In this document: positions 1-64,000 of the stretch, piece after piece
Layout of the letters: each line of letters starts with the position of its first letter
Position numbering within the stretch: the stretch's first letter is position 1
DNA from: Escherichia phage vB_Eco_mar003J3
Sequence record: NC_048203.1
DNA: 64,000 nt
Strand: one strand, 5' to 3'
Notes under the pieces: model-generated
Seen by the model: the letters and a program-made list of their open reading frames with translations, nothing else
What the model was told of the DNA's origin: nothing
The model's database searches: none
Translations under genes and position numbers: made by a program

Positions 1-302
1 ACCACCACGTCTTAGAGTTTTGTCGATTATGAACGCTTGAGATCTTCGCCTCATTAAAGTGCTTCAAAAGCATATAATCAGCCCCTAATTGCTCAAGTGG
101 AATGTGATCTCCACTAGAATCATAAACATAAGGCCGTTGATTAGCTCTGTAGTGATATACCTTATTAATCCGGCGTTTAAGCAAAGGACTAGTACAGTAT
201 ATAAAGAAGTTTTTAGGATGCATCAGCATCTCCTTCAAAATTGGTGCACCCCGTTGGTAACGATCCAACCTCTCAAGCTCTTCAGGCAAGCGCTAATCCA
301 TC

Positions 303-866
303 TCAGCTAAAGGTGCAAATATTTTTAGGGTCTCCCCCAAGAGCCTTATATCTCTTTCGGAGTCCATTATCAGATAGTCCAAGTTCTCTTGAAGCTATAG
401 CCCAGGAGAAGTTTCGTACCCAATACTCTATATCTTCTTTTGTAATATCTCTATTCTTAATCCTAGCCGAAGCAGTACACTTTAAGCAGGCTTTTGAGGA
501 TTTATGCTTAGTATCACCACAAATAGGACAAACATCCGTTCTTCTACTAATATTGTTATCAGAACATGTTTTTATTACGTGCTCTTCTTTACTAAGAACT
601 TGTAGGTTGCTTAGTTCAAAATTTGCCGGATTTCTATCTTTATGGTCTACTTCTTTAGAGGAATAAAGATCTTCTAAATCTTTAAATACTCTGCATAATA
701 GTCTAGATATTAAAAGAGTATGCTCAACACCATTTTTACTTAGCTTAACACATGGATAACCTTTATTGTTAAGATAAGTAGCTATTTCTCTGTTAACATG
801 CAATGAGTAAACTTTGCCTGTTTCAGAAATTTTATACATAGGAAATTCAGGTATTGTCTTAAACAT
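303..866 (-). CDS. HNH homing endonuclease
   Basis: 187 aa; HNH-like core VDHKDRNPANFELSNLQVL plus C-terminal Cys cluster CPICG...CLKC. Confidence 0.7.
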   Translation of the reverse strand: MFKTIPEFPMYKISETGKVYSLHVNREIATYLNNKGYPCVKLSKNGVEHTLLISRLLCRVFKDLEDLYSSKEVDHKDRNPANFELSNLQVLSKEEHVIKTCSDNNISRRTDVCPICGDTKHKSSKACLKCTASARIKNRDITKEDIEYWVRNFSWAIASRELGLSDNGLRKRYKALGGDPKNICTFS

Positions 867-880
867 ACTATTTTCTTATC

Positions 881-951
881 TGGCAGGGGTAAAGGTATTC
901 GAAACCTTTTCATGGGTTTTGGAGGCCCACTAGCAACCTATGCGTACCCCC
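881..951 (-). other. degenerate tRNA-like element
   Basis: Acceptor GGGGGTA/TACCCCT, T-arm AAGGT-TTCGAAT-ACCTT and CCA present, but only 71 nt with non-canonical D and anticodon arms. Confidence 0.3.
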
Positions 952-960
952 ATTATTAAT

Positions 961-1035
961 TGGCACACCCACGGAGAATTGAACTCCGATTCTCAGATTG
1001 AAATCCTGATGTCCTAACCATTAGACGATAGGTGC
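961..1035 (-). tRNA. tRNA, anticodon TTC (Glu) by manual fold
   Basis: 75 nt cloverleaf; acceptor GCACCTA/TGGGTGT, D stem GTCT/GGAC, anticodon loop ATTTCAA, T-arm CGGAG-TTCAATT-CTCCG, encoded CCA. Confidence 0.6.
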
Positions 1036-1044
1036 ATTAAATTT

Positions 1045-1126
1045 GGTGGGGGATGGAGGACTCGAACCTCCGCGTGATATACCCGGTCTACAGCCAGGCG
1101 CCGTCGCCACTGAGCCAATCCCCCAT
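1045..1126 (-). tRNA. tRNA-Tyr (anticodon GTA)
   Basis: Acceptor GGGGGAT/ATCCCCC perfect, anticodon stem CCTGG/CCGGG with loop CTGTAGA, extended variable region, T-arm GGAGG-TTCGAGT-CCTCC, CCA. Confidence 0.7.
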
Positions 1127-1248
1127 ATTTGAATGAAAAGTAAGTCGGTTAAACTCAAGGTGGAATATTTCAGGATTTCCTGACTTTACCCCTAAAAGCA
1201 ACTCGCTTAATTACTTCTCATTCAGATATGTTTCCAAATTAGATAAAT

Positions 1249-1278
1249 ATTATATCAAGTTTTAAGGCACTTGAGCAA
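1249..1278 (-). promoter_or_regulatory. sigma70-like promoter (-35 TTGCTC, 18-bp spacer, -10 TATAAT)
   Basis: Read on minus strand; lies upstream of the minus-strand tRNA pair. Confidence 0.4.
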
Positions 1279-1314
1279 GTCAAACTTTAAAGAACTTGCT
1301 CAGTGCTGTATCAG

Positions 1315-1590
1315 TTAATCAAATGAAGGAGTGACTTTCAAAGTGAATGGAAGTTCGAATACCTCTTCACCTTCATCAGTAACAGTGACTACTCGACCCT
1401 CTAGCTTATTCATGCTGATTTCAACATCAGCCGTAGCATCAGGAGCCATACCAGCTTCAACACATTTAGCTTTAATTTCCGGCAGAAGTTCTACATCATA
1501 GAAATAAAGCCATTCAATCTCACCTTCCCAGCCTTCCCAGGATTTACAGATTGCACTTTCAATACCAGTTGTTATAACACGATTTTGCAT
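1315..1590 (-). CDS. hypothetical protein (91 aa)
   Basis: ORF preceded by promoter-like element at 1621-1650. Confidence 0.5.
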   Translation of the reverse strand: MQNRVITTGIESAICKSWEGWEGEIEWLYFYDVELLPEIKAKCVEAGMAPDATADVEISMNKLEGRVVTVTDEGEEVFELPFTLKVTPSFD

Positions 1591-1620
1591 TCGTTAACTC
1601 CTTCATCAATTTATATAACT

Positions 1621-1650
1621 ATTATAACAGAAATCTTAAGTAAAAAGCAA
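1621..1650 (-). promoter_or_regulatory. sigma70-like promoter (-35 TTGCTT, 18-bp spacer, -10 TATAAT)
   Basis: Minus-strand reading of aagcaa ... attata. Confidence 0.45.
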
Positions 1651-1680
1651 GTACATTTTTAAAATTTCTGCTTGGAGGAG

Positions 1681-1953
1681 TTAAACTCCTGATTCTTCAG
1701 CCAGATCAAGCCCAACCAACGTGATTGCCATAATAGCCGCGCCATGTTCCTTCTCTCCTAGCTCTTTAGCTTGAGTGAGAATATTGAGGAATTGCTTTTG
1801 AAAATCTGTAACTTCTTCTGTCATGCCTGCTTCAGCAATAATTCCTTTCAGCATAAAGCGTTGTGCCGTAATTTCAGGATTAGCCATTTGTTTTCTCCAG
1901 TTATTTAGAATGTAAGCCAAACTTAGGATCATAGCGATCATAAGTCGTACCAT
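1681..1953 (-). CDS. hypothetical protein (90 aa)
   Basis: ORF only. Confidence 0.4.
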   Translation of the reverse strand: MVRLMIAMILSLAYILNNWRKQMANPEITAQRFMLKGIIAEAGMTEEVTDFQKQFLNILTQAKELGEKEHGAAIMAITLVGLDLAEESGV

Positions 1954-2038
1954 TAGTTGAAGTCTTGATGCTATGAAAACGACAGTACATAAATTTACGT
2001 AGTGCTTTCTTAATAGCTTTCATTTTATTTCCTTAATT

Positions 2039-2115
2039 TGGTAGGGGTGGTGGGATTCGAACCCACAAAACCTGAATTTTAAGTCCAGTACCTATGCCAA
2101 TTCGATTACACCCCC
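2039..2115 (-). tRNA. tRNA, anticodon TAA (Leu-type) in a short-variable-arm scaffold
   Basis: 77 nt; acceptor GGGGGTG/CACCCCT, discriminator A, CCA, anticodon stem CTGGA/TTCAG with loop CTTAAAA, T-arm GTGGG-TTCGAAT-CCCAC; D stem weak. Confidence 0.55.
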
Positions 2116-2124
2116 ATGTAATCT

Positions 2125-2472
2125 TTAGAGTTCGTAACCCTGAATATATCGAGCAAAACCAGTAATCTCGAACTGAATTGCCCATGCTACTTCCATATGC
2201 TCAATCTTACTAAAATGAGCGTCAGACTGTTCTAGGAAATAACGAGAGATTATAGGGAACTCAATGTCAAAATCTTCCTTATCCATACCATAGAAGAAGT
2301 TTCCAGAAATATTACGAACTTCACGAAAGAAATCCTCAATCTGAAAATCCATCAGAGGATAAGTATATTCCTCTTTGCTATCATCCGTTTGGAAGAAGCG
2401 GAAATGCACAAGGCAAGAGCCAATCAGATTTACTGCTGGAGTAGTGTAAATATCCATGTTAACCTCGATCAA
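2125..2472 (-). CDS. hypothetical protein (115 aa)
   Basis: ORF, acidic. Confidence 0.45.
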   Translation of the reverse strand: MIEVNMDIYTTPAVNLIGSCLVHFRFFQTDDSKEEYTYPLMDFQIEDFFREVRNISGNFFYGMDKEDFDIEFPIISRYFLEQSDAHFSKIEHMEVAWAIQFEITGFARYIQGYEL

Positions 2473-2644
2473 TATCTAGAGAAATTCCAAATTCTGGATT
2501 AATACCAGAACCATTACATGCTGCGCATTCCCACTCTTCAAAACGCATATCGCCAGGTTCAGCATCATTAATAGTACCTGTTCCTTGGCAGTGAGTACAC
2601 ATGCACTCTTCTAGTTCTTGTTTAAGCTCTTGAAACTTAGACAT
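2459..2644 (-). CDS. small zinc-ribbon protein (DnaJ-type CxxCxGxG repeats)
   Basis: 61 aa; CTHCQGTG and CAACNGSG motifs. Confidence 0.5.
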   Translation of the reverse strand: MSKFQELKQELEECMCTHCQGTGTINDAEPGDMRFEEWECAACNGSGINPEFGISLDIDRG

Positions 2645-2661
2645 ATAGTCTCCTAGTTAAT

Positions 2662-2739
2662 TGGTGGCTCCCGGAGGATTCGAACCTACCTACCTTTCGC
2701 TTATGAGGCGACGGCTCATACCAAATGAGCTTGAGAACC
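2662..2739 (-). tRNA. tRNA, anticodon CAT (Met or Ile-lysidine)
   Basis: Acceptor GGTTCTC/GGGAGCC with two G-U pairs, D stem GCTC/GAGC, anticodon loop CTCATAA, TTCGAAT T-loop, CCA. Confidence 0.55.
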
Positions 2740-2744
2740 AAATT

Positions 2745-2833
2745 TGGAGGAAGAAGTGGGAATCGAACCCACAAGGCTATGTTTCAAACCGACAGATTAG
2801 CAATCTGCTGCAATACCGTTATGCTATTCTTCC
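2745..2833 (-). tRNA. tRNA-Ser (anticodon GCT), class II
   Basis: 89 nt; acceptor GGAAGAA/TTCTTCC perfect, anticodon stem GCAGA/TCTGT with loop TTGCTAA, long variable arm, T-arm GTGGG-TTCGATT-CCCAC, CCA. Confidence 0.7.
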
Positions 2834-3343
2834 TTAATTATTTCGGGCATATTCCCCATGAAGTTTCTCTCTCAGTTGAATTAGAGCTTCATTTGCTGCT
2901 TCAGGAGTACTGTGCAGCCCTGCGGAGTATGACTTACCTTTAAACATTATTCTACCCTGCCACTGACCAGATGCTTTGTGGTAGGATACTCCCTTAAATC
3001 CGCTAGTATTCCTAGAAGATTTACTAGCATTATGAGTATTAGTGGTACTATCCGCTGCTCTTAAATTTAAAGGATGTATGTTTAACTTATTGCAGTCTTT
3101 ATGATCAATCATTTCCGGCCTATACCCATAATATAGTATAAATACTATGATATGAGCTAAGTAATCTTGGTGATCAACGTTAACTCTGATATACCCAGAG
3201 CTTTTGTGCAAAGATCCCGCAGGTTTATTGGCAAACTTAGTATTAAATATCTTCTCCTCTCTGGAGTTTCCGGAGAGCGGATTCCACACCAGTACACCAT
3301 CTTCTAAACGGAATCTATAAAGTATAGACTCATAGTCTAGCAT
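2834..3343 (-). CDS. HNH homing endonuclease
   Basis: 169 aa; IDHKDCNKLNIHPLNLRAA HNH core; C-terminal SGFKGVSYHK...W.GRI AP2-like region. Confidence 0.75.
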   Translation of the reverse strand: MLDYESILYRFRLEDGVLVWNPLSGNSREEKIFNTKFANKPAGSLHKSSGYIRVNVDHQDYLAHIIVFILYYGYRPEMIDHKDCNKLNIHPLNLRAADSTTNTHNASKSSRNTSGFKGVSYHKASGQWQGRIMFKGKSYSAGLHSTPEAANEALIQLREKLHGEYARNN

Positions 3344-3376
3344 AAATAGTTCCTAATCTTCCAAATTTATGAATAT

Positions 3377-3405
3377 ATTATACAGAAAATTTCGGCATTA
3401 AGCAA
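3377..3405 (-). promoter_or_regulatory. T5-type early promoter (-35 TTGCTT, 17 bp, -10 TATAAT)
   Basis: Minus-strand reading; part of a roughly 60-bp cassette repeated through the early region. Confidence 0.6.
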
Positions 3406-3413
3406 GTGAAATT

Positions 3414-3710
3414 TTACTGAACATTGCACTGATATACCTGTTTGATACGTGTCACTGACTTCTTAGTTGGGTTGATAGAAGAACCCTGCCACCAACGTGA
3501 CTCTGAGCTAAGAATAGCACCAGGAACAGCCTGCTCTTTTGGCAGAACAATATCAAAACACTGTTCACCCATATTATCTTTAATGTGTGACCAAATATCC
3601 AAAGTAAATCGTTCTAACTTATTACAAACCTGAACTTGACAAAGTTCCTGTTGCGGAGCAGCAAATACAGAAGTAGATACTAGAGTCAGTGCAAGTACAA
3701 TGCGTTTCAT
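3414..3710 (-). CDS. secreted small protein with N-terminal signal peptide
   Basis: 98 aa; MKRIVLALTLVSTSVFA-AP signal-peptidase-I-type leader; several Cys. Confidence 0.55.
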   Translation of the reverse strand: MKRIVLALTLVSTSVFAAPQQELCQVQVCNKLERFTLDIWSHIKDNMGEQCFDIVLPKEQAVPGAILSSESRWWQGSSINPTKKSVTRIKQVYQCNVQ

Positions 3711-3740
3711 GTTTGATTCCTCTCTCGAATTTATAAATAT

Positions 3741-3769
3741 ATTATATAGAAATTTTCTATATTAAGCAA
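3741..3769 (-). promoter_or_regulatory. T5-type early promoter (TTGCTT, 17 bp, TATAAT)
   Basis: Minus-strand reading. Confidence 0.6.
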
Positions 3770-3786
3770 GTGAAAATTTCTGTATA

Positions 3787-3809
3787 ATAGCCCTCGCTTA
3801 GAGGGCTAT
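3787..3809 (-). terminator. hairpin ATAGCCCTC-gctta-GAGGGCTAT just after pnuC stop
   Basis: Perfect 9-bp stem; flanking U-rich run is weak. Confidence 0.4.
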
Positions 3810-3816
3810 AACTACT

Positions 3817-4509
3817 TTATTTGTTAACGCGTACAAAGTATCCTTTATAGGCTCCCATAATAGAGTTACCTAAGAATACTAGCCACATTGCTAGGATTGC
3901 ATAAGATGCACCTGTAGATTGAGTAGTTACAAGCCAAATGTACACAGTACCAATGTTAATAGCAATCCAGATCAGCCACTGCTCGGCATACTGCTTAACC
4001 ATAAGCCACATAGCGATCACACTACCTACCGCAGTAAATGCATCCAACATTGGGAATGGATCAGCCGTAGTAGCTAAGAAACTACCATACCCTAACGTGG
4101 CTACTGCTAGAATCCCTAGAGTCAGCAGAGCTTGGACTTTAGTCAGAATCTTAGTTGGAACATCTGGCAGATTACTTGGCTTATTTTTATGCCATAAGTA
4201 CATTCCATAAAACTGCATAGGAACGTAGTATAGCAGGTTTAGTGCAGCGTTACCATAAAGATCTGCGTTTAAAGCTGTAATACCATAGGTAAGAACACCA
4301 ACTAAGCCCCAAATATAGTTAGAAACACGTCCTTTAGCAACCAAAATAACACAAACTACGTTGGTTATCGCAGTAGCCCAATCTAGAGGTGTACCATTAT
4401 AGTTAGCTAAACTAATGAAGGCAACCGCTATGAACAGCCACAGATATTCCAGAGGTTTCCAGTTTTTAAAGTCATTTACGAGATAGTTAGTCATATTAAA
4501 ACTCTCCAA
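3817..4509 (-). CDS. pnuC: PnuC-family nicotinamide riboside / NMN transporter
   Basis: 230 aa polytopic membrane protein; matches recalled E. coli PnuC in the YGxYxW and PFPxLD...WLxWIxINI regions; 14-nt overlap with upstream nadR-like gene. Confidence 0.85.
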   Translation of the reverse strand: MESFNMTNYLVNDFKNWKPLEYLWLFIAVAFISLANYNGTPLDWATAITNVVCVILVAKGRVSNYIWGLVGVLTYGITALNADLYGNAALNLLYYVPMQFYGMYLWHKNKPSNLPDVPTKILTKVQALLTLGILAVATLGYGSFLATTADPFPMLDAFTAVGSVIAMWLMVKQYAEQWLIWIAINIGTVYIWLVTTQSTGASYAILAMWLVFLGNSIMGAYKGYFVRVNK

Positions 4510-5551
4510 CGTTAAAGTGATGAATCAGCCAGTCTACTGCGTTTACTGCTTCGTCCATACGAACTTTGTAGTCCGGGGAGTCGATGTACACAGTACGCCC
4601 TTCAGGGAACTGATTTGGAAATTCTTTCTTCATCTGCTCGAACAGTTCAGAAGTAATTGAACGATCGGAGTTAATACGTAAACCATCATCTACCCACTTG
4701 ACAGTGGGCGCTAGAACAATTACTAAATCGTAATGTTCTTCTTTTGCAATTGCTGTAACCACAGGGTTCTTACGATGTTCATAAAGTCTGTGGTAGAACT
4801 CAGTAATAAAAGCATTTGTATCCACAAACATGATCTTATTTGCAGTACGTTCTGCCTCAAACTCTAGCTCTTTGTGTCTGAACGCAATTTTACTATAATC
4901 TTCGCTGGTAAGCAGATTTTCGTTACCAACTAGATCAACTTCACAATACGTTCGACCATATTCTTCTACCCACGAAGTGTTGTATAGCTTCGCAAGGTAT
5001 TTTGTTAAAGTAGTCTTTCCTGAGCTTTCAGTCCCAATGATTACAACCCTACGCACGTAATCTTTACGAACTACGCTAGGAAGAAACTCCCAATACTTCA
5101 TAAGATCATTACGAATCATTGTAGCTGAGATTGGAACACGAGTCCGATCAGAATCTACAATATAATGACCAAACTTCGGCAGATATTTCTTATATTCTGC
5201 ATCATAGTCTAGTTCGCTAGAGAAAATGGTGATCTCAGGCAAATGTCCGTAATTTTCATTAAGGATTCTAGCATATTCCGGCCAACCATTCGGATATTCA
5301 GGAATATCATCTTCAATAGTGTACTCTACCGAAATGTGCTCAATATCCGCGTAAGTTTGTTCTAACCAACGAAGTCGATTCTTTAACTGTAATACTTCCT
5401 GATCACGTGTGTTCTGCTTATCCAACCAACGATTATCATGACTAACTACAACAATAACTCGTTCACACATAGTTGCTGCTGTGTTTATTAGGTTAATATG
5501 ACCACGCGTTAATGGTGCGAACTTACCAATTACTAGACCAGTCTTAATCAT
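4496..5551 (-). CDS. nadR: NadR-like bifunctional NMN adenylyltransferase / ribosylnicotinamide kinase, no HTH domain
   Basis: GKFAPLTRGH nucleotidyltransferase motif, then Walker A GTESSGKTT kinase domain; start moved to MIKTG (SD GAGAGGAA) because the ORF-track extension to 5602 contains the promoter. Confidence 0.85.
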   Translation of the reverse strand: MIKTGLVIGKFAPLTRGHINLINTAATMCERVIVVVSHDNRWLDKQNTRDQEVLQLKNRLRWLEQTYADIEHISVEYTIEDDIPEYPNGWPEYARILNENYGHLPEITIFSSELDYDAEYKKYLPKFGHYIVDSDRTRVPISATMIRNDLMKYWEFLPSVVRKDYVRRVVIIGTESSGKTTLTKYLAKLYNTSWVEEYGRTYCEVDLVGNENLLTSEDYSKIAFRHKELEFEAERTANKIMFVDTNAFITEFYHRLYEHRKNPVVTAIAKEEHYDLVIVLAPTVKWVDDGLRINSDRSITSELFEQMKKEFPNQFPEGRTVYIDSPDYKVRMDEAVNAVDWLIHHFNVGEF

Positions 5552-5581
5552 ATTTGATTCCTCTCTCAAATTTATAAATAT

Positions 5582-5610
5582 ATTATACAGAGAATTTAGC
5601 ATTCAAGCAA
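5582..5610 (-). promoter_or_regulatory. T5-type early promoter (TTGCTT, 17 bp, TATAAT) for nadR-pnuC
   Basis: Minus-strand reading. Confidence 0.6.
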
Positions 5611-5769
5611 TCGAATTTTTTAACTTTTTAGTGGAAAAAATCTCAAGGCATTTAGTGGTAGCACGTTGTTGCTACAATAATAGTATATGATTCTAAAGAA
5701 TTAAAGAATTAAATACTAAAGACCTTAGTTGAATAACTTATGGGCTTTTCTTTTGCCTTAAATACAGAA

Positions 5770-5800
5770 AAGCCCACGCTCTCGGAGGAAACGCGGGCTT
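5770..5800 (-). terminator. hairpin terminator after SPFH gene
   Basis: AAGCCC...GGGCTT stem followed on minus strand by UUUCUGUAUUU. Confidence 0.5.
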
Positions 5801-5823
5801 GTTTCGAAGATTACGTGTAACTA

Positions 5824-6768
5824 TTACTTATTACGCATATCCATAATCATCTGGCCATCATAACCAGTACCTACAACAGTCTGAGGAACGCCACCCTGAT
5901 ATTTTTCAGCGCGTTTCATATCAACTTCCAGCTGTTTCCAGCGAATCATCTCTGGAGTGATGGTACGCTGCAGAGCGGTGTTAGCTTCAGCTTCTTTCTT
6001 AGCTGCATACAGTTTAGCATCTGCGTCACGTTCGTTAGCTACTGCCATATTTTCACGAGCAGAACGATCAGCCTCAGCTTGCTTAACTTTCTGCTGTGCT
6101 TCTTGTTCAACACGAGCTAGTTCAGCTTTTGCAGCGTTAACTTGTTCTTCACGAACTTTGGTGTTTTGTACCTGTTCCATGATTACCGGTGGCAGAGTAA
6201 TATCCTGAAGGAATACTTGCTTAACGGTGTAGCCATAAGGACGCGCATACTCTTCTACTTCTTGCTGAATAGCGGTTTGCAGTTGAGCCTGAATCTTAGC
6301 GTCGAACAGATCTTGTGCTTTTGGTACAGACTTACCAAACTCACGAATCGTAGACAGCATCTTCTCTTCAACGTACTTGTTCAGAGCTTGATCCTGAGTA
6401 CCTGCGTTAACACGGTTCATAGGAGCTTTAGCACCATCAAACTGCAACATAACTGTAATGTCAACTGTAGACTTAAACTTATCCTGGCTAGGAACCTGAA
6501 GTTTATCCAGTTTCATAGAAATATCTTTCGTACTAAAAGTATCAAAAGAGGCGAATGGGTTGACAATATGGAACCCCGGCAATACAGGATTAGGACTAAC
6601 TTTACCCAGGAAAGTCTGAGTTTTAACCGTACCATCCTGAACAACTGTATAGGAATTGAGAGCCAGAATAAGAGCGCCAAGACCAACTACAGCACCAACA
6701 CCCCAACGTTTAATAGCACGAATTACTTTTTGATCGGAAGTCAGTTCTTTAGTGTTTTTAGTAAACAT
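5824..6768 (-). CDS. SPFH/band-7 (prohibitin/HflC-like) membrane protein
   Basis: 314 aa; N-terminal TM helix, band-7-like core, long charged coiled-coil C-terminus. Confidence 0.65.
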   Translation of the reverse strand: MFTKNTKELTSDQKVIRAIKRWGVGAVVGLGALILALNSYTVVQDGTVKTQTFLGKVSPNPVLPGFHIVNPFASFDTFSTKDISMKLDKLQVPSQDKFKSTVDITVMLQFDGAKAPMNRVNAGTQDQALNKYVEEKMLSTIREFGKSVPKAQDLFDAKIQAQLQTAIQQEVEEYARPYGYTVKQVFLQDITLPPVIMEQVQNTKVREEQVNAAKAELARVEQEAQQKVKQAEADRSARENMAVANERDADAKLYAAKKEAEANTALQRTITPEMIRWKQLEVDMKRAEKYQGGVPQTVVGTGYDGQMIMDMRNK

Positions 6769-6779
6769 ATATTTCCTTA

Positions 6780-6980
6780 TTATTTAGAAGAGTTAGCTAC
6801 TACAGTTACTTTAGTTGCAGAAATAAACAGGCTAGCATCCACAGCAAATTCAGGAGCTTTGATATCTCCGTTATGAAATATGACTATACCGGAGACTACT
6901 TCAAATGCTAGCGCTGTAACATCGGTGGTATTTACTTGTGAATGTTCACCTACTACTTTTACTATATATCGTGTTTTCAC
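6780..6980 (-). CDS. hypothetical protein (66 aa)
   Basis: ORF only. Confidence 0.4.
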   Translation of the reverse strand: MKTRYIVKVVGEHSQVNTTDVTALAFEVVSGIVIFHNGDIKAPEFAVDASLFISATKVTVVANSSK

Positions 6981-7006
6981 TTTATTTTCCTAGCAGTTAA
7001 TAAAAT

Positions 7007-7081
7007 TGGCCGAGGTGACAGGATTCGAACCTGCATAAAGGAATTTAGAAGACTCCTGCCTATCCCTTAGACTACACCCCG
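7007..7081 (-). tRNA. tRNA-Arg (anticodon TCT)
   Basis: 75 nt; acceptor CGGGGTG/CACCTCG, D stem GTCT/AGGC, anticodon stem GGAGT/ATTCC with loop CTTCTAA, T-arm GCAGG-TTCGAAT-CCTGT, CCA. Confidence 0.7.
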
Positions 7082-7577
7082 TTTAGGTATTTTTAAGAAC
7101 TCTTATAAAAGCTCTTAAAGATACCGCCAGTAGCGAAGGACGAATCCCTTCATTAAGCGTCTCATTGGTACACACTACTGCCAGACGTATCTTCCAGTTT
7201 ACGTCAAGGTGACTTTGTGGTTATGTTCTCCGTATGTGAAGAACTCGGTTAGGCTTAGGTCATGACTCCCCGCCTACTGCTGCCACTCAACAGGAATTAT
7301 CGCGAATTACCTGTACTATTGGGCACCATTAGTGACATCTCTCATGTCAGCATTTCCCACTTTGTGGATAGCTTGAAAAACTACTCCGATATGGAGAAAG
7401 AACTTCACTATCCTAGAAATACCTTCTAAAGTTCTTCTTTAGCCTGGACATAGTTAAATCGTAATAAAACTATTCAGCAGACTGGTTGGTTAGCCTGGAA
7501 CCAACTACCGCGTGGTTTAGGCAGTGCGTAACTAACCTCGGAAGCTTTTACGTTAAAAGCTTCAGTTATCCAGTTCT

Positions 7578-7649
7578 TACCGACCGTAGGATTCGAACCT
7601 ACATCTTCCACCAGTTACGGCTTGATAATACCAATTATACTAGGACGGC
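7578..7649 (-). tRNA. tRNA-like gene, anticodon arm not resolvable (possible pseudo-tRNA)
   Basis: Acceptor GCCGTCC/GGTCGGT (one mismatch) and T-arm GTAGG-TTCGAAT-CCTAC clear; no 5-bp/7-nt anticodon arm found; no CCA. Confidence 0.4.
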
Positions 7650-7687
7650 AGTGTTACTACATAAGTGATTTCCACACACCACTATTA

Positions 7688-8170
7688 CTAACCAAAGTTA
7701 GTAAATTCTTTATGTAAGGATTCTCTTAATATCTTAGAGGCCTCGAAAGCCTCTTCCGCAGTTTTAAACCCTCTTTTACTGTAATTTTTTCCTTCATGTC
7801 TTACTTGGTATCTCCAGGAAGAGCCTTCCCAACTTACTCCTTTGTACCCAGAAGTATTATTGCATTGTTGGTTTCTATTCGCATTGTTTTGCGATCTAGA
7901 GGCGTCCCTTAGATTATTTTTCCTATTATTTCTAGGATTAGTATCCTTATGATCTACTTCTTCAGGCCTATATCCATAGTACATAATAAACAATAAGACA
8001 TGCAGTTGATAGGTGTCGCCCTGAAATCCCACATCTGGATGTGATTTCTTATTATTGGCACAACACTCTTTCAAACCTTTCTTTGTTTTCCTATATAGTA
8101 TCCCATTATCAGGATCAGCTACAAAATATTTTTCAAGTATTTCTTTAGTAGGGTATTCTTTCCTTTTCAT
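7688..8170 (-). CDS. HNH homing endonuclease
   Basis: 160 aa; EEVDHKDTNPRNNRKNNLR core; SGYKGVSW...WRYQV AP2-like C-terminus. Confidence 0.75.
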   Translation of the reverse strand: MKRKEYPTKEILEKYFVADPDNGILYRKTKKGLKECCANNKKSHPDVGFQGDTYQLHVLLFIMYYGYRPEEVDHKDTNPRNNRKNNLRDASRSQNNANRNQQCNNTSGYKGVSWEGSSWRYQVRHEGKNYSKRGFKTAEEAFEASKILRESLHKEFTNFG

Positions 8171-8176
8171 GAATAT

Positions 8177-8205
8177 ATGATACAGAATTTTGGAACGTTT
8201 AGCAA
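8177..8205 (-). promoter_or_regulatory. sigma70-like promoter (-35 TTGCTA, 17 bp, -10 TATCAT)
   Basis: Minus-strand reading. Confidence 0.5.
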
Positions 8206-8213
8206 ATCAATTT

Positions 8214-8657
8214 TTAATTAAATTCGCCAGCAACCTGAGCAGCAATGCCACCATCGTAACGACCAGGAAACTCTTCCTTAATCGCTTTCATCAGCATACC
8301 CTTTGTAATCCCAGGATTCAGCTTAACTAATTCTGCAAAGTATTTGCGAATCTCAGAATCAGATAGCTGAGGAGGCAAATACTGCTGTAACCATTTGTTC
8401 AGTATATATTCATACTGAGCAGACTGCAAGCTATAATTATCAAGATCTTGACTGTGAAGTTTAGATTTCGTCTGATTAATGCTTTTCAGTTGAGCTTTTA
8501 GATAAGATATAAACTGTTCAGAAGTAATGAAGTCTTTATCAACACGCTGAAGATCTCCGATTATGGTCTGGTAGCTTTTAGCTACTTCTTTATCAGAACC
8601 ATCAAACTTGGATTCCTGCAAAGCCCTACGCAAAACATCTAGAATATTCTCTTCCAT
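8214..8657 (-). CDS. GatB/YqeY-domain protein
   Basis: 147 aa; C-terminal GITKGMLMKAIKEEFPGRYDG resembles the YqeY signature as recalled. Confidence 0.6.
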   Translation of the reverse strand: MEENILDVLRRALQESKFDGSDKEVAKSYQTIIGDLQRVDKDFITSEQFISYLKAQLKSINQTKSKLHSQDLDNYSLQSAQYEYILNKWLQQYLPPQLSDSEIRKYFAELVKLNPGITKGMLMKAIKEEFPGRYDGGIAAQVAGEFN

Positions 8658-8827
8658 TATTTAATTCCCAGTGCTTGGTTAAAAAATTGTTCTGTCATAA
8701 CTGCCGAGACTTTAGCGAAATCAAACTTCTTAGGGTTTGTAGTAATTTCAGCAACGTTAGTAGTTTTAACTGTTTTCGTAGTACGGATACCACGAGTATT
8801 AACACCAATAATTACAACTGATTTCAT
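8657..8827 (-). CDS. small hypothetical protein (56 aa), absent from ORF track
   Basis: ATG at 8827 with SD GAGAGGAA; MKSVVIIGVNTRG...; stop overlaps next gene start. Confidence 0.35.
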   Translation of the reverse strand: MKSVVIIGVNTRGIRTTKTVKTTNVAEITTNPKKFDFAKVSAVMTEQFFNQALGIK

Positions 8828-8858
8828 ATTTCGCTTCCTCTCATTAATTTATGAAAGT

Positions 8859-8887
8859 ATTATACAGAAATTTAAGGCTTTAAGCAA
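8859..8887 (-). promoter_or_regulatory. T5-type early promoter (TTGCTT, 17 bp, TATAAT)
   Basis: Minus-strand reading. Confidence 0.6.
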
Positions 8888-8895
8888 TCGAATTT

Positions 8896-9363
8896 TTAAG
8901 TTTTCTTAACCACAGGTTTATAGAACGTATGGCCTTGAATCTTTGTTGTTTTCTTAAACTTCTTTGTCCAGTACGGTTTATCTTTACCACTATGGAAGTA
9001 TAACGCTCCATGTGTTGGATCTTGTGGTAAATCAACGTAGTATATCACTCTAGCTACATTCTTAGCAGTTTGCCAAGCCGCATCGGTTTTATCAACTTTT
9101 GGTCTCTTAGATACCCAAGAGAACTGGTTAGACTGATATACTACTTTACAGTAAGAATCCGGAAATGTACCAGAGTTAACACGGTTTTTAGTGACCTGTG
9201 CAACTGCAACCATTCCCTTCGTGCCCTCACCTCGGCTCTCAAAATAGACATTTTTTGCAATGCAATCAATCTGTTTAGCGTCGTAGGTCGCATGACTATT
9301 GAAGCTATAGGTTAGGGCAGCTATTAAAAGCAAAGCTGCCTTCATTTTATTTACTCCGGCCAA
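8896..9363 (-). CDS. secreted cell-wall hydrolase (SleB/Hydrolase_2-like)
   Basis: 155 aa; signal peptide MKAALLLIAALTYSFNSHA; NVYFESRGEG...AVAQVTKNRV motif. Confidence 0.6.
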   Translation of the reverse strand: MAGVNKMKAALLLIAALTYSFNSHATYDAKQIDCIAKNVYFESRGEGTKGMVAVAQVTKNRVNSGTFPDSYCKVVYQSNQFSWVSKRPKVDKTDAAWQTAKNVARVIYYVDLPQDPTHGALYFHSGKDKPYWTKKFKKTTKIQGHTFYKPVVKKT

Positions 9364-9668
9364 TCGTACTCAATACGATTAGGGCTTTCTTGATACCCTT
9401 CGTCTAAGAGATCATTACGCATGGTCTCTTTAGCTACTGGGTTCGAGGTTACTAGTACCACTTTCTTGGGTCTCTGACCAAATTCTAGGAGTAAACGAAG
9501 AATTTGATAACCTTCCATACCATCTACAGCCAGATCGTTATCCATATAAACGAAATGGCCTGTGGTATCGGTTTTATTCAGAAACTCAACAGCGGCTTCG
9601 GGGGTTCGAATGATAATGTCCATTCCATGGAGGTTACGCACATCATCAATCAGAATATGAAAAACCAT
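9351..9668 (-). CDS. hypothetical protein, possible receiver-like fold
   Basis: 105 aa; ILIDD...YMDNDL acidic pocket-like pattern; weak. Confidence 0.4.
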   Translation of the reverse strand: MVFHILIDDVRNLHGMDIIIRTPEAAVEFLNKTDTTGHFVYMDNDLAVDGMEGYQILRLLLEFGQRPKKVVLVTSNPVAKETMRNDLLDEGYQESPNRIEYDWPE

Positions 9669-9698
9669 AATAGCCTCGTCTCATCAATTTAAAAATAT

Positions 9699-9727
9699 AT
9701 TATACAGAAAACTAAACTAATTAGCAA
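9699..9727 (-). promoter_or_regulatory. T5-type early promoter (TTGCTA, 17 bp, TATAAT)
   Basis: Minus-strand reading. Confidence 0.55.
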
Positions 9728-10111
9728 ATACATTTTTAAATTGAGAGACTAGTAAACCGATAAACAGCCTAGAGGCGCCACAGGCCATATCTTATGAGCC
9801 ATGTACCTTTGATCTAGGGTTTGAATCATCAACGAATACTTTGCATCTTTTAGCTTTAGAAGGTTAGAAGTTTGAGTGCTTTTAACTTTTCAGCTTTCAT
9901 ACTTGAGCGTTGATCTTTGAAGTTGTGTTGGTACTACCAACGACCTTTTGTTTTTACGTGTCAGATTAAATGTCCGATGTAATAAACATAATCTCCAATA
10001 GATTATACTTTATAGTATGGTCAGCGGTCTTATTTAACCTCGTATTTCAACCGCTGCTGCGAGGTAAGATGCTTGGGCTTTCGTCTACCGATTTACTAGT
10101 CTTTTAAATTA

Positions 10112-10750
10112 TTACTCTACTTCGATAAAAGTAGAGGCGTTGGACTCAGACAGAACAAAGTCAACGTTGGTTGCAAAGTCCTGGTATTCTTCGTCGTGTT
10201 GCTTGATCAGCTTTTCCAGCTCCAGCGGATCGATCAGGAACGGAGTGTTCTTGAGTTCCAGCAGGTTAAGCTGCATCTTAACTTCATCCTCGGAAGTCTT
10301 CTTGTCGCGGGTAGCCATGGTATCCTGCAAACGCTCATACTTGGCATCAAACTGAGCCTTCTGAGTGTTAAACTTAACAGTAGCAGCATGGAACTGCTTA
10401 CGCATGTTAGCCAGCAACTGAGCTTTGAGTTCCATAGAACGCTTAGCTTCGATTGCTTCCGCAACAGTCATAGAGCGGGAACCGATCTCTACAACAGTTT
10501 CAGCATTGCTCTTGATCAGCGCTGCTTTCAGATGATCACGCTGGGTCATCATATCCAGCAGAGACTGGAAATCAGTTTTAATACGAGTAGACAGAGCATC
10601 TACTTCGATTGCAGCACCAACGACAACTTGATTCTTGTCTTTACCTTCACCAACAGCAATCAAAAGCTGTTGTTCAGTAGCTTTACGGATTTTAGCTTCC
10701 AGAGACTTGATAGTTGCCAGAGCACGAGTTTTAGAGATACGAGTAGTCAT
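10112..10750 (-). CDS. coiled-coil protein (212 aa)
   Basis: Start moved to MTTRISK (SD AAGGAAG); heptad-rich. Confidence 0.5.
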   Translation of the reverse strand: MTTRISKTRALATIKSLEAKIRKATEQQLLIAVGEGKDKNQVVVGAAIEVDALSTRIKTDFQSLLDMMTQRDHLKAALIKSNAETVVEIGSRSMTVAEAIEAKRSMELKAQLLANMRKQFHAATVKFNTQKAQFDAKYERLQDTMATRDKKTSEDEVKMQLNLLELKNTPFLIDPLELEKLIKQHDEEYQDFATNVDFVLSESNASTFIEVE

Positions 10751-10805
10751 TATTTGCTTCCTTATATGAAGTTTGAGATTTGAATTTGTTTTAAAAAACG
10801 GTCTA

Positions 10806-10988
10806 TTACAGACCGATTGCCAGCAGAGTGCGCAGAACAGTATCAGAACTGTTATCAATATTCGGATTGGCGCGATTCAGCACATTAAAGATTTTCTGGA
10901 TGCCGGACTGACGCTCAGCCATACGACGCAGACCCAGGTTACGTTTTGCTACTTTACCATTTTTACGGACGTTTTTAGATACTGGCAT
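10806..10988 (-). CDS. small basic protein (60 aa)
   Basis: SD AAGGAAA upstream; K/R-rich. Confidence 0.45.
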   Translation of the reverse strand: MPVSKNVRKNGKVAKRNLGLRRMAERQSGIQKIFNVLNRANPNIDNSSDTVLRTLLAIGL

Positions 10989-11028
10989 AATTATTTTCCT
11001 TTTGTTGTTCTCTCAAATTTATGAATAT

Positions 11029-11057
11029 ATTATACAGAATTTTGGAGCTGAAAGCAA
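11029..11057 (-). promoter_or_regulatory. T5-type early promoter (TTGCTT, 17 bp, TATAAT)
   Basis: Minus-strand reading. Confidence 0.6.
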
Positions 11058-11058
11058 A

Positions 11059-11760
11059 TCAAATTTTGATTTTTTCGATCATGACGGCTACACAATAACT
11101 TTCAACTAAAGCATCGAATGCTGGATCATGCTTCACAGGATAGATTCCATAACGAATGGTGTCCATCTTTTCCATTTTAGCTTTTGCCCAGCTAGTACCT
11201 TCGGCTTCTAGATCTTTATAGCTATAACCAGCTTGCATCCACTGATTACGGAAAGATCGAACGTTACCTAAGTTCCAGAATTTCCACGGAACTATTTCTT
11301 CATGGGTTCCGGCATGGAACGTATTTGCAGAGTAGATTGTCATATCAAACTCTGGGCCATTGCCGTAATACAGAGCATTATCTCCTAGAGACAATTCCAT
11401 AATGTTCTGAGCCATAGAGAAGGCAGCATAATTAGAGCCTACGTCATTAGTGCAGTGATGCTTACCATCACGGAAGGCAATCAGTTTAGGATTACGACCA
11501 TTTAGAGCCTCCATAATATGGAGCGCAGATGGACTGTTTTTAGCTTGATCCATCCAGAATGCAATAGTAGAGGCAGTTACCTTAGCACCCGCATTAAGCT
11601 GATCTTGAACGTCTAGAGTAACGAATACCAGATCAGGATCTTTATCAATTCCGTGCATCGCTACAAAAGCGAAAGAAGGCATTGCAATATGAGTAGTACC
11701 GCAATTTCCTGGAGTACCTAGAGATTCAATGTCTAGCATACCAAAGGGCTTGAATTTCAT
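11059..11760 (-). CDS. DEDDh-type 3'-5' exonuclease (DnaQ-like fold)
   Basis: 233 aa; LDIESLG (motif I D-x-E) and HDPAFDA (H-x4-D). Confidence 0.55.
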   Translation of the reverse strand: MKFKPFGMLDIESLGTPGNCGTTHIAMPSFAFVAMHGIDKDPDLVFVTLDVQDQLNAGAKVTASTIAFWMDQAKNSPSALHIMEALNGRNPKLIAFRDGKHHCTNDVGSNYAAFSMAQNIMELSLGDNALYYGNGPEFDMTIYSANTFHAGTHEEIVPWKFWNLGNVRSFRNQWMQAGYSYKDLEAEGTSWAKAKMEKMDTIRYGIYPVKHDPAFDALVESYCVAVMIEKIKI

Positions 11761-11790
11761 AATTATGTCCTTTATTGTTGTAGAAAACTA

Positions 11791-12003
11791 TTAAAGAGCT
11801 GTCTCTTTAATAGACTCCCACTGTTTGGGGTCTTTCAGAGGAAGTTCCTCTTCTTCAAACAGGTCTGTTTCATTTTCACTAACATCCCAGTTTTCTTCCA
11901 TGATTTCTTCTAGAAGCTCATGTTTAGAAAGACGAGTGTAGTCTCTAGCAGACTTGTGAGTGCTAGCACGGTTAAAATCATTCTTTGCAACGAAGTTACG
12001 CAT
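11791..12003 (-). CDS. small acidic protein (70 aa)
   Basis: ORF; E/D-rich C-terminus. Confidence 0.45.
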   Translation of the reverse strand: MRNFVAKNDFNRASTHKSARDYTRLSKHELLEEIMEENWDVSENETDLFEEEELPLKDPKQWESIKETAL

Positions 12004-12018
12004 AGTTTCTCCAAATAA

Positions 12019-12036
12019 GAGGGGCTTTCGCCCCCT
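12019..12036 (-). terminator. GGGGC-tttc-GCCCC hairpin terminator
   Basis: Followed on minus strand by CUUAUUUGG; sits 15 nt upstream of next start. Confidence 0.5.
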
Positions 12037-12044
12037 GATTTAAA

Positions 12045-12260
12045 TTACTTGCCCAGCAGTTTAAGGATATTTTCCTTAATAGTTTGAGCAGATTTTTCAC
12101 TCTTATTGGTTTCAGCCAGTTTCAGAGCGAGTTCTTCCTGCTGTTTCTGAATATCAGCAGCAGTTTTCTGGTCAGCTTCAATACGAGCTTGAAGTTCATC
12201 AGTAATAGTGGTAAAGGAAGCAACGATTTCAGTAACGGAACGTGGTTTCTTAGAGAACAT
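12045..12260 (-). CDS. small coiled-coil protein (71 aa)
   Basis: ORF only. Confidence 0.45.
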   Translation of the reverse strand: MFSKKPRSVTEIVASFTTITDELQARIEADQKTAADIQKQQEELALKLAETNKSEKSAQTIKENILKLLGK

Positions 12261-12297
12261 AAAAATATCCTTGATTAGTCAGAGAAAGAGTTAGTGT

Positions 12298-12315
12298 ATG
12301 GGGCTTTCGCCCCAT
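12298..12315 (-). terminator. ATGGGGC-tttc-GCCCCAT hairpin
   Basis: Second copy of the same hairpin type 280 bp from the first. Confidence 0.45.
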
Positions 12316-12321
12316 CAATCA

Positions 12322-12837
12322 TTACTTCGCTTTACGCTTACGAGTAGGTTTAGCGGATTTACGATCAGAAGCACCAGTAAACTTAATACCGATACCGTAG
12401 CACAGAGCGCGAACGTTGTCACGGCTATACTCTACACCGAAAATATTCGGTTTAACGGAGCCAAACTGTCCACGGGATTCACGCATTACGTCAGCCATTG
12501 GCTTACGCTTCTGATTGACTGCTTTTTCGTAGTCTTTCAGAGCCATACCGTTGCGGGCGAACATCTCAGCACCGCCGTTAAAGCTCAGAGTTACAGGTAC
12601 AGACTTATGACCTTCACCCTTGATGAACACAACCTGCTTAGCAGTTGCGCGAGTAGAGTTCTTGGCCTTCGGCTTCTGGCGAACCGGAGCCGCAGACTTC
12701 AGGGCAGTCTGAGCCTGAGCATCAGTAGGATGCTTACGCAGATGACGTTCCAGACGAGCCTTACGATTGGCTTCGGTCTGAGCGAAAGTTTTAACTGCCG
12801 GAGCTGCCTGAGTTTTTGCGTTTTTATGCTTAGCCAT
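12322..12837 (-). CDS. basic protein, possible nucleic-acid binding (171 aa)
   Basis: K/R-rich termini. Confidence 0.45.
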   Translation of the reverse strand: MAKHKNAKTQAAPAVKTFAQTEANRKARLERHLRKHPTDAQAQTALKSAAPVRQKPKAKNSTRATAKQVVFIKGEGHKSVPVTLSFNGGAEMFARNGMALKDYEKAVNQKRKPMADVMRESRGQFGSVKPNIFGVEYSRDNVRALCYGIGIKFTGASDRKSAKPTRKRKAK

Positions 12838-12875
12838 TATTTGTTTTCCTTTTTGTTGATCAATTTATGAGATAT

Positions 12876-12904
12876 ATTATACGAAATTTTGAAGAGTTTA
12901 GCAA
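12876..12904 (-). promoter_or_regulatory. T5-type early promoter (TTGCTA, 17 bp, TATAAT)
   Basis: Minus-strand reading. Confidence 0.55.
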
Positions 12905-12920
12905 ATGAATTTTTTAAAAA

Positions 12921-13199
12921 TTATCTGCCGATCATCTTAGCTTGTTCCTCACTGGAAACGTACTGATAACCACCCTTGTTATATGCAGGAGCAGTACACA
13001 GTTTCTTGCGCTCAATTTCTTCTTGAGCTTTGCGTTCCCTTTCGGCTAATTCTTCATCTAGATAAACTAGACGCTGCTCCGGAGGTGGTGGAAGCCTAGT
13101 TTCTGGCTCACCAATATTTGCCTTTCTGATCTGACGCGGAGATTGTGCGCGTTTTCTCAAAGGTTTAAATCCTAATGAATTTGAGTTGTAAATTCGCAT
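12921..13199 (-). CDS. hypothetical protein (92 aa)
   Basis: ORF only. Confidence 0.45.
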   Translation of the reverse strand: MRIYNSNSLGFKPLRKRAQSPRQIRKANIGEPETRLPPPPEQRLVYLDEELAERERKAQEEIERKKLCTAPAYNKGGYQYVSSEEQAKMIGR

Positions 13200-13226
13200 A
13201 AAGCCCTCCTCACTTTCAATACGAAT

Positions 13227-13255
13227 ATTATACTAAATTCGAGGGCTTTAAGCAA
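13227..13255 (-). promoter_or_regulatory. T5-type early promoter (TTGCTT, 17 bp, TATAAT)
   Basis: Minus-strand reading. Confidence 0.6.
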
Positions 13256-13275
13256 GTGAATTTTTAAATTATTTA

Positions 13276-13764
13276 TTACATCTCAGCAAGTTCTTGCTCA
13301 GTAATTACAGTATTGCATAGAGCATCAACTTCTTCATTACCACGAATACCTGAGTGACCTTTAACCTTAACAAAGGTTGGATTGGTATCATGGAAGTTAA
13401 TATACTGTTGAGTTAGTTTAAATGCTTCTTGCCAGAGTTCTAGATTAAGAGGAGTTTCACCATCTCCCTTCTTCCAGCCTTTCTTCTGCCAAGACCACAT
13501 CCAGCTTTCCATACCATTTTTGCAGTAAGCAGAATCAGTGTAGATAATTACTGGACGATTATCTTTCTTAGTAGACCAACGAAGAACTTCTACAATTGCA
13601 GTAAGTTCCATTTCGTTATTAGTAGTTTTAGGGCTGAATCCAGATTTAGAGCCAATACGATCATCATTATCATTATAGACAACGAATCCCCACGCACCTA
13701 AACCAGGATTGCCTTTACATGCACCATCTGTATATATGTGGAAAACCGACATTATTTGCTCCAA
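13276..13764 (-). CDS. rnhA: ribonuclease H
   Basis: 162 aa; YTDGACKGNPG start, TNNEMELTAI, YTDS, HSGIRGNEEVD. Confidence 0.85.
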   Translation of the reverse strand: MEQIMSVFHIYTDGACKGNPGLGAWGFVVYNDNDDRIGSKSGFSPKTTNNEMELTAIVEVLRWSTKKDNRPVIIYTDSAYCKNGMESWMWSWQKKGWKKGDGETPLNLELWQEAFKLTQQYINFHDTNPTFVKVKGHSGIRGNEEVDALCNTVITEQELAEM

Positions 13765-14021
13765 TCAATTTCAAGCCAAAAACCTTCACGCTGTTCATAC
13801 TTAGCTTCTACAACATAACCTAGTTTGCTAAATTTTTGCATGACGCTATTTCTAGCGTTTTCTGAGTATTCAGTTAATCCCTGGATGTGACAGTTAAATT
13901 CTTTATCTTTAATAGCTTTGTCAATCTCTACGGCAATAAGTGATTCTAGGTCAATTACTTCCTTTTTAATGCTAGCAATAGTATTTTGTTTTGCTTCTAA
14001 AGCAGATAAAAGAATAGACAT
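13752..14021 (-). CDS. hypothetical protein (89 aa)
   Basis: ORF only. Confidence 0.45.
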   Translation of the reverse strand: MSILLSALEAKQNTIASIKKEVIDLESLIAVEIDKAIKDKEFNCHIQGLTEYSENARNSVMQKFSKLGYVVEAKYEQREGFWLEIDWSK

Positions 14022-14023
14022 AT

Positions 14024-14602
14024 TTATTCTCCAATTACTAAAACATCATGTTGAGAAGATACACCACACATATAATCTGCACAATGCGTAAAAGCCAGAT
14101 CAATGATTTCAAATATATCATCTACATCTAAATCTGTGGCTCGACAATCCGCAATAGCTAAACCTGTACGAATACTGGAAAGTACATCTTCTCCTCCACA
14201 GCCTACACCGGCATATTCAACTTCTAGAATAGAAGCATTAGATTGGAAAATAAAGATTCTTCCTTTGTAGAGCATAATAAATTGTCCCAGATTAGGTTCA
14301 GCATATTTTTCATTTTTCTTTTCGCCAAAATCTTTCTGGTTAAACATATCACGTAGTTTAGGTACTATTTCCGTATATAAATATTTATCATCGGAAATAT
14401 CTGCTAAACGTGGTGGTACAGTAAAGCTATGCTCTAGTAATTGTCCCATGTAGAAGGAACTAGTGTATCCGAAGTACAAATCATCAGAGATTTTGAATAC
14501 TTTCGGATTTTTAACCAGCAGTTTCGTATAGCCATTAGAACCCATACGATCACCAGCTAAGTATACTTTATCTTTATATTTAAATGCTACTATGGCTGTC
14601 AT
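14024..14602 (-). CDS. HslV-like / proteasome beta-type Ntn-hydrolase peptidase
   Basis: 192 aa; MTAIVAFKYKDKVYLAGDRMGSNGY resembles the HslV N-terminus as recalled; glycine-rich GVGCGG; Thr at position 2. Confidence 0.55.
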   Translation of the reverse strand: MTAIVAFKYKDKVYLAGDRMGSNGYTKLLVKNPKVFKISDDLYFGYTSSFYMGQLLEHSFTVPPRLADISDDKYLYTEIVPKLRDMFNQKDFGEKKNEKYAEPNLGQFIMLYKGRIFIFQSNASILEVEYAGVGCGGEDVLSSIRTGLAIADCRATDLDVDDIFEIIDLAFTHCADYMCGVSSQHDVLVIGE

Positions 14603-14632
14603 TATTAAATCCTTCTGTCAAATTAGAAGTAT

Positions 14633-14661
14633 ATTATATTTGAATTTCACTCAGTAAGCAA
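14633..14661 (-). promoter_or_regulatory. T5-type early promoter (TTGCTT, 17 bp, TATAAT)
   Basis: Minus-strand reading. Confidence 0.6.
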
Positions 14662-14677
14662 ATGAAATTTAAATATA

Positions 14678-14695
14678 ATAGCCCCGAAGGGCTAT
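14678..14695 (-). terminator. ATAGCCC-cgaa-GGGCTAT hairpin
   Basis: Directly after membrane-protein stop. Confidence 0.45.
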
Positions 14696-14700
14696 TTGAA

Positions 14701-15054
14701 TTAGATTATAATCAAGATTATTAGGGCGTATGTCAGATAATGCAGTAACTGATCAAATCCTAAAGCTATCCAAAACTTAGCATCGCTTATAGCGTATTTA
14801 CAGCGTTGTGCTTTCCAATAATCTATAATAAAGTGTAGAATTAATTCCATAATAGCTAAAGCTATAGACATTCCTGGTGATGTGAATAGGATTAGAATTG
14901 CAAATGTTAATCCAGCATGTACTAGCGAATGGGTTAATAATGGAAGTTTCCACCCTATTTTATGCGTCTTTCTTAGCATATATGGTGTTTGGAGTGGATA
15001 ATCGGCCATAAAATGTTTTAGAAAGAATATGACAAATAATAGTATAATTAACAT
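14701..15054 (-). CDS. small integral membrane protein
   Basis: 117 aa; 3-4 hydrophobic helices. Confidence 0.5.
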   Translation of the reverse strand: MLIILLFVIFFLKHFMADYPLQTPYMLRKTHKIGWKLPLLTHSLVHAGLTFAILILFTSPGMSIALAIMELILHFIIDYWKAQRCKYAISDAKFWIALGFDQLLHYLTYALIILIII

Positions 15055-15057
15055 ATG

Positions 15058-15912
15058 TTACACCGTAAATGGATATGCAATAGCAGGATGGTGTTCATAG
15101 CCACGAACAGTAAAATCATCTTTACTTACCCACGTTAATACATCATCCAAAGTTCTAATATTTGGATTGATTTCTAAAGTAGGAGGTGCAAAAGGTTCAC
15201 GATCGAATTGCTTGTGCTCCATCAGAACATTATACTGATCTTCATAGATATGAAGATTAATAATCTTTTGACGAGCAATACCTGGCTTAAGACCTGTAAT
15301 CTGTGCCATAATAGCTAGAAGTGCATAGCATTGCACCATATTAAATACTTGGCCCAGCAAGAAATCATTAGACCTCTGGAAAGAGTTTAGGTATAGTGTA
15401 TCACCTAAAATAGAGAATTGATGGGTATGCATACACGGACGTAGGCATCCTTTACGAAATTCCCCAGGGTTCCAAAAAGTTAAAATTTCTCCACGATCGT
15501 CAATCCCTCTTTTCAAATTATGATAGACTTTGGCTAACTGATCAAATACCATACCATCAGAATTAGTCCAATGACGTCCTTGAACACCATAGACTCGTCC
15601 CATATCATCCTCGCCTTTACGGAATGGATTACCTAGCCAGGCAATATTTTCATTTGCATTAGCATTCCATGTATTAACACCAATAGCGCGGAATTGTGCT
15701 GCTGAGTCGTACCCACGGAGATATCCGATCATTTCCATTATTGCTTGTTTAGCAAATGCTTTACGAGTAGTTACTAGCGGCAGTTCTCCTGCTCCTACGT
15801 TAAAGGTAAAGTCTGCATCAATAATGGTTAGGCAACGAACCCCTGTTCTAGGATTCGTTACCCATACACCCTCTTCAATAATACGTTTTCCAGTTTCAAT
15901 ATATTGGCGCAT
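15058..15912 (-). CDS. thyA: thymidylate synthase
   Basis: 284 aa; [12 protein letters not shown] catalytic Cys region and other ThyA blocks. Confidence 0.9.
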
Positions 15913-16439
15913 TAATAAGTCACCAGTTCTTGTACAAAAGATAAACTTTTGTCTGCATTATGCCCTACTGCATAGTCCATCCTAGTTGCTGTTGAATTAG
16001 TCATAGTAATATGATGGTGAAGATGTACATCAGCAGATAATGGTGTAACTGAATTAATAGTAGATACATACGCCATATCTAGATGATTATTGACGTACAT
16101 TTCAAGAAGCAGAGTTGCTCCTCCTAATACTACAGTTACTTCTTCCTTGAGGAAATCAGGCAGACTGTATCCAATATTACTTATGCGTGTGGCTGATCCT
16201 ACAGAGTTAGGTAGTGGTCTATTTGCATAAATAAATAGGTCAGAATCTCCTAGTATTCTTTTTTGCAGAGTCTCAGGGAAGGCTAACCAAGTCCCTGCTC
16301 CTACAATAATATTATCAGGTGCTAGAGAATCCAAAGTAGCATAGAAGATATCTAGTTCTTCTTTGAAAGAACCCCAGGGGAGCTTACCATTAAGGCCGAA
16401 CTCCCCATTCGGCCCAGTTGCATAGATTGCTGCTATCAT
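15912..16439 (-). CDS. dihydrofolate reductase
   Basis: 175 aa; [27 protein letters not shown]-terminus; start overlaps thyA stop. Confidence 0.85.
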
Positions 16440-16948
16440 TTATTAAGTTCCTCTAGTGACGGAATAGTACCTTGAAATTCTTCTAATCGTGCAAAATCCC
16501 CTTGTTTTTGTACTCTAAGGTTATTGGCTTTTTTAATTGCTAAAGAGAGATCTTCATAGTTAAATACTCCCCCATATACACCTTGAATACGAACATACCA
16601 TTTTTGTCTCTGCTTATTCCAACTAATCCCAGAATAGCCTGATTTATTTGGTATTTTTCTGTTTTGCTTATTCTGCTTACTAGTAGATTTCCTAAGATTA
16701 TCCCACTTATTGTTAAGACCATCCCTATCCTTATGGTCTACTTCCTCCGGCATGTAACCCTCCATGTATAGAAAGGCTAACCTATGGGCATACTCTTTGG
16801 TACTATCTATACCTATAACTAAGTACCCGTCTCTCTCATAGCCTGCCACGCTTCCTGCCTTCTGGTTAGCTATGTCGATTAATCTAATAAATTCTCCCGT
16901 TTCCGGGAGATATTTAAATAGTTCCTTTAATCTTTGTTGTGTTACCAT
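16436..16948 (-). CDS. HNH homing endonuclease
   Basis: 170 aa; EEVDHKDRDGLNNKWDNLR; paralog of 39601-40131. Confidence 0.75.
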   Translation of the reverse strand: MVTQQRLKELFKYLPETGEFIRLIDIANQKAGSVAGYERDGYLVIGIDSTKEYAHRLAFLYMEGYMPEEVDHKDRDGLNNKWDNLRKSTSKQNKQNRKIPNKSGYSGISWNKQRQKWYVRIQGVYGGVFNYEDLSLAIKKANNLRVQKQGDFARLEEFQGTIPSLEELNK

Positions 16949-18093
16949 TAAAACATATCACTAAATTCATTACCCAAATCTTTTAGAGTATCCATAGATG
17001 TTTCTGTGACTTGACCTACGCGGTAGGCTGCACCAATCTGAATCTCTTGCGGAGCAGGTTGTAGAGAAGTAGTATCCAACCAGTTCATGATCCACGGAAT
17101 AGGGTTCTTAGTAATTACAGGTAAGTGGCTTGGCCATTCTACACCAATGTGCATAAATGCGTTACGTCCTACAAAGTAAAGGTATTCTTCAAGCAGTTCT
17201 GCGTTCAAACCAATCAGACTACGGCCTTTAAAGATAAAGTGACCCCATTCAATCTCAGTTTTCAGAGTTTTTAGGAGTTGTGTTGGTGCTTTAGCTAATG
17301 CTTCATCTACCAGATCTTTATCAAACTGCTGGAACATAATCTGGATGATAGCTTTAGACATTTGAGTATGTAGAGCTTCATCTTTAGCTATTAATTGCAG
17401 GTTCTTAGCAATACCTTGCAGAATATCGTTCTCTGCTAGAGCAAAGGTACATGCAAAAGATGCGTAGAACTGCATTGCTTCCAGACCGTAGATTGCAAAG
17501 TAAGCATCTAACAGCTTAGCCTGAGTTTCACGTTTAACTTCAGGGAACTCAGTTTCTGGATAAGTATTATCACCACGATGATCACGTACTGCAAGGAAAT
17601 ACTGACCTAACAGATACAATTCATCAAACAGTTCAACAGAATCTGCGATACGTGCAAATGCTTCTTGGTTTTTAGTTACAGAATCAATAAATTCTGCTGG
17701 ATCAGTCAGAACGTTACGAATAATGTTACTATATGCACGGCTGTGTAGATCTTCGAAGTAGCTCCACTGTTTGAGCATGCCTTCCAGTTCAGGACGGCTT
17801 ACTAGTGGCATAATAGCTGCTTCAGGAGCACGACTAATGAAAGAATCTGTTTGAACCTGCCAAGCTAAGTTCAGCAGTGTGATTTCTTGTATTTCTCTTG
17901 GTAGATTAGGCCATTGCTTTTTGTCACTTTCTAGACTGATTTCAGTTTCAGTCCAAAACTGACTCCTCTGCAAGAGTGCAAGTCGTTCTAGCTCTGGATG
18001 AGCAACGCGAACATAGTCTGCTACTCCCAGAGCATCTCCGAGAAACAGTTCTTCAGAATCAGGATTCCAGTTCAGATTTAGTAAAGTTGTCAT
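16948..18093 (-). CDS. nrdB: ribonucleotide reductase small subunit
   Basis: 381 aa; NrdB-like sequence by recollection; gene context with nrdA. Confidence 0.85.
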   Translation of the reverse strand: MTTLLNLNWNPDSEELFLGDALGVADYVRVAHPELERLALLQRSQFWTETEISLESDKKQWPNLPREIQEITLLNLAWQVQTDSFISRAPEAAIMPLVSRPELEGMLKQWSYFEDLHSRAYSNIIRNVLTDPAEFIDSVTKNQEAFARIADSVELFDELYLLGQYFLAVRDHRGDNTYPETEFPEVKRETQAKLLDAYFAIYGLEAMQFYASFACTFALAENDILQGIAKNLQLIAKDEALHTQMSKAIIQIMFQQFDKDLVDEALAKAPTQLLKTLKTEIEWGHFIFKGRSLIGLNAELLEEYLYFVGRNAFMHIGVEWPSHLPVITKNPIPWIMNWLDTTSLQPAPQEIQIGAAYRVGQVTETSMDTLKDLGNEFSDMF

Positions 18094-18124
18094 TGATTTT
18101 CCTCTTTCTCACTATTTCAGGAAT

Positions 18125-18153
18125 ATTATAGCAAATCTGGTAGCGATTAGCAA
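18125..18153 (-). promoter_or_regulatory. T5-type early promoter (TTGCTA, 17 bp, TATAAT)
   Basis: Minus-strand reading; upstream of nrdB. Confidence 0.55.
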
Positions 18154-18159
18154 GTAAAA

Positions 18160-18642
18160 TTATAAACTATCAAGCTCCAATAGTTTAGCATCGCGCCATT
18201 CTATAGCATCCTCTAATTCTTTAAATGTTTTAGTATGTTTTACACCTTTCCTAGCTATTTGGACTTGATAAGATCCACTTGCTTTTTGGTGTATATTTTT
18301 AATACCTAACTTATTGTCCTTATGTGCCCCAACGTTCTTTCCATTACTAAATCTGTCGGAGGCTAATAAATTAATTGCTCTATTATCATGACGTATTCTA
18401 TTATCATGATCTACTTCTTTTGGGATGTACCCATGAGTAATATAGAATGCTAGGATATGTGCATAGTATTTTGTACCTCTTACCTGCATTACTATGTATC
18501 CTGAGCATTTTTCCAAAGAGCCTGCCTCTTTGCCTGCAAACTTAGTATTAAATGATTTATCTTCTCTAGGTTTGTGGGTAAAGATTCCGGTTTCTGGATT
18601 ATAGTCAAATAACTCAGCTATTTCTTTGTATTTTTCTTCCAT
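18160..18642 (-). CDS. HNH homing endonuclease
   Basis: 160 aa; EVDHDNRIRHDNR core; inserted between nrdA and nrdB. Confidence 0.75.
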   Translation of the reverse strand: MEEKYKEIAELFDYNPETGIFTHKPREDKSFNTKFAGKEAGSLEKCSGYIVMQVRGTKYYAHILAFYITHGYIPKEVDHDNRIRHDNRAINLLASDRFSNGKNVGAHKDNKLGIKNIHQKASGSYQVQIARKGVKHTKTFKELEDAIEWRDAKLLELDSL

Positions 18643-18673
18643 AATCTAAAATTACAGCCATTATAGACCTAAT

Positions 18674-18693
18674 AAAGGGGCGAGAGCCCCTTT
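18674..18693 (-). terminator. AAAGGGGC-gaga-GCCCCTTT hairpin
   Basis: Between nrdA stop and HNH start; U-rich on both strands. Confidence 0.45.
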
Positions 18694-18698
18694 ATTTA

Positions 18699-21092
18699 TT
18701 ATAATTGACAACCACCAGATGCGCATCCAGCAGCAGTTTCTTCCCCTGCACCACCACCATTCTCGGTGTTAAAGTTTGCATAGTAGAAAGTTTTCCACCC
18801 ATACTTAACAGCAGTCATAAAGTCACGAACTACTACTGGGCCGGGAATGATTTCATTCTCGAACTTGGTGTAGTCGTAGTACATATTCGTACTGATAGAC
18901 TGACTGAAGAATTTCTGCATGGTTGCTACCCATTTAATCCACTCGATACGATCTACATCATAAGCCAGTTTATAACTCATTAATGTATCCCAATCGGTTG
19001 CACCTGGAGCAATTGCAATTACTTTATTCACTGCACTACCCTTGATAGATACAATCTTACGAGGTGGTTCAATAGAGTTAGTAACACCTAGCAGTACAGA
19101 GGAACTTTCACCCGGCATCTGAGCAGTCAGAACAGAGTTACGCATACCGTATTTCAGGATATCTGCACGCAGAGATTCCCAATCCATTTCTAGACCTACG
19201 GTTACCAGTTCATCAACAGTTTTCTTGTACGTGTCGATTACCAGAGTTCCTTTGGATGGCTTAGTACGATTAAACCAGTCACATGCACCTTGTTCTTTAG
19301 CCAGACGTACAGAGGCTTTATGCAGAAAGTAGGACAGCTTTTCAGCTTCACGGTGAATCCAGTTACGAGCTTCAACACCTTCGTAAGCCAAACCTTCTGC
19401 TGCCATTGCACCTGCTGCGTTCATCAGACCAATACCAACGTTACGACGTTTCTTAGCCGTGTATTCCATTGTTGGGAATGGGTAATCCTGAATCTCGATG
19501 ATTGTATCAACGAATTTCAGAAGGATGTAGCAAGTTTTCTCCCATTCAGCCAGAGATTCCATGCGGCCTAGTACAACACCACCTAAGTTACACAGAGATA
19601 CTTCACCAATATCTTCTGGACGCATATCGTCTAACTGATCTTGGGTTTTATACAGTTCCGTAATGTGATGGAATGGACGGGTTGGCTGAGTAATTTCAAC
19701 ACAAAGGTTGGTCATACGAATCGGGTCAAGGAAGTTACCATGACGGTTAGATTCACCAATGTGATGAGCATACATACGCCCTGTTTCCATACGGATACGT
19801 AACCAAGTATCTAGGATTTCTTTTGCAGAGATTCTAGGAGCTGCTGGAATTGTTTTTCCTTCGTGGTCGATCTTTGTAAGAGATGCCACACGTTTCTCCG
19901 CTGCCATGTAGATTTCTTCAAACTTAGCCTCATCTTCGCCATAAAACGCTTCATGAACTTCTGGTGCGTAGAAGTAGGACATTAGCGTAATATCTTCGTT
20001 TTTCAGGTAACGTTTTAACAGAAGGTTATTAAAGCTCAGAGAGTAATCCATCTTATCGATTTTATTCTCATCTGTAGCACGTTGCTGCTTAACCTGCATC
20101 AACTGAATGATTTCAGGATCGAAGTATGGATAAGATACAGTAGCAGAACCACCACGGGTTTGCTGAGTGTTAGCTTTTACTGATCGGTCAATGTGTCGAT
20201 AATATGGCAGTTTTCCGGAATGCGGGAATGCCCCATTTCGCACCGGATCAGCAATTGATCGGCTTTCAAGATGATACCCGATTCCCGCTCTGGCTGCGAC
20301 CATTTTGAAGACGATGTGCTCGGCTGTGTCGATTGAATCCAGCGTGTCAGTGGAATCCACGAGACAGCAACTAGCAAATCCACGGTCACTAGAGCGCAGG
20401 CCAACCAGTGGCGGCGTAGGAACGTTGATTTTGTGGAGCGACATTGCATTGTAGAGGTCGATTGCATCTAGAATTGTCCAGTTAGGTTGAGATAACATCG
20501 CCATTGCCATACCCATGTAGGCAAACTGCGGGGTTTCATAAATTTCACCAGTTGCAATATTACGACGAGAATACTTGTCGAAGAACTGTTTCAGTCCACC
20601 ACTGGTGAATAAACGATCGCGATCATGATCAATAACTTGGTTCAGAGCGTCAAACTGATCATCGCTAATCCATGCACTCATGTCTTCCCAAGCGCCAACA
20701 CGAACCATATGATCGTGGAAGAAACGCAGAGAAGGAGGTTCAAAGGAATCATATAGGCGTTTACGCATCTGCGCAAGACGTAATTCCTTTGCTACAGTAT
20801 CATATGCTGGGTTGTCTTTGATAAGACCTTCAGCGGCTTTAATTAACACATCTTGGAGTGTATCGGAGTCTACAACACCTTTGGGTAGATTTTTCAGGGC
20901 AGCCATAACTACGGCAGACCAACTTACGTCAGTATCTTTACATGCCCATGCAGCCCAATCATTGAGTTTTTCAGGAGCAAAGTCCTGAACAGTACCGTCA
21001 CGTTTAATTACTTTTTCGATACGATGGCTCATTTGGCTTTCCTTTTTGTAGTTATCAGGATTTAAATAGTATTCTACTTTATTCTCAGTCAT
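18699..21092 (-). CDS. nrdA: ribonucleotide reductase large subunit
   Basis: 797 aa; N-terminal ATP cone, C-terminal Cys pair CASGGCQL. Confidence 0.9.
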   Translation of the reverse strand: MTENKVEYYLNPDNYKKESQMSHRIEKVIKRDGTVQDFAPEKLNDWAAWACKDTDVSWSAVVMAALKNLPKGVVDSDTLQDVLIKAAEGLIKDNPAYDTVAKELRLAQMRKRLYDSFEPPSLRFFHDHMVRVGAWEDMSAWISDDQFDALNQVIDHDRDRLFTSGGLKQFFDKYSRRNIATGEIYETPQFAYMGMAMAMLSQPNWTILDAIDLYNAMSLHKINVPTPPLVGLRSSDRGFASCCLVDSTDTLDSIDTAEHIVFKMVAARAGIGYHLESRSIADPVRNGAFPHSGKLPYYRHIDRSVKANTQQTRGGSATVSYPYFDPEIIQLMQVKQQRATDENKIDKMDYSLSFNNLLLKRYLKNEDITLMSYFYAPEVHEAFYGEDEAKFEEIYMAAEKRVASLTKIDHEGKTIPAAPRISAKEILDTWLRIRMETGRMYAHHIGESNRHGNFLDPIRMTNLCVEITQPTRPFHHITELYKTQDQLDDMRPEDIGEVSLCNLGGVVLGRMESLAEWEKTCYILLKFVDTIIEIQDYPFPTMEYTAKKRRNVGIGLMNAAGAMAAEGLAYEGVEARNWIHREAEKLSYFLHKASVRLAKEQGACDWFNRTKPSKGTLVIDTYKKTVDELVTVGLEMDWESLRADILKYGMRNSVLTAQMPGESSSVLLGVTNSIEPPRKIVSIKGSAVNKVIAIAPGATDWDTLMSYKLAYDVDRIEWIKWVATMQKFFSQSISTNMYYDYTKFENEIIPGPVVVRDFMTAVKYGWKTFYYANFNTENGGGAGEETAAGCASGGCQL

Positions 21093-21112
21093 TCTGCAAA
21101 TACTTTTTTACA

Positions 21113-21601
21113 TTATTCATGTCTGGCGAATTCGCCATGTAAACTTTCTCGCAGCTTAACTGCATACTCATTAGCTTCTTCTGGAGAATTGAAACCACTC
21201 TTAGAGTAACATTTACCAGCAATAGTAATTTTTACCTGCCAGTATGTGCCATTCTTATATACGCCTTTATAGCCAGAAGAATTATCTTTTCTTAGTCTAG
21301 TATTACATGAGTTTTGGGTATGGGTTGCTTCTCTTAAATTTCCTGGTCTATTATTAAGAGTATTACCGTCTTCATGATCTACTATGTTTTCTGGTTGATA
21401 CCCCCTACCCATAATAAAGGAGATAATATGGGCATAGTAATATGTGCCCTTAAAAGATACTTGTACATACCCTGATGAAGTAGCCGATCCTGCTCTCTTA
21501 ACTTTACCTGATTTCAGGCGTCTCATTAAGATTCCAGTAGAGTCATCTATAAAGAATACTTTCTCCAGCTCTTCTTTGGGCGGGTAGATTAATTTTCCCA
21601 T
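21113..21601 (-). CDS. HNH homing endonuclease
   Basis: 162 aa; IVDHEDGNTLNNRPGNLR; SGYKGVYKNGTYWQ AP2-like. Confidence 0.75.
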   Translation of the reverse strand: MGKLIYPPKEELEKVFFIDDSTGILMRRLKSGKVKRAGSATSSGYVQVSFKGTYYYAHIISFIMGRGYQPENIVDHEDGNTLNNRPGNLREATHTQNSCNTRLRKDNSSGYKGVYKNGTYWQVKITIAGKCYSKSGFNSPEEANEYAVKLRESLHGEFARHE

Positions 21602-21663
21602 TATAACTTCCTAATACAAAGGATAAAAGAGCCTGGATATTTTCATACCCAGGCTCATCTGTC

Positions 21664-21906
21664 TTACCATTTAGTTTTATCGACCATATCTCTTAATTTC
21701 TCTCGTATTTCCTTAGCCATTAAAATATCTACGGAAGTATTCAATTCATTATAGTTGAACGGTCGATTTGGATTAGAGGCTACAATTTTCCATGCTAGAG
21801 AAGTCTTAGGACTTTCTTCACCCTCTTTACGGGTGATCATGTTTGCAGCACTCAACGAAGTGCGGTGAATTTTAGTTTTGCGATGTAGATGTACGACATT
21901 TCCCAT
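21664..21906 (-). CDS. hypothetical protein (about 80 aa)
   Basis: Track ORF 21664-21984 trimmed to Met at 21906 to avoid 77-nt overlap with phoH. Confidence 0.3.
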   Translation of the reverse strand: MGNVVHLHRKTKIHRTSLSAANMITRKEGEESPKTSLAWKIVASNPNRPFNYNELNTSVDILMAKEIREKLRDMVDKTKW

Positions 21907-21907
21907 A

Positions 21908-22666
21908 TTACACCAGCCCCATCTCTTTAAAGATGTCATAGAATGCTTTAGATTCTCGGGAACGTACGTTCTCAATAAGTTCAATCATTGAGAATGGAGA
22001 GTAATCATACCTCTTATACACTTCCATTAGAAGTGCTAAGCCTGAGTCACCCTTAATGTCTTTCTGAGCGATATCTCCGCAAATGACTAAGCGACAATCT
22101 TGTCCTACACGAGTTAGGAGACAGATCATTGCTTCGACTGAGATATTCTGAGCTTCATCGACAATCACATAGGAGTTGTTGAAAGTTCGTCCACGAGCAT
22201 GCTCGATAGCCAGGAATTTAACTTTCTGACGTTCTACATACCCTTTATATGCCTGATCACCTATAGCCCATTTCATGCCATCTGCAATCGGTTCCAGCCA
22301 AGGTTCTAGCTTCTCAGCCAGGTCACCCGGTAGCATCCCAAGAGATTTGCCTAGAGGTTCGTTAGGACGCACTAAAATCACTTGCTCAATATTAGAGCGA
22401 GGATTAGTAAGTTCCTGAGCAGCAAGAACGGAAGGGATAAAAGTCTTACCCGTACCTGGTTCACCAATACCAACGGTAATGGTGTTGTTCTTGATCATAT
22501 TGATATATGATTTTTGCTCTTTGTTTTTACCTTCTAGGGACTTAGCAACGGGAATAGCAAAATCAGAGAAGTTTCCCTGAATAATGTTATCTTCATAGTT
22601 GCTGTTACGCTTTCTTGACCCGTTACGGGTTTCTCTTTTCTGACGCAGTTTTCCCATAAATAACAC
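21908..22666 (-). CDS. phoH: PhoH-like ATPase
   Basis: 252 aa; Walker A GEPGTGKT, Walker B VIVDEAQN. Confidence 0.85.
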   Translation of the reverse strand: MLFMGKLRQKRETRNGSRKRNSNYEDNIIQGNFSDFAIPVAKSLEGKNKEQKSYINMIKNNTITVGIGEPGTGKTFIPSVLAAQELTNPRSNIEQVILVRPNEPLGKSLGMLPGDLAEKLEPWLEPIADGMKWAIGDQAYKGYVERQKVKFLAIEHARGRTFNNSYVIVDEAQNISVEAMICLLTRVGQDCRLVICGDIAQKDIKGDSGLALLMEVYKRYDYSPFSMIELIENVRSRESKAFYDIFKEMGLV

Positions 22667-22730
22667 TCCTATAGTGTACTTCGCTAACAGAGGATCAACA
22701 AAAAGATCTTGTTTATCAACTTACAAATAT

Positions 22731-22759
22731 ATTATACCAATATCTACAGTAAAAAGCAA
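22731..22759 (-). promoter_or_regulatory. T5-type early promoter (TTGCTT, 17 bp, TATAAT)
   Basis: Minus-strand reading; divergent from the nrdD promoter. Confidence 0.6.
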
Positions 22760-22959
22760 CTACAATTTTAAATAAGCCTATGACATTGCAGTTAAATAAA
22801 AAATTTGCTTGCTTATAGAGGGAGATGTATGATACTAGATAATCATTTTATATCGCGTACATGGGCGCGGGATTATAGTATAAAATAGGGTAAGGTGTCA
22901 ACAACAATTTTCCAAAAATTGAGCCAGATCAAGTTACTTAGCTCTTTAGAAAATTTATA

Positions 22960-22988
22960 TTGACATACGCCTTCAAATGAGCTATAAT
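22960..22988 (+). promoter_or_regulatory. consensus sigma70 promoter (TTGACA, 17 bp, TATAAT) for nrdD
   Basis: Perfect hexamers; SD GAAGGAG precedes ATG at 23018. Confidence 0.7.
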
Positions 22989-23017
22989 AGTAGTCTTAGT
23001 TAGAGAAGGAGAATATA

Positions 23018-24892
23018 ATGAATCACAATGATCAGATGAAGATTAAAATAATGCAGTCTTTAATTACAAACTGCAAGGAAATTATCGAAGGTTCAGCAGA
23101 TGAAGAGCTGCTGTTTAATAACGCCAATAAACCTTCAGAACGCTTCCCTACTCAAAGGGATATGCTAGCAGGTGAGTTGAGTAAGTATCTGATTCTAGAA
23201 GAAATGCCGATTCAGATTCGAAATGCTCATATGATTGGTGATATTCACTTCCACGATGCTGACTATGCAGCTTTAGGTATGACTAACTGTTGCCTCGTTG
23301 CTTTGGAAGATATGTTGAAGAATGGTATGAAGGTTGGTAATGCTGAAATCAGTACGCCAAATTCTATCACTACTGCGGCTGCTATTACAGCTCAGATTAT
23401 TACTCAGGTTAGCTCCCATCAATATGGTGGTACTTCTGTAGACCGATTAGATGAAGTACTGGCTCCTTATGTTCGTAAGTCTTATGATAAGAATCATGCG
23501 TTTGCAAAACGTTGGACTAAGGATGAAGCCAAAGCATCTGTAATGGCTACGGAAATGACTGAGAAAGAAGTTTACGATGCCTGTCAAGGTCTAGAGTATG
23601 AAATCAATACGATGTTCAACTCTAATGGTCAGAGTCCATTTATTACCTTTGGTTTTGGTCTAGGAACTTCCTGGGAAGCACGTCTTGTACAGAAAGCAAT
23701 CTTAGAAGTGCGTATGGATGGTTTGGGTATCAATAAACGTACAGCTATCTTCCCTAAACTGGTATTTGTTCTGCGTGACGGCGTAAACATGAAACCTGGT
23801 GATGTTAACTATGATATCAAGAAGTTAGCCATGAAATGTACTGCCGAACGTATGTACCCCGACTATATCAGTTATGATAAGGTTGTAGAAGTTACTGGTG
23901 ACTATAAAGTCTCTATGGGTTGTCGTTCATTCCTGGCTGCTGCGGAAGATGGTGAAACTTCTGGTCGTAACAACTTAGGCGTTGTTTCCGTAAACCTTCC
24001 TCGAATCGCTATCGAAGCAGAAGGAAATATTGATCTATTCTTCGATCTGCTTGAGCTGCGTGTTGATACTGCACTTAAAGCATTGGAGTGGAGGGTTGAT
24101 CGCCTGAAATACATTCAAGCTAAAGCTGCGCCCATCCTCTATATGTCAGGAGCCTTTGGATTACGTCTGGGGCCAGATGAGTATGTGTTTGATCATTTCT
24201 ACAGGCGTGCTTCTGTATCTCTAGGGTACATTGGTTGCCATGAAATGTTGCAGTTCATGTTTGGTAAAGACGTAGATACAATGTCTGACACCTGTATCAA
24301 GTTTGTACAACGTGTTTTACAGTATATGCGTGATCGTGCAGATCAGAAGAAGGAAGAAACTCAGCTAGGATACAGTTTGTATGCAACACCTTCTGAATCC
24401 CTATGTGATCGCTTCTGTCGTCTAGACCGTGAATATTTCCCAGAGCATGAAGATATTCTTGGTAAAGGGTACTATACTAACTCACATCACCTTGATGTGG
24501 AACGTAAGGTTGCTCCAAACGTGAAGTTTGATTATGAGTCTAACTTTACCCCAATTGCTTCTGGTGGGTGCATTTCCTATGTGGAATTACCTGATATGAA
24601 GAAATTCCCTGATGCACTGGAATGGGTTATTAACTATGCTGCAAGTAAGGTTCATTACTTCGGTATTAATACCCCCGTAGATTCCTGTGGTGAGTGTGGA
24701 TTCTTGGGTGAGACTATCGCTTCTGAGGACGGATTCAAGTGTCCTATCTGTGGAAACCATGATCCTGAAACTTTAGAGGTAACTCGTCGAGTTTGTGGTT
24801 ATCTTGGGAACCCAGGAGCACGTCCTTTTAACCCAGGTAAACAACATGAGGTTATGGGTCGAGTGAAACATAGAGACGTTCGCGCTAAATAA
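23018..24892 (+). CDS. nrdD: anaerobic ribonucleoside-triphosphate reductase
   Basis: 624 aa; C-terminal Cys cluster and glycyl-radical motif RVCGYLG. Confidence 0.9.
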   Translation: MNHNDQMKIKIMQSLITNCKEIIEGSADEELLFNNANKPSERFPTQRDMLAGELSKYLILEEMPIQIRNAHMIGDIHFHDADYAALGMTNCCLVALEDMLKNGMKVGNAEISTPNSITTAAAITAQIITQVSSHQYGGTSVDRLDEVLAPYVRKSYDKNHAFAKRWTKDEAKASVMATEMTEKEVYDACQGLEYEINTMFNSNGQSPFITFGFGLGTSWEARLVQKAILEVRMDGLGINKRTAIFPKLVFVLRDGVNMKPGDVNYDIKKLAMKCTAERMYPDYISYDKVVEVTGDYKVSMGCRSFLAAAEDGETSGRNNLGVVSVNLPRIAIEAEGNIDLFFDLLELRVDTALKALEWRVDRLKYIQAKAAPILYMSGAFGLRLGPDEYVFDHFYRRASVSLGYIGCHEMLQFMFGKDVDTMSDTCIKFVQRVLQYMRDRADQKKEETQLGYSLYATPSESLCDRFCRLDREYFPEHEDILGKGYYTNSHHLDVERKVAPNVKFDYESNFTPIASGGCISYVELPDMKKFPDALEWVINYAASKVHYFGINTPVDSCGECGFLGETIASEDGFKCPICGNHDPETLEVTRRVCGYLGNPGARPFNPGKQHEVMGRVKHRDVRAK

Positions 24893-24899
24893 GTGAATC

Positions 24900-24932
24900 A
24901 GCCAGGTTGCTAGTCGACCTGGCTTTTATTTT
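24900..24932 (+). terminator. rho-independent terminator after nrdD
   Basis: AGCCAGGT...ACCTGGCT stem followed by TTTTATTTT. Confidence 0.6.
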
Positions 24933-24934
24933 AC

Positions 24935-24963
24935 TTGCTTTCTAGCTAAAACTTAGGTATAAT
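24935..24963 (+). promoter_or_regulatory. T5-type promoter (TTGCTT, 17 bp, TATAAT)
   Basis: Plus-strand reading. Confidence 0.6.
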
Positions 24964-24980
24964 TGTACAAGGAGGGCTAA

Positions 24981-25667
24981 ATGGTACGAAGGAAGTTAGA
25001 TAAAGACACTATCAATAAAGATTTAGAGCCGAGAAGAATTAAGCTAATAAGTGAGTATTCTGGAATCCTTAATAAAGGCACATTCATATGTAGTGTAGGT
25101 CATACATGGGAAGCTACTGTTAATAATGTAAGGAATAGCAAATCTGGCTGTCCAATATGCGCAGGTACTTTTAAACTTACTAAAGATTCGGTAAATGAAG
25201 GGTTACGTAGTAGGGGTATTACTCTTATTGGAGAGTATAAAAATAATGCTACTAAAACTCTTTTTGAATGTGAGCATGGGCATAGGTGGGAAGCCACAGT
25301 AGGCAATGTAAAGAATAAAAATTCTGGGTGTCCTGTGTGCGATACTGATTGGAATACCCCTGGTTTTATATACATTATGCGTAGTAGTATGGGAACTAAA
25401 ATAGGAATTAGTATCTCTCCTGAAAGACGGTGGAAAGAGATAGTTAAAAGCTCCAATATACTAGATTTATATATTTTTGGTGTCTATTCAATAGATTCTG
25501 GTACCAAATCTAAAAGTAGGTCTATCGAGAAACAGACTCATGAATATTTTTCAGAATATAGATTAAAGTATACAGGATTTGCTGGATGTACTGAATTCTT
25601 TGATATATCTCCCATAGCCGTAGAAAAGCACTTAATTAATAATGGGTGTATAAAGGTAGAAAAATAA
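24981..25667 (+). CDS. putative homing endonuclease: duplicated zinc-ribbon module plus GIY-YIG-like core
   Basis: 228 aa; two repeats of W-EATV-NV-N-SGCP-C; then GFIYIMRSSMGTKIGIS...RRWKE. Confidence 0.4.
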   Translation: MVRRKLDKDTINKDLEPRRIKLISEYSGILNKGTFICSVGHTWEATVNNVRNSKSGCPICAGTFKLTKDSVNEGLRSRGITLIGEYKNNATKTLFECEHGHRWEATVGNVKNKNSGCPVCDTDWNTPGFIYIMRSSMGTKIGISISPERRWKEIVKSSNILDLYIFGVYSIDSGTKSKSRSIEKQTHEYFSEYRLKYTGFAGCTEFFDISPIAVEKHLINNGCIKVEK

Positions 25668-25676
25668 ATAAAGTAC

Positions 25677-25705
25677 TTGCTTATATTACTTTTATTTGAT
25701 ATTAT
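25677..25705 (+). promoter_or_regulatory. T5-type promoter (TTGCTT, 17 bp, TATTAT)
   Basis: Plus-strand reading. Confidence 0.5.
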
Positions 25706-25732
25706 ATTATTATAAATTAGAGAGGAGGGTGT

Positions 25733-26092
25733 ATGAAATTAAAACCATTTATTGTTGTATCTAAACTAGGGCATTATCACGTAGGAGTAGATACAATTCA
25801 GGAAGCTATTTTTGCTGCTACAGGTGATTACTCATTACTAGAAGGTATTGGGTATCCTACATTACTAGGTGACTTCGTAGAGCAAGAACTAGATATTACT
25901 GTCTATAATCCTATATATGAAGAACCTGAAGACTTAAAAGAGACTCTAGAATTTGTATACTGGAACCACTTACAAGTATTTAATGTTACCTCTAATGGCA
26001 CAGAGGATTTCTCTTCTGCTATTAAGTATTATATTAAACAAGTTTACTATGATTATTTCTATGAGGATATTGGAGCGGAGCTAAAAGTATGA
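25733..26092 (+). CDS. hypothetical protein (119 aa)
   Basis: SD GAGAGGAGGG upstream. Confidence 0.5.
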   Translation: MKLKPFIVVSKLGHYHVGVDTIQEAIFAATGDYSLLEGIGYPTLLGDFVEQELDITVYNPIYEEPEDLKETLEFVYWNHLQVFNVTSNGTEDFSSAIKYYIKQVYYDYFYEDIGAELKV

Positions 26093-26319
26093 AAAACGTA
26101 AAACATCTTAAGTATCGCTTAATTTACAACGGACGTATGGAAACAGAAGATCTAGCTCAGCTAGCGATCAATTCAGATGAAGTTACAGTTCGTGCTTTGT
26201 CCATCGAGAAGCTGCGTGCTTCTTACGAAAATCATATTATGGAATTAGAGGAGAGACTTTATGGATTTCTTGAATCAGAAGCTAAAAGTAACCCAGGGGA
26301 CAGGCCTTCTAAGCAATAG
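26089..26319 (+). CDS. hypothetical protein (76 aa)
   Basis: ORF, start overlaps previous stop. Confidence 0.45.
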   Translation: MKNVKHLKYRLIYNGRMETEDLAQLAINSDEVTVRALSIEKLRASYENHIMELEERLYGFLESEAKSNPGDRPSKQ

Positions 26320-26371
26320 AAGGTATGCCTATAGGGAATAATTTTACCCAAAACATTATCGAAGGATTTAA

Positions 26372-27211
26372 GTGAGGAATTGTACAGTGCGTAGATTAAT
26401 TATTATTAGCGGTGCAGGTTTGAGTGTTGGAAGTGGTGTACGAGCTTTTCGTACTGATACTGCTAGTGGTAAAGCACTGTGGGATGATTATGATCTAGAA
26501 GAAGTATGTAATATTCATGCCTTTCGTGGTAATTTTTATCATAAAACCCATATGTTTTACAACAAGCGTCGTGAAGAGCTAAAAACTGTTGAACCCAATC
26601 TTGCACATTTGCGTATTGGTGAATGGTATAAACAATATCCAGGTCAAGTAGTAAACTTGACTACCAATGTTGATGACCTTATTGAACGTGCTGGCGTTCC
26701 ACATAGTGACATTCTGCACATTCACGGATATTTAAAAGAGGTTGTTGTAGCTGACAGCTACAATAGTAGTAATAAACGAATTATTGATGTTGGGTATAAC
26801 TCTATTGACCCAGATGATTATAAATGGGTTAAACCTAATGTAATCTTCTTTGGTGAGCATGCTCCAGCATATACAGAAATGTACAATGTTTTTGATGGTA
26901 TTACCAGTCAAGATATGATCATTGTGGTTGGTTGCTCTAACCAAGTAATTAACTTCTACTGGGAATTATTTCCTGTTCTTAATTTGACTGCTGCCAAATT
27001 AATGGTAGTTAACTACTATGATAGTGCCCTGGCGACAGAGCCAGGCTATCAAGGTATGACTCGTAGTGAGATGTACCAGCTGGAAGAACGCGGTATCCCT
27101 TACTGGAGTAAAGGGGCTGTAGATGCCTTCAGTGACCCTGATTTTATTGCTCGTGTAGAAGCTCATCTAGAGGGTAGACCTTATATGCCGGGGAAACAAA
27201 TATGTCCATAA
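26372..27211 (+). CDS. Sir2-family NAD+-dependent deacylase / NAD-utilising enzyme
   Basis: 279 aa; ISGAGLSVGSGVRAFR (GAGIS...GIPxFR-like), TTNVDDL (TQNIDxL-like), HG dyad. Confidence 0.7.
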   Translation: MRNCTVRRLIIISGAGLSVGSGVRAFRTDTASGKALWDDYDLEEVCNIHAFRGNFYHKTHMFYNKRREELKTVEPNLAHLRIGEWYKQYPGQVVNLTTNVDDLIERAGVPHSDILHIHGYLKEVVVADSYNSSNKRIIDVGYNSIDPDDYKWVKPNVIFFGEHAPAYTEMYNVFDGITSQDMIIVVGCSNQVINFYWELFPVLNLTAAKLMVVNYYDSALATEPGYQGMTRSEMYQLEERGIPYWSKGAVDAFSDPDFIARVEAHLEGRPYMPGKQICP

Positions 27212-27384
27212 TTAAATCTGTGTATACACACCCTGATGATATATTTGTATGGGCGGATGGTAGTTGGTGCTACCGATGTGAGCTATGGGAAATGGACTAT
27301 AAATCTGATGACTATGGTGTCATATATGTTGATACGGTTGAGTATGATACGTTCTTAGAAAGGGACAAAAATGGAAATAAGTAA
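27202..27384 (+). CDS. hypothetical protein (60 aa)
   Basis: ORF only. Confidence 0.4.
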   Translation: MSIIKSVYTHPDDIFVWADGSWCYRCELWEMDYKSDDYGVIYVDTVEYDTFLERDKNGNK

Positions 27385-27877
27385 TACTCCTGTGATTTTC
27401 CTGGATATTGATGGGGTGCTCAATTCGAGCATCTCTCACCATCATGCTCCAGATAGTGAGAAGCTATTCTTTGGTGGTGATTGGGTTTACAAGCCATTAC
27501 TCCAGGCTTTTAAGAACTTTCTTAAGCCATCCCCAATAATGATTGTTTGGGTATCTTCATGGTTTTCTGTACGAAACGAGATGGAGAACGTCCAGATTAT
27601 GACCGGACTCGGTTTGATCGATCGTTTTCTTGGTACTACAGATTTTACTGGTGGCGGTTTATCTCGTGGTAATTCTGTCTTACGTTTTGTCGAAAAATAT
27701 AAGCTCAAGCATTGGTGTGTCCTAGATGATGCTGGTGCTATGATGTATCAATTTCCTACTGTTATTGTAAATGGCAGGACTGGAATAAACCTTCAAGATT
27801 TAAATGCTATCAGCTATATGCTGGAGTTTAGTCCAGATCTTGAAATGTGTAAGGCTCTTCAGAAACTTAAGGTGTAA
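27371..27877 (+). CDS. HAD-superfamily hydrolase (phosphatase/nucleotidase-like)
   Basis: 168 aa; motif I FLDIDGVL near N-terminus. Confidence 0.6.
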   Translation: MEISNTPVIFLDIDGVLNSSISHHHAPDSEKLFFGGDWVYKPLLQAFKNFLKPSPIMIVWVSSWFSVRNEMENVQIMTGLGLIDRFLGTTDFTGGGLSRGNSVLRFVEKYKLKHWCVLDDAGAMMYQFPTVIVNGRTGINLQDLNAISYMLEFSPDLEMCKALQKLKV

Positions 27878-27879
27878 AT

Positions 27880-28308
27880 ATGTTCAATAATATTTTCATG
27901 AAAGAGGTAAATCCTATGCTTCTCAACTTCTGGCGCTCTCTCCCTAATGGTATGTATAATGAAACCATCAATCTGCTCAAGATTTGGTGTGAGAATAACG
28001 ATATCTTCTTATCCTTTAAAGGCCCGCTAGAGGAAGCTCCGTGTATTGGAGTTAGCGTGGATTTAGGGGAGGGAGTAGAAGAGATTGTAGACTGGAAAGA
28101 ACTCGATGAAATGGGTCTGGTTTTTGCCTTGAATCATAAGCTGTTTATGCCTGCAAATCACCGTCTTATTGTAAATTATCGCACTGGTGAAGCTCCTGCT
28201 TTCCAGGTAAATGAACGTGAGGGCTGGTCATATTCGCCCGAGGAAGTAAATGAGGGGATTCAGAAACTTCGTCGTTTCGGGTATATGATCCCAGGTTTAA
28301 CTGCTTAA
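27880..28308 (+). CDS. hypothetical protein, paralog A of tandem pair
   Basis: 142 aa; shares W.ELDEMGLVFALN...GYMIPGL with next ORF. Confidence 0.5.
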   Translation: MFNNIFMKEVNPMLLNFWRSLPNGMYNETINLLKIWCENNDIFLSFKGPLEEAPCIGVSVDLGEGVEEIVDWKELDEMGLVFALNHKLFMPANHRLIVNYRTGEAPAFQVNEREGWSYSPEEVNEGIQKLRRFGYMIPGLTA

Positions 28309-28317
28309 GGAGGCAGA

Positions 28318-28713
28318 ATGGAACAAGTATTTTGGCGTCAGATAGATCCTAGTTTGGTAGAGCGTGCTGAGGGGCTCCTTGCACGTTGGTTGGGGGTTGA
28401 CAAGGTTAGTGTAACATTTCCGTTTACTTCTGTAACAGACCCTAGTGTAGGTGTCTTTGTGGACGAAGGTGAAGATGATGGTTGGGAAGCTGACTGGAAT
28501 GAATTGTCCAGCATGGGCTTGATTGTTGCCCTCAACTTCTCTATATTCCATCCACGTGGCTTAGCCATTACACGTGACCCCGAAACTGGTGAATCCCCTT
28601 ATCTTTTGCAAGTAGAAGATGATATTTGGGAGTACACCGAAGATATTCTCGAAGAAGCTAAAACTCAATTAGATAGTGTTGGGATCTATGTACCAGGCCT
28701 AAATGATGATTGA
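28318..28713 (+). CDS. hypothetical protein, paralog B of tandem pair
   Basis: 131 aa; W.ELSSMGLIVALN...GIYVPGL. Confidence 0.5.
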   Translation: MEQVFWRQIDPSLVERAEGLLARWLGVDKVSVTFPFTSVTDPSVGVFVDEGEDDGWEADWNELSSMGLIVALNFSIFHPRGLAITRDPETGESPYLLQVEDDIWEYTEDILEEAKTQLDSVGIYVPGLNDD

Positions 28714-28785
28714 TTTTCATTAACTAAACTCTATAATCCGGACTATTAGTGCTCGGATTATTACCTAATCTTTCCAGTCGATTGA

Positions 28786-28833
28786 TTGTCAAAATAAATT
28801 GTCATTGACAATTTGGATGGATTATGTAATAAT
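28786..28833 (+). promoter_or_regulatory. candidate promoter with palindromic operator-like repeat
   Basis: ATTGTCA-T-TGACAAT perfect palindrome containing TTGACA, 17 bp from AATAAT. Confidence 0.35.
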
Positions 28834-28852
28834 ATATGTATTGGAGGTGAGG

Positions 28853-29305
28853 ATGTCATTCACACAGCAGGAACTTTTAGATAACTTCCGATATGAAGAT
28901 GGTAAGTTATTTAGAACTACAGGAAGAAATGCAGGGAAAGAATGTTGTGTTTCTACGGGTAACGGATATTATCGTATATCTCTAGGGAATAGGACTATGC
29001 TTCGGCATAGAGCAATATTTTTAATGCATCATGGATACTTACCTGATTTAGTAGATCATGTGAATACTATAAAAGGCGATGATCGTATTGAAAATCTTAG
29101 AGAGCAGACAGTATCCGGTAATCTAAGAAATATCAAATATAAGAAAGGAATGCATGTTTACCCTTCTGGTAGTAAGAACTGGCAAGTAGTATTTACTATT
29201 AATCGTAAACGAGTAGTTAAAGGAACATATGATAACTATGAAGTTGCATGTTCTATGGCCAAGATGTTTAGAGGTCAATTATACGGTAGAGAATCAATCC
29301 AGTAA
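28853..29305 (+). CDS. HNH homing endonuclease
   Basis: Start at MSFTQQ (SD GGAGGTGAGG); LVDHVNTIKGDDRIENLR core. Confidence 0.7.
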   Translation: MSFTQQELLDNFRYEDGKLFRTTGRNAGKECCVSTGNGYYRISLGNRTMLRHRAIFLMHHGYLPDLVDHVNTIKGDDRIENLREQTVSGNLRNIKYKKGMHVYPSGSKNWQVVFTINRKRVVKGTYDNYEVACSMAKMFRGQLYGRESIQ

Positions 29306-29313
29306 AATTTCAT

Positions 29314-29343
29314 TTGCAAGGGAGTATTATTTTATAGTATAAT
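29314..29343 (+). promoter_or_regulatory. sigma70-like promoter (TTGCAA, 18 bp, TATAAT)
   Basis: Heads a roughly 490-nt ORF-free leader. Confidence 0.45.
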
Positions 29344-29837
29344 ATTCCCATAAATGAGAGACATTAGTAAAAATTGATTTTGCTAATTTTTCTTGTTTAC
29401 AATCCGCAATACGGAACAGTTAGGCTGCCCCATTAAGGGTTGTTTTAACTATTACTAGTGTTTATACTGCATTAGTTAATTATCAATTAAGTGATCTGCG
29501 TACCCTGAATTCGGAAAGGTAAATCCAAACCGTGCATATTTAGCTCGTTATATAGGCAGAGCTTTATATGGGGGTGCGAACGAAAAGAGCAGCGAATGGT
29601 GACACGTCCAGTAGCCACCTACCAATAGGATAGTGAGGGCAATCAGAATCGGCTTAGCGGCCAATGACCTAGGTTCTGATCTGGATAAGAGTTAAGAGAG
29701 CGCAGCACTGAGGTATGATAACTTATTCATACTGCTTGATGATTATTAATGTTTGTGTAAATGGTAGTAATAGTTGTTCTATTCTTTTGAATAGTCCTAA
29801 AGAAAGATATCCGAATAACCAACATAGGAGTATTGTT

Positions 29838-32627
29838 GTGTTCTCAATCCTACAAGGTCACGCAGGATTTTCCAGAGATAAAGCCACTGGCATCTGGAAA
29901 GAGATCAAAGTGGAAGATTACACCTTTGCAAAGCGATTCTCTAAAGAGCATCCAGAAGGTAAACCAGCTTCCATGCCCTTCAAATTTGACGTACTTGAAG
30001 AACTTGACCCGCAAAACCTTGCTGAAATGTTACCTATCATGCGTCGTCTTACCAAAGACCCGCATATTGTAGCTATTCGTGGTAAATGTCTAGCTCCAAA
30101 AGATAATGTGCGTCGTACCAGAGGAAACTTTAACGTATCCAATCCTAGTCATATTATCGCTATGGACGTGGATGGTATTGTAGATACTGGTGGCTATGAC
30201 AAGTTTAATCTTGTTGGCATGGCACGTCATATTATTAAGATGTTGAATAGTATTAGTGAGGATATGTTTCCTCTTGATGCAGGGTTTATTGCTCATGCAT
30301 CGTCTTCGGCTGGATTAAAACCAGGTATCCGAATGCACTTAATGCTAGAATCTAATGTCAAGGTAACGCAGGGGCAATTAAAATTCTTATTTACATCCAT
30401 CAATGACAGTAGTAAGCAAAAGTATGGCTTTGATATTGCTGACTTAGCTTATTATTCTTCTGTTCAGCTTCACTATTTCGCAGATCCCTTATTTGATGAT
30501 GGTATAGTCGATCCGTTTAAAGCGGAGAATAAACCACGTCTTGTGTATGTTAAGGGTTCGAAAGTGAATCTACCCAATAACCTAGTTGACTTTGAAACAA
30601 CTAGAGGTGAGTTTAAAGAAGAATTCTACTCCTTACTTGACCAAATTAAAGGCAAGAAGGCTGCATCTGATAAAGTGGAAGAAACCATCAGCGAACTAGA
30701 AGAAGCTGAGGATGGGGTGTACCTGCGTATTATCCCAAAACTTTATCACAGAGCGTTAGAAGATGGTGTTGACTTTACGTGGTTAGAACGTGAGATTAAA
30801 CCAGCTTTATCTGAATATATTGCAACTAAAGATAATAGTCGTAATATTCAAGATTACTTTAATAACGGTCGTAAGCAGGCTCTCAAAGCCTTTGTAAATA
30901 ACTCCAAACGTGAGATTCCACCCAACTTAAAAGGTGTACCATTAAAACGTCTGGACACAGATTCTCCACCAGAAGTTCCATACCTGAAAATTAACATTGT
31001 ACCACCAAAAGGACATTTAACATTTGTTAAGGCAAGTCTTGGTACGGGTAAAACTACAGCAGTAACTAAGTGGCTAGATGCAGGTGTTCTTCCAGGGAAC
31101 TTTATTGCAATCACAAATACTAGGGCACTTGTATCTTCTAACGCGAAGAAATTCGGTGCTGGCCAGTATGATAAGTCAGTTGATATGCTGAACTTCAAAC
31201 GTGGTGCTATTGATCGTATGTCTTCAACTATTCACTCTATCCATAAGTTCAAGAGCTTTGTGGGTCAGATTGATACGATCTTTATTGATGAATGTGACGC
31301 AGTAATGAATGATCTGTTATTCGCTCCTGTTGTTAAAAACCGTCGTGAATGTATTCAGGTTCTTCGTGATATCCTTATTACTGCTAAAACTGTTATCTTA
31401 TCTGATGGTGATATCAGTGCAGAAACGATTGAAGCCTATGGTTCTTTGATTGATTTTGATAAACCAGTTGCATTCTATAATCATCACCGTAAAATGCTGG
31501 CGAAAGCTCACGCTTATGAATTCCCTGACGAATCCAGTATTTGGGTTGCACTTCAAACATCTCTAGAGATGGGTGAGAAGTCAATCCTAGTATCTGACTG
31601 TGGACCAGATGAACTGAATGAAAAGGGAATGGCGTTACGTCGTAATACTGGTGCGTTAGTTAAAGAAATTCACTCAAACTCTACGTCTGATATAGATATC
31701 AGACGTATTCTGGATTATACAACTAATGAGCTAATTGATCAACAGATTGATTGTTTGTTATGTAGTCCATCTGTAACTAGTGGTGTTGACTTTAACTATT
31801 TTGATAACGTATTCGTAATCACTAGAACCTCAAACCAAGCGCCAAACATGCGTTTTCAAGCAATCAGGCGCGACCGTGGTGCTCAGAACATTTATTATTT
31901 TATTGATAAATCTACGAGTGGATTCTCTGCGGGTTCCGAGCAATATAATATTGACGAGGGTTGGATTGAGTTAGCTCAGCAACTGTACGCACGCCGTCGT
32001 GAGCTGGAATCTAGAAACTATACCAGTACTTTGCGTTATTATCTTCTCGATCAAGGTGCAACTATTGATATCTTCAGTGAAAGCTGGGGGACTATCGAAG
32101 GTGCAGGCAAAGAGTATACAGAAGAGCGAATCAAAGCTATTCTGCACTCAACTCCTGAATATTGCGCACCACGTCATGCAGATGCCTATGAAGCCAAGTT
32201 ACTTCTGGTTCGCTATTATCATCTGGATTCTATTAAAGATGTAACAGTGGAACACGTTGAACAGTATATCAAGGATAAACCGAATGATCGAGCTGCATTT
32301 TTCCATAAGATGCACGAGATGTTCTGGGAAGATATTAAAAAGTGTTCAAACGTAACAATCAAACCGTTTATCGAAGCTCTTAAGAATAAGAAGAAAGATT
32401 TCTTCCTTAAGACAGGTCAGAGCGCTAACCCAAAGTATGCTCGTATGTATCTTGGCATGATGGGTATCGGTAAAGATCTGGATACGGAAAAGATTGTGGA
32501 CTGGTACAGAACTTACTGTAAGATCGAATGTATGCCGATTCCAGTTAAGTTTATGACAGATGAAGAACGTCAGATGCATGAGGAAGCTCTTGCTGAATTG
32601 GGAGCTAGAAATGACAGTGAAGAATAA
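29838..32627 (+). CDS. P-loop NTPase, putative replication origin-binding / SF2 helicase-like protein
   Basis: Central Walker A GTGKTTAVT, DE-type Walker B FIDECDAV; start set to GTG after GGAG; track start 29715 rejected. Confidence 0.5.
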   Translation: MFSILQGHAGFSRDKATGIWKEIKVEDYTFAKRFSKEHPEGKPASMPFKFDVLEELDPQNLAEMLPIMRRLTKDPHIVAIRGKCLAPKDNVRRTRGNFNVSNPSHIIAMDVDGIVDTGGYDKFNLVGMARHIIKMLNSISEDMFPLDAGFIAHASSSAGLKPGIRMHLMLESNVKVTQGQLKFLFTSINDSSKQKYGFDIADLAYYSSVQLHYFADPLFDDGIVDPFKAENKPRLVYVKGSKVNLPNNLVDFETTRGEFKEEFYSLLDQIKGKKAASDKVEETISELEEAEDGVYLRIIPKLYHRALEDGVDFTWLEREIKPALSEYIATKDNSRNIQDYFNNGRKQALKAFVNNSKREIPPNLKGVPLKRLDTDSPPEVPYLKINIVPPKGHLTFVKASLGTGKTTAVTKWLDAGVLPGNFIAITNTRALVSSNAKKFGAGQYDKSVDMLNFKRGAIDRMSSTIHSIHKFKSFVGQIDTIFIDECDAVMNDLLFAPVVKNRRECIQVLRDILITAKTVILSDGDISAETIEAYGSLIDFDKPVAFYNHHRKMLAKAHAYEFPDESSIWVALQTSLEMGEKSILVSDCGPDELNEKGMALRRNTGALVKEIHSNSTSDIDIRRILDYTTNELIDQQIDCLLCSPSVTSGVDFNYFDNVFVITRTSNQAPNMRFQAIRRDRGAQNIYYFIDKSTSGFSAGSEQYNIDEGWIELAQQLYARRRELESRNYTSTLRYYLLDQGATIDIFSESWGTIEGAGKEYTEERIKAILHSTPEYCAPRHADAYEAKLLLVRYYHLDSIKDVTVEHVEQYIKDKPNDRAAFFHKMHEMFWEDIKKCSNVTIKPFIEALKNKKKDFFLKTGQSANPKYARMYLGMMGIGKDLDTEKIVDWYRTYCKIECMPIPVKFMTDEERQMHEEALAELGARNDSEE

Positions 32628-32844
32628 AAAGTGGGAAACAAGGAAGTTTCCAGTAAAAGAACGTAAAACTTCTGTTTACGATACTGCGGAGAAACTATGT
32701 AGGGTTGTACCACCTCGTCTCGCTGGCATCCCTAATGTCTCCATATGGTTACTTAAACAACGGAAGACTCGTGTGTCTCTTCGCATTGGCTTTGAGTTAG
32801 ATAAAGTCTATGCTGAACTTGCTTCTTTGCTCAAAGAATCATAA
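32611..32844 (+). CDS. hypothetical protein (77 aa)
   Basis: Start at MTVKNKK after GGAG; track start 32560 rejected. Confidence 0.4.
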   Translation: MTVKNKKWETRKFPVKERKTSVYDTAEKLCRVVPPRLAGIPNVSIWLLKQRKTRVSLRIGFELDKVYAELASLLKES

Positions 32845-32913
32845 AAATTTTATTTGCTTTCAGGAAAAATTTTCTGTATAATAGATTCATAAATTTGAGA
32901 GAGGAGTTTAAAT

Positions 32914-33618
32914 ATGGCTGGTTCTCGTAGAAAGAAACTTATCCATGAAATCCCTGATGAAACCTTTAAAAAGGTCATTGAACATCTGGAGAACGGTGGT
33001 ACTAAGAAAGCAGCATGTGAGATGCTCGGTGTTTCTTCTAACCCAACTATGGAACGAATGATCGAAGAATGGAGAGATCGTCAGGTTCAAGTTGCGGAAA
33101 TGAAAAAGAAGAAGCGTGGAACACTGATTGAGGGTGTTGAGCTTGCAAACGTAATTGAACAGTATCTTTCTGGTGATTCTTTTGAAGAAATTGCTGATCG
33201 TAACTATCGTTCTGTAGCGATGATTAAATCTGTTCTGGAACGTTATGGTGCTCTGCTTCGTTTAAACGATATTGTTGATCCATTGAATCCTCCGTTGATT
33301 CCTGATGATGCAATGGCAGAAGAATTTGAAGTTGGTGAACTTGTTTGGGTTCCTGGCTATCAGTGTATTGGTGAAATCAAGAAAGCAATGACCAACCCAG
33401 TTGGCTGCTACCGTGTTTGGTTGTTATCAGAAGGTAAACAACAGAACGTTCACTATATGCACTACGAATTAGCTTCTGTTAAACATCTGGAAAAGCTGGG
33501 TGTTGATGTTAAGGCTCTGGGCTTTAAGTGGAGTCGTGAAGAAGTTATCACGTTGGTTAATGAAGCTGTTAAAGCTGCCCTGAAACTAGATAAAGAGAAA
33601 GGAAAACGTCGTGAGTAA
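32914..33618 (+). CDS. DNA-binding protein with N-terminal HTH
   Basis: 234 aa; GGTKKAACEMLGVSSNPTMERMI helix-turn-helix-like. Confidence 0.45.
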   Translation: MAGSRRKKLIHEIPDETFKKVIEHLENGGTKKAACEMLGVSSNPTMERMIEEWRDRQVQVAEMKKKKRGTLIEGVELANVIEQYLSGDSFEEIADRNYRSVAMIKSVLERYGALLRLNDIVDPLNPPLIPDDAMAEEFEVGELVWVPGYQCIGEIKKAMTNPVGCYRVWLLSEGKQQNVHYMHYELASVKHLEKLGVDVKALGFKWSREEVITLVNEAVKAALKLDKEKGKRRE

Positions 33619-33847
33619 ACTAACTGATCTGTTAAAAGCTGGAGACGTAAAATATCTCCAGCGAACTAGTTGGGAAAATAATAAAGATTACACAGTAATC
33701 CTGAAATTCTTTGTAGATAGCAATACCGTACGCCAGTACGTGTGGATGCCTTTTGATACATCATTATTCCCAAGTGATGAAGTGTGTGAACTAACCCTAG
33801 AAGAAGCCCTGGCCGACGATTGGGAGATCGTTGAACTAGATGTGTAG
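33611..33847 (+). CDS. hypothetical protein (78 aa)
   Basis: GTG start overlapping previous stop. Confidence 0.4.
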   Translation: MSKLTDLLKAGDVKYLQRTSWENNKDYTVILKFFVDSNTVRQYVWMPFDTSLFPSDEVCELTLEEALADDWEIVELDV

Positions 33848-33954
33848 CAGTTACTGAAAAATTTCAGTTGCTTAATCCTGTAATTCTTGATATAATATTC
33901 TCATAGTTTGAAAGAACTATTCTGTTTAATTCTTAATTAAGGAAATCGAAAAAT

Positions 33955-34365
33955 ATGACTACTCCAACTCAGTGGACTGATGAACTGTTCGAAAAAATGT
34001 CTTCCGACTACGTTGCTCGTATGGAGCAATTCCCAGAAGATGAGCGTCCGGGCGTTAGCATGGAAATTGTTAGCGAAATTGCTCAGGAAAATGGTGTAAC
34101 TCCGAACGGTTTCCGTATGAAGCTGACCAAAGCAGGTCTGTATATCAAGAAAGCTGCTGGCTCTACTTCTAAATCAAGCGCATCTACTGGAGAAAAAGCT
34201 TCTGGTGGTTCTCGTACTTCCAAAGCTCAGGCTCACTCCGATCTTCGCTCTGCATTCTCTGATGCTGGCTTAGCCCCGGACTTCCTGGACGACGCAATCA
34301 TCGACAAGCTGACCGGTAAAGCAGCTGCTCATCTGGCAGAAGCTATCCGAGCTATCACTAAGTAA
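33955..34365 (+). CDS. hypothetical protein (136 aa), Ser/Ala-rich linker
   Basis: SD AAGGAAA upstream. Confidence 0.5.
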   Translation: MTTPTQWTDELFEKMSSDYVARMEQFPEDERPGVSMEIVSEIAQENGVTPNGFRMKLTKAGLYIKKAAGSTSKSSASTGEKASGGSRTSKAQAHSDLRSAFSDAGLAPDFLDDAIIDKLTGKAAAHLAEAIRAITK

Positions 34366-34401
34366 TTCTTAGATAAATCCACCAACACAAGGAATACAGT
34401 T

Positions 34402-34698
34402 ATGAATAAAGCTGAAATTATTGCTCAATGCGAAAAATTTGGTGAGTTTTATCTTCATTACGAAAAACTTCGTCAGAAAGGAACCACGTACCTTCAGGGT
34501 ACGATGGAATTTGATCCAGCTCAGGATAAATACCTGGCTGAGCGTATTAAACGTGAGCGCATCCGTAAGCCGAAAGAAGATGAAATCCTCGTTTTCTCTC
34601 GTACTAATGATAGCTTCCGTTTCATTCCTGTTGCGAAAGTTCGCCGTGTGACGAGCCTCCAGTCAGAGTTAGATCGTGCTTCTCCAGTAGGCCGATAA
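34402..34698 (+). CDS. hypothetical protein (98 aa)
   Basis: ORF followed by terminator. Confidence 0.5.
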   Translation: MNKAEIIAQCEKFGEFYLHYEKLRQKGTTYLQGTMEFDPAQDKYLAERIKRERIRKPKEDEILVFSRTNDSFRFIPVAKVRRVTSLQSELDRASPVGR

Positions 34699-34708
34699 GA
34701 AACCAATT

Positions 34709-34735
34709 AGCCCCTATATGGGGCTTTTTGTGTAT
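34709..34735 (+). terminator. rho-independent terminator
   Basis: AGCCCC-tatat-GGGGCT then TTTTTGTGTATTT. Confidence 0.65.
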
Positions 34736-34748
34736 TTGGGATATGTAA

Positions 34749-35057
34749 ATGAGCGATCAGGTAAATCAAAACTATGAAGGACACGTTGACGACCAGTCCA
34801 TCATGCTTTGGGAGAAGGAGGGGGAACAAGTAAGACTAACCGTATCTGAATTTCGTGGGAATCTATACATGGGAATTCGTTACTGGCTCCAAGATATTAC
34901 TGGAGAGTGGTTTCCAACGAAATCCGGCTTCTCTTTTCCTTATACCCTAGAAACTACATCACAGCTATTCTACGCTTTTACGCAAATCCTCAGTGAATCA
35001 GAGGTCTTGCATGAAGTACAGAAACGAGCTGAAGAACTCAAAGCCAAGAATGTCTAG
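34749..35057 (+). CDS. hypothetical protein (102 aa)
   Basis: ORF followed by terminator. Confidence 0.5.
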   Translation: MSDQVNQNYEGHVDDQSIMLWEKEGEQVRLTVSEFRGNLYMGIRYWLQDITGEWFPTKSGFSFPYTLETTSQLFYAFTQILSESEVLHEVQKRAEELKAKNV

Positions 35058-35075
35058 TTCTTGGCTTTTTCTTTA
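35042..35075 (+). terminator. rho-independent terminator
   Basis: AGCCAAGAA...TTCTTGGCT then TTTTTCTTT. Confidence 0.6.
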
Positions 35076-35084
35076 TAAATGTAC

Positions 35085-35113
35085 TTGCTTTCGACTCAGT
35101 TTTCATATATAAT
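35085..35113 (+). promoter_or_regulatory. T5-type promoter (TTGCTT, 17 bp, TATAAT)
   Basis: Plus-strand reading. Confidence 0.6.
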
Positions 35114-35124
35114 ATTTATATAAA

Positions 35125-35343
35125 TTGATGAGAGGATCAATTATGGCAATGACAATAACACTTCCAAAGATTCAAGCAAAACTTAATTTGCTCTCCATAG
35201 CAAGAATCAATTACCAGGATAGTATCGGCACTCCAAACCAGAAAGCGTACAAAGATGCGTGGTTGAAAGAAGCTGCTGATTTAGCTGGTATGGCTGCGCA
35301 GTATAGTAAAGAACTCAAAATGGAAATCGCAGATGATGAATAA
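35125..35343 (+). CDS. hypothetical protein (72 aa)
   Basis: SD GAGAGGA upstream. Confidence 0.45.
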   Translation: MMRGSIMAMTITLPKIQAKLNLLSIARINYQDSIGTPNQKAYKDAWLKEAADLAGMAAQYSKELKMEIADDE

Positions 35344-36307
35344 TGTAAAAGACTTTATTAAACGTTGTCAAGAAGCGTACTACCAGGGAATGAGTCTTAT
35401 TTCCGATGAAGAATATGATCGTCTGATTAAAAGATTCCCACTAGAGGAAGAAATCGGACCGAAAGGTGATATCCCTCATTTGTATCGTATGTATTCTTTG
35501 CAGAAAGTCTATTACGATCGTGGTGATAAAGCTCCATTCAACCCACTTGGTCAGGTTGAAACTGATAAGTTAGATGGTTGTGCGATTTCTCTATTATATA
35601 TTAATGGTGAGTTTGTTCAAGCGTTAACTCGTGGTAACGGTATTCTAGGAAATGATGTAACGCATAATGTTAAAATGCTGAACATCCCCAAAACTATTTC
35701 CCAAAAAGTACCAACTCAAATCACTGGTGAAGTTCTCATTACTAAAGAAGTAGAGAACAAACGTAACTATGCTTCTGGTGCTATTAACCTGAAAGATAGT
35801 GATGATTTCATGCAACGTATTGGTGAAGGTGGTTTAATCTTCGTTGCATATGGTATCCAGTGTTCAGCGGAAACAGTCGGTATTACAGAAGCCTATTTAA
35901 AAGATATGCTTTGGCTAGAGAATGAGAACTTCTTGACAGTTGTTAATGTTCGTTCCTTTTTTAAATGGATTCCGACGGACGGTAAAGTTGTTCGTATTAA
36001 CGACAACAATAAATTCTTCCGTGAAGGTTGGACTAATAAATTTCCTCGTGGTGCATTTGCTATTAAAGAGGATGAAGAAGGCGAAATTACCACACTTGTT
36101 AAAGTTGAATGGCAAGTAGGGGCTTCTGGTAAAGTAACTCCAGTTGGTTATTTCGAGCCGGTGATTATTGATGATGCCACAATCGTTAAAGCAACTCTTA
36201 ATAACGTTGATTATATTAACGCTCTCGATTTAGAGATCGGTTGCCAGATTCGAGTGATTCGTGCTGGTGGTGTAATCCCTTGTATAGTAGAGCGAGTATA
36301 CGACTAA
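35333..36307 (+). CDS. NAD+-dependent DNA ligase, adenylation (N-terminal) subunit
   Basis: 324 aa; LISDEEYDRL Ia-like start and KxDG adenylation motif KLDG. Confidence 0.8.
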   Translation: MMNNVKDFIKRCQEAYYQGMSLISDEEYDRLIKRFPLEEEIGPKGDIPHLYRMYSLQKVYYDRGDKAPFNPLGQVETDKLDGCAISLLYINGEFVQALTRGNGILGNDVTHNVKMLNIPKTISQKVPTQITGEVLITKEVENKRNYASGAINLKDSDDFMQRIGEGGLIFVAYGIQCSAETVGITEAYLKDMLWLENENFLTVVNVRSFFKWIPTDGKVVRINDNNKFFREGWTNKFPRGAFAIKEDEEGEITTLVKVEWQVGASGKVTPVGYFEPVIIDDATIVKATLNNVDYINALDLEIGCQIRVIRAGGVIPCIVERVYD

Positions 36308-36357
36308 TTCGTAACCCTTTGCTACCCGTTTACCATGTCGGAATTATAAAGTGGTTA

Positions 36358-36386
36358 TTGACATTTTCGCCGCTTAGGTATATACT
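36358..36386 (+). promoter_or_regulatory. sigma70 promoter (TTGACA, 17 bp, TATACT) between ligase halves
   Basis: Plus-strand reading. Confidence 0.55.
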
Positions 36387-36450
36387 ATTATCATTCAGTT
36401 GAGGGATAGAAAGTTATGGCGAGGGTAAGCAAAGTTAGTTAAAATTGTAG

Positions 36451-36479
36451 TTGCTAAATGCTTAAATACTTGTTATAAT
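36451..36479 (+). promoter_or_regulatory. T5-type promoter (TTGCTA, 17 bp, TATAAT) between ligase halves
   Basis: Plus-strand reading. Confidence 0.55.
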
Positions 36480-36506
36480 ATTTATATAAATTGATAAGGA
36501 AGAAAT

Positions 36507-37289
36507 TTGATGAAAATCGAAATTCCAACACAATGTCCCTCTTGTGGTTCTAAGCTAGATCTTGTCAACGGGCAATTATTCTGTAGGAATAAGTCCAACT
36601 GTCCAGCACAATCAAGTAAGTTAATCGAGAACTTCTGCACAAAAATGAAGTTAAAGGGCTTTGGCCCGAAAACTATTGAGAAGCTGGAACTGACCAAGAT
36701 CTCAGAACTGTTTTACCTGACCGAAGAAGATTTGGTCGGAGCTGTGGGTAGCAAGGTTGCCGCTAAGTTGATTAGCGAGTTAAATACTAAGGTTCGCGGA
36801 GACATTGACTTTGGTTCGGTTCTCGGTTCTTTAGGAATTCCTCTTATTGGAGAGGTTGCAGCAAAGAAACTGTCCCAAAATTGCACTAGCTTCCACGATG
36901 TGAAGGCTGACGGCAAGGCTGGAGAAAATTACAAAACCTGGCTAAATTCCCCACAAGGCAAGGATGTTATTGAATTACCCTGGAAATTCTCAACTGGTAT
37001 TCGAGGTACTAAAGCTGATATCATCATTACGGATGATTTAGTTGCCCAGCCAAATGGAATCACGATCTGTATTACCGGATCTTTGCAAGATTTTGCAAAT
37101 CGAACGGATGCAACAAACTATTTAGAAAGTCTAGGATATACGGTTAAGAAATCCGTTACCAAAGACGTCAAATACCTAATCTGTGAGGATGAATCAAAAC
37201 GTTCTTCCTCATCTTATAAGAAAGCCGAAACGAATGGGATAGAAATCCTGTCGATTAAAGAACTATTGGAGAAAAATAATAATGTCTAA
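36507..37289 (+). CDS. NAD+-dependent DNA ligase, C-terminal subunit (Zn-finger, HhH, BRCT-like)
   Basis: 260 aa; CPSCGSKL...C..KSNCP zinc finger, then HhH-like and BRCT-like regions. Confidence 0.7.
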   Translation: MMKIEIPTQCPSCGSKLDLVNGQLFCRNKSNCPAQSSKLIENFCTKMKLKGFGPKTIEKLELTKISELFYLTEEDLVGAVGSKVAAKLISELNTKVRGDIDFGSVLGSLGIPLIGEVAAKKLSQNCTSFHDVKADGKAGENYKTWLNSPQGKDVIELPWKFSTGIRGTKADIIITDDLVAQPNGITICITGSLQDFANRTDATNYLESLGYTVKKSVTKDVKYLICEDESKRSSSSYKKAETNGIEILSIKELLEKNNNV

Positions 37290-38049
37290 ACTGAACTGGA
37301 ACGTAGAAGGTGTAACCGAGTCTCTGAAAGCAAAAGCCACTGCTCTGGGTGTTGCTGTAATCTCTCAAGAACAAGTAGCTGCTATCGCTGCTGAACTGGC
37401 TACCGAGACTGGTAAAGACGTTACCGCTCGCTCTGTTGGCTCTAAGCTGCGTAAAGAAGGTTTCGAAGTACAGAAAGCTAACGAAGTACAGAAATCCCCG
37501 TGGACTCCTGAGCAGGAAGCTGAACTAGTTGATTTCCTGAACGCTCATGCTGGTCAGTATACTTACGCTGAAATCGCTGCTGCTGTAGCTGGTGGTCAGT
37601 TCGGTACTAAGCAGGTACAGGGTAAGATCCTGAGTCTGGAAATGACTGCTTCTGTTAAGCCAACTGAAAAAGCTGCTGCTGTTCGTTCCTTCACTCCTGA
37701 CGAAGAAACTGATTTCGTTAATCAGGTTGTTGCTGGTGCTACTATTGAAGCTATCGCTGCTCACTTCGGTCGTAATATTAAGCAGATCCGTGGTAAAGCT
37801 CTGAGCCTGCTTCGTGAAGGTCGTATCGCTGCTATGCCGGTACAGGAAACATCAAGTGCTAAGACTCGTGAAGATCTGTTAGAAGGTCTGGATCTGGCTT
37901 CCATGACTGTTGCAGAAGTTGCTGAGAAAACTGGTAAGTCTGAGCGCGGTGTTAAATCTATGCTGTCTCGTCGTGGTCTGGTTGCTAAGGACTATGATGG
38001 TGCTGCTAAGCGTGCTAAACTGGATGCAAAAGCTGCGGCTGCTGAATAA
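37282..38049 (+). CDS. hypothetical protein with four internal HTH-like repeats
   Basis: 255 aa; roughly 50-aa unit repeated four times; Ala-rich. Confidence 0.45.
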   Translation: MSKLNWNVEGVTESLKAKATALGVAVISQEQVAAIAAELATETGKDVTARSVGSKLRKEGFEVQKANEVQKSPWTPEQEAELVDFLNAHAGQYTYAEIAAAVAGGQFGTKQVQGKILSLEMTASVKPTEKAAAVRSFTPDEETDFVNQVVAGATIEAIAAHFGRNIKQIRGKALSLLREGRIAAMPVQETSSAKTREDLLEGLDLASMTVAEVAEKTGKSERGVKSMLSRRGLVAKDYDGAAKRAKLDAKAAAAE

Positions 38050-38066
38050 TCTGGTAAATTAAACCT

Positions 38067-38100
38067 AAGGGGAGGGGGCTATGCTCCTTCCCCTTTTTGC
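38067..38100 (+). terminator. rho-independent terminator
   Basis: AAGGGGAGG...CCTTCCCCTT then TTTGCATTT. Confidence 0.6.
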
Positions 38101-38131
38101 ATTTAGAAGGCACGAAAGCGTGCAAAGGAGA

Positions 38132-39604
38132 ATGACCTTGTTTAACGTGCAAGCTGTAGTGTTGAAGATGCTTCTCGCTTCTGAACAGAAGCAAATAGCA
38201 TTGGAAACATTCTCAAAACTGCATAAAGATCATTTTAATGACGCTTTCTCCTCAATTTACCAAGCCGTCCAGAATTATTATAAGAAATATAACGCAATGC
38301 CGTCCATTGACGCACTGATGCTTGAGGCCAATAGGAACGCCCGCCTTTCTCAAGCTCTTGTCGTCTTAGCTAACACTCAAATTCCAGAAGTGAGCATGGA
38401 ACAGGCACTTGAAGTCCTAGAAGCTGAATATACACAGGATCTATTCCTGAAACTTCTAGAAACAGACGTGCTTCAAGATTTAACAATGCTGGATCAGGGA
38501 GAAATTCTCAATCGAGTTGCCTCCCTTCACTTAAAATTAGAAGAGAAAGTAACGAATACTGGAAAGGTATTCAACGCAGACACAATGCGTATTTTCCAGA
38601 GAGAAGAAGATACCAAACTGAACTTGATCGCTCTTGGTATTTGTAATGAGTTCGACGCTCAAATTGGTTTAGCTCGCACAGAAACGTTACTGCTTGGTGG
38701 TTGGCGTGGTACTGGTAAATCCATTATCTGTTCAAACATACAGGTTCAGCAATATTTGAATGGGGATATTGCTCCATACTTCTCAATTGAGATGAAAGAA
38801 CATGAAGTATTTAGACGTAATCTAGCCATGTTAGCTGGCGTATCAGCACTAGCAATGCGTAATAATACTCTAGAAGGTGCAGCTCTGTTGAGATTAGCCA
38901 GAACTAGAGCTAGGATGTTTAACGGCGGTGAAGAGCTTTTCGATAACTTCGTTAAACAGTACACAATGGCTAAGATGAGTGATTTCTACGATATGGAAAG
39001 TAAGCTAATAGAAGGGTATGAGCTACATACTCCTATGATTATTGTTTATGACCCTGAACTGTCCATTACAACAGTTGACGTAGAATTAAATAAATTAGTT
39101 GCTAGATATGGTGATAAAGTTACAGTAGCTTTACTGGACTATATTAACCAAACCCGACTTCCAGACTCTAAAACCATTGATATGTATGACTGGAAAGAAC
39201 AGATGGTTGTTAGCTCGTCTTTCAAATCTATCTGCCAGAAACATAACGTGGCTGGTGTAGCCCCTTACCAGATCGATCAAGATGGTAGAACACGTATGTC
39301 AAAGGGGATTCTTGATTCCGCAGACATGGCTGCTAATCTTAATGCTGCAAAAGCTGATAATGGTCAAGGTGCTATTATGTTTGACTTCGTTAAGACCCGT
39401 TCTTCTGATAGCGTGAAGTTTATGCCTAAAATGAACTGGGAAACCCTACGGATGGATAACACTACCAACCTAGCAATGGAAGATATATCTCAAATGGAAG
39501 CTGAGTTCGTTATCCCTATTGAGAAGGATAAGCCGGCTCAATCTAAACGTGCTAAGAAAGACAAAGCTGAAAATTCAACAGGTGAACAGGCCAGCGATAT
39601 ATGA
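38132..39604 (+). CDS. DnaB-like replicative helicase
   Basis: Start moved to MTLFNVQ (SD AAGGAG); Walker A GGWRGTGKS; RecA-like C-terminal domain. Confidence 0.65.
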   Translation: MTLFNVQAVVLKMLLASEQKQIALETFSKLHKDHFNDAFSSIYQAVQNYYKKYNAMPSIDALMLEANRNARLSQALVVLANTQIPEVSMEQALEVLEAEYTQDLFLKLLETDVLQDLTMLDQGEILNRVASLHLKLEEKVTNTGKVFNADTMRIFQREEDTKLNLIALGICNEFDAQIGLARTETLLLGGWRGTGKSIICSNIQVQQYLNGDIAPYFSIEMKEHEVFRRNLAMLAGVSALAMRNNTLEGAALLRLARTRARMFNGGEELFDNFVKQYTMAKMSDFYDMESKLIEGYELHTPMIIVYDPELSITTVDVELNKLVARYGDKVTVALLDYINQTRLPDSKTIDMYDWKEQMVVSSSFKSICQKHNVAGVAPYQIDQDGRTRMSKGILDSADMAANLNAAKADNGQGAIMFDFVKTRSSDSVKFMPKMNWETLRMDNTTNLAMEDISQMEAEFVIPIEKDKPAQSKRAKKDKAENSTGEQASDI

Positions 39605-40131
39605 TAACACAGGAACGACTAAAAGAACTGTTTGACTACTCCCCAGATACTGGGGAGTTTACTAGAAAAGTATCTAGAGGCAATCAGAAAGCTGGTAGTA
39701 TTGCGGGTACTCTAGATAGTGGATACATACGGATAAAGGTAGATAGAAAATTATACTTTGCACACCAACTAGCCTTCCTATATATGGAAGGATATATGCC
39801 AGAGGAAGTAGACCATATTAATCGAATTACTTGGGATAATAGATGGATTAATATTAGGCCATCCACCCGGCAAGAAAATAGCAGAAATAAAACAGCTAGA
39901 AGTAAATCTGGATACTTGGGAGTTTTCTGGTTTAAGCGGGATCACAAATGGCATGTAAGAGTAGTAAATTCTATGGGAGAAAAAGTTCACGGTGGGCTCT
40001 TTAATTACGCAGATCTAAAGCTTGCAGTCACTAAAGCCAATGAACTACGTCTACAATTACATGGAGAAAATGCTGTTCAAGAGATCTTTGATCCAACTAA
40101 GTATCCTTCACTGGAGGAGTTAAATTCATGA
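39601..40131 (+). CDS. HNH homing endonuclease
   Basis: 176 aa; EEVDHINRITWDNRWINIR; paralog of 16436-16948. Confidence 0.75.
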   Translation: MITQERLKELFDYSPDTGEFTRKVSRGNQKAGSIAGTLDSGYIRIKVDRKLYFAHQLAFLYMEGYMPEEVDHINRITWDNRWINIRPSTRQENSRNKTARSKSGYLGVFWFKRDHKWHVRVVNSMGEKVHGGLFNYADLKLAVTKANELRLQLHGENAVQEIFDPTKYPSLEELNS

Positions 40132-41018
40132 GTCGAATAACAGAATTACTTGATCTTAAGGGAATTGAGTATAAAGATACTGGTGGAGATATTTTAATCT
40201 GTTGCTTAAATCCAGATCATGACGATAAACACCCAAGTTTGCGTATTGACCCTGAAACAGGTATTATGCACTGCTTGAGTTGTGGCTTCGGTAAAGGTAT
40301 ACCGAGCATTTACCATTATTTTAATGAGACTCAGTACCGACAGTCCCCAAGGCTATCGCAAGTACGTAAAAAGATTTCAGAGATTAGGAATGGATCAACG
40401 AATCTTGCAATTCCTGAATCTGCTTACCTTTTCGAAGGTGATTTCCGAGGTATAAGTTCTAAGACCTTGAAGAAATATTTTGCTTTCCAACACCAAGCAG
40501 ACTGGGAAGGCAGAATTGTATTCCCAATCACAGATGCTGTTGGACGCAATATCCTATTTTTGGGTCGTTCTATAAACAGTTCTGCCCCTCCTAAATACTT
40601 AGTAAAACCAAAACAAGTTTCACCGCCAATTTTTCCTGTACGATATAATACTCCAGTTCTTATTCTAGTTGAAGGCATCTTTGATATGCTGAACCTAGAG
40701 GATAATGGTATAGACTATGCTTCTTGCTGCTTTGGTACACATCAGTTTACTTCGGATAACATTGCAGATAAGTTCAGTCCTTATATTATTGCCGGTGTAA
40801 AAGTTGTTGTTATCTTACTAGATAATGATGCTTCTGGTAATAAAGCTGCCCAGGCTCTAGCAAAATTAATTCGTACAAAAACGCGTTTAACACCTGTAGT
40901 TGCTAACTTTCTTCTTCCTGAAGGTAAAGACCCTGGTGACTTAAATAAAGAAGAGATTGATATGTTAGCAAAACGTATTGAAATTTTAGTTGCTGAATCA
41001 CTTAAAGATTTGGTATAA
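40128..41018 (+). CDS. DNA primase (zinc finger + Toprim)
   Basis: 296 aa; CCLNPDHDDKHPSLRI...CLSCGF zinc finger; acidic Toprim-like LVEG and LLDNDASG. Confidence 0.65.
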   Translation: MSRITELLDLKGIEYKDTGGDILICCLNPDHDDKHPSLRIDPETGIMHCLSCGFGKGIPSIYHYFNETQYRQSPRLSQVRKKISEIRNGSTNLAIPESAYLFEGDFRGISSKTLKKYFAFQHQADWEGRIVFPITDAVGRNILFLGRSINSSAPPKYLVKPKQVSPPIFPVRYNTPVLILVEGIFDMLNLEDNGIDYASCCFGTHQFTSDNIADKFSPYIIAGVKVVVILLDNDASGNKAAQALAKLIRTKTRLTPVVANFLLPEGKDPGDLNKEEIDMLAKRIEILVAESLKDLV

Positions 41019-41080
41019 TATATTGGTAAGTTAGAGAAGAAACACTGAAGTTATACTTACTTACCAAGAGGAGATTAAAT

Positions 41081-43648
41081 TTGAAAATCGCAGTAGTTGA
41101 TAAAGCTCTAAATAACACTCGTTATGATAAACATTTCCAGCTATACGGCGAGGAAGTTGATGTATTCCATATGTGTAACGAGAAGTTGTCCGGTCGTTTG
41201 CTCAAAAAGCATATTACTATCGGGACTCCAGATAACCCGTTCGATCCGAACGATTACGATTTTGTTGTACTAGTTGGTGCTGAACCTTTCCTGTATTTCG
41301 CAGGTAAGAAAGGTATCGGTGATTATACTGGTAAACGTGTAGAGCATGGAGGCTATGCCAACTGGATTGCAAGTATTAGTCCAGCTCAGCTACACTTTAA
41401 ACCTGAAATGAAACCAGTTTTCGATGCAACTGTTGAAAGTATTCATGACATTATTAATGGTCGTGAGAAGATTGCAAAAGCTGGTGATTATCGTCCTATT
41501 ACTGATCCAGATGAAGCTGAAGAATACATCAAGATGGTGTATAATATGGTTATCGGACCTATCGCATTCGACTCCGAAACCTCAGCTCTGTATGCTCGTG
41601 ATGGTTATCTTCTTGGTGTTTCTATGTCTCACCAAGAGTATCAGGGTGTCTATATTGACTCTGACAGCATTACCGAAGTAGCTGTACATTATCTCCAGAA
41701 AATTCTGGATAGCAAGAATCATCAGATCGTTTTTCATAACTTGAAGTTCGATATGCACTTTTACTCCTATCATCTAGGACTTTCCTTCGAGAAAGCACAT
41801 AAAGAGCGTAGACTTCATGATACCATGTTGCAACACTATGTTCTTGATGAACGTCGTGGTACTCACGGCTTGAAATCTCTGGCTATGAAGTATACTGACA
41901 TGGGCGATTATGACTTTGAACTGGATAAGTTCAAGGATGATTATTGCAAGGCACATAAGATCAAAAAAGAGGATTTCAGCTATGATCTGATTCCATTTGA
42001 TATTATGTGGCCTTATGCTGCAAAAGATACCGATGCTACTCTGCGTCTGCATAATTTCTTCTTACCGAAAATTGAGAAGAATGAAAAGCTTTGCAGTCTA
42101 TACTATGACGTTCTGATGCCTGGTTGTGTATTCTTGCAACGTGTGGAAGATCGTGGTGTACCGATTTCTGTTGATCGCTTGAAAGAAGCTCAGTATCAGC
42201 TAACTCACAATCTGAACAAGGCTCGTGAGAAACTGTATACTTATCCAGAAGTCGTTCAGCTAGAAAAAGACCAGAACGAAGCATTTAACCCTAACTCTGT
42301 TAAGCAACTCCGTGTTCTTCTGTTTGATTATGTTGGTTTGACTCCAACTGGTAAACTGACGGATACAGGTGCAGATTCTACAAATGCAGAAGCTCTGAAT
42401 GAACTGGCTACTCAGCACCCGATTGCTAAAACTCTGCTAGAGATTCGTAAGCTGACTAAGCTGATCTCTACTTATGTTGAGAAGATTCTTCTGAGCATCG
42501 ATGCAGATGGTTGCATTCGTACCGGTTTCCACGAACACATGACTACTTCTGGTCGTCTGAGTTCTTCTGGTAAGCTAAACCTGCAACAGTTACCACGTGA
42601 TGAATCTATTATCAAGGGTTGTGTAGTAGCTCCCCCTGGATATCGTGTAATCGCATGGGACTTAACAACTGCGGAAGTTTATTACGCTGCTGTACTGTCT
42701 GGTGACAGAAACATGCAACAAGTATTTATCAACATGAAGAATGAGCCGGATAAATACCCTGACTTCCACTCAAACATCGCACACATGGTATTTAAACTGA
42801 CCTGTGAACCACGTGATGTTAAAAAGCTGTTCCCAGCTCTGCGTCAGGCTGCTAAGGCAATTACCTTCGGTATTCTGTATGGTTCTGGCCCAGCGAAAGT
42901 AGCTCATTCTGTTAACGAAGCTCTTCTGGAACAGGCTGCTAAGACAGGCGAACCGTTTGTTGAATGTACCGTTGCAGATGCTAAGGACTATATCGAAACT
43001 TACTTCGGTCAGTTCCCTCAGCTTAAGCGTTGGATTGATAAGTGCCACGATCAGATCAAGAACTTTGGATTCATCTATAGTCACTTTGGTCGTAAGCGTC
43101 GTCTGCACAACATCCATTCCGAAGATCGTGGTGTTCAGGGTGAAGAAATCCGTTCTGGATTTAACGCAATCATTCAGTCTGCATCTTCTGATAGCCTGTT
43201 GTTAGGTGCTATTGATGCTGATGAAGAAATCCTGTCACTGGGTCTAGGAAAAGAGATGAAGATCGTCATGTTGGTTCACGACTCCGTGGTTGCCATTGTA
43301 CGTGAAGATCTGATCGATCAGTATAACGAGATTCTGATTCGTAACATCCAGAAGGATCGTGGTATTAGTATCCCTGGCTGCCCAATCGGTATTGATTCTG
43401 ATTCTGAGAAAGGTGGTTCTCGCGACTACTCTTGTGGTAAGATGAAGAAACAGCACCCATCAATCGCTTGTATTGATGATGATGAATATACTCGTTATGT
43501 TAAGGGTGTATTACTCGATGCAGATTTCGAGTATAAGAAGTTAGCTGCAATGGATAAAGAGCATCCAGACCACAGCAAGTACAAGGATGATAAGTTTATT
43601 GCTGTATGTAAAGATCTGGATAATGTGAAAAGGATTTTAGGTGCTTGA
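41081..43648 (+). CDS. DNA polymerase, family A
   Basis: 855 aa, TTG start; 3'-5' exo DxE FDSET; RQAAKAITFGILYG motif; VHDS motif C region. Confidence 0.9.
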   Translation: MKIAVVDKALNNTRYDKHFQLYGEEVDVFHMCNEKLSGRLLKKHITIGTPDNPFDPNDYDFVVLVGAEPFLYFAGKKGIGDYTGKRVEHGGYANWIASISPAQLHFKPEMKPVFDATVESIHDIINGREKIAKAGDYRPITDPDEAEEYIKMVYNMVIGPIAFDSETSALYARDGYLLGVSMSHQEYQGVYIDSDSITEVAVHYLQKILDSKNHQIVFHNLKFDMHFYSYHLGLSFEKAHKERRLHDTMLQHYVLDERRGTHGLKSLAMKYTDMGDYDFELDKFKDDYCKAHKIKKEDFSYDLIPFDIMWPYAAKDTDATLRLHNFFLPKIEKNEKLCSLYYDVLMPGCVFLQRVEDRGVPISVDRLKEAQYQLTHNLNKAREKLYTYPEVVQLEKDQNEAFNPNSVKQLRVLLFDYVGLTPTGKLTDTGADSTNAEALNELATQHPIAKTLLEIRKLTKLISTYVEKILLSIDADGCIRTGFHEHMTTSGRLSSSGKLNLQQLPRDESIIKGCVVAPPGYRVIAWDLTTAEVYYAAVLSGDRNMQQVFINMKNEPDKYPDFHSNIAHMVFKLTCEPRDVKKLFPALRQAAKAITFGILYGSGPAKVAHSVNEALLEQAAKTGEPFVECTVADAKDYIETYFGQFPQLKRWIDKCHDQIKNFGFIYSHFGRKRRLHNIHSEDRGVQGEEIRSGFNAIIQSASSDSLLLGAIDADEEILSLGLGKEMKIVMLVHDSVVAIVREDLIDQYNEILIRNIQKDRGISIPGCPIGIDSDSEKGGSRDYSCGKMKKQHPSIACIDDDEYTRYVKGVLLDADFEYKKLAAMDKEHPDHSKYKDDKFIAVCKDLDNVKRILGA

Positions 43649-44138
43649 TTTCAAATTGCCCGTATATGCTTTACGGGCGTTTGTATCAATTGAGCAGGAA
43701 GGTGATTATTCCGTAATTACAACAAGATATAATAAATATGTGCTAGATAACAGGAAGTTGCCTGGCACATTCTCTCAACGTAGGTTAGACCTATTCGAGA
43801 AGCGGAAAGAATTACCTTATAAGCTCTATCCTATTCGTGGTAGAATATCAATGTTGTCCCAATTAGTTGGGTCAAAGCGTAGCCAGTTCATAGATTCTGA
43901 TGGAAATCTTATTAATTGGAAGAAAACTACGTTCTATGATGTTATCACGTCTAAAGTTCTGCATTCTGCAAGAATTTATAATGGAAAGTATCAATGTTAT
44001 GTGGCCAAAGTTCCATATCCATTCGTACTATCCTATGTTCCAGCTTATATAAGCTATATTCTGGTAAATAATAGCCCTGTTATTTACCAAGTCCATCAAG
44101 AGGAGCCTGAAATTCCTAGACTTAGAATAAAATTATGA
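43641..44138 (+). CDS. hypothetical protein (165 aa)
   Basis: ORF only. Confidence 0.5.
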   Translation: MLDFKLPVYALRAFVSIEQEGDYSVITTRYNKYVLDNRKLPGTFSQRRLDLFEKRKELPYKLYPIRGRISMLSQLVGSKRSQFIDSDGNLINWKKTTFYDVITSKVLHSARIYNGKYQCYVAKVPYPFVLSYVPAYISYILVNNSPVIYQVHQEEPEIPRLRIKL

Positions 44139-45487
44139 AGGTTGTTATATCTAATAAAGCCTATTTCAAGCCCGATGATGAACTCTGGGATTATTGTAGT
44201 AAACAAACCACTTACCACATCGAGACAATGACTAGTAAATACCCTATTATGTATAAGAATAGTGGTGTTGTTGCTAAAGAGATTAAGTGGATTCCCATTA
44301 CGCGTCTGGATTTGCTAGATGCTAAGGGAGTAAAATACGAATTAGTTGATAAACGCACGTTAGCTCCGGTAAAAATACCAGAACCTCAGTTCAAGCTGCG
44401 TGAAGAAGATCAACTCCCTATATATGAAGAGTGTGATGATACTTGTATTATCAATGGTAAGCCCGGATTTGGTAAAACTATCCTAGCTTTAGCTCTTGCA
44501 TATAAGTTTGGCCAGAAAACTCTGGTAATCTGCACCAACACATCCATACGGGAAATGTGGGCTGCAGAAGTTCGTAAATGGTTTGGATTCGAGCCTGGTA
44601 TTATAGGTTCTGGAAAGTATAATATTGATCCACCAATCGTGGTCAGTAATATACAAACCGTGAATAAACATGCGAATAATCTTTCTAAGGTGTTCGGTAC
44701 TGTTATAGTTGATGAAGTTCACCACTGTGTGGCTACAACTTTCACTAATTTCTTAGAGATCTCGTGTGCTCGCTACAAGATTGGTTTATCGGGTACGTTA
44801 AAACGTAAAGATGGCCTACAAGTTATGTTCAAAGATTTCTTTGGATATAAGATCTTTAGTCCGCCTGTCAATAACACTGTTCCACCCACAATCCATAGGT
44901 ACTCCGTGCCTGTTGAGTTATCAGGAAACCAGAACGTACCGTGGGCATTACGTGCTAACGATGTGTATAACCATCCTGAATATCGAGAGACTATTATAAA
45001 TCTAGCTCATTTATATGTGTCTATGGGGCATAAGGTTCTCTTTGTAAGTGATAGAACAGAACTAATTCAAACAATACTAGAAGCTCTCGCACAACGTGGT
45101 GTTACAACCTATGAGATTATAGGTGCAACTCCTTTGGATGATCGATTGAGAATCCAGAAAGATGTAGCGGAGGGCGGACCTTGTGTACTTGCAGCAGCTC
45201 AGAGTATCTTCTCAGAAGGTATTTCTCTTAACGAGCTATCTTGTTTAATAATGGGAAGTCTCATTAATAATGAATCTCTCATAGAACAGCTAGCAGGTCG
45301 CGTTCAACGTATTGTTGACGGAAAACTAGATCCGATTGTTGTAGATTTAATTATGAAAGGAGGTACTGGTTTAAGACAGGCTTCTGGACGTATGGCCGTA
45401 TATCGCAATAACGCATGGAAAACTATTACTATGACTCCGGAGAAAGCAGTACAATTAGCTAAAATTGCATTTGGCAACTGCTCATAA
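44135..45487 (+). CDS. SF2 DNA helicase
   Basis: 450 aa; Walker A GKPGFGKT, DEVH box VIVDEVHH. Confidence 0.8.
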   Translation: MKVVISNKAYFKPDDELWDYCSKQTTYHIETMTSKYPIMYKNSGVVAKEIKWIPITRLDLLDAKGVKYELVDKRTLAPVKIPEPQFKLREEDQLPIYEECDDTCIINGKPGFGKTILALALAYKFGQKTLVICTNTSIREMWAAEVRKWFGFEPGIIGSGKYNIDPPIVVSNIQTVNKHANNLSKVFGTVIVDEVHHCVATTFTNFLEISCARYKIGLSGTLKRKDGLQVMFKDFFGYKIFSPPVNNTVPPTIHRYSVPVELSGNQNVPWALRANDVYNHPEYRETIINLAHLYVSMGHKVLFVSDRTELIQTILEALAQRGVTTYEIIGATPLDDRLRIQKDVAEGGPCVLAAAQSIFSEGISLNELSCLIMGSLINNESLIEQLAGRVQRIVDGKLDPIVVDLIMKGGTGLRQASGRMAVYRNNAWKTITMTPEKAVQLAKIAFGNCS

Positions 45488-45499
45488 TTATTGTATAAT
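45471..45499 (+). promoter_or_regulatory. sigma70 promoter (TTGGCA, 17 bp, TATAAT)
   Basis: Overlaps helicase stop. Confidence 0.5.
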
Positions 45500-45570
45500 A
45501 TACACATAAATTTGAGAGAGAAAGTTTCGGATTGATAAGAAAGTCCGAAGCAGAAAAATAAAAATTGTAC

Positions 45571-45600
45571 TTGTCAAATCCTCCCGATTTAATGTATAAT
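45571..45600 (+). promoter_or_regulatory. sigma70 promoter (TTGTCA, 18 bp, TATAAT)
   Basis: Plus-strand reading. Confidence 0.5.
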
Positions 45601-45627
45601 ATATACATAAATTGATGAGAGACAAAA

Positions 45628-45990
45628 ATGAAATTCTTTGATTACGAGAGAATTTACCTCTTAGCTAGAGGAAACTCCGACCTGATTGTCAAGCTATTTA
45701 ATAGAATGCTTGCAGAGCCTGATGCTCACCAACTACTGGTCGGTTCTTCATTCATCTTGAATGAATCAACTATTGTTGATAACCCTTACAAATTGTCTAA
45801 TAGACAACTGGCAGAATATCTAGGAATTCTAAGTCTACGAAATTATGCCGAATATAAGTTTACAAACGATCCGAGTTTGGACATGCAATATGTTCCCGTA
45901 TGGATACCACGTTCTGTAATCGATACTAACCCACTAATTGCAATCAATAAATCGAAGATAATCTTTAAAGAGGAAATAAAATATGGCTAA
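45628..45990 (+). CDS. hypothetical protein (120 aa)
   Basis: SD GAGAGA upstream. Confidence 0.5.
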   Translation: MKFFDYERIYLLARGNSDLIVKLFNRMLAEPDAHQLLVGSSFILNESTIVDNPYKLSNRQLAEYLGILSLRNYAEYKFTNDPSLDMQYVPVWIPRSVIDTNPLIAINKSKIIFKEEIKYG

Positions 45991-46756
45991 GTCTTGGGGC
46001 GAAACTACTGGCGGTTCTAACGATAAAATCGACTTCCTGAAATTCAACAACGGTGTAACTCGTGTTCGTATCGTTTCTGGTGTTCTTCCACGTTATGTCT
46101 ACTGGCTGACTAACAAAGATGGTAATGCAGCTCCGTTTGAGTGCCTGCGTTTCAACCGTACTAAAGAGAGCTTCATCCGCGGTAAAGCTGACCCGATTCA
46201 CGAAATGGGCTTCTTCGAAAAAGAGCTGGACAAAGATGGTAATCGTGTTCCGCTGAAACCGAAGAAAAACTACATCGCCTTCGTTATCGACCGTTCCGAT
46301 AACAAACTGAAAGTTATGGAAGTTAAAGCTACTATCCTGAAAGGCATCCAGTCTATCATGAAGCAGCTTGAACTGGCAGATCCATTCGATATCGATATTT
46401 CTATCGAGAAGAAAGGTAAAGGCTTCGATACTGAGTACGATGTACAGCAGATCGCAGCAATGCAGTTCCAGATGAAACTGAAAGATCCTACCAGTGCTGA
46501 GTCTAAACTGCACGCCGCTGATGTTGATATCCTCGGTGAAGCTATGTGTGATGATACTGGTGAGTTCATCAAGTTCGAAAAAGTTCCTTCTCTGGAAGAA
46601 ACCTACCCGGTTCCGTCCTATGAAGAGCAGAAAGAAGCTATTCTCGCCTTCATGGAAGGTCGTGAGAAGCAAGACGGCGGTGACGCTAAGTCTGGTGGAG
46701 ATGCTGGTTCTCAGAAAGGCATCGACGCTGAAGCTGCTAGCGATCTGGACGACTAA
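45983..46756 (+). CDS. putative single-stranded DNA-binding protein
   Basis: 257 aa; acidic C-terminal tail ...EAASDLDD typical of SSBs. Confidence 0.4.
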   Translation: MAKSWGETTGGSNDKIDFLKFNNGVTRVRIVSGVLPRYVYWLTNKDGNAAPFECLRFNRTKESFIRGKADPIHEMGFFEKELDKDGNRVPLKPKKNYIAFVIDRSDNKLKVMEVKATILKGIQSIMKQLELADPFDIDISIEKKGKGFDTEYDVQQIAAMQFQMKLKDPTSAESKLHAADVDILGEAMCDDTGEFIKFEKVPSLEETYPVPSYEEQKEAILAFMEGREKQDGGDAKSGGDAGSQKGIDAEAASDLDD

Positions 46757-46762
46757 TAAACC

Positions 46763-46790
46763 AAGGGGAGCTACGGCTCCCTTTCTTTTT
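46763..46790 (+). terminator. rho-independent terminator
   Basis: GGGGAGC-tacg-GCTCCC then TTTCTTTTT. Confidence 0.6.
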
Positions 46791-46795
46791 AACTT

Positions 46796-47773
46796 ATGAA
46801 AATACTATTTAGTGCTGATCATCATATCAAATTAGGACAAGATAAAGTTCCAAAGGAATGGCAGAAGCGTCGCTTCCTGATGCTAGGAGAACGGTTAAAT
46901 GACATATTCCATAATCATAACTGTGATCTGCATATTGCTGGTGGTGATATTCTTGATGTTGCCGACCCATCGTCGGAAGAAATAGAACTTCTTGAACAGT
47001 TCATGTCAAGGCTTGACCATCCAGGCAAGATCTTCACTGGGAATCATGAAATGTTAACTAAAACTATTTCATGTCTGTATCATTATGCAGGAGTTATTAA
47101 TAAAGTAACAAACGGAAATTGGGAAGTCATTAATAAACCATATCGTTCTCCTGAATTTGATATTATCCCTTATGATGAAATCCACAAACCAAAGTGGAAA
47201 CCATCTGAGTCAAAATTATGTTTCACGCATGTTCGTGGTGAAATCCCTCCACATGTAAAACCAGAGATTGATCTAACGAGGTATAACTGTTATGACATTG
47301 TAATTGCTGGCGATTTACATTCTTATACTAATAGTCAAACTGTTGGTTCTACTAGACTTCTTTATCCAGGATCTCCACTAACTACATCGTTCCATAGAGA
47401 ACGCACAAAAGGTACAAATGGTTGTTTTATCATTGATACCGACACATTAAAAGTAGAATGGATTGAACTTGGTGACTTACCACAACTGATTCGTAAAACA
47501 ATCGGAGTTGGTGAGGAAATGGAGCCTAGTGACTATGACCGTGTAATTTATGAAGTCACTGGTGACGTCGTTCAGTTAAAGTCTATCAAAGATTCCGATC
47601 TCTTAGATAAAAAGATTAACCATCGAGTTACTAAAGATGCTAAGTTAAATCTTGTCGATCTTGATATGTTAGGCGAGCTTGAGCTTTACTTCCGTGAAGT
47701 TGAAAAGCTGTCTCAAGGCGACATTGATAGAATCTTAGCTAGAGCTGCTAAATATGTCAAAGATTACAATTAA
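46796..47773 (+). CDS. SbcD/Mre11-like nuclease subunit
   Basis: 325 aa; metallophosphatase start LFSADHH and GNHE motif. Confidence 0.8.
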   Translation: MKILFSADHHIKLGQDKVPKEWQKRRFLMLGERLNDIFHNHNCDLHIAGGDILDVADPSSEEIELLEQFMSRLDHPGKIFTGNHEMLTKTISCLYHYAGVINKVTNGNWEVINKPYRSPEFDIIPYDEIHKPKWKPSESKLCFTHVRGEIPPHVKPEIDLTRYNCYDIVIAGDLHSYTNSQTVGSTRLLYPGSPLTTSFHRERTKGTNGCFIIDTDTLKVEWIELGDLPQLIRKTIGVGEEMEPSDYDRVIYEVTGDVVQLKSIKDSDLLDKKINHRVTKDAKLNLVDLDMLGELELYFREVEKLSQGDIDRILARAAKYVKDYN

Positions 47774-49592
47774 GACACTAAAATTCAGCAACGTTATGTC
47801 TTACGGTAAGGATATCGTAATTCATTTCGATAAGAATCCAGTTACTCAGTTAATCGGAGGAAACGGTCTAGGGAAGTCCACTATTGCTACTGTTATTGAG
47901 GAATTGTTTTATAACAAGAACTCACGTGGTATCAAGAAGGACGCCCTATTCTCTTGGGGTTCTCCGAAGAAAGAGTATGATATGCACGCTTACTTCTCGA
48001 AAGATGAAGATGAGTATGAATTGCATAAAGTAGTTAAATCAACTGCTAAGGTTACGCTGATTAAGAACGGAGAAGATATCAGTGGACACACAGCAACTCA
48101 AACGTACAAGATGATTGAAGAGATTATGGGTGGTGACTTCCAAACATTCACTAAACTGATCTATCAATCTGTTGGTTCCAATCTAGACTTCCTCAAAGCA
48201 ACTGATGCAACACGTAAAGCTTTTCTTGTTAATCTGTTCAATCAGGAACAGTATAAAGAGATGTCAGAAACTATTAAGGCTGATCGTAAAGAAGTGGCAA
48301 GTACGTTAAGTAACTTGCAAGGCCAGATGGCCGTAATTACGAAGATCCTCAATGGAAAAGGTAATCTCGGAAGTTTACAAGAGCCAGTTGAAGTTCCAGA
48401 GTTTGAGGAAGAACCGTTAGCACAAGAACTTACTGAATCGAAAATTAAGGCGGCATTAGCCAAGTCACAAGAGGCTAATATTACTAAACTTCGTAATTTG
48501 GACAAAGCTGTACAAGTTGCCGAACAATCTTTCGAGCCTTTCAAAAATTTCCCCGCGCCCACTGACCAATCTGAAGAGATCTCAAGTGTTACGCGTGACC
48601 TAACGATTGTTACCTCACGTGCAGGAGAAGTCAAGAAACGTTATCAGAAGTTCAAGCAAGAGGCTTCAAATACTGAATGTCCTACTTGTGGCACTCACCT
48701 TGATACAACTGCTGCTCAAAAAGCAATGGATATGGCTAGAACAGAATACGATCCTCTGTTTAAAGAGAAACAATCTCTTGAAGCTACATTGGAGCAGTTG
48801 AAGAAAGAACAAGTTGAGTATACTGCATATATTAGAGCTAAGGATGCTTTGGATAAGGCAGTAGCAGCTAGAGACGAGTTCAAAAATTCAATGAGTGATG
48901 CTTCTTTTGAAGAACTCAATGTGCAAATCCTACAGGTGCAAATCCGACAATTAGAACAGGAAATCGCAGATGGACGTTCTAAAGTTGCAATTGCCAAAGA
49001 GCATAATGCAAATGTCGAGTTAGCCAATGCAAAATATAAAGCGAAACTAGAACAGATTGAGAAAGCTGAGGCAGAAATGTCTGAGATAACGTCCAAACTG
49101 GATGGAGTATCAGAAGCTGTTGCTGATCTTGATATTCTGATCACTGCATTGAAAAATCTGGTAGGATATAAATTAGAGCATAGTGTGAAAGTATTTGAGG
49201 AATTGATTAATAAATATCTTTCTATTATGACTGGTGGTAAGTTCGCACTTGGATTTGAGCTTGATGAAACGAAATTACAAGTAGTAATCTTCAATGATGG
49301 GAACCGTACCAGTATGGAAAACTGCTCTACTGGTCAGCAAAGTAGAATTAACCTAGCAACTCTGTTAGCTATTCGAATGCTGTTAACATCTATTAGTAAA
49401 GTTAATATTAATCTTCTGTTCCTTGATGAAGTTATTAGCTTTATTGATACGAAAGGACTTGATACTCTCGTTGAATTATTAAATGAGGAAGATAGTCTGA
49501 ATTCTATCATTGTTTCTCATGGGCATACGCATCCATTAGCCCATAAGATTACTGTCAAAAAAGATGCAGAAGGATTTTCCTACTTAGAATAA
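47754..49592 (+). CDS. SbcC/Rad50-like ATPase subunit
   Basis: 612 aa; Walker A GGNGLGKST, coiled coil with CPTCG zinc hook, LLFLDEVISFID Walker B. Confidence 0.8.
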   Translation: MSKITIKTLKFSNVMSYGKDIVIHFDKNPVTQLIGGNGLGKSTIATVIEELFYNKNSRGIKKDALFSWGSPKKEYDMHAYFSKDEDEYELHKVVKSTAKVTLIKNGEDISGHTATQTYKMIEEIMGGDFQTFTKLIYQSVGSNLDFLKATDATRKAFLVNLFNQEQYKEMSETIKADRKEVASTLSNLQGQMAVITKILNGKGNLGSLQEPVEVPEFEEEPLAQELTESKIKAALAKSQEANITKLRNLDKAVQVAEQSFEPFKNFPAPTDQSEEISSVTRDLTIVTSRAGEVKKRYQKFKQEASNTECPTCGTHLDTTAAQKAMDMARTEYDPLFKEKQSLEATLEQLKKEQVEYTAYIRAKDALDKAVAARDEFKNSMSDASFEELNVQILQVQIRQLEQEIADGRSKVAIAKEHNANVELANAKYKAKLEQIEKAEAEMSEITSKLDGVSEAVADLDILITALKNLVGYKLEHSVKVFEELINKYLSIMTGGKFALGFELDETKLQVVIFNDGNRTSMENCSTGQQSRINLATLLAIRMLLTSISKVNINLLFLDEVISFIDTKGLDTLVELLNEEDSLNSIIVSHGHTHPLAHKITVKKDAEGFSYLE

Positions 49593-49595
49593 AAC

Positions 49596-50078
49596 ATGGC
49601 CGTAGATAGTAGAGAGAAAGGTAAACGTGGTGAATATCAGGTAAGAGATATACTGCGTGAACGTACAGGTCTTGAGTGGGAACGTGTTCCAGGCTCTGGT
49701 GCTTTTGGCCAGAGCCATGGACTGAAGGGTGACATCTACCTTCCACCACAGAGCGGACATATTAGTAAATACTGCTTCGAAGTTAAGTGGTATAAAGATG
49801 ATAACATATCAAGTAATTTATTTAACGTTGGTGAATCCACTCTAGAGAAGTGGTGGCAGCAGTGTTCCCGTGAAGGTGAACAGATGAACTCCAAACCAGC
49901 CTTAATATTCAAGAAAGACAGAGGACAGTGGTTAATTGCTTTGGGTAGCTCAGATCCTATGGTTGACAACTTAATGTGTCGTACCCATATGGTGTTAAAT
50001 AAGAAAGACATGGAAATCGTAATCGGGTTATTTGAACCATGGTTACACCACGCATCTGTTGAGGACTTAATTAAATAA
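49596..50078 (+). CDS. putative PD-(D/E)XK-type nuclease / resolvase-like protein
   Basis: 160 aa; GDIYL...FEVKW pattern; weak. Confidence 0.35.
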   Translation: MAVDSREKGKRGEYQVRDILRERTGLEWERVPGSGAFGQSHGLKGDIYLPPQSGHISKYCFEVKWYKDDNISSNLFNVGESTLEKWWQQCSREGEQMNSKPALIFKKDRGQWLIALGSSDPMVDNLMCRTHMVLNKKDMEIVIGLFEPWLHHASVEDLIK

Positions 50079-50953
50079 TGAGTAAATCCTGGGGAAAATT
50101 TATTGAAGAGGAAGAAGCTGAGCTGGCTTCTCGTCGCAACCTAATGATTGTTGATGGAACTAACTTAGGCTTCCGCTTCAAACATAATAATAGTAAGAAA
50201 CCATTCGCATCAAGTTATGTTTCTACAATTCAATCTCTAGCAAAATCCTACTCAGCTAGAACTACAATCGTTCTCGGTGATAAAGGAAAGTCTGTATTCC
50301 GTTTAGAGCACCTTCCTGATTATAAGGGCAACCGTGATGAAAAGTATGCTCAACGTACAGAAGAAGAGAAAGCACTAGATGAACAGTTCTTCGAGTATCT
50401 TCGTGATGCTTTCGAATTGTGTGAAACCACATTCCCAACTTTCACTATTCGTGGTGTAGAAGCAGACGATATGGCAGCTTATATTGTTAAGCTCATTGGT
50501 CATTTATATGATCATGTTTGGCTGATTTCTACTGATGGTGACTGGGATACTCTATTAACTGATCGAGTTTCTCGCTTCTCCTTTACCACACGTCGTGAGT
50601 ATCATCTTCGTGACATGTATGAACATCATAACGTTGACGATGTAGATCAGTTTATCTCTCTGAAAGCAATTATGGGAGATCTTGGTGATAACATCCGTGG
50701 TGTTGAAGGCATCGGTGCAAAACGTGGTTATAATATTATCCGTGAATTTGGTAATGTTCTGGATATTATTGATCAACTCCCTCTGCCTGGGAAACAGAAA
50801 TATATACAGAATCTGAACGCATCGGAGGAGTTGCTTTTCCGAAACTTGATTCTGGTTGATTTACCGACCTATTGTATAGATGCTATTGCTGCTGTGGGTC
50901 AAGACGTACTAGATAAGTTTACGAAAGATATTTTGGAGATCGCAGGACAATGA
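50078..50953 (+). CDS. flap endonuclease / 5'-3' exonuclease
   Basis: 291 aa; acidic clusters MIVDGTNL and STDGDWD; H3TH-like GIGAKRG. Confidence 0.85.
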   Translation: MSKSWGKFIEEEEAELASRRNLMIVDGTNLGFRFKHNNSKKPFASSYVSTIQSLAKSYSARTTIVLGDKGKSVFRLEHLPDYKGNRDEKYAQRTEEEKALDEQFFEYLRDAFELCETTFPTFTIRGVEADDMAAYIVKLIGHLYDHVWLISTDGDWDTLLTDRVSRFSFTTRREYHLRDMYEHHNVDDVDQFISLKAIMGDLGDNIRGVEGIGAKRGYNIIREFGNVLDIIDQLPLPGKQKYIQNLNASEELLFRNLILVDLPTYCIDAIAAVGQDVLDKFTKDILEIAGQ

Positions 50954-51396
50954 TTAAAATTAAACTAACTCATCCAGATTGCATGCCAAAGATTGGTTCT
51001 AATGATGCCGCAGGTATGGATCTGCGTGCATTCTTTGGTACTAACCTTGCAGCAGATTTACGTGCTATTGCACCAGGCAAATCCCTTATGATAGACACCG
51101 GTGTCGCGGTGGAAATTCCGCGAGGTTGGTTTGGTTTGGTAGTTCCTCGCAGCTCTTTAGGTAAGCGTAAACTGATGATCGCAAATACCGCAGGAGTGAT
51201 CGACTCAGACTACCGTGGTACTATTAAGATGAACCTGTTTAACTACGGTTCTGAAATGCAAACTCTGGAGAATTTCGAGAGACTTTGTCAGCTAGTGGTA
51301 CTACCACACTATTCAACCCATCATTTTGAAATCGTTGACGAACTAGAGGAGACTGATCGTGGAGAAGGCGGCTTTGGAAGCTCAGGAAGTAAGTAA
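50950..51396 (+). CDS. dut: dUTPase
   Basis: 148 aa; AGMDLRA, RSS, GVIDSDYRG, RGEGGFGSSG. Confidence 0.85.
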   Translation: MIKIKLTHPDCMPKIGSNDAAGMDLRAFFGTNLAADLRAIAPGKSLMIDTGVAVEIPRGWFGLVVPRSSLGKRKLMIANTAGVIDSDYRGTIKMNLFNYGSEMQTLENFERLCQLVVLPHYSTHHFEIVDELEETDRGEGGFGSSGSK

Positions 51397-51625
51397 TTTT
51401 GCAGATCCTAATATGATAGGAGTAGATGTAGATCAATCTAATTTTTACAAGATTGATATTAAATACGTTGAACCTGAGAAAATAGTATTGAGGGTTGATG
51501 TATCTGGTGTAGTAGAGCAGTGGGATGAAGAGGGATTTATCGCACTTTGCACTGAATCTCAGGATCCTATGCTTAAAGCTATGCTAGCAGTGTATAACTT
51601 AGGTATTATTGCAGGTAGTAGATAA
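51359..51625 (+). CDS. hypothetical protein (88 aa)
   Basis: Overlaps dut 3' end in another frame. Confidence 0.35.
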   Translation: MEKAALEAQEVSNFADPNMIGVDVDQSNFYKIDIKYVEPEKIVLRVDVSGVVEQWDEEGFIALCTESQDPMLKAMLAVYNLGIIAGSR

Positions 51626-51632
51626 TAATAAA

Positions 51633-51667
51633 CCCCAGTGGATTATCCACTGGGGTTTTCTTTTACT
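51633..51667. terminator. bidirectional terminator between convergent modules
   Basis: CCCCAGTGG-attat-CCACTGGGG flanked by T-runs on both strands. Confidence 0.65.
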
Positions 51668-52931
51668 TAGAACTTCTTAGTGCATTAAGTTCTCTCTGCA
51701 TATATTCTAACTGTTCCTTATAGTCCACTATTTGTTTTTGTAGTTCCTGTACAACTGTGATAATATCAGCCATAACAGCCTTATCATTTACGTTTAGAAT
51801 CTCAAATTCTTTTCCATTATCATCTACAGACTGACCCCCACTAAAAACATAAATAGGGTCAATAGCTTCCATCTGCTGTGCTAAATACCCACGCTGGGGA
51901 ACTACATTTCCTTTATATGTGAATTCTACAATCCCTATTTGTTCAATTCGTTCCCACGCACCCGATTTCGGCAATTTAAAATTGTCTTTGATACGAACAT
52001 CAGAACCTTGAATAGCAACTTGCCCTAAAGGAGTATGCATTGTGCTGTCCGCTCGCATAGAATACCAGAGATTTATATTATCAGATCTTGTTAATTGCCA
52101 TGTATATTGTGCGACTCCATCTACAGTATAAATGTAGTTGGCTACCGTACAGTCAGAGTTTTCAAGATGGGATAACTTGTTATGTCTAACACCGTCTAAC
52201 GACTCTTGGCTTTTTAGCTTTACAATTGTAGCAGTGTATGCGTCAGAATTCCCAAAAAGTGCTCGAGCTACAAGGTTTGATTGTGTTTCTAATCCATTCT
52301 GTGGTAGTAAAGTCCCTGGTATATAAAGGTGTCCATTAGAATTAAAACGCATTACTGCTGTATTTGTTCCATGTGCTTCAACCCTTGCTTCGGTAATTCC
52401 ATTTCCAATTGCTGCTTGTGCGTAGAAATCTGCACTAAAGTTATCGGTAGCTCCTACTTTATACTTTGAACTAACTCTGCCACCACTTACTACAGTATTC
52501 ACTGGGGGTAATACTGCATCGGCATTGTTAACACTCCAAGAAGTATTTGCCGCAACAAAACCACCAGATGCACGAATAACCCAAACACCAACAAAACTAC
52601 GTGGCAATATGTTGTTTTTTATTGAATATTTTCCATAGACTCCATCACTGGCCCCAGCGTTAATTGTTAATACTGCGTTGTTTCTTACTCTGCTAAAAGT
52701 ACCATCATTAGGTAAAAATGTATCTTCAACTGCAGAATTATATCCGAAAGCTCCGCTTACAGCTTTAGGTGCTGGTTGCCAAACTTTTCCGCTTGTATCG
52801 TTTGCTGCCGTACCATAAATATTAGGTGCTGCCGCTTCATAGACACGCCCATCTTCGGAAGAATTACCACCATCACCACGCCCAAAAAGACTTAACGTAG
52901 AATTTGGTTGCGCACCGTTCCGGTCAGGCAC
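51663..52931 (-). CDS. L-shaped tail fibre protein, distal part with C-terminal intramolecular chaperone domain
   Basis: 422 aa; in frame with 53013-53888 across one TAG; GTG start without convincing SD; C-terminus parallels LtfA. Confidence 0.6.
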   Translation of the reverse strand: MPDRNGAQPNSTLSLFGRGDGGNSSEDGRVYEAAAPNIYGTAANDTSGKVWQPAPKAVSGAFGYNSAVEDTFLPNDGTFSRVRNNAVLTINAGASDGVYGKYSIKNNILPRSFVGVWVIRASGGFVAANTSWSVNNADAVLPPVNTVVSGGRVSSKYKVGATDNFSADFYAQAAIGNGITEARVEAHGTNTAVMRFNSNGHLYIPGTLLPQNGLETQSNLVARALFGNSDAYTATIVKLKSQESLDGVRHNKLSHLENSDCTVANYIYTVDGVAQYTWQLTRSDNINLWYSMRADSTMHTPLGQVAIQGSDVRIKDNFKLPKSGAWERIEQIGIVEFTYKGNVVPQRGYLAQQMEAIDPIYVFSGGQSVDDNGKEFEILNVNDKAVMADIITVVQELQKQIVDYKEQLEYMQRELNALRSSK

Positions 52932-53012
52932 ACGGAATGTAGTAGATCCGTTACCCGTTGAATACCTACCTCGTTTTTCTGGGTCAGCAAGCCATTCAGC
53001 ATCGGAAATAGG

Positions 53013-53888
53013 CTATAACATTTGAGCGTATGCCCACAATTCAGGCCAGTCTGCGCGATTTAGCAATTGACCATCTGATAAGACTTCATATGGTTGAATA
53101 TACGCACGACTATCACGAAGATGGAAATCACCAACGCCATAGTTCATTACACCATTCATTGTCGGGCCGACAGTGCCTGTATTTACAAGGTTTTGCACCC
53201 AACGTTTCGTCGCTGCATCATAATCGTTAACTGGATCACCAGACAGTGGGGTAGGACCTTGGGGCCTAACAACAGACCATAAAGCTTCCCTATTGGTTAC
53301 TCCTGTACCTCCCTGTTCAACAGATAATGATATCCACTTGTTTTCTACGTCACTATACGCACCCCAAGCACCTGAATTCTGAATAGTTAACCTTGAGCTT
53401 TTATCTCCACTATACACTCGAGTTTCTGTTCCAAATTCCTGGCTAAATCTATCAAGTTCTAGTGCAGTTTTAGCCCCATCTACAGTAGAAGAACCAGTAC
53501 CACCCTGAGCAATAGTAATAGCTTTGGTAAGTGAATTTAGTTCTGTAATATCGTTATTAGCACCCTTACCTGCTTTAGTATCTAGGCCAGTATTAATACT
53601 CTCAATGGATGTGTTAATACCACCCAAGGCAGAATTAATACCACCAATAGACTCGTTAATGCTACTAACAGACTCATTAGTATTGTTAATAGAAGTATCA
53701 ATTCCACTTAGACGAGTGTTTAATTCTTGCTGATCTATATTATACTTAGAGATTTGTAAGTATTTAGAAGTTAATACAACAGCACCAGCCTCTCCATCAA
53801 CAGAGAAAACACCAGCAACAGCAGCATCTCTGTTAACTACAATATATGGCGCCATTGCGCCAGATTTAGGCATTAAATTACGTGACAT
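53013..53888 (-). CDS. L-shaped tail fibre protein, N-terminal part (ends at in-frame amber)
   Basis: 291 aa; SD AGGAAAT; GGTG repeats; stops at TAG inside a tail-collar-like motif. Confidence 0.6.
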   Translation of the reverse strand: MSRNLMPKSGAMAPYIVVNRDAAVAGVFSVDGEAGAVVLTSKYLQISKYNIDQQELNTRLSGIDTSINNTNESVSSINESIGGINSALGGINTSIESINTGLDTKAGKGANNDITELNSLTKAITIAQGGTGSSTVDGAKTALELDRFSQEFGTETRVYSGDKSSRLTIQNSGAWGAYSDVENKWISLSVEQGGTGVTNREALWSVVRPQGPTPLSGDPVNDYDAATKRWVQNLVNTGTVGPTMNGVMNYGVGDFHLRDSRAYIQPYEVLSDGQLLNRADWPELWAYAQML

Positions 53889-54286
53889 AAGATTTCCTAA
53901 TAAGATTAGAATTACTCCCTAATCTCTTGTAAACTTTTAGAGTAAAGTGCGAGTCCCTTCGCACAATAGGTTATTATGGAGTATTTTTTATTTTACTCAC
54001 TTCTGTTTCAAGTGTGGACACACAGTTAACTAAAGCTAGAGCTTGATTTACTTCCGTAAGAAGTTTCTTAAGAGTAGTAATCCCTCCCTTTAAGCTATCA
54101 ATTTCTTTTGCTTACTGGTCATTTTCATCCCTTAGCTGAAGAAGAGCTTCATGGTGTAGTACTCTGTCTTTTCATCGAACATGATGTTGTCCGCATATTG
54201 CCGAGTTTGATCGGACTGTATACTCACAACATCCGCGCGGATGTAAAAACCTGCAACAGCATGGTTTAGGAGGAATCCAAATGGTG

Positions 54287-56929
54287 TTACTTTTGTAACA
54301 TCAGATTAACTAGTTCTTTAAGCTCTGCGACTTCTGACTTCAGCGTTTCGATTTCCGTATTCTTTCTCTGTAACTCCTGAACGACGGTTACTACATCCGC
54401 CATGACCGCGCGGTCATTTACGTTCATTATCTCAAATTCATTACCGTCATCACCAAGAGCGGTCCCCCCAAAGTAAGTATAGGTATCGTCGATATCAGCC
54501 ATTTGCTGTGCAAGAAAACCGCGCTGACGGATTTTACTTCCGTTATAGTAAAATTCCATGACACCTATTTTAGCAATCCTTTCCGCTGCGCCATCCCTTG
54601 CAGGAGCAAAGCTATTCTTAATGCGGATATCAGATCCTTGGATGGCGACGCGCCCTTCAGGGGTGTACATCCCGTTATCTGCTCGGATCGAAAAATATTT
54701 AATATCAAGACCTGTTACGTCCATCCTTGTTACAAACTGTTGTTGTGAACCTCCTGGAGATACAAGATAGTGATATATTTTTGTTGTGTTATTTTCGACT
54801 TGGCTCAGATAGTTGACGTTATCCGCGTCCGTCGACGATCTATCCGCTTTTTTTATGACCGCCGGGCCGAAAGCGCCATCACGGCCCGAAAATACGCGCC
54901 CCCGGGCTTCACTCTCACATGACATATTGCCATCAGAGTCTATCGCCAAAATAGCCTGTTTAAGTACGCCACCGATTCTGGATACTGCTGATATGCGAGT
55001 CACCACCACTGACGACCCTTTCGTCGCAGCCACGGACATCGACGCATCGGCGATATTAACGCCGTTTTCGGATAGTCGGCTAGTCAGCCACCCGCCCGCC
55101 GTAGCCCCCGCAGGTAGAACAGTCTCCTTATGTACGACCTGCAACGTGTCCTGGATATTAGGGTTAGTCACCTTTTCCAGAACCCAGCCACGCGTCGCGG
55201 CATCCATCTCGCTAACTGGATCTGCTGCTAATGGCGTGGCACCTACTGGGCGGACGTTAAGCCAAGCAGCGGCGCGGTCTGCGAGATCGCTCAAGTTATT
55301 TGCTTTCTTGAGTACATCTGAAGAAGCTGGAACTTCTAGGGCAGTTCTAGCCTCTTCTACTGTAGAAGCTCCGGTACCACCTTTATTTATCGGGATAATA
55401 TCTTCTACAGAGGCTTCTCCAAGTCCTAAAGCTGATCTTGCAGTCTCAATAGTAGAAGCTCCGGTACCACCTTTATTTATTGGGATAATATCTTCTACAG
55501 AGGCTTCTCCAAGTCCTAAAGCTGATCTTGCAGTCTCAATAGTAGAAGCACCAGTACCTCCTTTAGCTACAGGTAAAATTCCCTCAAAACTATCTGTAGA
55601 AATGGCAATATTAACAGAACCATCTGCAGAAGGTCCAATCCCATTAACCATAGTAATATACGGAATTTGTTCCTTAATAGCACCAGCGTTTTCCTCGCCT
55701 TTTGCAGCAGCACGGAATGCTTGACCCTGCATCATATCAGGTAGACGGAAAGTAGTAGTACCATTACCAGTGGAGAAATAGAGAGTTGCACCAGCTTGCC
55801 ATTGTTCCTCAGTAACCGAAGGGATTAAGCCAGCTTCAATAGCTTCCCAAGTATCTGGGTAGTCTACACGTAGAACCTCACGACCATCAGCAGGAAGAAC
55901 ACCAGGGTACCCAACGCCTGAATCCTTATCATAAGGGAACCAAGTAACTTCACCTAACCACAGAGAAGGATTACCACCAGGAAGAGTAATCTGTATGTTA
56001 CCTACATCATCTGCACGAACGTTATTAATAGAAACTATCTTTTGCTCTGCCTCTACTAACTCTAATTCTGGAGTCTCAGCAGTTCCAGCTACTTTGTACC
56101 ACCCATATTTTGAGTCAGTTTGGTTCCATACTAGGATCTTTTCACCTAGTGCGCGACTACTAACGTCAGTATCTGCTTCTTCTTTGGTCTTGTAGACTTT
56201 GATAAAGCCAGATATATCTTCTTTATCCAGTTTGCTATCTACAATCTGAGTAGCACGATCTGCCTCAGCTTTAGCACGATCTGCCTCAGTAGTAGCATCG
56301 ATAGCTTTATCGCCAGCTTCAGTAGCAGAACCAGCAGCATTAGTTTCAGAAATCTTAGCGTTTAGTTCTGATTGCTTAGCAGCAGCAGCATGCTCACCAG
56401 CAGTTGTTGCAGCAGCATCGGCTCCTTCTTTAGCAGTTTCTGCACCAGTTTGTGCAGTTTCAGCGGCTACTTGAGCTTGTTGAGCAGCAGTTTTAGCTTG
56501 TTCGGCTAGTTCTCTACTTCTTTCAGCATTTTGAGCAGCTAACTGAGCCGCATCTTTGTGTGTGCCGGCTTCTGTAGCAGATGCAGCGGATTCTTCAGCG
56601 CTAGCCTTAGATAATCCAGCTTGTCTCTCAGATTCCGTAGCAGAAGTAGCTGCTTGAGTAGCAGAAGCTTCAGAAGAATCAGCGTAAATAGCAGCTCTAT
56701 TTTCTGAGTCTCTAGCGTTAGTTTCAGATAATTTTGCTGCAATTTCAGAATCTTTTGCAGCAGCAGCTGAAGCTGCGGATGATTCCACAGCCGCAGTCAG
56801 TTCACCCGCAGTAATAGAACTGATAGAGTTACCTAAAACTACTGTATATTTAGGATACTTACTAGCAGTAGTTGTAGTATCATCTATGTTCAGAATCTGC
56901 TGTACAATAATTTTAGTTTTAAGTGCCAT
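54287..56929 (-). CDS. ltfA: L-shaped tail fibre protein LtfA-like
   Basis: 880 aa; Ala-rich coiled N-terminus, GGTGASTIETARSALGLG repeats, tail-collar-like STGNGTTTFRLPD, C-terminal chaperone-like domain. Confidence 0.75.
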   Translation of the reverse strand: MALKTKIIVQQILNIDDTTTTASKYPKYTVVLGNSISSITAGELTAAVESSAASAAAAKDSEIAAKLSETNARDSENRAAIYADSSEASATQAATSATESERQAGLSKASAEESAASATEAGTHKDAAQLAAQNAERSRELAEQAKTAAQQAQVAAETAQTGAETAKEGADAAATTAGEHAAAAKQSELNAKISETNAAGSATEAGDKAIDATTEADRAKAEADRATQIVDSKLDKEDISGFIKVYKTKEEADTDVSSRALGEKILVWNQTDSKYGWYKVAGTAETPELELVEAEQKIVSINNVRADDVGNIQITLPGGNPSLWLGEVTWFPYDKDSGVGYPGVLPADGREVLRVDYPDTWEAIEAGLIPSVTEEQWQAGATLYFSTGNGTTTFRLPDMMQGQAFRAAAKGEENAGAIKEQIPYITMVNGIGPSADGSVNIAISTDSFEGILPVAKGGTGASTIETARSALGLGEASVEDIIPINKGGTGASTIETARSALGLGEASVEDIIPINKGGTGASTVEEARTALEVPASSDVLKKANNLSDLADRAAAWLNVRPVGATPLAADPVSEMDAATRGWVLEKVTNPNIQDTLQVVHKETVLPAGATAGGWLTSRLSENGVNIADASMSVAATKGSSVVVTRISAVSRIGGVLKQAILAIDSDGNMSCESEARGRVFSGRDGAFGPAVIKKADRSSTDADNVNYLSQVENNTTKIYHYLVSPGGSQQQFVTRMDVTGLDIKYFSIRADNGMYTPEGRVAIQGSDIRIKNSFAPARDGAAERIAKIGVMEFYYNGSKIRQRGFLAQQMADIDDTYTYFGGTALGDDGNEFEIMNVNDRAVMADVVTVVQELQRKNTEIETLKSEVAELKELVNLMLQK
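55362..55541. repeat. 90-bp tandem duplication (2 copies, 1 mismatch) inside ltfA
   Basis: 55362-55451 and 55452-55541 identical except one C/T; encodes 30-aa repeat; degenerate third copy follows. Confidence 0.8.
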
Positions 56930-57351
56930 TATTGAGTTACTCCATCGCTGATGTATACTTTACCTTCCATAATACGGAAAGAACTGACTTCAGAGCCAAT
57001 TACATCACGAGTCATTAGGATATCATAATAACCAGCAAAACGTTGTCTTGGGTTATACTTATCACGTTCTTTAGATGCTTTTTCACCAATATTAGTAACG
57101 TCTGCAACGGAAAGACTAATTGCAGCAGCACCTTGAGCAGCATCAATAACACGAGTTTTAAAGTTAGCTAGAACCTCGGCGTTCTCATCTAAACTAGACT
57201 TAATAGTTCCTCGGAGTGAATATCCGGTTAAGTTAACAGGAACTTCTGTTGGTGGATATACACTGTCATCAACATCCATAAACTGCATGATAAGACCATA
57301 AGGTACTTTCTCATCAACAACAATATCAATAACTCGGTTTTCTGTACTCAT
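56929..57351 (-). CDS. tail collar / small tail protein (T5 p132-like by size and position)
   Basis: 140 aa; lies between fibre and pb4-like gene. Confidence 0.45.
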
Positions 57352-57356
57352 TATAA

Positions 57357-59414
57357 TTACCTTATATGGATATACCCACTATTTAGGTCTATCTTCATCT
57401 TGTAGTATGCTTCAGGGTTCCCTGATAACGCAGCATTTCTATCGTAGATTATATTAACACCGATTTGTGATAAGAAGGCATTTCCTGCCACAATCTTATC
57501 CGCAGTAACAGTTCCATTAACAATCATATTGCCATGAAGAACCATTGCAGGGTTAATCCATCCAGCTCCGTTCCACTGACGGGTAAATGCTGTTTGTGGA
57601 GCATTACTGTTAAATTGTGTTAGAACATCGTATTTAACCGGAGGTTTTCCAAAGTTATTTTGAAAGAATGCGTTAGCTTGTCCATCATCCCAACCGCCTA
57701 ATCCAGGAATACCCATGGAGTACATCCCAGGACCACGCTGTCCATCATGTCCTATAGTACCTTCAGTACCACTCCATTGAACTACATCAGACCAGCTAGT
57801 ACCTTCAAGAAGTTTGTTAGTAACTGGATCAAGTGTACCTGTAGTCGCATAGATATTTTGTGTCATATCTGTACGGTTAGGTGGAGTTTTTGACCAACCA
57901 GGAGGTGGATAATCTTGTTCTAGCGGTTTGGCCGGTAAAGATGTTGCTAACTTATAAACAAATACTGTTTGCTTACCTTGTAAACCAGTTCCAATATCTA
58001 CGTCACCATTTGGTGTTCCAATCACTACACCACTAGAAATACGCAGAGTAGTACCATCATAACGTATCCATTGTGTAGCATTACCAATGTCTAACTTAGC
58101 TTTGGCAGAGGTATTATCCATACCCATCCAAATACCAGAGTTATTATCCCCCCAGGATTTACCTTGAGTGTAAATTGCTGGGTTATCTTTACCAGACAAG
58201 TTAGTCATGATAAAGTTCGCAGCATTAATATCTCTAGTAATTACTTTACCATCAACGTTAACAACACGGTTTATAGGGTCAAAAGAAATAGGTGCTTTAC
58301 CTTCTTCATCTAGCAGACCAATGTTAATAGCACCAGTAGCTGCATCAATTAGGAATGTTTGTCTCCAGATTTCCCCATCTTTCATGCTGCCTTTAATAAA
58401 GGCATAGTTAACATCAATACCCGTCTCATTGACAAAACTATTATCTAGAGGAGTATCTTCATTCAGAATAAACGTTACAGGAGCTGACTCTGTTATATCT
58501 TGTTTACTTGGTCCCCAGGCAATTGATGATACCTTAAAAGTATGTTCAACTTTCCATGGGAATGATATAATTGTTGCAGCTCTGGCAGCACCCACGTTTA
58601 TCTTTTGAGCTTTAGCCCATCCGGTTTTAGCATATTCCTCGGAGTTTATGTAAGTAACCAAGAATTCACGAACGTTAGCACCAGCACCACGTTCCCAGTC
58701 CCACTCAATTCTAACATCATATCGTTCTTTACCATCAGCAATTCGTGCAGCTTTAAAAACAATATCGATAGGTGCAGTAGGAGGAACAAAATTATAAGCT
58801 ACAGTTAGAATATTAGTGAACTCATAGTACCCAGAAGAATCAACTGTAACACCATCAGGCATAGTTACTTGACCAGATATTCTGATCTTATAATCTCCGA
58901 TAGGAACTCCACCAAATTTAATAGTAGAACCTAAAGCCCCAATATAATATTTAGTCCATGGACTGTCTTCAGTGGCTGTACTTTTTAACTCAATAGTACA
59001 GTAGCTTGCTTCACCAGTTGTTTCCACAACAACTATTGGTGCGCCCACCCCAACATCCACAGGTTCTGACTCAGATCTTGCTGCAACAATTATTGGCTTC
59101 TCTTTTGTTTTAAAGTTAGTTTCATTAGAGAGGTTAATACCAATTTTTGCATTTAAAAGTTCTGAGTCAATAATTGAGTCATAAAAAGCTCCCTGAACCT
59201 GATAGGTAGTTGAGGGAGTTAAGTTATTGATCATAACAAAGAAAGTGTCGATTCCAGTGAAATCTCTTCTATCCACTTCTTCGCCAAGTTTAAGCCAGAA
59301 TGATCTACCGATAACATCGTAGTCGGTATAGATAGAATGCTGGATATACGCCATAGTATATCCAGTCATAATACTATTTAAGACCATCTTGGCTGGTGCA
59401 TTATTCGAAATCAT
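57357..59414 (-). CDS. baseplate / central fibre protein (T5 pb4-like)
   Basis: 685 aa; beta-rich; position and size match recalled T5 order. Confidence 0.55.
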
Positions 59415-62264
59415 TTAAATAGATGCCCAATCCACAGATTGCTCGCCATTATCACCTTCTGCTCTTATACGGAAGCGTAACTTCCTATTAATACCTAGAG
59501 CATCCTCGTTATGAAGAGCATAGTCTGCCTTATTGTATATCAGTAGATAATCGTAGACATACTGATCTTCAATTCGTACACTTCTTAATAAACGATCTAG
59601 GTTATCGTAGATTTCGAGAGTGTAGAAGATTCCATCAATGATATCTTCTTCTGGAATTCTATCCCAGGCCAACTTAACGTCTGGTCCTACAAACTCCGAT
59701 ACATCTCCTGAAGCTGTATTAGTAACTCTGAAGTTACTAACGACGCTTAAGTTTTTAGCAGAGTTAAGTTCTACTGATAGTGTTACTGGAGAACTTCGTC
59801 TACCATTAATATCTACAGCTCTAATCTCAAATACTGCTAAACCAGCAGGTTCTCCAATAATTTCTTGGATCATTCGTAGATTTGGATTAGTTTCTAATTG
59901 CTGTACGATATAAGGATCAGCATGTCCAGAGTGAACGATGGAGTAATAAACAACGTTATTAGTTAAGCTAGGAAGCCAAGATAGCTCACCATTCTTACCA
60001 ATAGATCCTACTTGTCCACCCGGTGTTGGTGTATACATAAAGTCTCTAGGAGGCAGTACGTTATTACTAACATCAGGGATATCGTTACCACTATTATCAA
60101 CCTGCTCGGAGTTAATGAATACATCCTCACCGTACTCTTGCAGTGTAATATTAATCTTACCTTCTCTAGAGTTTTCAACTTCATCAACTAGGAAGTATTT
60201 CTTGTCCCAACCATAACGACCGTATGTAAAAGCAATCGGATCGTTAGGCTCAATGCCTATGAAATGATATGGTAATGAGAATGTGAGAGTTCGTGAGTAA
60301 CGAGACTTTTTCAGTTCTCTATCTGCAAAGCTACGCGCAGTATAGTAGTTAGTGATGTTTGCAAAAGAAAGCTGAAGTTTTTTATCTAACCCTTTATCTT
60401 GCTCCTTAAATATAGAGTTAAAGAATGTAATGGAGTTAGTTTTCCAGCTTAATGCGGGATCTAGTATAGAGGCTTGTACTGAGTTGAATTTATTTCTACC
60501 AGTAGTATCTGACAATTCCAGATCACCATAGGTATCTAAGAAGTCAATCTCCAGTGGAGTATTCGAGAACTTCTCAACAGTTATTCTATACTGACCAGAT
60601 AAGTTGTTGATAGCACCTCCATAAGACTCTATTAATCCCTGCACGTTTTTAAATACTGACTCAGAGGTATCGAGAATAGTATTCATTTGAACTATTTGTC
60701 TATTCTCTCCTACAGCATCAGTCCATCCAACGTATCTCCAGTAGGGTTGCCAAGAAACCTGATAGGATTCATCAATGATATCCAGGATAGCTGCTTCTTG
60801 AATAAGTTGCTGGAGAGGGAACTGATCAATAGTGATATTAGCACCGTAGCGGTCAGAGGTTAGGTAGTCCAGAGTTTGCCAGATACCGTTTAAGCTAGTC
60901 TTATCAGCAGTTACTCTACCATCTGAATGGTAGATTTTAGTCTTCTTACCTTGAACTTCAGCACTAACTTCTGGAATTTCTGTTCTGTTTTCGTTAATAG
61001 TAAAGCGAACAATAGCATAAGCAGTATCTAACAGTTTATAACGAGAGTCCCAGTATTCCGGTCCATTCTCATTCATGTTCTGTAGATAGAAACCTTTCTC
61101 TTTTGCAATGTTAACTAGAACATCCGCAGCAGATTGGTCTGCTCTACCATGGTAAGTCCAGATACGGATATCACCATTACCATCATTATACCTATATTCC
61201 TGTCCATGAACAGAAGGTTCAGAGCTTGATTGACCAGAAGCAATACGTTGCATGGTATCTCCAGCTACTTTCTTAGTACCAAAGCAAGTACGAGACTTAC
61301 TATCATTAGGATCAATACAGATCATTGGTACATCACCAAAGTAGAAATCTAGAAATCCATCAATCTCACCCTCACAGAATGCATACACTATATATACGAT
61401 ATTAGGGTTATGCAGCTCAGTATCTGCGAATACGGGGATTCCAGGAATTTTCTGAGTTCCATACACTACCGGGAGGAACTTAGCCGCTAAGTTAAAATCG
61501 ATATCAACTTCCTTAGTCACAGTCTCATAGTATTTCTTCATGCTATAGCTTCTAGAAAGACCAAATAACTTTTTCTTAGACTGTAACTTGTAGCGTTCTT
61601 CCTGAACCTGATACTTAGCTAGAATAGAGATACTCTTATTAGCGTGGAAGAATCCATAGTCCTCTTGATATTCAGGTCGCTTAGCGCCGTTAGATGGAAC
61701 TAATTGGCCAGCAACAATCTCAAGTCCCCTATGGGCAGCATCATCTGTGAAACGTCCGTTTACTCTATCAAAGTCATAGAATTGATTTGAACAGTTCCAT
61801 GTGATAGTAGATGTGCTAATTCCAGAAGTACCAATGTTATCCTTAATACCTCCACCAGTAATTTTACCACGAAAGTAAAGTAAAGGACCATTAGTGTCTG
61901 AATCTACAGGAAGAATATTGCCTTCTTCATCAATAACCGCTTGATGGATTGAGATAGACCTATCTAGGAAGGATACACCATTTTGGACTAGTTTTAATAC
62001 TTCATCCTCAGCAGTACCTGTGATAGTAAAAGAAAGACTACCAATGGAAAGATCTCTATTTTGTTTATGTGTTGTTATAGACTTAACCTTACCGGATGTA
62101 TAAAGAATACCATTATATCTTACATCTCTAAAATAATCTGTAAGATATATGTACGCAGAACTTGATCCGGTAGAGCTTGGCAATTCAAGAGTAATAAGGC
62201 ATGCAGTTTTTATTTTATTATTGGTTCTTAGATACTCTCTTGCACTGTCAAGAATTTTCTTCAT
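59415..62264 (-). CDS. baseplate hub / tail tip protein (T5 pb3-like)
   Basis: 949 aa; size and position after distal tail protein. Confidence 0.7.
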   Translation of the reverse strand: MKKILDSAREYLRTNNKIKTACLITLELPSSTGSSSAYIYLTDYFRDVRYNGILYTSGKVKSITTHKQNRDLSIGSLSFTITGTAEDEVLKLVQNGVSFLDRSISIHQAVIDEEGNILPVDSDTNGPLLYFRGKITGGGIKDNIGTSGISTSTITWNCSNQFYDFDRVNGRFTDDAAHRGLEIVAGQLVPSNGAKRPEYQEDYGFFHANKSISILAKYQVQEERYKLQSKKKLFGLSRSYSMKKYYETVTKEVDIDFNLAAKFLPVVYGTQKIPGIPVFADTELHNPNIVYIVYAFCEGEIDGFLDFYFGDVPMICIDPNDSKSRTCFGTKKVAGDTMQRIASGQSSSEPSVHGQEYRYNDGNGDIRIWTYHGRADQSAADVLVNIAKEKGFYLQNMNENGPEYWDSRYKLLDTAYAIVRFTINENRTEIPEVSAEVQGKKTKIYHSDGRVTADKTSLNGIWQTLDYLTSDRYGANITIDQFPLQQLIQEAAILDIIDESYQVSWQPYWRYVGWTDAVGENRQIVQMNTILDTSESVFKNVQGLIESYGGAINNLSGQYRITVEKFSNTPLEIDFLDTYGDLELSDTTGRNKFNSVQASILDPALSWKTNSITFFNSIFKEQDKGLDKKLQLSFANITNYYTARSFADRELKKSRYSRTLTFSLPYHFIGIEPNDPIAFTYGRYGWDKKYFLVDEVENSREGKINITLQEYGEDVFINSEQVDNSGNDIPDVSNNVLPPRDFMYTPTPGGQVGSIGKNGELSWLPSLTNNVVYYSIVHSGHADPYIVQQLETNPNLRMIQEIIGEPAGLAVFEIRAVDINGRRSSPVTLSVELNSAKNLSVVSNFRVTNTASGDVSEFVGPDVKLAWDRIPEEDIIDGIFYTLEIYDNLDRLLRSVRIEDQYVYDYLLIYNKADYALHNEDALGINRKLRFRIRAEGDNGEQSVDWASI

Positions 62265-62875
62265 AGACTTTCCCTCAAGGAAAGTGAAATACCAGTATAT
62301 GTACCATTACTATTTAACGTAGAGCCAAAACTGTCTCCGTTCATTAATTTAGTTCTAAACAGAATACCATTAAATACCGGTTTCTCACTACCCGTAGTAG
62401 TAATGAATAGATCAGGATAAACACTTATATTCCAAGTATTTCCTGCTGTGTTGATAGAAGTGATTTTGTACACTTTTGGATGGTTGGACAATTTAAATAA
62501 ATCGCCTGGTTTAGGCAGTCCACGAAGTGTACCTTTAGTGTCCATAATAACTATTGAACCTTTTTGTCCGGCAGGAATATTTACAGCACTAGTATCACCA
62601 CGAACTCGGAAAGCTTCATATTGTGGTAATAACACATCAATATAGCTACCTGTTCTTTTATAATCTAGAATGAATGAGTCTAATTTAGCAAATTCATCTG
62701 GGAATAATTCTGGATAAGAGATATTAATACCCCAATATTGAGCAGACACCTTAACCTCCCTAACTTTACCATTAGGTAATTCATCACGAATCATAGGGTC
62801 ATTGTCTACTAAGTTAACGCTTTCAAAACCTAACCCTGATAGCTCTGGGTTCGTGTATGGGTCTGGTAGTCTCAT
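62261..62875 (-). CDS. distal tail protein (Dit, T5 pb9-like)
   Basis: 204 aa; between tape measure and hub. Confidence 0.65.
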   Translation of the reverse strand: MRLPDPYTNPELSGLGFESVNLVDNDPMIRDELPNGKVREVKVSAQYWGINISYPELFPDEFAKLDSFILDYKRTGSYIDVLLPQYEAFRVRGDTSAVNIPAGQKGSIVIMDTKGTLRGLPKPGDLFKLSNHPKVYKITSINTAGNTWNISVYPDLFITTTGSEKPVFNGILFRTKLMNGDSFGSTLNSNGTYTGISLSLRESL

Positions 62876-62983
62876 AGTTAATTTCTCCTCTTAATAACAA
62901 TATTATAATAGGATTGGAAAATTTTATCAAGAAATTTTTATTTTTCCATAAAGAAAAGGAGGACATAAAGTCCTCCTCCAGTA

Positions 62984-63999
62984 TTAAGAATTACCAAGTG
63001 ATTTCAGGGTGGTTCCATTCTCATTAAGAGCCTGTTCTACGGCATCCCTGAAAGCAGCACTGTTGCTCGAAGCAAAGTCTCGGAAGCTAGCCGCATCCAT
63101 CGTACTGATGTTCAGCACAATAGGTCTACCCGATGTACCCTTTGAAGATCCTTTGAGTTCATCAGTAGGAGTAGCCTTCATCGGAACCATAGGAGTGATT
63201 ACTTCGGTACCATGTTCACCCATCTGGTAACTAACTCCAGGATACATATTACCACCTTCTGCACGGGGTACGAAAGAGTTAGCATTACCAATCCCTTGAT
63301 CTCCTCGAATATAAGAAAGCTCACCTGCGTTAGCCGACATAGAAACGTCTACGTTCTTCTGGCGCTCTCCAAGAGTTAAGTAACCAGCTGTCTCAGCACC
63401 AGAGTCCCCAATAGAAGACATACCAGATGCAGAGGATGCTTGAGCAAGAGCCATAGCACCTGCTAAACCAGCCGCAACCATCAGAGGAATAGAGAATGGA
63501 TACGGAACAGCTGTTGCTGCCTGCATCACCGCTACTGCCGTCTGGATAATGATTTGCTTCTTAGCCGCATCTTGCTGGATCTTGAGCTTTTCAGCCTCTA
63601 ACTTCTTGATCTTAGCTTTAGATTGCTCAGATTTACCATCACGTTTCTGTTCTGCTGCAATAGCTGCATCAATAGCACTTACCTGTTGACCAACACTATA
63701 CTGAATCATTGAAGATACAGTTTGCATACCAGCCGCTACTAGAGAAGTGGTATCCAGAGATCCTTGTGAAAACTGGATCATAGCATTAGTTAGGTTACCC
63801 ATGCTTTGTGCTACAGCAGTTGCTTCGGAGTTCAGTTCAGACAGCTTAGAAATAGCCTGGTCATAGGATGCCATTCTATTCTGCATATCCATATTTGCTT
63901 TATCATCTCCTTCCAGTCCAGTTGTTGGAGTGTAAACACCACCAACAGAAGAAGTGACTTGCTGCTGCATCTGAGCATCACGTTGCATCTTAAGCTGTG
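62984..63999 (-). CDS. tail tape measure protein, C-terminal portion (5' end beyond window)
   Basis: Frame open to window edge; coiled coil then hydrophobic Gly/Ala-rich segment. Confidence 0.7.
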   Translation of the reverse strand, partial: QLKMQRDAQMQQQVTSSVGGVYTPTTGLEGDDKANMDMQNRMASYDQAISKLSELNSEATAVAQSMGNLTNAMIQFSQGSLDTTSLVAAGMQTVSSMIQYSVGQQVSAIDAAIAAEQKRDGKSEQSKAKIKKLEAEKLKIQQDAAKKQIIIQTAVAVMQAATAVPYPFSIPLMVAAGLAGAMALAQASSASGMSSIGDSGAETAGYLTLGERQKNVDVSMSANAGELSYIRGDQGIGNANSFVPRAEGGNMYPGVSYQMGEHGTEVITPMVPMKATPTDELKGSSKGTSGRPIVLNISTMDAASFRDFASSNSAAFRDAVEQALNENGTTLKSLGNS

Positions 64000-64000
64000 C

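What the first reader, a model, noticed from the sequence alone, without database searches (positions are those of the whole stretch)
3414..9668. Cluster of early envelope-directed proteins
Within 6 kb are a signal-peptide small protein (3414-3710), an SPFH/band-7 membrane scaffold (5824-6768), a signal-peptide SleB-like cell-wall hydrolase (8896-9363) and a small receiver-like protein (9351-9668). Early-expressed secreted or membrane proteins in this phage group are candidates for superinfection exclusion, receptor masking or local peptidoglycan remodelling rather than lysis.
Basis: inference. Interest (0 to 1): 0.4.

Follow-up and report, generated by a model that had tools for sequence, protein, structure and literature searches.

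The report
T5-like phage early accessory genes
This stretch is the well-known early accessory region of a T5-like Salmonella phage: several separately promoted small gene units, some exported to the cell envelope and others working on NAD+ or tRNA inside the cell, and not one envelope-directed system.

Summary
The window is a T5-like Epseptimavirus, 97.8% identical to Salmonella phage 2-3. All four ORFs exist.

- **Small protein, 3414-3710:** it has a cleavable signal peptide.
- **SPFH/Band 7, 5824-6768:** Pfam E 8e-20, with an N-terminal membrane anchor.
- **SleB-like hydrolase:** Pfam E 3e-26, with the catalytic ESRGE motif and a signal peptide. Its real start is probably 9345, not 9363.
- **"Receiver-like" protein, 9351-9668:** this is a cREC domain, a predicted cytoplasmic cyclic-phosphate phosphoesterase. 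It is not an envelope protein.

T5-type early promoters divide the region into about five units:
- sp98
- the published NARP3 NAD+ salvage pair (NadR-like + PnuC)
- HNH / tRNA-Arg / orf66 / SPFH
- DUF7616 / YqeY-like
- cREC / SleB-like

Early timing and export are supported. Superinfection exclusion and receptor masking have no evidence. The SleB-like gene lies about 18 kb from the canonical holin-endolysin cassette, but relatives in other phages are implicated in lysis.

One modest new lead emerged. The small secreted protein sits next to NARP3 in at least three unrelated phage lineages, although either can occur without the other.

These genes are already annotated in hundreds of genomes, so interest is low.

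The parts
3414..3710 (-). sp98: a small Sec-exported protein (phrog_6894) with four invariant Cys. Function unknown.
   Evidence: ORF. No Pfam, NCBIfam or padloc hit. 70 homologues, all with a variable N-terminal leader, plus invariant CxVxVCN and NPTKxSVT motifs. AF2 pLDDT 80, with no structural analogue outside its own family.
3741..3769 (-). T5-type early promoter (TTGCTT-17-TATAAT) serving sp98.
3787..3809 (-). 9-bp GC-rich hairpin between the PnuC stop and the sp98 promoter. It may be a weak terminator; it has no clean T-run.
   Evidence: Read directly from the sequence.
3817..4494 (-). PnuC-like nicotinamide riboside transporter (NARP3 component; inner membrane).
   Evidence: PF04973 E 3.9e-43; TIGR01528 above its cut-off. 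About 97% nt identity to the phage TrudiRoth/Bas30 operon. NARP3 paper.
4496..5551 (-). NadR-like bifunctional NR kinase / NMN adenylyltransferase (NARP3 component; cytoplasmic).
   Evidence: PF13521 + PF01467; NF005988 at 261 bits against a cut-off of 201. NARP3 paper. The 5551 start follows the annotation of phage 2-3, and the promoter at 5582-5610 lies upstream of it.
5582..5610 (-). T5-type early promoter serving NadR-PnuC.
5770..5800 (-). Intrinsic terminator (12-bp stem followed by a T-run) that closes the SPFH unit.
   Evidence: T5 annotates an efficient terminator at the same place, after T5.080.
5824..6768 (-). SPFH/Band 7 membrane-anchored protein (the T5.080 homologue).
   Evidence: PF01145 E 8e-20. 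Nearest solved relatives are QmcA and prohibitins. Anchor at residues 19-44. 81% aa identity to T4-like Slopekvirus phages.
6780..6980 (-). orf66, a small conserved hypothetical protein (phrog_11609). Absent from T5.
7007..7081 (-). tRNA-Arg (TCT).
7688..8170 (-). HNH homing endonuclease, inserted in the region that T5 annotates as rnaX.
8214..8657 (-). YqeY-like protein (the T5.081 homologue). The Pfam match is weak.
   Evidence: PF09424 at 25.1 bits, below the cut-off of 27; phrog_1460.
8657..8827 (-). DUF7616 small protein (the T5.082 homologue).
   Evidence: PF24592 E 3.6e-33
8859..8887 (-). Early promoter, homologous to T5 P-D/E 33, serving DUF7616-YqeY.
8896..9345 (-). Sec-exported SleB/CwlJ-family (Hydrolase_2) peptidoglycan-cleaving enzyme (the T5.083 homologue).
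   Evidence: PF07486 E 2.8e-26. 4F55 alignment with ESRGE. Family alignment shows invariant E36, C28 and C66, and a hydrophobic leader in 24 of 25 members (one is N-terminally truncated). ATG 9345 is preceded by GGAG.
9351..9668 (-). cREC (cyclic-phosphate-processing receiver-like) domain protein, cytoplasmic (the T5.084 homologue).
   Evidence: PF20274 E 1.1e-14. Invariant D8, D43-N44-D45 and T74. AF2 pLDDT 91.6 with REC-domain structural matches. Literature.
9699..9727 (-). Early promoter (TTGCTA-17-TATAAT) serving the cREC-SleB bicistron.
   Evidence: 96% identical to the T5 promoter annotated upstream of T5.084.

Best explanation
The 6.3-kb stretch is not one system. It is a run of about five independently promoted early transcription units in the accessory, tRNA-rich arm of a T5-like phage (Epseptimavirus). 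In order of transcription they are:

1. **cREC + SleB-like.** This is a bicistron. The cREC product stays in the cytoplasm and is predicted (not shown) to hydrolyse cyclic phosphates on RNA ends or ADP-ribose derivatives. The SleB-like product is exported by Sec. Its leader is probably cleaved after SHA, and it probably forms a Cys28-Cys66 disulfide. It is inferred to cut glycan strands of the sacculus using the conserved Glu of ESRGE. It acts as a second muralytic activity, separate from the canonical holin/endolysin/spanin cassette.
2. **DUF7616 + YqeY-like.** Both are cytoplasmic, with unknown function.
3. **HNH endonuclease, tRNA-like element, tRNA-Arg, orf66 and SPFH.** The SPFH protein is anchored by one N-terminal helix. 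The positive-inside rule (+4 before the helix, +1 after it) predicts an HflK/C-like topology with the SPFH domain in the periplasm. By analogy with QmcA, HflK/C and prohibitin, it would form an oligomeric cage on the inner membrane.
4. **NadR-like + PnuC.** This is the experimentally characterised NARP3 pathway. It imports nicotinamide riboside and rebuilds NAD+ to defeat NAD+-depleting defences.
5. **sp98.** A small periplasmic protein, probably disulfide-bonded through its four invariant Cys, with its own early promoter and no known function.

The shared feature is early timing and accessory status, not a shared envelope function.
For: - **Identity of the region.** It is 97.8% identical to phage 2-3 and similarly annotated in hundreds of records. 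T5 carries the SPFH ... YqeY-DUF7616-SleB-cREC block with mapped promoters and terminators.
- **Domains.**
- **Promoters.** 19 consensus early promoters against 0.45 expected, all on the coding strand, four of them in the region. Two align to T5 promoters at 92-96%. A terminator follows SPFH. A hairpin and a separate promoter precede sp98.
- **cREC/SleB junction.** The cREC stop is followed by GGAG-N8-ATG, the SleB-like start.
- **Modules are separable.** T5 lacks NARP3, sp98 and orf66. STWB21 has sp98 without NARP3, and phiR2-01 has NARP3 without sp98. In My1 the cREC gene is 3 kb from the SleB-like gene, and Vibrio KVP40-like cREC genes have no annotated hydrolase neighbour.
- **NARP3.** Experiments are reported in PMC13464706.
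- **cREC.** Its predicted role comes from PMC7824862 and PMC9503650. The REC fold was confirmed.
- **Canonical lysis genes.** The holin, endolysin and spanin of phage 2-3 lie at 4.9-8.2 kb, about 18 kb away from the SleB-like gene.
- **Export.** It is conserved across the SleB-like family and the sp98 family.
Against: - No biochemical or genetic data were found for sp98, SPFH, the SleB-like protein or cREC in any T5-like phage. Their mechanisms here are inferred from family membership.
- Signal peptides and topology rest on sequence rules only; no SignalP or TMHMM was available.
- Export signals are modestly enriched in this stretch (P 0.06 against the early arm), so some common envelope theme is not excluded.
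- sp98 lies next to NARP3 in several unrelated lineages. An sp98 homologue lies next to an SPFH gene in one metagenomic phage contig. Both observations hint at links between 'separate' modules.
- The promoter for the SPFH unit is only a one-mismatch match (8205-8177).
Confidence: 0.72

Rival explanations
1. The exported and membrane proteins (sp98, SPFH, SleB-like) form a coordinated early envelope programme whose purpose is superinfection exclusion, receptor masking or local wall remodelling.
For: All three are behind early-type promoters and carry export or anchor signals. Export signals are mildly enriched locally. An sp98 homologue lies next to an SPFH gene in L025. Functions are untested, so the idea is not excluded.
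Against: - The three lie in separate transcription units, interleaved with cytoplasmic NAD+ and tRNA functions.
- They are independently present or absent: T5 has SPFH and SleB-like but no sp98.
- sp98 has no lipobox, unlike the T5 receptor-masking lipoprotein Llp (own knowledge).
- No padloc hit was found.
- The SPFH and SleB-like families each occur in many phage groups that use different receptors. That argues against receptor-specific masking.
Confidence: 0.1
2. The SleB-like protein is a true Sec-exported endolysin. It contributes to, or backs up, host lysis and is activated when the holin collapses the membrane potential.
For: - Signal-peptide SleB-like proteins of Vequintavirinae are implicated in lysis and reported as toxic in E. 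coli (PMC7344957).
- PHROG and RefSeq label the family 'endolysin'.
- The catalytic Glu and the export leader are conserved.
- T5 lysis genes themselves sit in the early region.
Against: - T5-like phages already have a holin-endolysin pair plus a nearby spanin elsewhere.
- The gene is paired with a cytoplasmic cREC gene, not with a holin.
- An early-made, freely secreted, fully active lysin would risk premature lysis.
- It scores far below the SleB equivalog cut-off (54.8 against 236.5 bits), so its substrate specificity is unknown.
Confidence: 0.3
3. sp98 is a periplasmic accessory of the NARP3 NAD+ salvage module. It might capture nicotinamide riboside, or modulate the periplasmic conversion of NAD+/NMN to nicotinamide riboside that feeds PnuC.
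For: - sp98 homologues lie on the same strand, within about 0.3-3 kb of NadR-like and PnuC genes, in 8 of 22 non-T5-like loci examined.
- Those loci span at least three lineages: Serratia BF / Erwinia jumbo phages, PVP-SE1-like phages and a 145-kb metagenomic phage.
- The gene order differs from the window.
- PnuC occurs in only 777 of 50,697 phage records and sp98 in only 262.
- T5 lacks both.
- sp98 is more conserved (about 60% identity) than PnuC (about 35%) between these lineages.
Against: - The two are separable in both directions within Epseptimavirus: STWB21 and phiR2-01.
- 14 of the 22 non-T5-like loci have no NARP3 within 10 kb and have varied neighbours.
- sp98 has its own promoter and is preceded by a hairpin.
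- The published two-gene NARP3 is sufficient in E. coli.
- There is no fold or sequence similarity to any ligand-binding family.
Confidence: 0.2
4. cREC and the SleB-like protein form a functional pair, for example with cREC regulating or sensing for the hydrolase as a receiver domain would.
For: The two genes are tightly packed in a bicistron, with 5 nt between the stop and the start. This arrangement is conserved across Markadamsvirinae and more distant relatives down to about 57% identity.
Against: - The adjacency is broken in Pectobacterium phage My1 and absent in Vibrio phages.
- cREC has no output domain and no leader, so the two proteins end up in different compartments.
- The cREC family is never linked to histidine kinases and is tied instead to RNA repair and NAD-ADPr contexts.
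Confidence: 0.05

Closest known systems
Bacteriophage T5 early genes T5.080-T5.084 and their Epseptimavirus counterparts (e.g. Salmonella phage 2-3 gp135-gp144, rokbiter_95-105)
   Same: Same genes in the same order and on the same strand. They show 88-99% protein identity, and the promoters and terminator are conserved.
   Different: T5 has a plus-strand cassette (T5.077-079) where this phage has NARP3 + sp98. T5 also lacks orf66, and has no HNH insertion in the rnaX region.
NARP3 (Bas30_86/Bas30_87 of Escherichia phage TrudiRoth), Sci Adv 2026, PMC13464706
   Same: Window 3817-5551 is the same operon at about 97% nt identity: a NadR-like enzyme lacking the HTH domain, plus PnuC.
   Different: The paper defines a two-gene system and does not mention the adjacent secreted sp98 gene.
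Bacillus SleB/CwlJ spore-cortex lytic enzymes (PDB 4F55, 4FET; PF07486)
   Same: The catalytic domain is homologous, and the Glu of the ExRGE motif is conserved.
   Different: It has no N-terminal peptidoglycan-binding domain and carries a Sec leader instead. It scores far below the SleB equivalog cut-off. The host wall has no muramic delta-lactam, so its substrate must differ (own knowledge).
Signal-peptide SleB-like lysins of Vequintavirinae (e.g. Pectobacterium phage CB7_83, Cronobacter CR3_087)
   Same: Same domain, with a signal peptide.
   Different: Identity is only about 38%. Those phages lack a classic lysis cassette, and their gene overlaps a holin candidate. Here a separate holin-endolysin cassette exists and the neighbour is cREC.
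Bacterial SPFH proteins HflK/HflC, QmcA and prohibitins
   Same: It has the SPFH domain followed by an Ala/Glu/Gln-rich helical region and a single N-terminal anchor. The best solved match is QmcA (8Z5G), E 7.7e-5.
   Different: The similarity is distant. The predicted N-in topology resembles HflK/C, not QmcA (inference). No partner subunit or FtsH link is known. It is phage-borne and 81% identical between unrelated phage families.
cREC domains of jumbo and medium-sized phages (Aravind group)
   Same: It scores above the Pfam threshold, has the conserved Asp residues and has no histidine kinase partner.
   Different: Here it stands alone and is not next to an RNA ligase, Nudix, sirtuin or Macro gene. 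Its neighbours are a wall hydrolase and tRNA-associated genes.

Membership tests
SPFH / Band 7 (PF01145) | SPFH domain scoring above the curated threshold | tested here: met
   72 bits against a cut-off of 23.6, E 8e-20.
SPFH / Band 7 (PF01145) | N-terminal membrane anchor and a C-terminal helical (coiled-coil) region | tested here: met
   A hydrophobic window spans residues 19-44. Residues about 200-265 align to the helical region of QmcA.
SPFH / Band 7 (PF01145) | Assembly into a large oligomeric membrane cage, or association with FtsH | not testable with these tools
   This needs biochemistry or cryo-EM.
SleB/CwlJ cell-wall hydrolase (PF07486) | Hydrolase_2 domain above threshold, with the catalytic Glu | tested here: met
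   92.5 bits against a cut-off of 27. ESRGE aligns with B. cereus SleB. E36 is invariant in 25 homologues.
Spore SleB orthologue (TIGR02869 equivalog) | Full-length match including the N-terminal peptidoglycan-binding domain | tested here: not met
   54.8 bits against a cut-off of 236.5. Only the catalytic half aligns.
Endolysin of a lysis cassette | Located beside the holin/spanin genes | tested here: not met
   In the 97.8%-identical phage 2-3 the holin and endolysin lie at 4.9-5.9 kb and the spanin at 7.7-8.2 kb, while the SleB-like gene lies at 28.9 kb. T5 shows the same separation.
cREC (PF20274) | Domain above threshold, receiver fold and conserved acidic active-site residues | tested here: met
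   55.3 bits against a cut-off of 27. AF2 pLDDT 91.6 with Foldseek top hits to REC domains, TM 0.55-0.59. D8, D43, D45 and T74 are invariant.
cREC (PF20274) | Gene context of RNA repair or NAD-ADPr processing | tested here: inconclusive
   No RNA ligase, Nudix, Macro or sirtuin gene is adjacent. tRNA genes, a YqeY-like gene and NARP3 lie within 1-5 kb.
Two-component response regulator | Cognate histidine kinase and/or an output domain | tested here: not met
   It is a 105-aa single domain, and no kinase appears in the region or in T5. The literature says cREC is never linked to histidine kinases.
NARP3 NAD+ reconstitution pathway | Adjacent PnuC-type transporter and HTH-less NadR-like bifunctional enzyme | tested here: met
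   About 97% nt identity to the Bas30 operon. Definition.
Known superinfection-exclusion / receptor-masking proteins (T5 Llp type lipoprotein) | Lipobox lipoprotein encoded beside the receptor-binding protein gene | tested here: not met
   sp98 and the SleB-like protein have AXA-type cleavage sites and no lipobox Cys. The genes lie in the tRNA arm, not beside tail genes. The Llp features are from my own knowledge.

The most novel reading that the evidence does not exclude
The small secreted protein sp98 (3414-3710) is an unrecognised third, periplasmic component of the phage NARP3 NAD+-reconstitution system. It would improve supply of nicotinamide riboside to PnuC under natural, precursor-limited conditions. 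That would explain why it travels with NadR-like/PnuC genes in at least three unrelated phage lineages and is unusually well conserved.
Probability: 0.2. Interest if true: 0.55.

Novelty: already known. Interest (0 to 1): 0.22.

Why it matters
As it stands this finding is routine annotation. The same genes, with the same domain labels, appear in hundreds of deposited T5-like genomes, and the middle of the stretch is a pathway published in 2026.

Three small points could justify bench work in a tractable model such as BASEL phage Bas30:
- **sp98 and NARP3.** Does the conserved secreted protein sp98 assist NARP3?
- **SleB-like timing.** How does an early-expressed, Sec-exported SleB-type enzyme avoid lysing the cell too soon, and what bond does it cut in a wall that lacks muramic lactam?
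- **SPFH conservation.** Why is an SPFH membrane scaffold kept at about 81% identity between unrelated virulent phage families?

Tried and rejected
- **sp98 against known families.** Sequence searches of Pfam, NCBIfam, padloc and PDB found nothing. Foldseek of the AF2 model against PDB and BFVD found nothing outside its own family. A profile search of 1.84 billion representative proteins found only 33 small clusters and no informative fusions.
- **A common partner for sp98 away from NARP3.** In loci without NARP3 the neighbours are varied: DnaB, ribonucleotide reductase, RNA ligase, and SPFH once.
- **A cREC-SleB functional pair.** Rejected, because the adjacency breaks in My1 and is absent in Vibrio phages.
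- **The generic sigma-70 scan.** It was not enriched (14 hits against 19 expected). The T5-specific pattern was needed.
- **Literature.** Searches found no experimental work on T5.080, T5.083 or T5.084 homologues, only annotation remarks.

Full report
**What the window is.** Bases 3300-9800 match 516 phage records. The best match is 97.8% identity over 100% of the query, to Salmonella phage 2-3 (Demerecviridae, Markadamsvirinae, Epseptimavirus). All genes in the first ~22 kb lie on the minus strand, interspersed with tRNA genes. This is the tRNA-rich early arm familiar from phage T5. T5 carries homologues of most of the block: T5.080 (SPFH), tRNA-Arg, T5.081, T5.082, T5.083 (SleB-like) and T5.084.

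**Checking the observation.** The four ORFs exist as described.
- **3414-3710.** The product begins MKR-IVLALTLVSTSVF-A|AP, a textbook Sec leader without a lipobox. It has no Pfam, NCBIfam, padloc or PDB sequence match.
- **5824-6768.** This is a Band_7/SPFH protein (E 8e-20) with one hydrophobic anchor at residues ~19-44. Its nearest solved relatives are QmcA and prohibitins.
- **8896-9363.** This is a Hydrolase_2 (SleB/CwlJ) protein (E 2.8e-26). Its ESRGE motif aligns with that of B. cereus SleB.
- **9351-9668.** This matches PF20274, the cREC 'cyclic-phosphate processing receiver' domain (E 1.1e-14). An AlphaFold model (pLDDT 91.6) has response-regulator receiver domains as its top PDB matches, TM 0.55-0.59.

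One coordinate needs correcting. The cREC stop (9351) is followed by GGAG and an ATG at 9345. The SleB-like gene therefore most likely starts at 9345, not at the TTG at 9363; relatives are annotated that way.

**Is it a cluster?** Only weakly. A crude hydropathy screen finds 4 of 9 called genes in the stretch with an export or membrane signal: sp98, PnuC, SPFH and SleB-like. The comparison figures are 7 of 34 in the same early arm (P about 0.06, post hoc) and 8 of 76 in the whole window (P 0.005). The four named genes are also interleaved with other elements:
- a NadR-like enzyme and PnuC
- tRNA-Arg
- an HNH homing endonuclease
- a weak YqeY-like protein
- a DUF7616 protein

**Transcription units.**
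- **Promoter count.** The T5-style promoter pattern TTGCT-N17-19-TATAAT occurs 19 times in the window against 0.45 expected by chance. Every copy is on the local coding strand.
- **Promoters in the region.** Four copies fall here: 9699-9727 (before cREC), 8859-8887 (before DUF7616), 5582-5610 (before NadR) and 3741-3769 (before sp98).
- **Match to T5.** The first two align at 96% and 92% identity to promoters annotated in T5, one of them the named promoter P-D/E 33.
- **Other signals.** A strong terminator (5800-5770) follows SPFH, as in T5. A GC-rich hairpin (3787-3809) and a separate promoter lie between PnuC and sp98.
- **Conclusion.** That these are early-class promoters is my own knowledge of T5, plus the T5 annotation.

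**The middle of the stretch is already explained.** Window 3817-5551 is about 97% identical to the Bas30_86/87 operon of Escherichia phage TrudiRoth. A 2026 paper showed that this pair (PnuC-like transporter plus HTH-less NadR-like kinase/adenylyltransferase) is NARP3. NARP3 imports nicotinamide riboside, rebuilds NAD+ and overcomes Sir2-HerA and DSR1 defences (PMC13464706).

**The receiver-like protein is not an envelope protein.**
- **Localisation.** It has no leader.
- **Active site.** It retains the receiver-type acidic residues D8, D43-N44-D45 and T74.
- **Family.** The Aravind group found this family only in RNA-repair and NAD-ADPr contexts, never with histidine kinases. They predict it hydrolyses 2',3'-cyclic phosphates or cyclic ADP-ribose phosphate. 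The family is experimentally uncharacterised (PMC7824862, PMC9503650).
- **Link to the SleB-like gene.** The tight pairing is conserved within Markadamsvirinae and relatives. It is broken in Pectobacterium phage My1 and absent in Vibrio KVP40-like phages. I read it as inherited gene order, not a functional pair.

**The SleB-like protein.**
- **Conserved features.** In an alignment of 25 homologues down to 34% identity, 24 have an N-terminal hydrophobic leader (the exception is N-terminally truncated). E36, C28 and C66 are invariant. This fits an exported, disulfide-bonded enzyme.
- **Distribution.** The domain occurs in 1,439 phage records of Gram-negative hosts.
- **Not a spore SleB orthologue.** It scores 54.8 bits against an equivalog cut-off of 236.5 and lacks the peptidoglycan-binding domain.
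- **Not part of the lysis cassette.** In phage 2-3 the holin and endolysin lie at 4.9-5.9 kb and the spanin at 7.7-8.2 kb, whereas this gene is at 28.9 kb. T5 shows the same separation.
- **Lysis not excluded.** Signal-peptide homologues in Vequintavirinae are implicated in lysis and reported as toxic in E. coli (PMC7344957). 'Rather than lysis' is therefore not established.

**The SPFH protein.**
- **Topology.** The charge balance around the anchor (+4 before, +1 after) predicts N-in/C-out, an HflK/C-like periplasmic orientation. This is inference.
- **Conservation.** The protein is about 81% identical over residues 38-312 to proteins of T4-like Slopekvirus myoviruses, and about 64% identical to proteins of T4-like Aeromonas phages. 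This implies recent exchange and strong constraint.
- **Function.** I found no functional study. The 'lipoprotein' label in RefSeq and PHROGs is not supported by the sequence.

**The small secreted protein sp98.**
- **Family.** It has 70 homologues, all with variable leaders. Four Cys are invariant, as are the motifs CxVxVCN and NPTKxSVT. The family is compact: only 33 representative clusters among 1.84 billion proteins. Its fold has no analogue in PDB or BFVD.
- **Linkage to NARP3.** The homologue lies on the same strand next to NadR-like and PnuC genes in Serratia jumbo phage BF, Erwinia jumbo phages, PVP-SE1-like phages and a 145-kb metagenomic phage. That is 8 of 22 non-T5-like loci, with a gene order different from the window.
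- **Rarity.** PnuC and sp98 occur in only about 1.5% and 0.5% of phage records respectively, so this linkage is unlikely to be chance.
- **Against an obligate link.** STWB21 has sp98 without NARP3, and phiR2-01 has NARP3 without sp98. Fourteen loci show other neighbours. Published NARP3 works with two genes alone.
- **Assessment.** I put a real functional link at about 0.2.

**Verdict.** The stretch is nonetheless a mosaic of independent, already-annotated accessory modules. One named member is cytoplasmic, and no evidence points to superinfection exclusion or receptor masking. Novelty is low. The only new lead is the recurrent sp98-NARP3 neighbourhood.

Noticed in passing
window 7578-7649 (-): A second tRNA-like element: Rfam tRNA at 35.5 bits against a cut-off of 29. 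ARAGORN did not call it. Relatives annotate it variously as 'tRNA-OTHER' or 'tRNA-Sec'. It lies in the region that T5 annotates as the stable RNA 'rnaX'.
   Followed up: partly
window 3711-3769 and 5552-5610 (-); also 3344-3405: Nearly identical promoter-plus-5'UTR cassettes precede sp98 and NadR: TTGCTT-N17-TATAAT, then atatttataaatt(c/t)gagagaggaatcaaa(c/t)ATG. A similar one precedes the HNH gene at 3343. Such repeats could mediate cassette shuffling between T5-like genomes. Many T5-likes that lack NARP3 still match the NadR promoter segment.
   Followed up: partly
window 5824-6768 (-): The SPFH protein is about 81% identical (residues 38-312) to proteins of T4-like Slopekvirus myoviruses (Klebsiella, Citrobacter, Enterobacter) and about 64% identical to proteins of T4-like Aeromonas phages. 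This implies recent horizontal exchange between unrelated virulent phage families. Only the N-terminal anchor differs.
   Followed up: no
L025 10001-11722: In a 55-kb IMG/VR phage contig, the sp98 homologue is immediately followed by a 440-aa SPFH/Band_7 gene. This is a single case of direct sp98-SPFH adjacency.
   Followed up: no
L042 (Salmonella phage STWB21) and L043 (Yersinia phage phiR2-01): The NARP3 slot is a swap site. STWB21 keeps sp98 but has a T5.077-079-like plus-strand cassette in place of NadR-PnuC. phiR2-01 keeps NadR-PnuC but lacks sp98.
   Followed up: yes
window 4496-5602 (-): The longest ORF for the NadR-like gene starts at 5602. The early promoter (5582-5610) lies inside that extension, and relatives annotate the start at 5551. 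The 17 extra N-terminal residues are probably not translated.
   Followed up: yes
window 303-866, 2834-3343, 7688-8170 (-): Three HNH/AP2-type homing-endonuclease-like ORFs are scattered among the tRNA and accessory genes. Their presence varies between close relatives, which accounts for most of the indel differences.
   Followed up: no
window 14701-15054 and 15058-15912 (-): Two further adjacent early-arm ORFs have strong transmembrane-like segments. They lie outside the finding and were not examined further.
   Followed up: no
window 8214-8657 (-): The 'tRNA amidotransferase' label carried by RefSeq and PHROGs rests on a sub-threshold YqeY match covering only the C-terminal ~55 residues (25.1 bits against a cut-off of 27). 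It looks like over-annotation.
   Followed up: partly

What the first reader, a model, noticed from the sequence alone, without database searches (positions are those of the whole stretch)
3817..5610. Phage-encoded NAD+ salvage operon: PnuC transporter plus HTH-less NadR
Two overlapping minus-strand genes under their own T5-type promoter encode a PnuC-like NR/NMN importer and a NadR-like NMN adenylyltransferase/NR kinase that starts directly at the catalytic domain, without the N-terminal repressor HTH of recalled E. coli NadR. Together they would import nicotinamide riboside and convert it to NAD+ inside the infected cell. The window also carries a Sir2-like NAD-binding enzyme (26372-27211) and a split NAD+-dependent ligase (35333-37289), so NAD+ supply looks like a coordinated theme. 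A plausible role is to rebuild the NAD+ pool during infection, including against NAD+-depleting abortive-infection defences. Whether this module is already annotated for this phage group cannot be told from sequence.
Basis: partly seen in the sequence, partly recalled or inferred. Interest (0 to 1): 0.72.

Follow-up and report, generated by a model that had tools for sequence, protein, structure and literature searches.

The report
Known phage NadR–PnuC NAD+ salvage operon
A T5-like (Epseptimavirus) phage carries a two-gene unit that should import the vitamin nicotinamide riboside and turn it into NAD+; the genes are real and intact, but they are already annotated, and their suggested role against NAD+-destroying defences is a published, still untested idea.

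Summary
On the minus strand, a T5 early-type promoter (5610-5582) drives nadR (5551-4496, 351 aa) and then pnuC (4494-3817, 225 aa), ending at a hairpin (3809-3787).

- **NadR:** it passes the NCBIfam NadR equivalog cut-off. It keeps the NMN-adenylyltransferase and ribosylnicotinamide-kinase motifs, lacks the HTH domain, and models onto solved NadR structures (TM 0.81-0.83).
- **PnuC:** it passes the Pfam and TIGR01528 cut-offs and keeps the WxxW(x)3N ligand motif.
- **Selection:** both genes are under strong purifying selection (dN/dS 0.03-0.05).

None of this is new.
- **Annotation:** about 200 GenBank records of T5-like phages, mostly genus Epseptimavirus, carry and annotate the pair, and PHROGs has families for both.
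- **Structure:** PDB 9X6F/9X6H is a NadR 348/351 identical to this one.
- **Published hypothesis:** Osterman et al. 2024 name the phage NadR+PnuC operon as a possible further NAD+ reconstitution pathway "not examined".
- **HTH-less enzymes:** they are a known class (L. lactis NadR).

- The genes are 1 nt apart rather than overlapping.
- T5 itself lacks the module.
- The NAD+ ligase is in about 436 records, against about 205 for NadR-PnuC, so the ligase is core and the module accessory.

A side observation: 39-bp promoter/5'UTR direct repeats flank the cassette, and phage NG_S8 has lost it by recombination within them.

The parts
5582..5610 (-). T5 early-type sigma-70 promoter: -35 TTGCTT (5610-5605), 17-nt spacer, -10 TATAAT (5587-5582), with an A-rich upstream tract
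   Evidence: Read directly from the sequence. It is nearly identical to the annotated T5 promoter P15a, NC_005859 37802-37876.
5552..5581 (-). Conserved T5 early 5' leader ATATTTATAAATTTGAGAGAGGAATCAAAT, including the ribosome-binding site GAGAGAGGA
   Evidence: The core ATAAATTYGAGAGAGGA occurs 5 times in the window against 0.06 expected by chance. It aligns with the T5 P15a and P15b regions and with a second window promoter at 32889.
4496..5551 (-). nadR: bifunctional NMN adenylyltransferase / ribosylnicotinamide kinase, 351 aa, no HTH domain
   Evidence: NF005988 scores 255 bits against a cut-off of 201, on profile positions 65-407 of 411. PF01467 and PF13521 both match. It is 348/351 identical to PDB 9X6F, and matches H. 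influenzae NadR 1LW7 at E=8e-55. The motifs are GKFAPLTRGH 9-18, ISATMIR 141-147, Walker A GTESSGKT 173-180, D244 and WVDDGLR 286-292. The AF2 model has pLDDT 93 and TM 0.83 and 0.81 to 8X7F and 1LW7. dN/dS is 0.047.
3817..4494 (-). pnuC: Pnu-family nicotinamide riboside facilitator, 225 aa, about 8 hydrophobic segments
   Evidence: PF04973 E=3.6e-43. TIGR01528 equivalog 120 bits against a cut-off of 42. N. mucosa PnuC 4QTN E=1e-32 over residues 9-215. The ligand motif WxxW(x)3N is WLIWIAIN 173-180 (motif defined in PMC5749112). phrog_1880 E=1e-72. dN/dS is 0.032.
3787..3809 (-). 9-bp G+C-rich hairpin directly after the pnuC stop; a probable but non-canonical terminator with a weak U tract
   Evidence: RNA fold of -17.1 kcal/mol, z = -4.7, with 0 of 200 shuffles folding as well. 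The terminator scanner did not call it because the tail is short of T.
5770..5800 (-). Intrinsic terminator of the upstream SPFH/band-7 gene; it insulates the nadR promoter from upstream transcription
   Evidence: 12-bp stem followed by TTCTGTATTT. Fold of -18.8 kcal/mol, z = -3.3.
5549..5587 (-). Left copy of a 39-bp direct repeat (-10 box, leader, RBS and ATG) bracketing the cassette
   Evidence: The pattern has exactly 2 matches in the window against 0 expected.
3708..3746 (-). Right copy of the 39-bp direct repeat; it serves as promoter and leader of the next gene (98-aa signal-peptide ORF, 3710-3414)
   Evidence: In phage NG_S8 nadR-pnuC is missing, and the junction switches from the left-copy to the right-copy variant inside this repeat.
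26372..27211 (+). Context: Sir2-family protein (an NAD+-consuming enzyme family)
   Evidence: PF02146 E=3.4e-24. Annotated as Sir2-like in related phages.
35333..36307 (+). Context: NAD+-dependent DNA ligase subunit A (adenylation and OB domains)
   Evidence: PF01653 and PF03120. Found at >=80% identity in about 436 phage records.
36507..37289 (+). Context: NAD+-dependent DNA ligase subunit B (HhH and BRCT domains)
   Evidence: PF00533, PF12738 and PF12826.

Best explanation
This is a self-contained, early-expressed nicotinamide riboside (NR) salvage unit of an Epseptimavirus (T5-like) phage. Host RNA polymerase reads a strong T5 early promoter (homologous to T5 P15a) and makes one mRNA for nadR and pnuC, whose stop and start codons are 1 nt apart. 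PnuC inserts in the inner membrane and lets external NR diffuse in. The kinase domain of NadR phosphorylates NR to NMN, which traps it in the cell. The adenylyltransferase domain then joins NMN and ATP to give NAD+. The phage NadR has no HTH domain and its gene sits behind a phage promoter, so the pathway escapes the host's NadR-mediated repression. It can also still be switched on after a T5-like phage has shut down and degraded the host genome. The net effect is to sustain or raise NAD+ in the infected cell. That NAD+ serves the phage's own users (NAD+-dependent ligase, Sir2-like protein) and may buffer NAD+ depletion. Shown here: gene structure, family membership, intact catalytic and ligand motifs, fold, purifying selection, promoter homology, and the same gene pair and order in the unrelated Vibrio phage ICP1. 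Inferred: NR specificity, enzyme activities, timing, and any effect on NAD+ levels or defence.
For: Family scores are above the curated cut-offs for NadR (NF005988) and PnuC (TIGR01528, PF04973). All NMNAT and RNK motifs and the PnuC WxxW(x)3N motif are present, and they are invariant or nearly so across 16 and 43 homologues. The AF2 model (pLDDT 93) superposes on the full length of NadR structures. A 99%-identical protein has been deposited in the PDB as a nicotinamide-nucleotide adenylyltransferase. dN/dS is 0.047 for nadR and 0.032 for pnuC at dS above 1. The promoter is near-identical to annotated T5 P15a. The nadR-then-pnuC pair recurs in ICP1 at 47% and 34% identity. The mechanism of facilitated diffusion by PnuC plus metabolic trapping by NadR, and the activity of a natural HTH-less NadR, are established for bacterial homologues (PMC7221760 and PMC5749112).
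Against: No activity, transport or NAD+ measurement for the phage proteins was found in the searchable literature. TIGR01526 (the NadR NMNAT equivalog-domain model) scores 273 bits, below its cut-off of 341. The phage PnuC scores far below the enterobacterial PnuC subfamily cut-off (NF011926, 66 against 335), so its specificity is inferred rather than shown. By established knowledge, not tested here, the Salmonella and E. coli hosts already encode NadR and PnuC, so the added benefit is not obvious. About half of the T5-like phages, including T5, do without the module.
Confidence: 0.8

Rival explanations
1. Dedicated counter-defence: the operon exists mainly to defeat NAD+-depleting abortive-infection systems (SIR2, TIR and SEFIR effectors) by refilling NAD+ from imported NR. 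This would make it a third NAD+ 'reconstitution' route alongside NARP1 and NARP2.
For: Osterman et al. 2024 proposed exactly this for NadR+PnuC operons in BASEL phages, while proving it for NARP1 and NARP2. Iyer et al. 2022 list phage NadR among the NAD+-synthesis counter-measures. The module is accessory: it is present in about 205 of about 436 related phages, sits in a variable locus, and is gained or lost as a cassette. That pattern is typical of anti-defence genes.
Against: The NADase products are ADP-ribose and nicotinamide. NadR uses neither, so rescue would depend on external NR and on synthesis outrunning the NADase. The role was declared untested in 2024, and no later test was found. 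NARP2 raises NAD+ even without any defence system, which shows that such pathways need not be defence-specific.
Confidence: 0.4
2. Ligase-coupled NMN recycling: the main substrate is internal NMN, released each time the phage NAD+-dependent ligase seals a nick. The NadR adenylyltransferase domain re-adenylates it, so that ligation is in effect paid for with ATP. On this view PnuC and the kinase domain are secondary.
For: The phage encodes a two-subunit NAD+-dependent ligase. NAD+ ligases release NMN plus AMP, which is established enzymology. NadR retains a complete NMNAT domain.
Against: The ligase is present in about 436 related phage records, but NadR in only about 205, and T5 has the ligase without NadR. 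The kinase domain and PnuC are under purifying selection as strong as the NMNAT domain's gene, and the nadR-pnuC linkage is conserved in ICP1. Both points argue that NR import matters.
Confidence: 0.25
3. Misleading annotation: the proteins have drifted to other substrates. NadR might adenylate or phosphorylate a different nucleotide, and the Pnu protein might carry another vitamin or nucleoside. This happened with NARP1, whose Pfam labels turned out to be wrong.
For: The Pnu family includes thiamine (PnuT) transporters. Osterman et al. showed that domain labels misled for Adps and Namat. TIGR01526 and NF011926 both score below their cut-offs.
Against: All substrate-related motifs are retained, and the equivalog models NF005988 and TIGR01528 are passed. 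The protein is 29-33% identical in structural alignment to characterised NadR enzymes, with full-length fold agreement. The PDB depositors name the 99%-identical protein an NMN adenylyltransferase.
Confidence: 0.07

Closest known systems
nadR-pnuC pair of Epseptimavirus phages (Seafire gp150/gp151, EPS7, Stitch, SH9; BASEL phage GreteKellenberger bas26_0086/0087); PHROGs 3462 and 1880; PDB 9X6F/9X6H
   Same: This is the same module. The DNA is 96-98% identical over the whole unit, and the starts, gene order, promoter and neighbours are the same. The NadR protein is 99% identical to the UniRef/GenBank cluster and to the PDB chain.
   Different: Nothing of substance differs. There are 3 amino-acid differences from the PDB chain. 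Some records mislabel the protein 'NadR transcriptional regulator', although it has no DNA-binding domain.
Bacterial HTH-less bifunctional NadR (Lactococcus lactis NadR, PDB 6GYE/6GYF/6GZO; H. influenzae NadR crystal form 1LW7)
   Same: It has the same two-domain NMNAT + RNK architecture, the same motifs and the same fold. [quoted passage not shown] The closest cellular homologue found is a 349-aa, HTH-less protein on a 2.6-Mb chromosome, 57% identical.
   Different: The phage gene is phage-borne, driven by a phage early promoter, and fused into an operon with pnuC. It uses T rather than H at the first position of the (H/T)xGH motif.
E. coli / Salmonella trifunctional NadR and the nadA-pnuC operon
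   Same: The enzymatic chemistry and the transporter family are the same, and the NF005988 equivalog is passed.
   Different: There is no HTH repressor domain, since the match starts at profile position 65. pnuC is linked to nadR rather than to nadA. The phage PnuC is not of the enterobacterial subfamily (NF011926, 66 bits against a cut-off of 335). The pair is therefore not a recent capture from the host. Its G+C equals the phage average.
Phage NAD+ reconstitution pathways NARP1 (Adps+Namat) and NARP2 (Nampt+Nmnat, KVP40 type)
   Same: All are two-gene phage units that end in NAD+, and NARP2 shares the final NMN adenylylation step. The NadR-PnuC pair is proposed in the same paper as a further such pathway.
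   Different: The input is imported NR, not the NADase products ADPR and nicotinamide. One of the two genes is a transporter rather than an enzyme. No counter-defence phenotype has been demonstrated.

Membership tests
NadR (bifunctional NMNAT / ribosylnicotinamide kinase) | Curated whole-protein profile score above the cut-off | tested here: met
   NF005988 scores 255.1 bits against a cut-off of 201. The narrower TIGR01526 scores 273 bits against a cut-off of 341 and is not reached.
NadR (bifunctional NMNAT / ribosylnicotinamide kinase) | NMNAT nucleotidyltransferase motifs (H/T)xGH and ISxTxxR | tested here: met
   GKFAPLTRGH at 9-18 and ISATMIR at 141-147. G17, H18, A143 and R147 are invariant in 43 homologues.
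NadR (bifunctional NMNAT / ribosylnicotinamide kinase) | RNK P-loop kinase: Walker A, Walker B Asp and the LID segment | tested here: met
   GTESSGKT at 173-180, D244 invariant, and WVDDGLR at 286-292. The motif definitions come from PMC7221760.
NadR (bifunctional NMNAT / ribosylnicotinamide kinase) | Two-domain NadR fold | tested here: met
   The AF2 model has pLDDT 93. Foldseek gives TM 0.83 to 8X7F and 0.81 to 1LW7 over about 350 columns.
NadR (bifunctional NMNAT / ribosylnicotinamide kinase) | NR kinase and NMN adenylyltransferase activity | not testable with these tools
   PDB 9X6F/9X6H (99% identical) exists, but no accompanying paper was found in the library.
Trifunctional enterobacterial NadR (repressor) | N-terminal HTH DNA-binding domain (about 60 residues) | tested here: not met
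   The match begins at profile position 65 of 411. Upstream of ATG 5551 lie the leader and promoter, and the only in-frame extension is 17 codons. All close homologues also start at the catalytic domain.
PnuC (nicotinamide riboside transporter, Pnu family) | Curated profile score above the cut-off | tested here: met
   PF04973 scores 148 bits against 27.3, and the TIGR01528 equivalog scores 120.2 bits against 42.45.
PnuC (nicotinamide riboside transporter, Pnu family) | WxxW(x)3D/N ligand-binding motif in TM6 | tested here: met
   WLIWIAIN at residues 173-180. It aligns with QWALWIVVN of 4QTN. The motif is defined in PMC5749112.
PnuC (nicotinamide riboside transporter, Pnu family) | Seven-TM core (plus an optional N-terminal TM) | tested here: inconclusive
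   A Kyte-Doolittle scan gives about 8 hydrophobic segments, and the alignment to 4QTN spans residues 9-215. No dedicated topology predictor or structure model was run.
PnuC (nicotinamide riboside transporter, Pnu family) | Specificity for nicotinamide riboside rather than thiamine or another vitamin | not testable with these tools
   This is inferred from the equivalog model and from operon linkage to nadR in two unrelated phage lineages.
Phage NAD+ reconstitution / counter-defence pathway (NARP-like) | Restores NAD+ and rescues the phage from NAD+-depleting defence systems | not testable with these tools
   It is only hypothesised in the literature. No test was found.
T5 early promoter class | TTGCTT -35, 17-nt spacer, TATAAT -10, A-rich upstream tract and the conserved ATAAATTTGAGAGAGGA leader | tested here: met
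   Near-identity to annotated T5 P15a over about 80 nt. Promoter activity itself was not tested.

The most novel reading that the evidence does not exclude
The most novel reading still open is this. NadR-PnuC is a true third phage counter-measure to NAD+-depleting immunity, and it works by import rather than by recycling the breakdown products. Its efficacy would then depend on nicotinamide riboside in the environment (for example the gut). The NMNAT domain would also recycle NMN released by the phage's own NAD+ ligase. The cassette would spread and be lost among T5-like phages by recombination between the repeated promoter/leader sequences that flank it. The counter-defence part has already been proposed in print (Osterman et al. 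2024). Only the nutrient dependence, the ligase coupling and the cassette mechanics would be new.
Probability: 0.3. Interest if true: 0.5.

Novelty: already known. Interest (0 to 1): 0.2.

Why it matters
As a genome annotation it adds nothing, because the pair is named in hundreds of records and one protein has a deposited structure. Its residual value is experimental. The NadR-PnuC operon is the one phage NAD+ pathway flagged in the 2024 NARP study that I could not find tested. Epseptimaviruses offer convenient material for that test: BASEL phages with the module, T5 without it, and the natural deletion NG_S8. A positive result would show that a phage can counter NAD+ depletion with an imported vitamin, which would tie defence outcome to nutrient availability.

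Tried and rejected
- **Longest-ORF start for nadR (ATG 5602):** rejected. It lies over the -10 and -35 boxes, has no RBS, and is not used by RefSeq or by the PDB construct.
- **TTG 4509 start for pnuC, which would make the genes overlap:** rejected in favour of ATG 4494, which has a GGAGAG RBS.
- **Generic promoter scan:** it did not report the real promoter, because TTGCTT matches only 3 of 6 positions of the consensus. Homology to T5 P15a was used instead.
- **Generic terminator scan:** it missed the post-pnuC hairpin, which was then shown by folding.
- **Literature searches for an experimental test:** the queries were 'NARP3', NadR+PnuC+phage, NadR+NR+NAD+ depletion, NadR+anti-defense and '9X6F'. 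They found only the untested hypothesis and surveys.
- **Release date of 9X6F from the Foldseek PDB library:** the entry is not in that copy, which holds releases up to 2026-04-08. It is probably a later release, but this is an inference.
- **Recent capture from the enterobacterial host:** rejected. The PnuC is not of the enterobacterial subfamily, the NadR is HTH-less with its best cellular match at only 57%, and the G+C equals the phage mean.
- **The 98-aa signal-peptide ORF (3414-3710) as a third member of the module:** not supported. It has its own promoter and persists in NG_S8, which lacks nadR-pnuC.
Full report
**What is in the sequence**

Between 3817 and 5610 the minus strand carries two adjacent ORFs. 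The upstream one is best started at ATG 5551, which follows the ribosome-binding site GAGAGAGGA. It runs to the stop at 4498-4496 and gives 351 aa. The longer ORF from ATG 5602 would begin inside the promoter and is rejected.

The downstream ORF is best started at ATG 4494, seven bases after GGAGAG. It ends at 3817 and gives 225 aa. With these starts the genes lie 1 nt apart (TAA-T-ATG) rather than overlapping. RefSeq annotates the same starts in phage Seafire.

The unit has clear boundaries.
- Upstream is a clean intrinsic terminator belonging to the neighbouring SPFH/band-7 gene (5800-5770).
- Next comes the promoter: TTGCTT (5610-5605), 17 nt, then TATAAT (5587-5582).
- Downstream of pnuC is a 9-bp G+C-rich hairpin (3809-3787; -17.1 kcal/mol, z = -4.7) with only a weak U tract.
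- It is followed immediately by another promoter of the same type, serving a 98-aa signal-peptide ORF.

**What the genes are**

The 351-aa protein matches the NCBIfam NadR equivalog NF005988 at 255 bits (cut-off 201). The match covers profile positions 65-407 of 411, so the first ~64 profile positions, which hold the HTH repressor domain, have no counterpart. Pfam finds the cytidylyltransferase-like domain and the AAA_28 kinase domain.

The catalytic signatures are all present:
- GKFAPLTRGH (9-18)
- ISATMIR (141-147)
- Walker A GTESSGKT (173-180)
- Walker B D244
- LID segment WVDDGLR (286-292)

Their key residues are invariant or nearly so across 16 and 43 homologues, which fall to 43-45% identity. 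An AlphaFold model built on that alignment (pLDDT 93) superposes over its full length on solved NadR structures: TM 0.83 to 8X7F, 0.81 to 1LW7 and 0.73-0.76 to L. lactis NadR.

The 225-aa protein matches Pfam NMN_transporter (E=3.6e-43) and the TIGR01528 PnuC equivalog (120 bits, cut-off 42). It matches the Neisseria mucosa PnuC structure 4QTN at E=1e-32. It also keeps the ligand-binding motif WxxW(x)3D/N as WLIWIAIN.

Comparison with the diverged allele in phage UTK0010 gives dN/dS of 0.047 for nadR and 0.032 for pnuC, at dS above 1. Both genes are therefore maintained by selection.

**The promoter**

The 80 nt upstream of nadR are almost identical to the annotated promoter P15a of phage T5. 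The transcribed leader ATAAATTTGAGAGAGGA recurs five times in the window, against 0.06 expected by chance. From my own recollection, this leader is also that of the classic T5 PN25 promoter.

**Where it comes from and how widespread it is**

The region is 96-98% identical to Salmonella and Escherichia phages of the genus Epseptimavirus (Demerecviridae, Markadamsvirinae), such as Seafire, EPS7, Stitch and SH9.
- About 200 records carry the whole unit.
- About 230 further T5-like records share only the flanks.
- NadR at >=80% identity occurs in about 205 records, against about 436 for ligase subunit A.
- T5 itself lacks the module. At the same place P15a drives a Toprim-domain gene (T5.076), followed by an opposite-strand three-gene cassette.
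- The BASEL phage GreteKellenberger has both cassettes.

The module is thus an accessory cassette in a variable locus, largely a trait of one genus. More distant NadR homologues occur in about 570 other phage records, including jumbo phages, Bacillus and Enterococcus phages and Vibrio phage ICP1. In ICP1 the same nadR-then-pnuC pair is present at 47% and 34% identity but is annotated only as hypothetical.

The nearest cellular homologue found is 57% identical and also lacks the HTH. It sits among housekeeping genes on a 2.6-Mb chromosome. The module's G+C equals the phage average, and the PnuC is not of the enterobacterial subfamily. This is therefore not a recent theft from the host.

**How it most likely works**

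The bacterial pathway is well established. PnuC is a facilitator for nicotinamide riboside. NadR's kinase domain traps the substrate as NMN, and its adenylyltransferase domain makes NAD+. A natural HTH-less NadR from L. lactis is active (PMC7221760, PMC5749112).

Everything testable in the sequence says the phage copies can do the same. They sit behind a phage early promoter and lack the repressor domain. From these two facts I infer that the pathway is independent of host NAD+-responsive regulation. I also infer that it does not need an intact host genome, which T5-like phages destroy early (established knowledge of T5, not tested here).

The purpose is the uncertain part.
- **General NAD+ supply** for phage enzymes is the safest reading.
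- **Counter-defence** against NADase effectors is attractive, and the module's accessory, cassette-like distribution fits it. However, NADases yield ADP-ribose and nicotinamide, which NadR cannot use. Rescue would therefore need external riboside.
- **Recycling of ligase-derived NMN** is chemically neat. It is undercut by the many related phages, T5 included, that have the ligase without NadR.

**Comparison with what is known**

This is not new.
- GenBank and RefSeq records name the two genes.
- PHROGs has families for both under 'auxiliary metabolic gene'.
- UniRef clusters the protein under Epseptimavirus.
- PDB 9X6F/9X6H holds a chain 348/351 identical to it. That entry is absent from a PDB copy ending 2026-04-08, so it is probably very recent.
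- Iyer et al. 2022 list NadR among phage NAD+-synthesis enzymes.
- A 2024 jumbo-phage study describes pnuC-nadR clusters.
- Osterman et al. 2024 state that phage NadR genes usually sit in an operon with PnuC and may form another NAD+ pathway. They show the BASEL phages that carry it (Fig. S3B) and say it was not examined.

My searches found no later test. Some records call the protein 'NadR transcriptional regulator', which is wrong for an HTH-less protein.

**Side observations**

The cassette is bracketed by two copies of a 39-bp sequence made of the -10 box, leader, RBS and ATG (5587-5549 and 3746-3708). There are two matches against none expected. In Epseptimavirus NG_S8 nadR-pnuC is absent. 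Its single hybrid promoter has the nadR-type -35 and spacer joined to the orf98-type leader, which is the signature of recombination within the repeat.

Synonymous divergence between the window and UTK0010 is 1.2-1.5 for nadR-pnuC but 0.25 for the adjacent orf98. The cassette alleles therefore have a different history from their flank.

**Verdict**

The novelty class is 'already known'. Interest is low (0.2). The remaining value lies in an experiment that the published literature I could search has proposed but not reported.

Noticed in passing
window 5549-5587 and 3708-3746 (minus strand); L005 (LC788711, phage NG_S8) 1840-2140: A 39-bp direct repeat (-10 box, 5' leader, RBS and ATG of the T5 early promoter type) flanks the nadR-pnuC cassette. 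Phage NG_S8 lacks the cassette, and its single hybrid promoter switches from the left-copy to the right-copy variant inside the repeat. This suggests that repeated promoter/leader sequences act as recombination sites for gain and loss of accessory genes.
   Followed up: partly
window 3414-5551 compared with L010 (NC_111488, phage UTK0010) 1501-3636: Synonymous divergence is 1.51 for nadR and 1.17 for pnuC, but only 0.25 for the adjacent 98-aa ORF. The cassette alleles are much older than their flank, which points to mosaic exchange of the cassette between related phages.
   Followed up: partly
window 3414-3710 (minus strand): A 98-aa ORF with a signal peptide and several cysteines (phrog_6894, unknown function, no Pfam hit) has its own copy of the early promoter. 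It sits next to pnuC in Epseptimaviruses but persists in NG_S8, which lacks nadR-pnuC. It was not found in T5 at this locus.
   Followed up: partly
L004 (NC_005859, phage T5) 3280-5672; L003 (MZ501072, GreteKellenberger) 3455-5206: The locus between the SPFH gene and the tRNA cluster is a variable island. T5 has a Toprim-domain gene under P15a plus an opposite-strand three-gene cassette under P12. The window has nadR-pnuC. GreteKellenberger has both nadR-pnuC and the opposite-strand cassette.
   Followed up: partly
L011 (MW794141, Vibrio phage ICP1) 2983-4743: ICP1 carries the same nadR-then-pnuC pair (47% and 34% identity to the window proteins), but both genes are annotated only as 'hypothetical protein'. 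About 350 Vibrio phage records match NadR.
   Followed up: partly
window 2834-3343 (minus strand): An HNH + AP2-domain homing endonuclease gene lies between the 98-aa ORF and the tRNA genes. It is present in Seafire but absent at this spot in several close relatives, whose matches begin about 55-65 nt into the query.
   Followed up: no
window 26372-27211: The Sir2-like gene exists as at least two very different alleles among T5-like phages. About 224 records are >=80% identical to the window's version. Others, such as Stitch, which also carries NadR, are only about 51% identical.
   Followed up: no
window 32830-32925 (plus strand): A promoter very close to my recollection of the classic T5 PN25 promoter (TTGCTTTCAGGAAAAATTTTCTGTATAATAGATTCATAAATTTGAGAGAGGAG) precedes a plus-strand gene.
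   Followed up: no
GenBank records listed (e.g. MN197465, MF431736): Many records label this HTH-less enzyme 'NadR transcriptional regulator' or simply 'transcriptional regulator'. This annotation error has been propagated by similarity.
   Followed up: yes

What the first reader, a model, noticed from the sequence alone, without database searches (positions are those of the whole stretch)
7082..7660. Non-coding stretch between tRNA-Arg and a tRNA-like gene with unreadable anticodon arm
About 500 bp without a credible ORF separates tRNA-Arg (7007-7081) from a tRNA-like element (7578-7649) that has a clean acceptor stem and T-arm but no canonical anticodon arm, so it may be a pseudo-tRNA or a non-tRNA RNA. 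The spacer also holds a 23-nt near-perfect hairpin GAAGCTTTTACGTTAAAAGCTTC at about 7540-7562. A similar degenerate tRNA-like element sits at 881-951. The region may encode small structured RNAs.
Basis: seen in the sequence. Interest (0 to 1): 0.4.

Follow-up and report, generated by a model that had tools for sequence, protein, structure and literature searches.

The report
Large structured RNA of T5-like phages
The "empty" 500 bases and the odd tRNA-like element are parts of one ~600-base structured non-coding RNA gene, the counterpart of the never-characterised "RNAX" of phage T5; it is conserved across T5-like phages and its function is unknown.

Summary
All features lie on the minus strand of a T5-like Salmonella phage: tRNA-Arg (7081-7007), a 496-nt stretch with no conserved ORF, and a tRNA-like element (7649-7578) with an intact acceptor stem, D arm and T arm, no usable anticodon loop and no encoded CCA.

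They are not a dead tRNA plus junk. Leader, tRNA-like element and "spacer" (7681-7082) form one RNA gene, homologous to the stretch annotated in T5 and DT571/2 as "rnaX, stable RNA with unknown functions". It occurs in more than 500 phage records.

It is built of near-invariant islands and variable hairpins, with many compensatory base changes. G·U outnumbers A·C 108 to 2, which places the structure on minus-strand RNA.

A newly recognised leader-trailer helix clamps the tRNA-like domain (99% paired, 5 of 8 pairs compensatory). That domain is a canonical-looking tRNA-Pro in Erwinia phage KEY and a plain hairpin in three other phages.

No Rfam family other than tRNA matches, and no paper on RNAX was found. 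The function is unknown. In T5 the region lies inside the viable st0 deletion, so it is probably accessory. The closest analogues are the large phage RNAs GOLLD and ROOL, which also sit near tRNA arrays.

The parts
7082..7681 (-). Whole RNAX-homologous RNA gene: leader, tRNA-like domain and the 496-nt 'spacer'
   Evidence: Homologous to the misc_RNA 'rnaX' of T5 and DT571/2. Model R1 matches 7535-7681 at 168 bits. Alignment of 17 homologues.
8177..8205 (-). Sigma-70-like promoter TTGCTA-17-TATCAT, counterpart of T5 promoter P16-17 (context)
   Evidence: Consensus scan. Same TTGCTA hexamer and position as the promoter annotated in T5. Function not tested.
7688..8170 (-). HNH_3 homing-endonuclease-like ORF inserted between the promoter and the RNAX leader (context, not part of the RNA)
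   Evidence: ORF list. Pfam HNH_3, E 1.2e-11. Absent at this position in T5.
7650..7681 (-). Conserved 5' leader (UGGUGUGUGGAAAUCACUUAUGUAGUAACACU)
   Evidence: Near-invariant from Salmonella, E. coli and Klebsiella phages to Pectobacterium and Proteus phages.
7656..7664 (-). P1 helix, 5' strand (UUAUGUAGU)
   Evidence: Pairs with 7566-7574. 99% of cells paired, 5 of 8 pairs with compensatory changes, and a conserved central G·G mismatch.
7578..7649 (-). tRNA-like domain: acceptor stem, D arm with GG and T arm intact; anticodon position holds a 3-4 bp stem and the 6-nt loop GUAACU; no encoded CCA
   Evidence: Rfam tRNA 35.5 bits, no ARAGORN call. Compensatory changes in the T, acceptor and D stems. 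Variants in relatives.
7566..7574 (-). P1 helix, 3' strand (ACUGGAUAA)
7541..7563 (-).
   Evidence: Sequence. 3-4 of 7 pairs have compensatory changes.
7511..7537 (-). Hairpin H2 and the conserved island CUAAACCACG
   Evidence: The island is conserved in all lineages. The helix register is ambiguous: the structure comes only from minimum-free-energy (MFE) folding and inspection by eye.
7362..7510 (-). Variable middle region: hairpins that occur as alternative cassettes in different phages
   Evidence: Segment comparison. MFE fold only. Not tested for covariation.
7215..7361 (-). Core multi-helix domain closed by GUGG/CCAC, holding helices Pc1-Pc4
   Evidence: Alignment A2 and RNAalifold. 97.6% of cells paired and 7 of 33 pairs compensatory, against 0-1 in the slid controls. 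Model R2 finds it in Erwinia and Klebsiella phages.
7260..7267 (-). Invariant 8-nt loop AGUCAUGA of helix Pc3; contains the palindrome UCAUGA
   Evidence: Invariant in every lineage that has the core. Its role is inferred only.
7082..7214 (-). 3' module: small hairpin GUCA-CCU-UGAC, stem GAUA/UAUC enclosing a variable branched insert, and a terminal hairpin
   Evidence: Alignment A1. 99.5% of cells paired and 2 pairs compensatory. 92% identical to a Klebsiella phage over 128 nt.
7092..7119 (-). Terminal 12-bp hairpin UUUAAGAGCUUU-UAUA-AGAGUUCUUAAA, 10 nt before tRNA-Arg
   Evidence: 100% paired in 20 sequences, with one compensatory and three one-sided changes.
7007..7081 (-). tRNA-Arg(UCU) with encoded CCA, directly abutting the RNAX 3' end
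   Evidence: ARAGORN and Rfam.

Best explanation
**What it is.** Window 7681-7082 (minus strand) is a single gene for a structured non-coding RNA of about 600 nt. It is the orthologue of the 'rnaX' feature annotated in T5.

**Shown here: its architecture.**
- A conserved leader pairs with the sequence just after the tRNA-like element (helix P1).
- The tRNA-like domain therefore sits on top of P1, joined through an invariant internal loop, AACACU on one side and AAGA on the other.
- Then come hairpin H1, a variable middle region and a multi-helix core. One hairpin of the core displays the invariant loop AGUCAUGA.
- A 3' module ends in a 12-bp hairpin 10 nt before tRNA-Arg.

**Inferred: how it is made.**
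- It is transcribed early from the P16-17-like promoter at 8205-8177, here together with the inserted HNH gene.
- RNase P cleavage at the 5' end of tRNA-Arg sets its 3' end, as at the MALAT1-mascRNA junction.
- The terminal hairpin protects that end from exonucleases.

**Inferred: the tRNA-like domain.** It descends from a real embedded tRNA, which is still a canonical-looking tRNA-Pro in Erwinia phage KEY. It has kept only its acceptor, T-loop and D-loop 'elbow'. That fits a structural or protein- or RNase P-recognition handle, not a decoding role.

**Inferred, low confidence (about 0.3): function.** The mature RNA is an accessory scaffold or decoy used in phage-host conflict or in phage tRNA biology. 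It may act as a ribonucleoprotein or an RNA oligomer, in the manner proposed for GOLLD and ROOL. It is not essential for lytic growth in laboratory E. coli.
For: **Homology and annotation**
- The spacer alone matches 519 phage records, all T5-like.
- T5 (AY734508) and DT571/2 annotate the stretch from promoter P16-17 to tRNA-Arg as misc_RNA rnaX, 'stable RNA with unknown functions'.

**Conservation pattern**
- Near-invariant islands are separated by hairpins that differ in sequence but not in position. This holds across Markadamsvirinae, Sugarlandvirus, Mccorquodalevirinae and Novosibvirus.
- The neighbouring YqeY-like protein is only 30-37% identical between these groups.

**Secondary structure**
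- 5' domain: 17 of 34 pairs have changes on both sides in 13 sequences, and 22 of 34 in 19 sequences. The slid controls give 1-9. P1 is 99% paired.
- Core: 7 of 33 pairs are compensatory and 97.6% of cells are paired.
- 3' module: 99.5% of cells are paired.
- The minus-strand fold has z = -3.5.
- Over the tested helices there are 108 G·U cells and 2 A·C cells. This places the structure on minus-strand RNA.

**Non-coding**
- No ORF is conserved in position or strand.

**The tRNA-like element is not a tRNA**
- ARAGORN does not call it, the anticodon region fails to align to the Rfam model, and there is no CCA. The true tRNAs inspected here (Arg, Glu, Tyr, Trp) encode CCA.
- The anticodon arm differs in every lineage, while the elbow and acceptor stem are kept.
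- It is a tRNA-Pro(UGG) in phage KEY.
- It is a plain hairpin in L015, L038 and Proteus phage PL1, with P1 retained.

**Dispensability**
- The T5 record marks the ends of the AY734508 fragment as the st0 deletion junction, so rnaX lies inside a viable deletion.
Against: - No expression or processing data were available here. The wording 'stable RNA' rests on a GenBank note, and I could find no paper behind it.
- The middle third (7362-7510) has only an MFE model.
- Two pairings of GUAUC in the 3' module are mutually exclusive and unresolved.
- The aligned sequences are related and mosaic, so compensatory 'cells' overcount independent events.
- Dispensability in the laboratory, and replacement of the tRNA-like domain by hairpins, show that neither the RNA nor its tRNA mimicry is strictly required.
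- In several relatives ORFs lie between RNAX and tRNA-Arg. RNase P at tRNA-Arg therefore cannot be the universal 3'-end mechanism.
- The functional proposal has no direct support.
Confidence: 0.8

Rival explanations
1. A decaying pseudo-tRNA followed by non-functional transcribed spacer before tRNA-Arg.
For: ARAGORN does not call the element. The anticodon arm is aberrant. The region can be deleted in T5 st0.
Against: - The leader, the elbow and several islands are near-invariant across subfamilies whose neighbouring protein is 30-37% identical.
- Compensatory changes are abundant.
- A pseudogene would not keep a perfect T arm, the GG in the D loop and a covarying clamp helix.
Confidence: 0.03
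2. The locus yields several separate small stable RNAs. RNase P and RNase E would release the tRNA-like piece and one or more hairpin-rich fragments, and these, not one long RNA, would be the functional units.
For: - The tRNA-like domain keeps everything RNase P recognises, with 6 unpaired leader nucleotides before G1.
- tRNA clusters are normally processed into pieces.
- Modules recombine independently as cassettes.
Against: - The P1 helix ties the leader to the trailer across the tRNA-like domain.
- The core is closed by a long-range helix.
- Three phages replace the tRNA-like domain with a hairpin that is not expected to be an RNase P substrate, yet keep the rest.
- The T5 annotators drew one RNA.
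Confidence: 0.12
3. A cis-acting 5' leader of the tRNA-Arg precursor (or 3' UTR of the upstream gene) that controls processing, stability or transcription read-through, with no function in trans.
For: It abuts tRNA-Arg directly in this window and in T5. It lies in one transcription unit with upstream genes.
Against: - In many Epseptimaviruses a 510-nt ORF separates it from tRNA-Arg. In Klebsiella and Erwinia phages two CDSs do so. The RNA is conserved all the same.
- About 600 nt and roughly 20 helices, with invariant loops, is far more than known leaders need.
Confidence: 0.04
4. The region encodes one or more small proteins missed by annotation.
For: Automatic pipelines annotate 'hypothetical proteins' inside the homologous stretch in some records.
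Against: - The ORFs differ in strand, frame and position between homologues, and some homologues have nothing above 42 aa.
- Insertions and deletions are not in multiples of three.
- The substitution pattern is pairwise compensatory.
Confidence: 0.01
5. A DNA-level element, such as a homing-endonuclease target, a recombination hotspot or a replication signal, rather than an RNA.
For: Homing-endonuclease-type ORFs are inserted at both ends. Cassette mosaicism is seen.
Against: The 108 G·U against 2 A·C cells in the helices show selection on one RNA strand. The viable st0 deletion argues against an essential origin. Endonuclease insertion at conserved sequence is a consequence of that conservation, not an explanation of it.
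Confidence: 0.02

Closest known systems
Bacteriophage T5 'RNAX' (gene rnaX; misc_RNA in GenBank AY734508 and in phage DT571/2 NC_047749, 'stable RNA with unknown functions')
   Same: Direct homologue: 86-88% identity over the alignable parts. Same position between the YqeY-like gene with promoter P16-17 and tRNA-Arg, same strand, and same inclusion of the tRNA-like element.
   Different: - In this window an HNH gene is inserted between promoter and leader.
- The variable hairpin of the 3' module is a different cassette from T5's, and T5 has an extra duplicated insert of about 90 nt.
- The annotation gives no structure or function, and I found no paper.
GOLLD and ROOL large 'ornate' RNAs of phages and prophages (Rfam; cryo-EM nanocages, PMC12286853)
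   Same: - A phage-encoded non-coding RNA of 500-900 nt, located in or next to tRNA arrays.
- Many helices with invariant junctions and loops, and a conserved part alongside a variable part.
- GOLLD sometimes carries tRNAs in its linker, as RNAX carries an embedded tRNA or tRNA-like domain.
- Non-essential, function unknown.
   Different: - No match to either covariance model at E up to 10 in the window locus or E up to 1 in five further homologues.
- The hosts are Enterobacterales phages of the family Demerecviridae, not Firmicutes, Actinobacteria or rumen phages.
- Oligomerisation was not tested.
Phage T4 stable RNAs C and D (species 1 and 2) in the T4 tRNA cluster (from my own knowledge, not checked here)
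   Same: Non-tRNA stable RNAs encoded inside a lytic coliphage tRNA cluster, co-transcribed and processed with the tRNAs, dispensable, function unknown.
   Different: The T4 RNAs are about 120-140 nt. RNAX is four to six times larger. No sequence comparison was made here.
MALAT1/MEN-beta with mascRNA: 3'-end formation by RNase P at a downstream tRNA-like structure (from my own knowledge)
   Same: A long structured RNA abuts a tRNA or tRNA-like element. RNase P cleavage would create its 3' end, and a stable terminal structure would protect it.
   Different: That system is eukaryotic and nuclear, and its protecting element is a triple helix rather than a hairpin. It is an analogy for a mechanism, not homology. 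It is untested here and cannot apply to relatives that have ORFs between RNAX and tRNA-Arg.
tRNA-like domains inside larger RNAs: tmRNA and bacterial Y-RNA-like YrlA (from my own knowledge)
   Same: An elbow formed by the T loop and D loop, plus an acceptor-like stem, is embedded in a larger non-coding RNA and used for recognition by tRNA-binding factors.
   Different: - The topology differs. Here the acceptor stem connects to the rest of the RNA through P1. In tmRNA and YrlA the connection is through the anticodon-stem position.
- ARAGORN finds no tmRNA, and Rfam finds no tmRNA or Y-RNA hit.

Membership tests
Canonical tRNA (Rfam RF00005) | Score at or above the family gathering threshold | tested here: met
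   35.5 bits against 29
Canonical tRNA (Rfam RF00005) | 7-bp acceptor stem, D arm with G18G19, T arm with the GUUCRANYC loop | tested here: met
   Rfam alignment. The acceptor stem has G1·U72 and a U5·U68 mismatch. The T stem is 100% paired, with compensatory changes.
Canonical tRNA (Rfam RF00005) | 5-bp anticodon stem with a 7-nt loop, U33 and a purine at 37 | tested here: not met
   The 18 nt at this position do not align to the model. The best pairing is 3-4 bp with the 6-nt loop GUAACU. ARAGORN makes no call. The arm differs in every lineage.
Canonical tRNA (Rfam RF00005) | 3' CCA end, which is genome-encoded in the true tRNAs inspected in this phage | tested here: not met
   The element is followed by AAGAAC. 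tRNA-Arg, Glu, Tyr and Trp all carry an encoded CCA.
T5 RNAX (rnaX misc_RNA) | Sequence homology to the annotated T5 / DT571/2 rnaX | tested here: met
   blastn 86-88% identity. Coverage is 100% against DT571/2 and 78% against the T5 fragment.
T5 RNAX (rnaX misc_RNA) | Position between the YqeY-like gene with promoter P16-17 and tRNA-Arg, on the same strand | tested here: met
T5 RNAX (rnaX misc_RNA) | Accumulates as a stable RNA in infected cells | not testable with these tools
   Only the GenBank note says so. No paper was found.
GOLLD / ROOL | Match to the Rfam covariance model | tested here: not met
   No hit at E up to 10 in window 6700-8000, nor at E up to 1 in five diverse homologues.
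GOLLD / ROOL | Large phage-encoded non-coding RNA adjacent to tRNA arrays | tested here: met
   description of the families in PMC12286853
GOLLD / ROOL | Homo-oligomeric RNA-only assembly | not testable with these tools
   The only hint is an invariant loop that contains a palindrome.
tmRNA | tRNA-like domain formed by the two ends of the RNA, plus a tag reading frame | tested here: not met
   ARAGORN finds no tmRNA and there is no Rfam tmRNA hit. The tRNA-like element is contiguous.
Group I / group II intron or other known ribozyme | Match to the Rfam models | tested here: not met

The most novel reading that the evidence does not exclude
RNAX may be a previously unclassified class of large 'ornate' phage RNA, the Enterobacterales-phage counterpart of GOLLD and ROOL. 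On this reading:

- It has an embedded tRNA-derived handle.
- It self-associates through the invariant palindrome-containing loop AGUCAUGA, or forms a ribonucleoprotein with the co-located YqeY-like protein, whose family binds tRNA.
- It acts in trans during infection, for example by sequestering or decoying a host tRNA-directed or ribosome-directed factor or defence nuclease.

Because it sits in T5, and is missing from the common laboratory strain T5st0, its function would be directly testable in E. coli.
Probability: 0.25. Interest if true: 0.8.

Novelty: new member of a known kind. Interest (0 to 1): 0.55.

Why it matters
- **A tractable model.** Large, highly structured non-coding RNAs of phages (GOLLD, ROOL) have spectacular structures and no known function, and none sits in an easy genetic system. 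RNAX is a comparable RNA in the classical coliphage T5 and in hundreds of therapeutic-candidate Salmonella, E. coli and Klebsiella phages.
- **A ready-made comparison.** It is absent from Rfam. According to the T5 record it is deleted in the laboratory strain T5st0. Comparing wild-type T5 with st0 or with clean deletions is therefore feasible.
- **Annotation clean-up.** The embedded element is currently annotated as tRNA-Sec, tRNA-Pro, tRNA-Ser, tRNA-OTHER, a pseudogene or nothing. Small 'hypothetical proteins' are called inside the RNA. A family model would correct these records.
- **An evolutionary series.** The same slot holds a real tRNA, a tRNA-like domain or a plain hairpin in different phages. 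This shows how a tRNA can be absorbed into a larger RNA.

Tried and rejected
- **Rfam.** A gathering-threshold scan of the window and permissive scans of the locus and of five diverse homologues gave nothing but tRNA. The best other hit, JA02 at 28 bits against a gathering score of 49, merely reuses the T arm and hairpin H1.
- **tmRNA.** ARAGORN finds none.
- **Coding potential.** No ORF is conserved.
- **Literature.** 'RNAX' with T5 or phage, T5 stable RNA with Ksenzenko, T5-like with tRNA-like or ncRNA, and T5 RNA-seq were all searched. No paper describes this RNA. The Schlafen and retron Eco2 papers that surfaced are not about it.
- **Searches for more distant relatives.**
  - Pattern scans of IMG/VR returned only the known isolate genomes.
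  - The metagenome scan gave 12 loci. Nine are true T5-like variants and three are chance matches.
  - The genome scan gave two loci. They look like chance matches, and only model R2 was run on them, without a hit.
  - The search for related loci with the endolysin reached only close relatives.
  - Aeromonas phage 2L372X, fetched through the endolysin, is not a Demerecviridae member and has no RNAX.
- **Limits of the core model R2.** It is built from close relatives and is too narrow. It misses the divergent cores of DU_PP_V and Proteus PL1.
- **Pairings not kept.**
  - The long-range MFE pairing CUGGAU/GUCCAG is not conserved in other types and was dropped.
  - The register of the small leader hairpin (GUG/CAC) is ambiguous between types and is not claimed.
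  - RNAalifold's 16-bp version of the terminal hairpin competes with the GAUA/UAUC stem. I keep 12 bp as certain.
- **YqeY link.** The family assignment holds. Presence of the gene does not, however, track presence of the tRNA-like domain. Klebsiella phages have the domain without an adjacent YqeY gene. Phages 1-29 and PL1 have the YqeY gene without the domain. This is only a lead.
Full report
**1.

The region is 98.5% identical to Salmonella phage 2-3. It belongs to the T5-like phages (Demerecviridae, Epseptimavirus).

Everything of interest is on the minus strand. Read in the RNA sense, the order is:

- a sigma-70-like promoter TTGCTA-17-TATCAT (8205-8177);
- an HNH_3 endonuclease ORF (8170-7688);
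- a 32-nt leader (7681-7650);
- the tRNA-like element (7649-7578);
- 496 nt without a credible ORF (7577-7082);
- tRNA-Arg(UCU) with an encoded CCA (7081-7007).

ARAGORN finds tRNA-Arg but not the tRNA-like element. Rfam's tRNA model scores the element at 35.5 bits against a threshold of 29. Its acceptor, D and T arms align, and 18 nt in the anticodon position do not.

One detail fails. The "similar" element at 881-951 is the orthologue of T5's annotated tRNA-Trp, 95.7% identical. It has a readable CCA anticodon and an encoded CCA end. Likewise 242-316 is the tRNA-Phe orthologue.

**2. The stretch is a known but uncharacterised annotated RNA**

The 496-nt spacer alone matches 519 phage records, all T5-like.

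Two records annotate the homologous stretch as misc_RNA "rnaX: RNAX". These are the T5 fragment AY734508 and phage DT571/2. The feature runs from promoter P16-17 to tRNA-Arg and includes the tRNA-like element.

Most other records leave the gap empty or fill it with short hypothetical proteins. They call the tRNA-like element tRNA-Sec, tRNA-OTHER, tRNA-Pro, a pseudogene, or nothing.

I found no paper in the held library that describes RNAX.

The same T5 record marks the ends of that 8.2-kb fragment as the recombination site of the st0 deletion mutant. In T5, rnaX therefore lies inside a deletion that leaves the phage viable.

**3. It is not coding**

The longest ORFs in the window's copy are 55-60 aa on the plus strand and 45 aa on the minus strand.

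Across 14 diverse homologues the longest ORFs change strand, frame and position. Several homologues have nothing longer than 42 aa. Length differences between homologues come from whole hairpins gained, lost or swapped, not from in-frame changes.

**4. It is a conserved, structured RNA on the minus strand**

An alignment of 17 homologues shows near-invariant islands separated by variable hairpins. The islands are:

- the leader;
- the elbow of the tRNA-like element;
- AAGAGCUGGAUAACUG;
- GCUAAACCACG;
- AGUGGGAAA;
- GGAGUCAUGACC;
- AUAACCAC;
- AGUCACCUUGACUUAAACUGGAAGAUA;
- GGUAUCUUUAAGAGC…GUUCUUAAAAAUAC.

The variable hairpins occur as two to four alternative cassettes, reshuffled among phages.

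The islands persist from Salmonella and E. coli phages to four more distant groups:

- Klebsiella Sugarlandvirus;
- Pectobacterium phage DU_PP_V;
- Erwinia phage KEY;
- Proteus phage PL1, for the 5' domain only.

The adjacent YqeY-like protein is only 30-37% identical between these groups. The 3' module of this Salmonella phage is 92% identical over 128 nt to that of a Klebsiella phage.

| Region tested | Sequences | Cells paired | Pairs changed on both sides | Slid controls |
|---|---|---|---|---|
| Core domain, 7361-7215 | 14 | 97.6% | 7 of 33 | 0-1 |
| 5' domain | 13 | 88.6% | 17 of 34 | 1-5 |
| 5' domain, aligned to covariance model R1 | 19 | 88.9% | 22 of 34 | 1-9 |
| 3' module | 20 | 99.5% | 2 of 20 (mostly invariant) | 0 |

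No shuffle of the core alignment reaches the observed covariation score.

The spacer folds better than its shuffles: z = -3.5 on the minus strand and -2.7 on the plus strand.

Over all tested helices there are 108 G·U cells and only 2 A·C cells. This is the signature of selection on minus-strand RNA. It excludes plus-strand RNA and DNA cruciforms.

*Caveat:* the sequences are related and mosaic, so the cell counts overstate the number of independent events.

**5. Anatomy, including a feature not in the annotation**

*The P1 clamp.* The leader segment UUAUGUAGU (7664-7656) pairs with ACUGGAUAA (7574-7566), which lies just after the tRNA-like element.

- This helix is 99% paired, and 5 of its 8 pairs show compensatory changes.
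- Examples are AGU/ACU, AAC/GUU, AGC/GCU, AAU/AUU and GAU/AUC, and UUG/CAA in the Proteus phage.
- It carries an invariant central G·G mismatch.

*The tRNA-like domain.* Its acceptor stem stacks on P1 through an invariant internal loop, AACACU on one side and AAGA on the other.

That region has only an MFE model.

*Core.* The core is closed by GUGG/CCAC and holds four helices.

- One of them, UAGGC·GGG/CCU··GCCUA, presents the invariant 8-nt loop AGUCAUGA.
- In Klebsiella phages the outer part of that helix is GUGAC/GUCAC, which is fully compensatory.

*3' module.* It ends in a 12-bp hairpin 10 nt before tRNA-Arg.

**6. What the tRNA-like element is**

It keeps a 7-bp acceptor stem, a D arm with GG, and a perfect T arm. 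The T stem covaries: GUAGG/CCUAC, GCAGG/CCUGC and GUGGG/CCCAC.

The anticodon position differs from lineage to lineage:

| Lineage | What occupies the anticodon position |
|---|---|
| This window, T5 | 3-4 bp stem with the 6-nt loop GUAACU |
| Several Epseptimaviruses | UUCACU/UUCACC loop; ARAGORN calls it "tRNA-SeC(UCA)" |
| Klebsiella phages | long stem capped by a GCUA tetraloop |
| DU_PP_V | CCUAGGG |

It has no encoded CCA, unlike the true tRNAs inspected in this phage (Arg, Glu, Tyr, Trp).

In Erwinia phage KEY the same slot holds a canonical-looking tRNA-Pro(UGG), with a 5-bp stem, a 7-nt loop, U33 and G37. The leader, P1 and trailer around it are the same.

In Salmonella phage 1-29 (L015), in L038 and in Proteus phage PL1 the slot holds a plain hairpin, and P1 and the internal loop are retained.

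The simplest reading is an inference. A real tRNA embedded in the RNA lost its decoding function but kept its elbow and acceptor as a structural or recognition module. In some lineages it was replaced altogether.

**7. How it probably works**

*Shown:* a conserved multi-domain minus-strand RNA; its architecture; the absence of coding capacity; its location inside a deletable region of T5.

*Inferred:*

- It is transcribed from the P16-17-like promoter, here through the inserted HNH gene.
- RNase P cleavage at tRNA-Arg forms the 3' end, and the terminal hairpin protects it. This resembles the MALAT1-mascRNA mechanism.
- That cannot be universal, because relatives have ORFs between RNAX and tRNA-Arg.
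- The tRNA-like elbow serves as a handle for RNase P or another tRNA-binding factor.

The upstream neighbour is a full-length YqeY-family protein. A profile of it matches PDB 1ng6 at E 1.8e-7. It is conserved in that position in three subfamilies. YqeY-type domains help GatB and GlnRS bind the tRNA D-loop region. That makes it a candidate partner. Its presence does not track the tRNA-like domain, so this is only a lead.

My best guess for function, with confidence about 0.3, is an accessory trans-acting scaffold or decoy. It would act in phage-host conflict or in phage tRNA biology.

The invariant loop AGUCAUGA contains the palindrome UCAUGA. It could mediate kissing dimerisation, or a pseudoknot with the invariant UGAC of the 3' module. 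Because it never varies, neither idea can be tested by covariation.

**8. Comparison with known families**

- *T5 RNAX.* The element is a member of this family by homology and synteny.
- *Working tRNA.* It is not one: the anticodon arm and CCA tests fail.
- *Other Rfam families.* It matches no family in Rfam 15 other than tRNA, in six diverse homologues. There is no tmRNA.
- *GOLLD and ROOL.* It resembles these in size, phage origin, adjacency to tRNA arrays, dispensability, a split into conserved and variable parts, and embedded tRNAs. It fails their covariance models. The resemblance is therefore analogy, not membership.

**9. Verdict**

The finding is real, and more interesting than a pseudo-tRNA. 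It is the unannotated orthologue of a database-annotated RNA that has never been characterised.

New here:

- the family-wide conservation;
- the covariation-supported architecture;
- the P1 clamp;
- the series from tRNA to tRNA-like domain to hairpin;
- the absence of the RNA from Rfam.

Function remains unknown. I score novelty as a new member of a known kind and interest as moderate to high.

Noticed in passing
window 7688-8170 (minus); L003 1891-2400; L008, L009, L011 and L015 at the equivalent position: Both ends of RNAX are insertion hot spots. In this window an HNH_3 ORF sits between the promoter and the leader; T5 has none there. In several Epseptimaviruses a 510-nt ORF with no Pfam hit sits between the terminal hairpin and tRNA-Arg. 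Klebsiella and Erwinia phages have two small CDSs there.
   Followed up: partly
window 881-951 and 242-316 (minus): These are orthologues of T5 tRNA-Trp(CCA) and tRNA-Phe(GAA). tRNA-Trp has a reduced D arm, and both ARAGORN and the Rfam gathering scan miss it. tRNA-Phe has an odd T loop (GGUUGGAUCGUUACCAACG), scores only 33.4 bits and is missed by ARAGORN. Standard tRNA finders under-call tRNAs in this phage group. An unchecked ORF (about 864-330, minus) lies between the two.
   Followed up: partly
L094 (Proteus phage vB_PMC-PL1) 7730-8442: Only the leader, P1 and H1 part of RNAX is recognisable (8239-8347), about 95 nt before tRNA-Arg. About 40 nt upstream of the leader lies UAGGCA…AGGG-AUAAGUCAUGACA-CCCU-GCCUA, which looks like the Pc3 helix and invariant loop of the T5-type core. 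A T-arm-like ACGGUUCGAUUCCGU lies at about 7980. The domain order may be permuted.
   Followed up: partly
window 7082-7214 compared with L014 (Klebsiella phage Roth39) and L004 (T5): RNAX is mosaic. The variable hairpin of this Salmonella phage's 3' module is the cassette found in a Klebsiella Sugarlandvirus (92% over 128 nt). T5 carries a different, non-alignable cassette at the same place. Recombination appears to occur at the invariant islands.
   Followed up: partly
window 8214-8657 (minus) and its orthologues in L017, L093 and L094: A full-length YqeY-family protein (a family whose domains bind tRNA) is the conserved upstream neighbour of RNAX in three Demerecviridae lineages. It is annotated variously as 'tRNA amidotransferase', 'recombination related endonuclease' or hypothetical protein.
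   Followed up: partly
L002, L008, L009, L011 (tRNA-like slot); L012-L016; L093 6501-6575: The embedded element is annotated inconsistently in GenBank: tRNA-Sec, tRNA-OTHER, tRNA-Pro, tRNA-Ser, pseudo-tRNA, or nothing. The 'tRNA-SeC(UCA)' calls in Epseptimaviruses are this RNAX domain and are unlikely to be suppressor tRNAs.
   Followed up: yes
window 7656-7664 / 7566-7574 and 7650-7655 / 7575-7578: P1 has an invariant central G·G mismatch. An invariant asymmetric internal loop (AACACU / AAGA) lies between P1 and the acceptor stem. Both are kept even where the tRNA-like domain is replaced by a hairpin, so together they look like a specific recognition site.
   Followed up: no
L017 1684-1827, L012 857-1007, L093 7742-7876: Model R1 gives weak full-length hits (36-46 bits) around the tRNA-Arg genes of distant relatives. 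In the one alignment inspected (L093) the score comes from the tRNA part and the P1 columns are mismatched. It probably does not mark a second clamp structure.
   Followed up: partly
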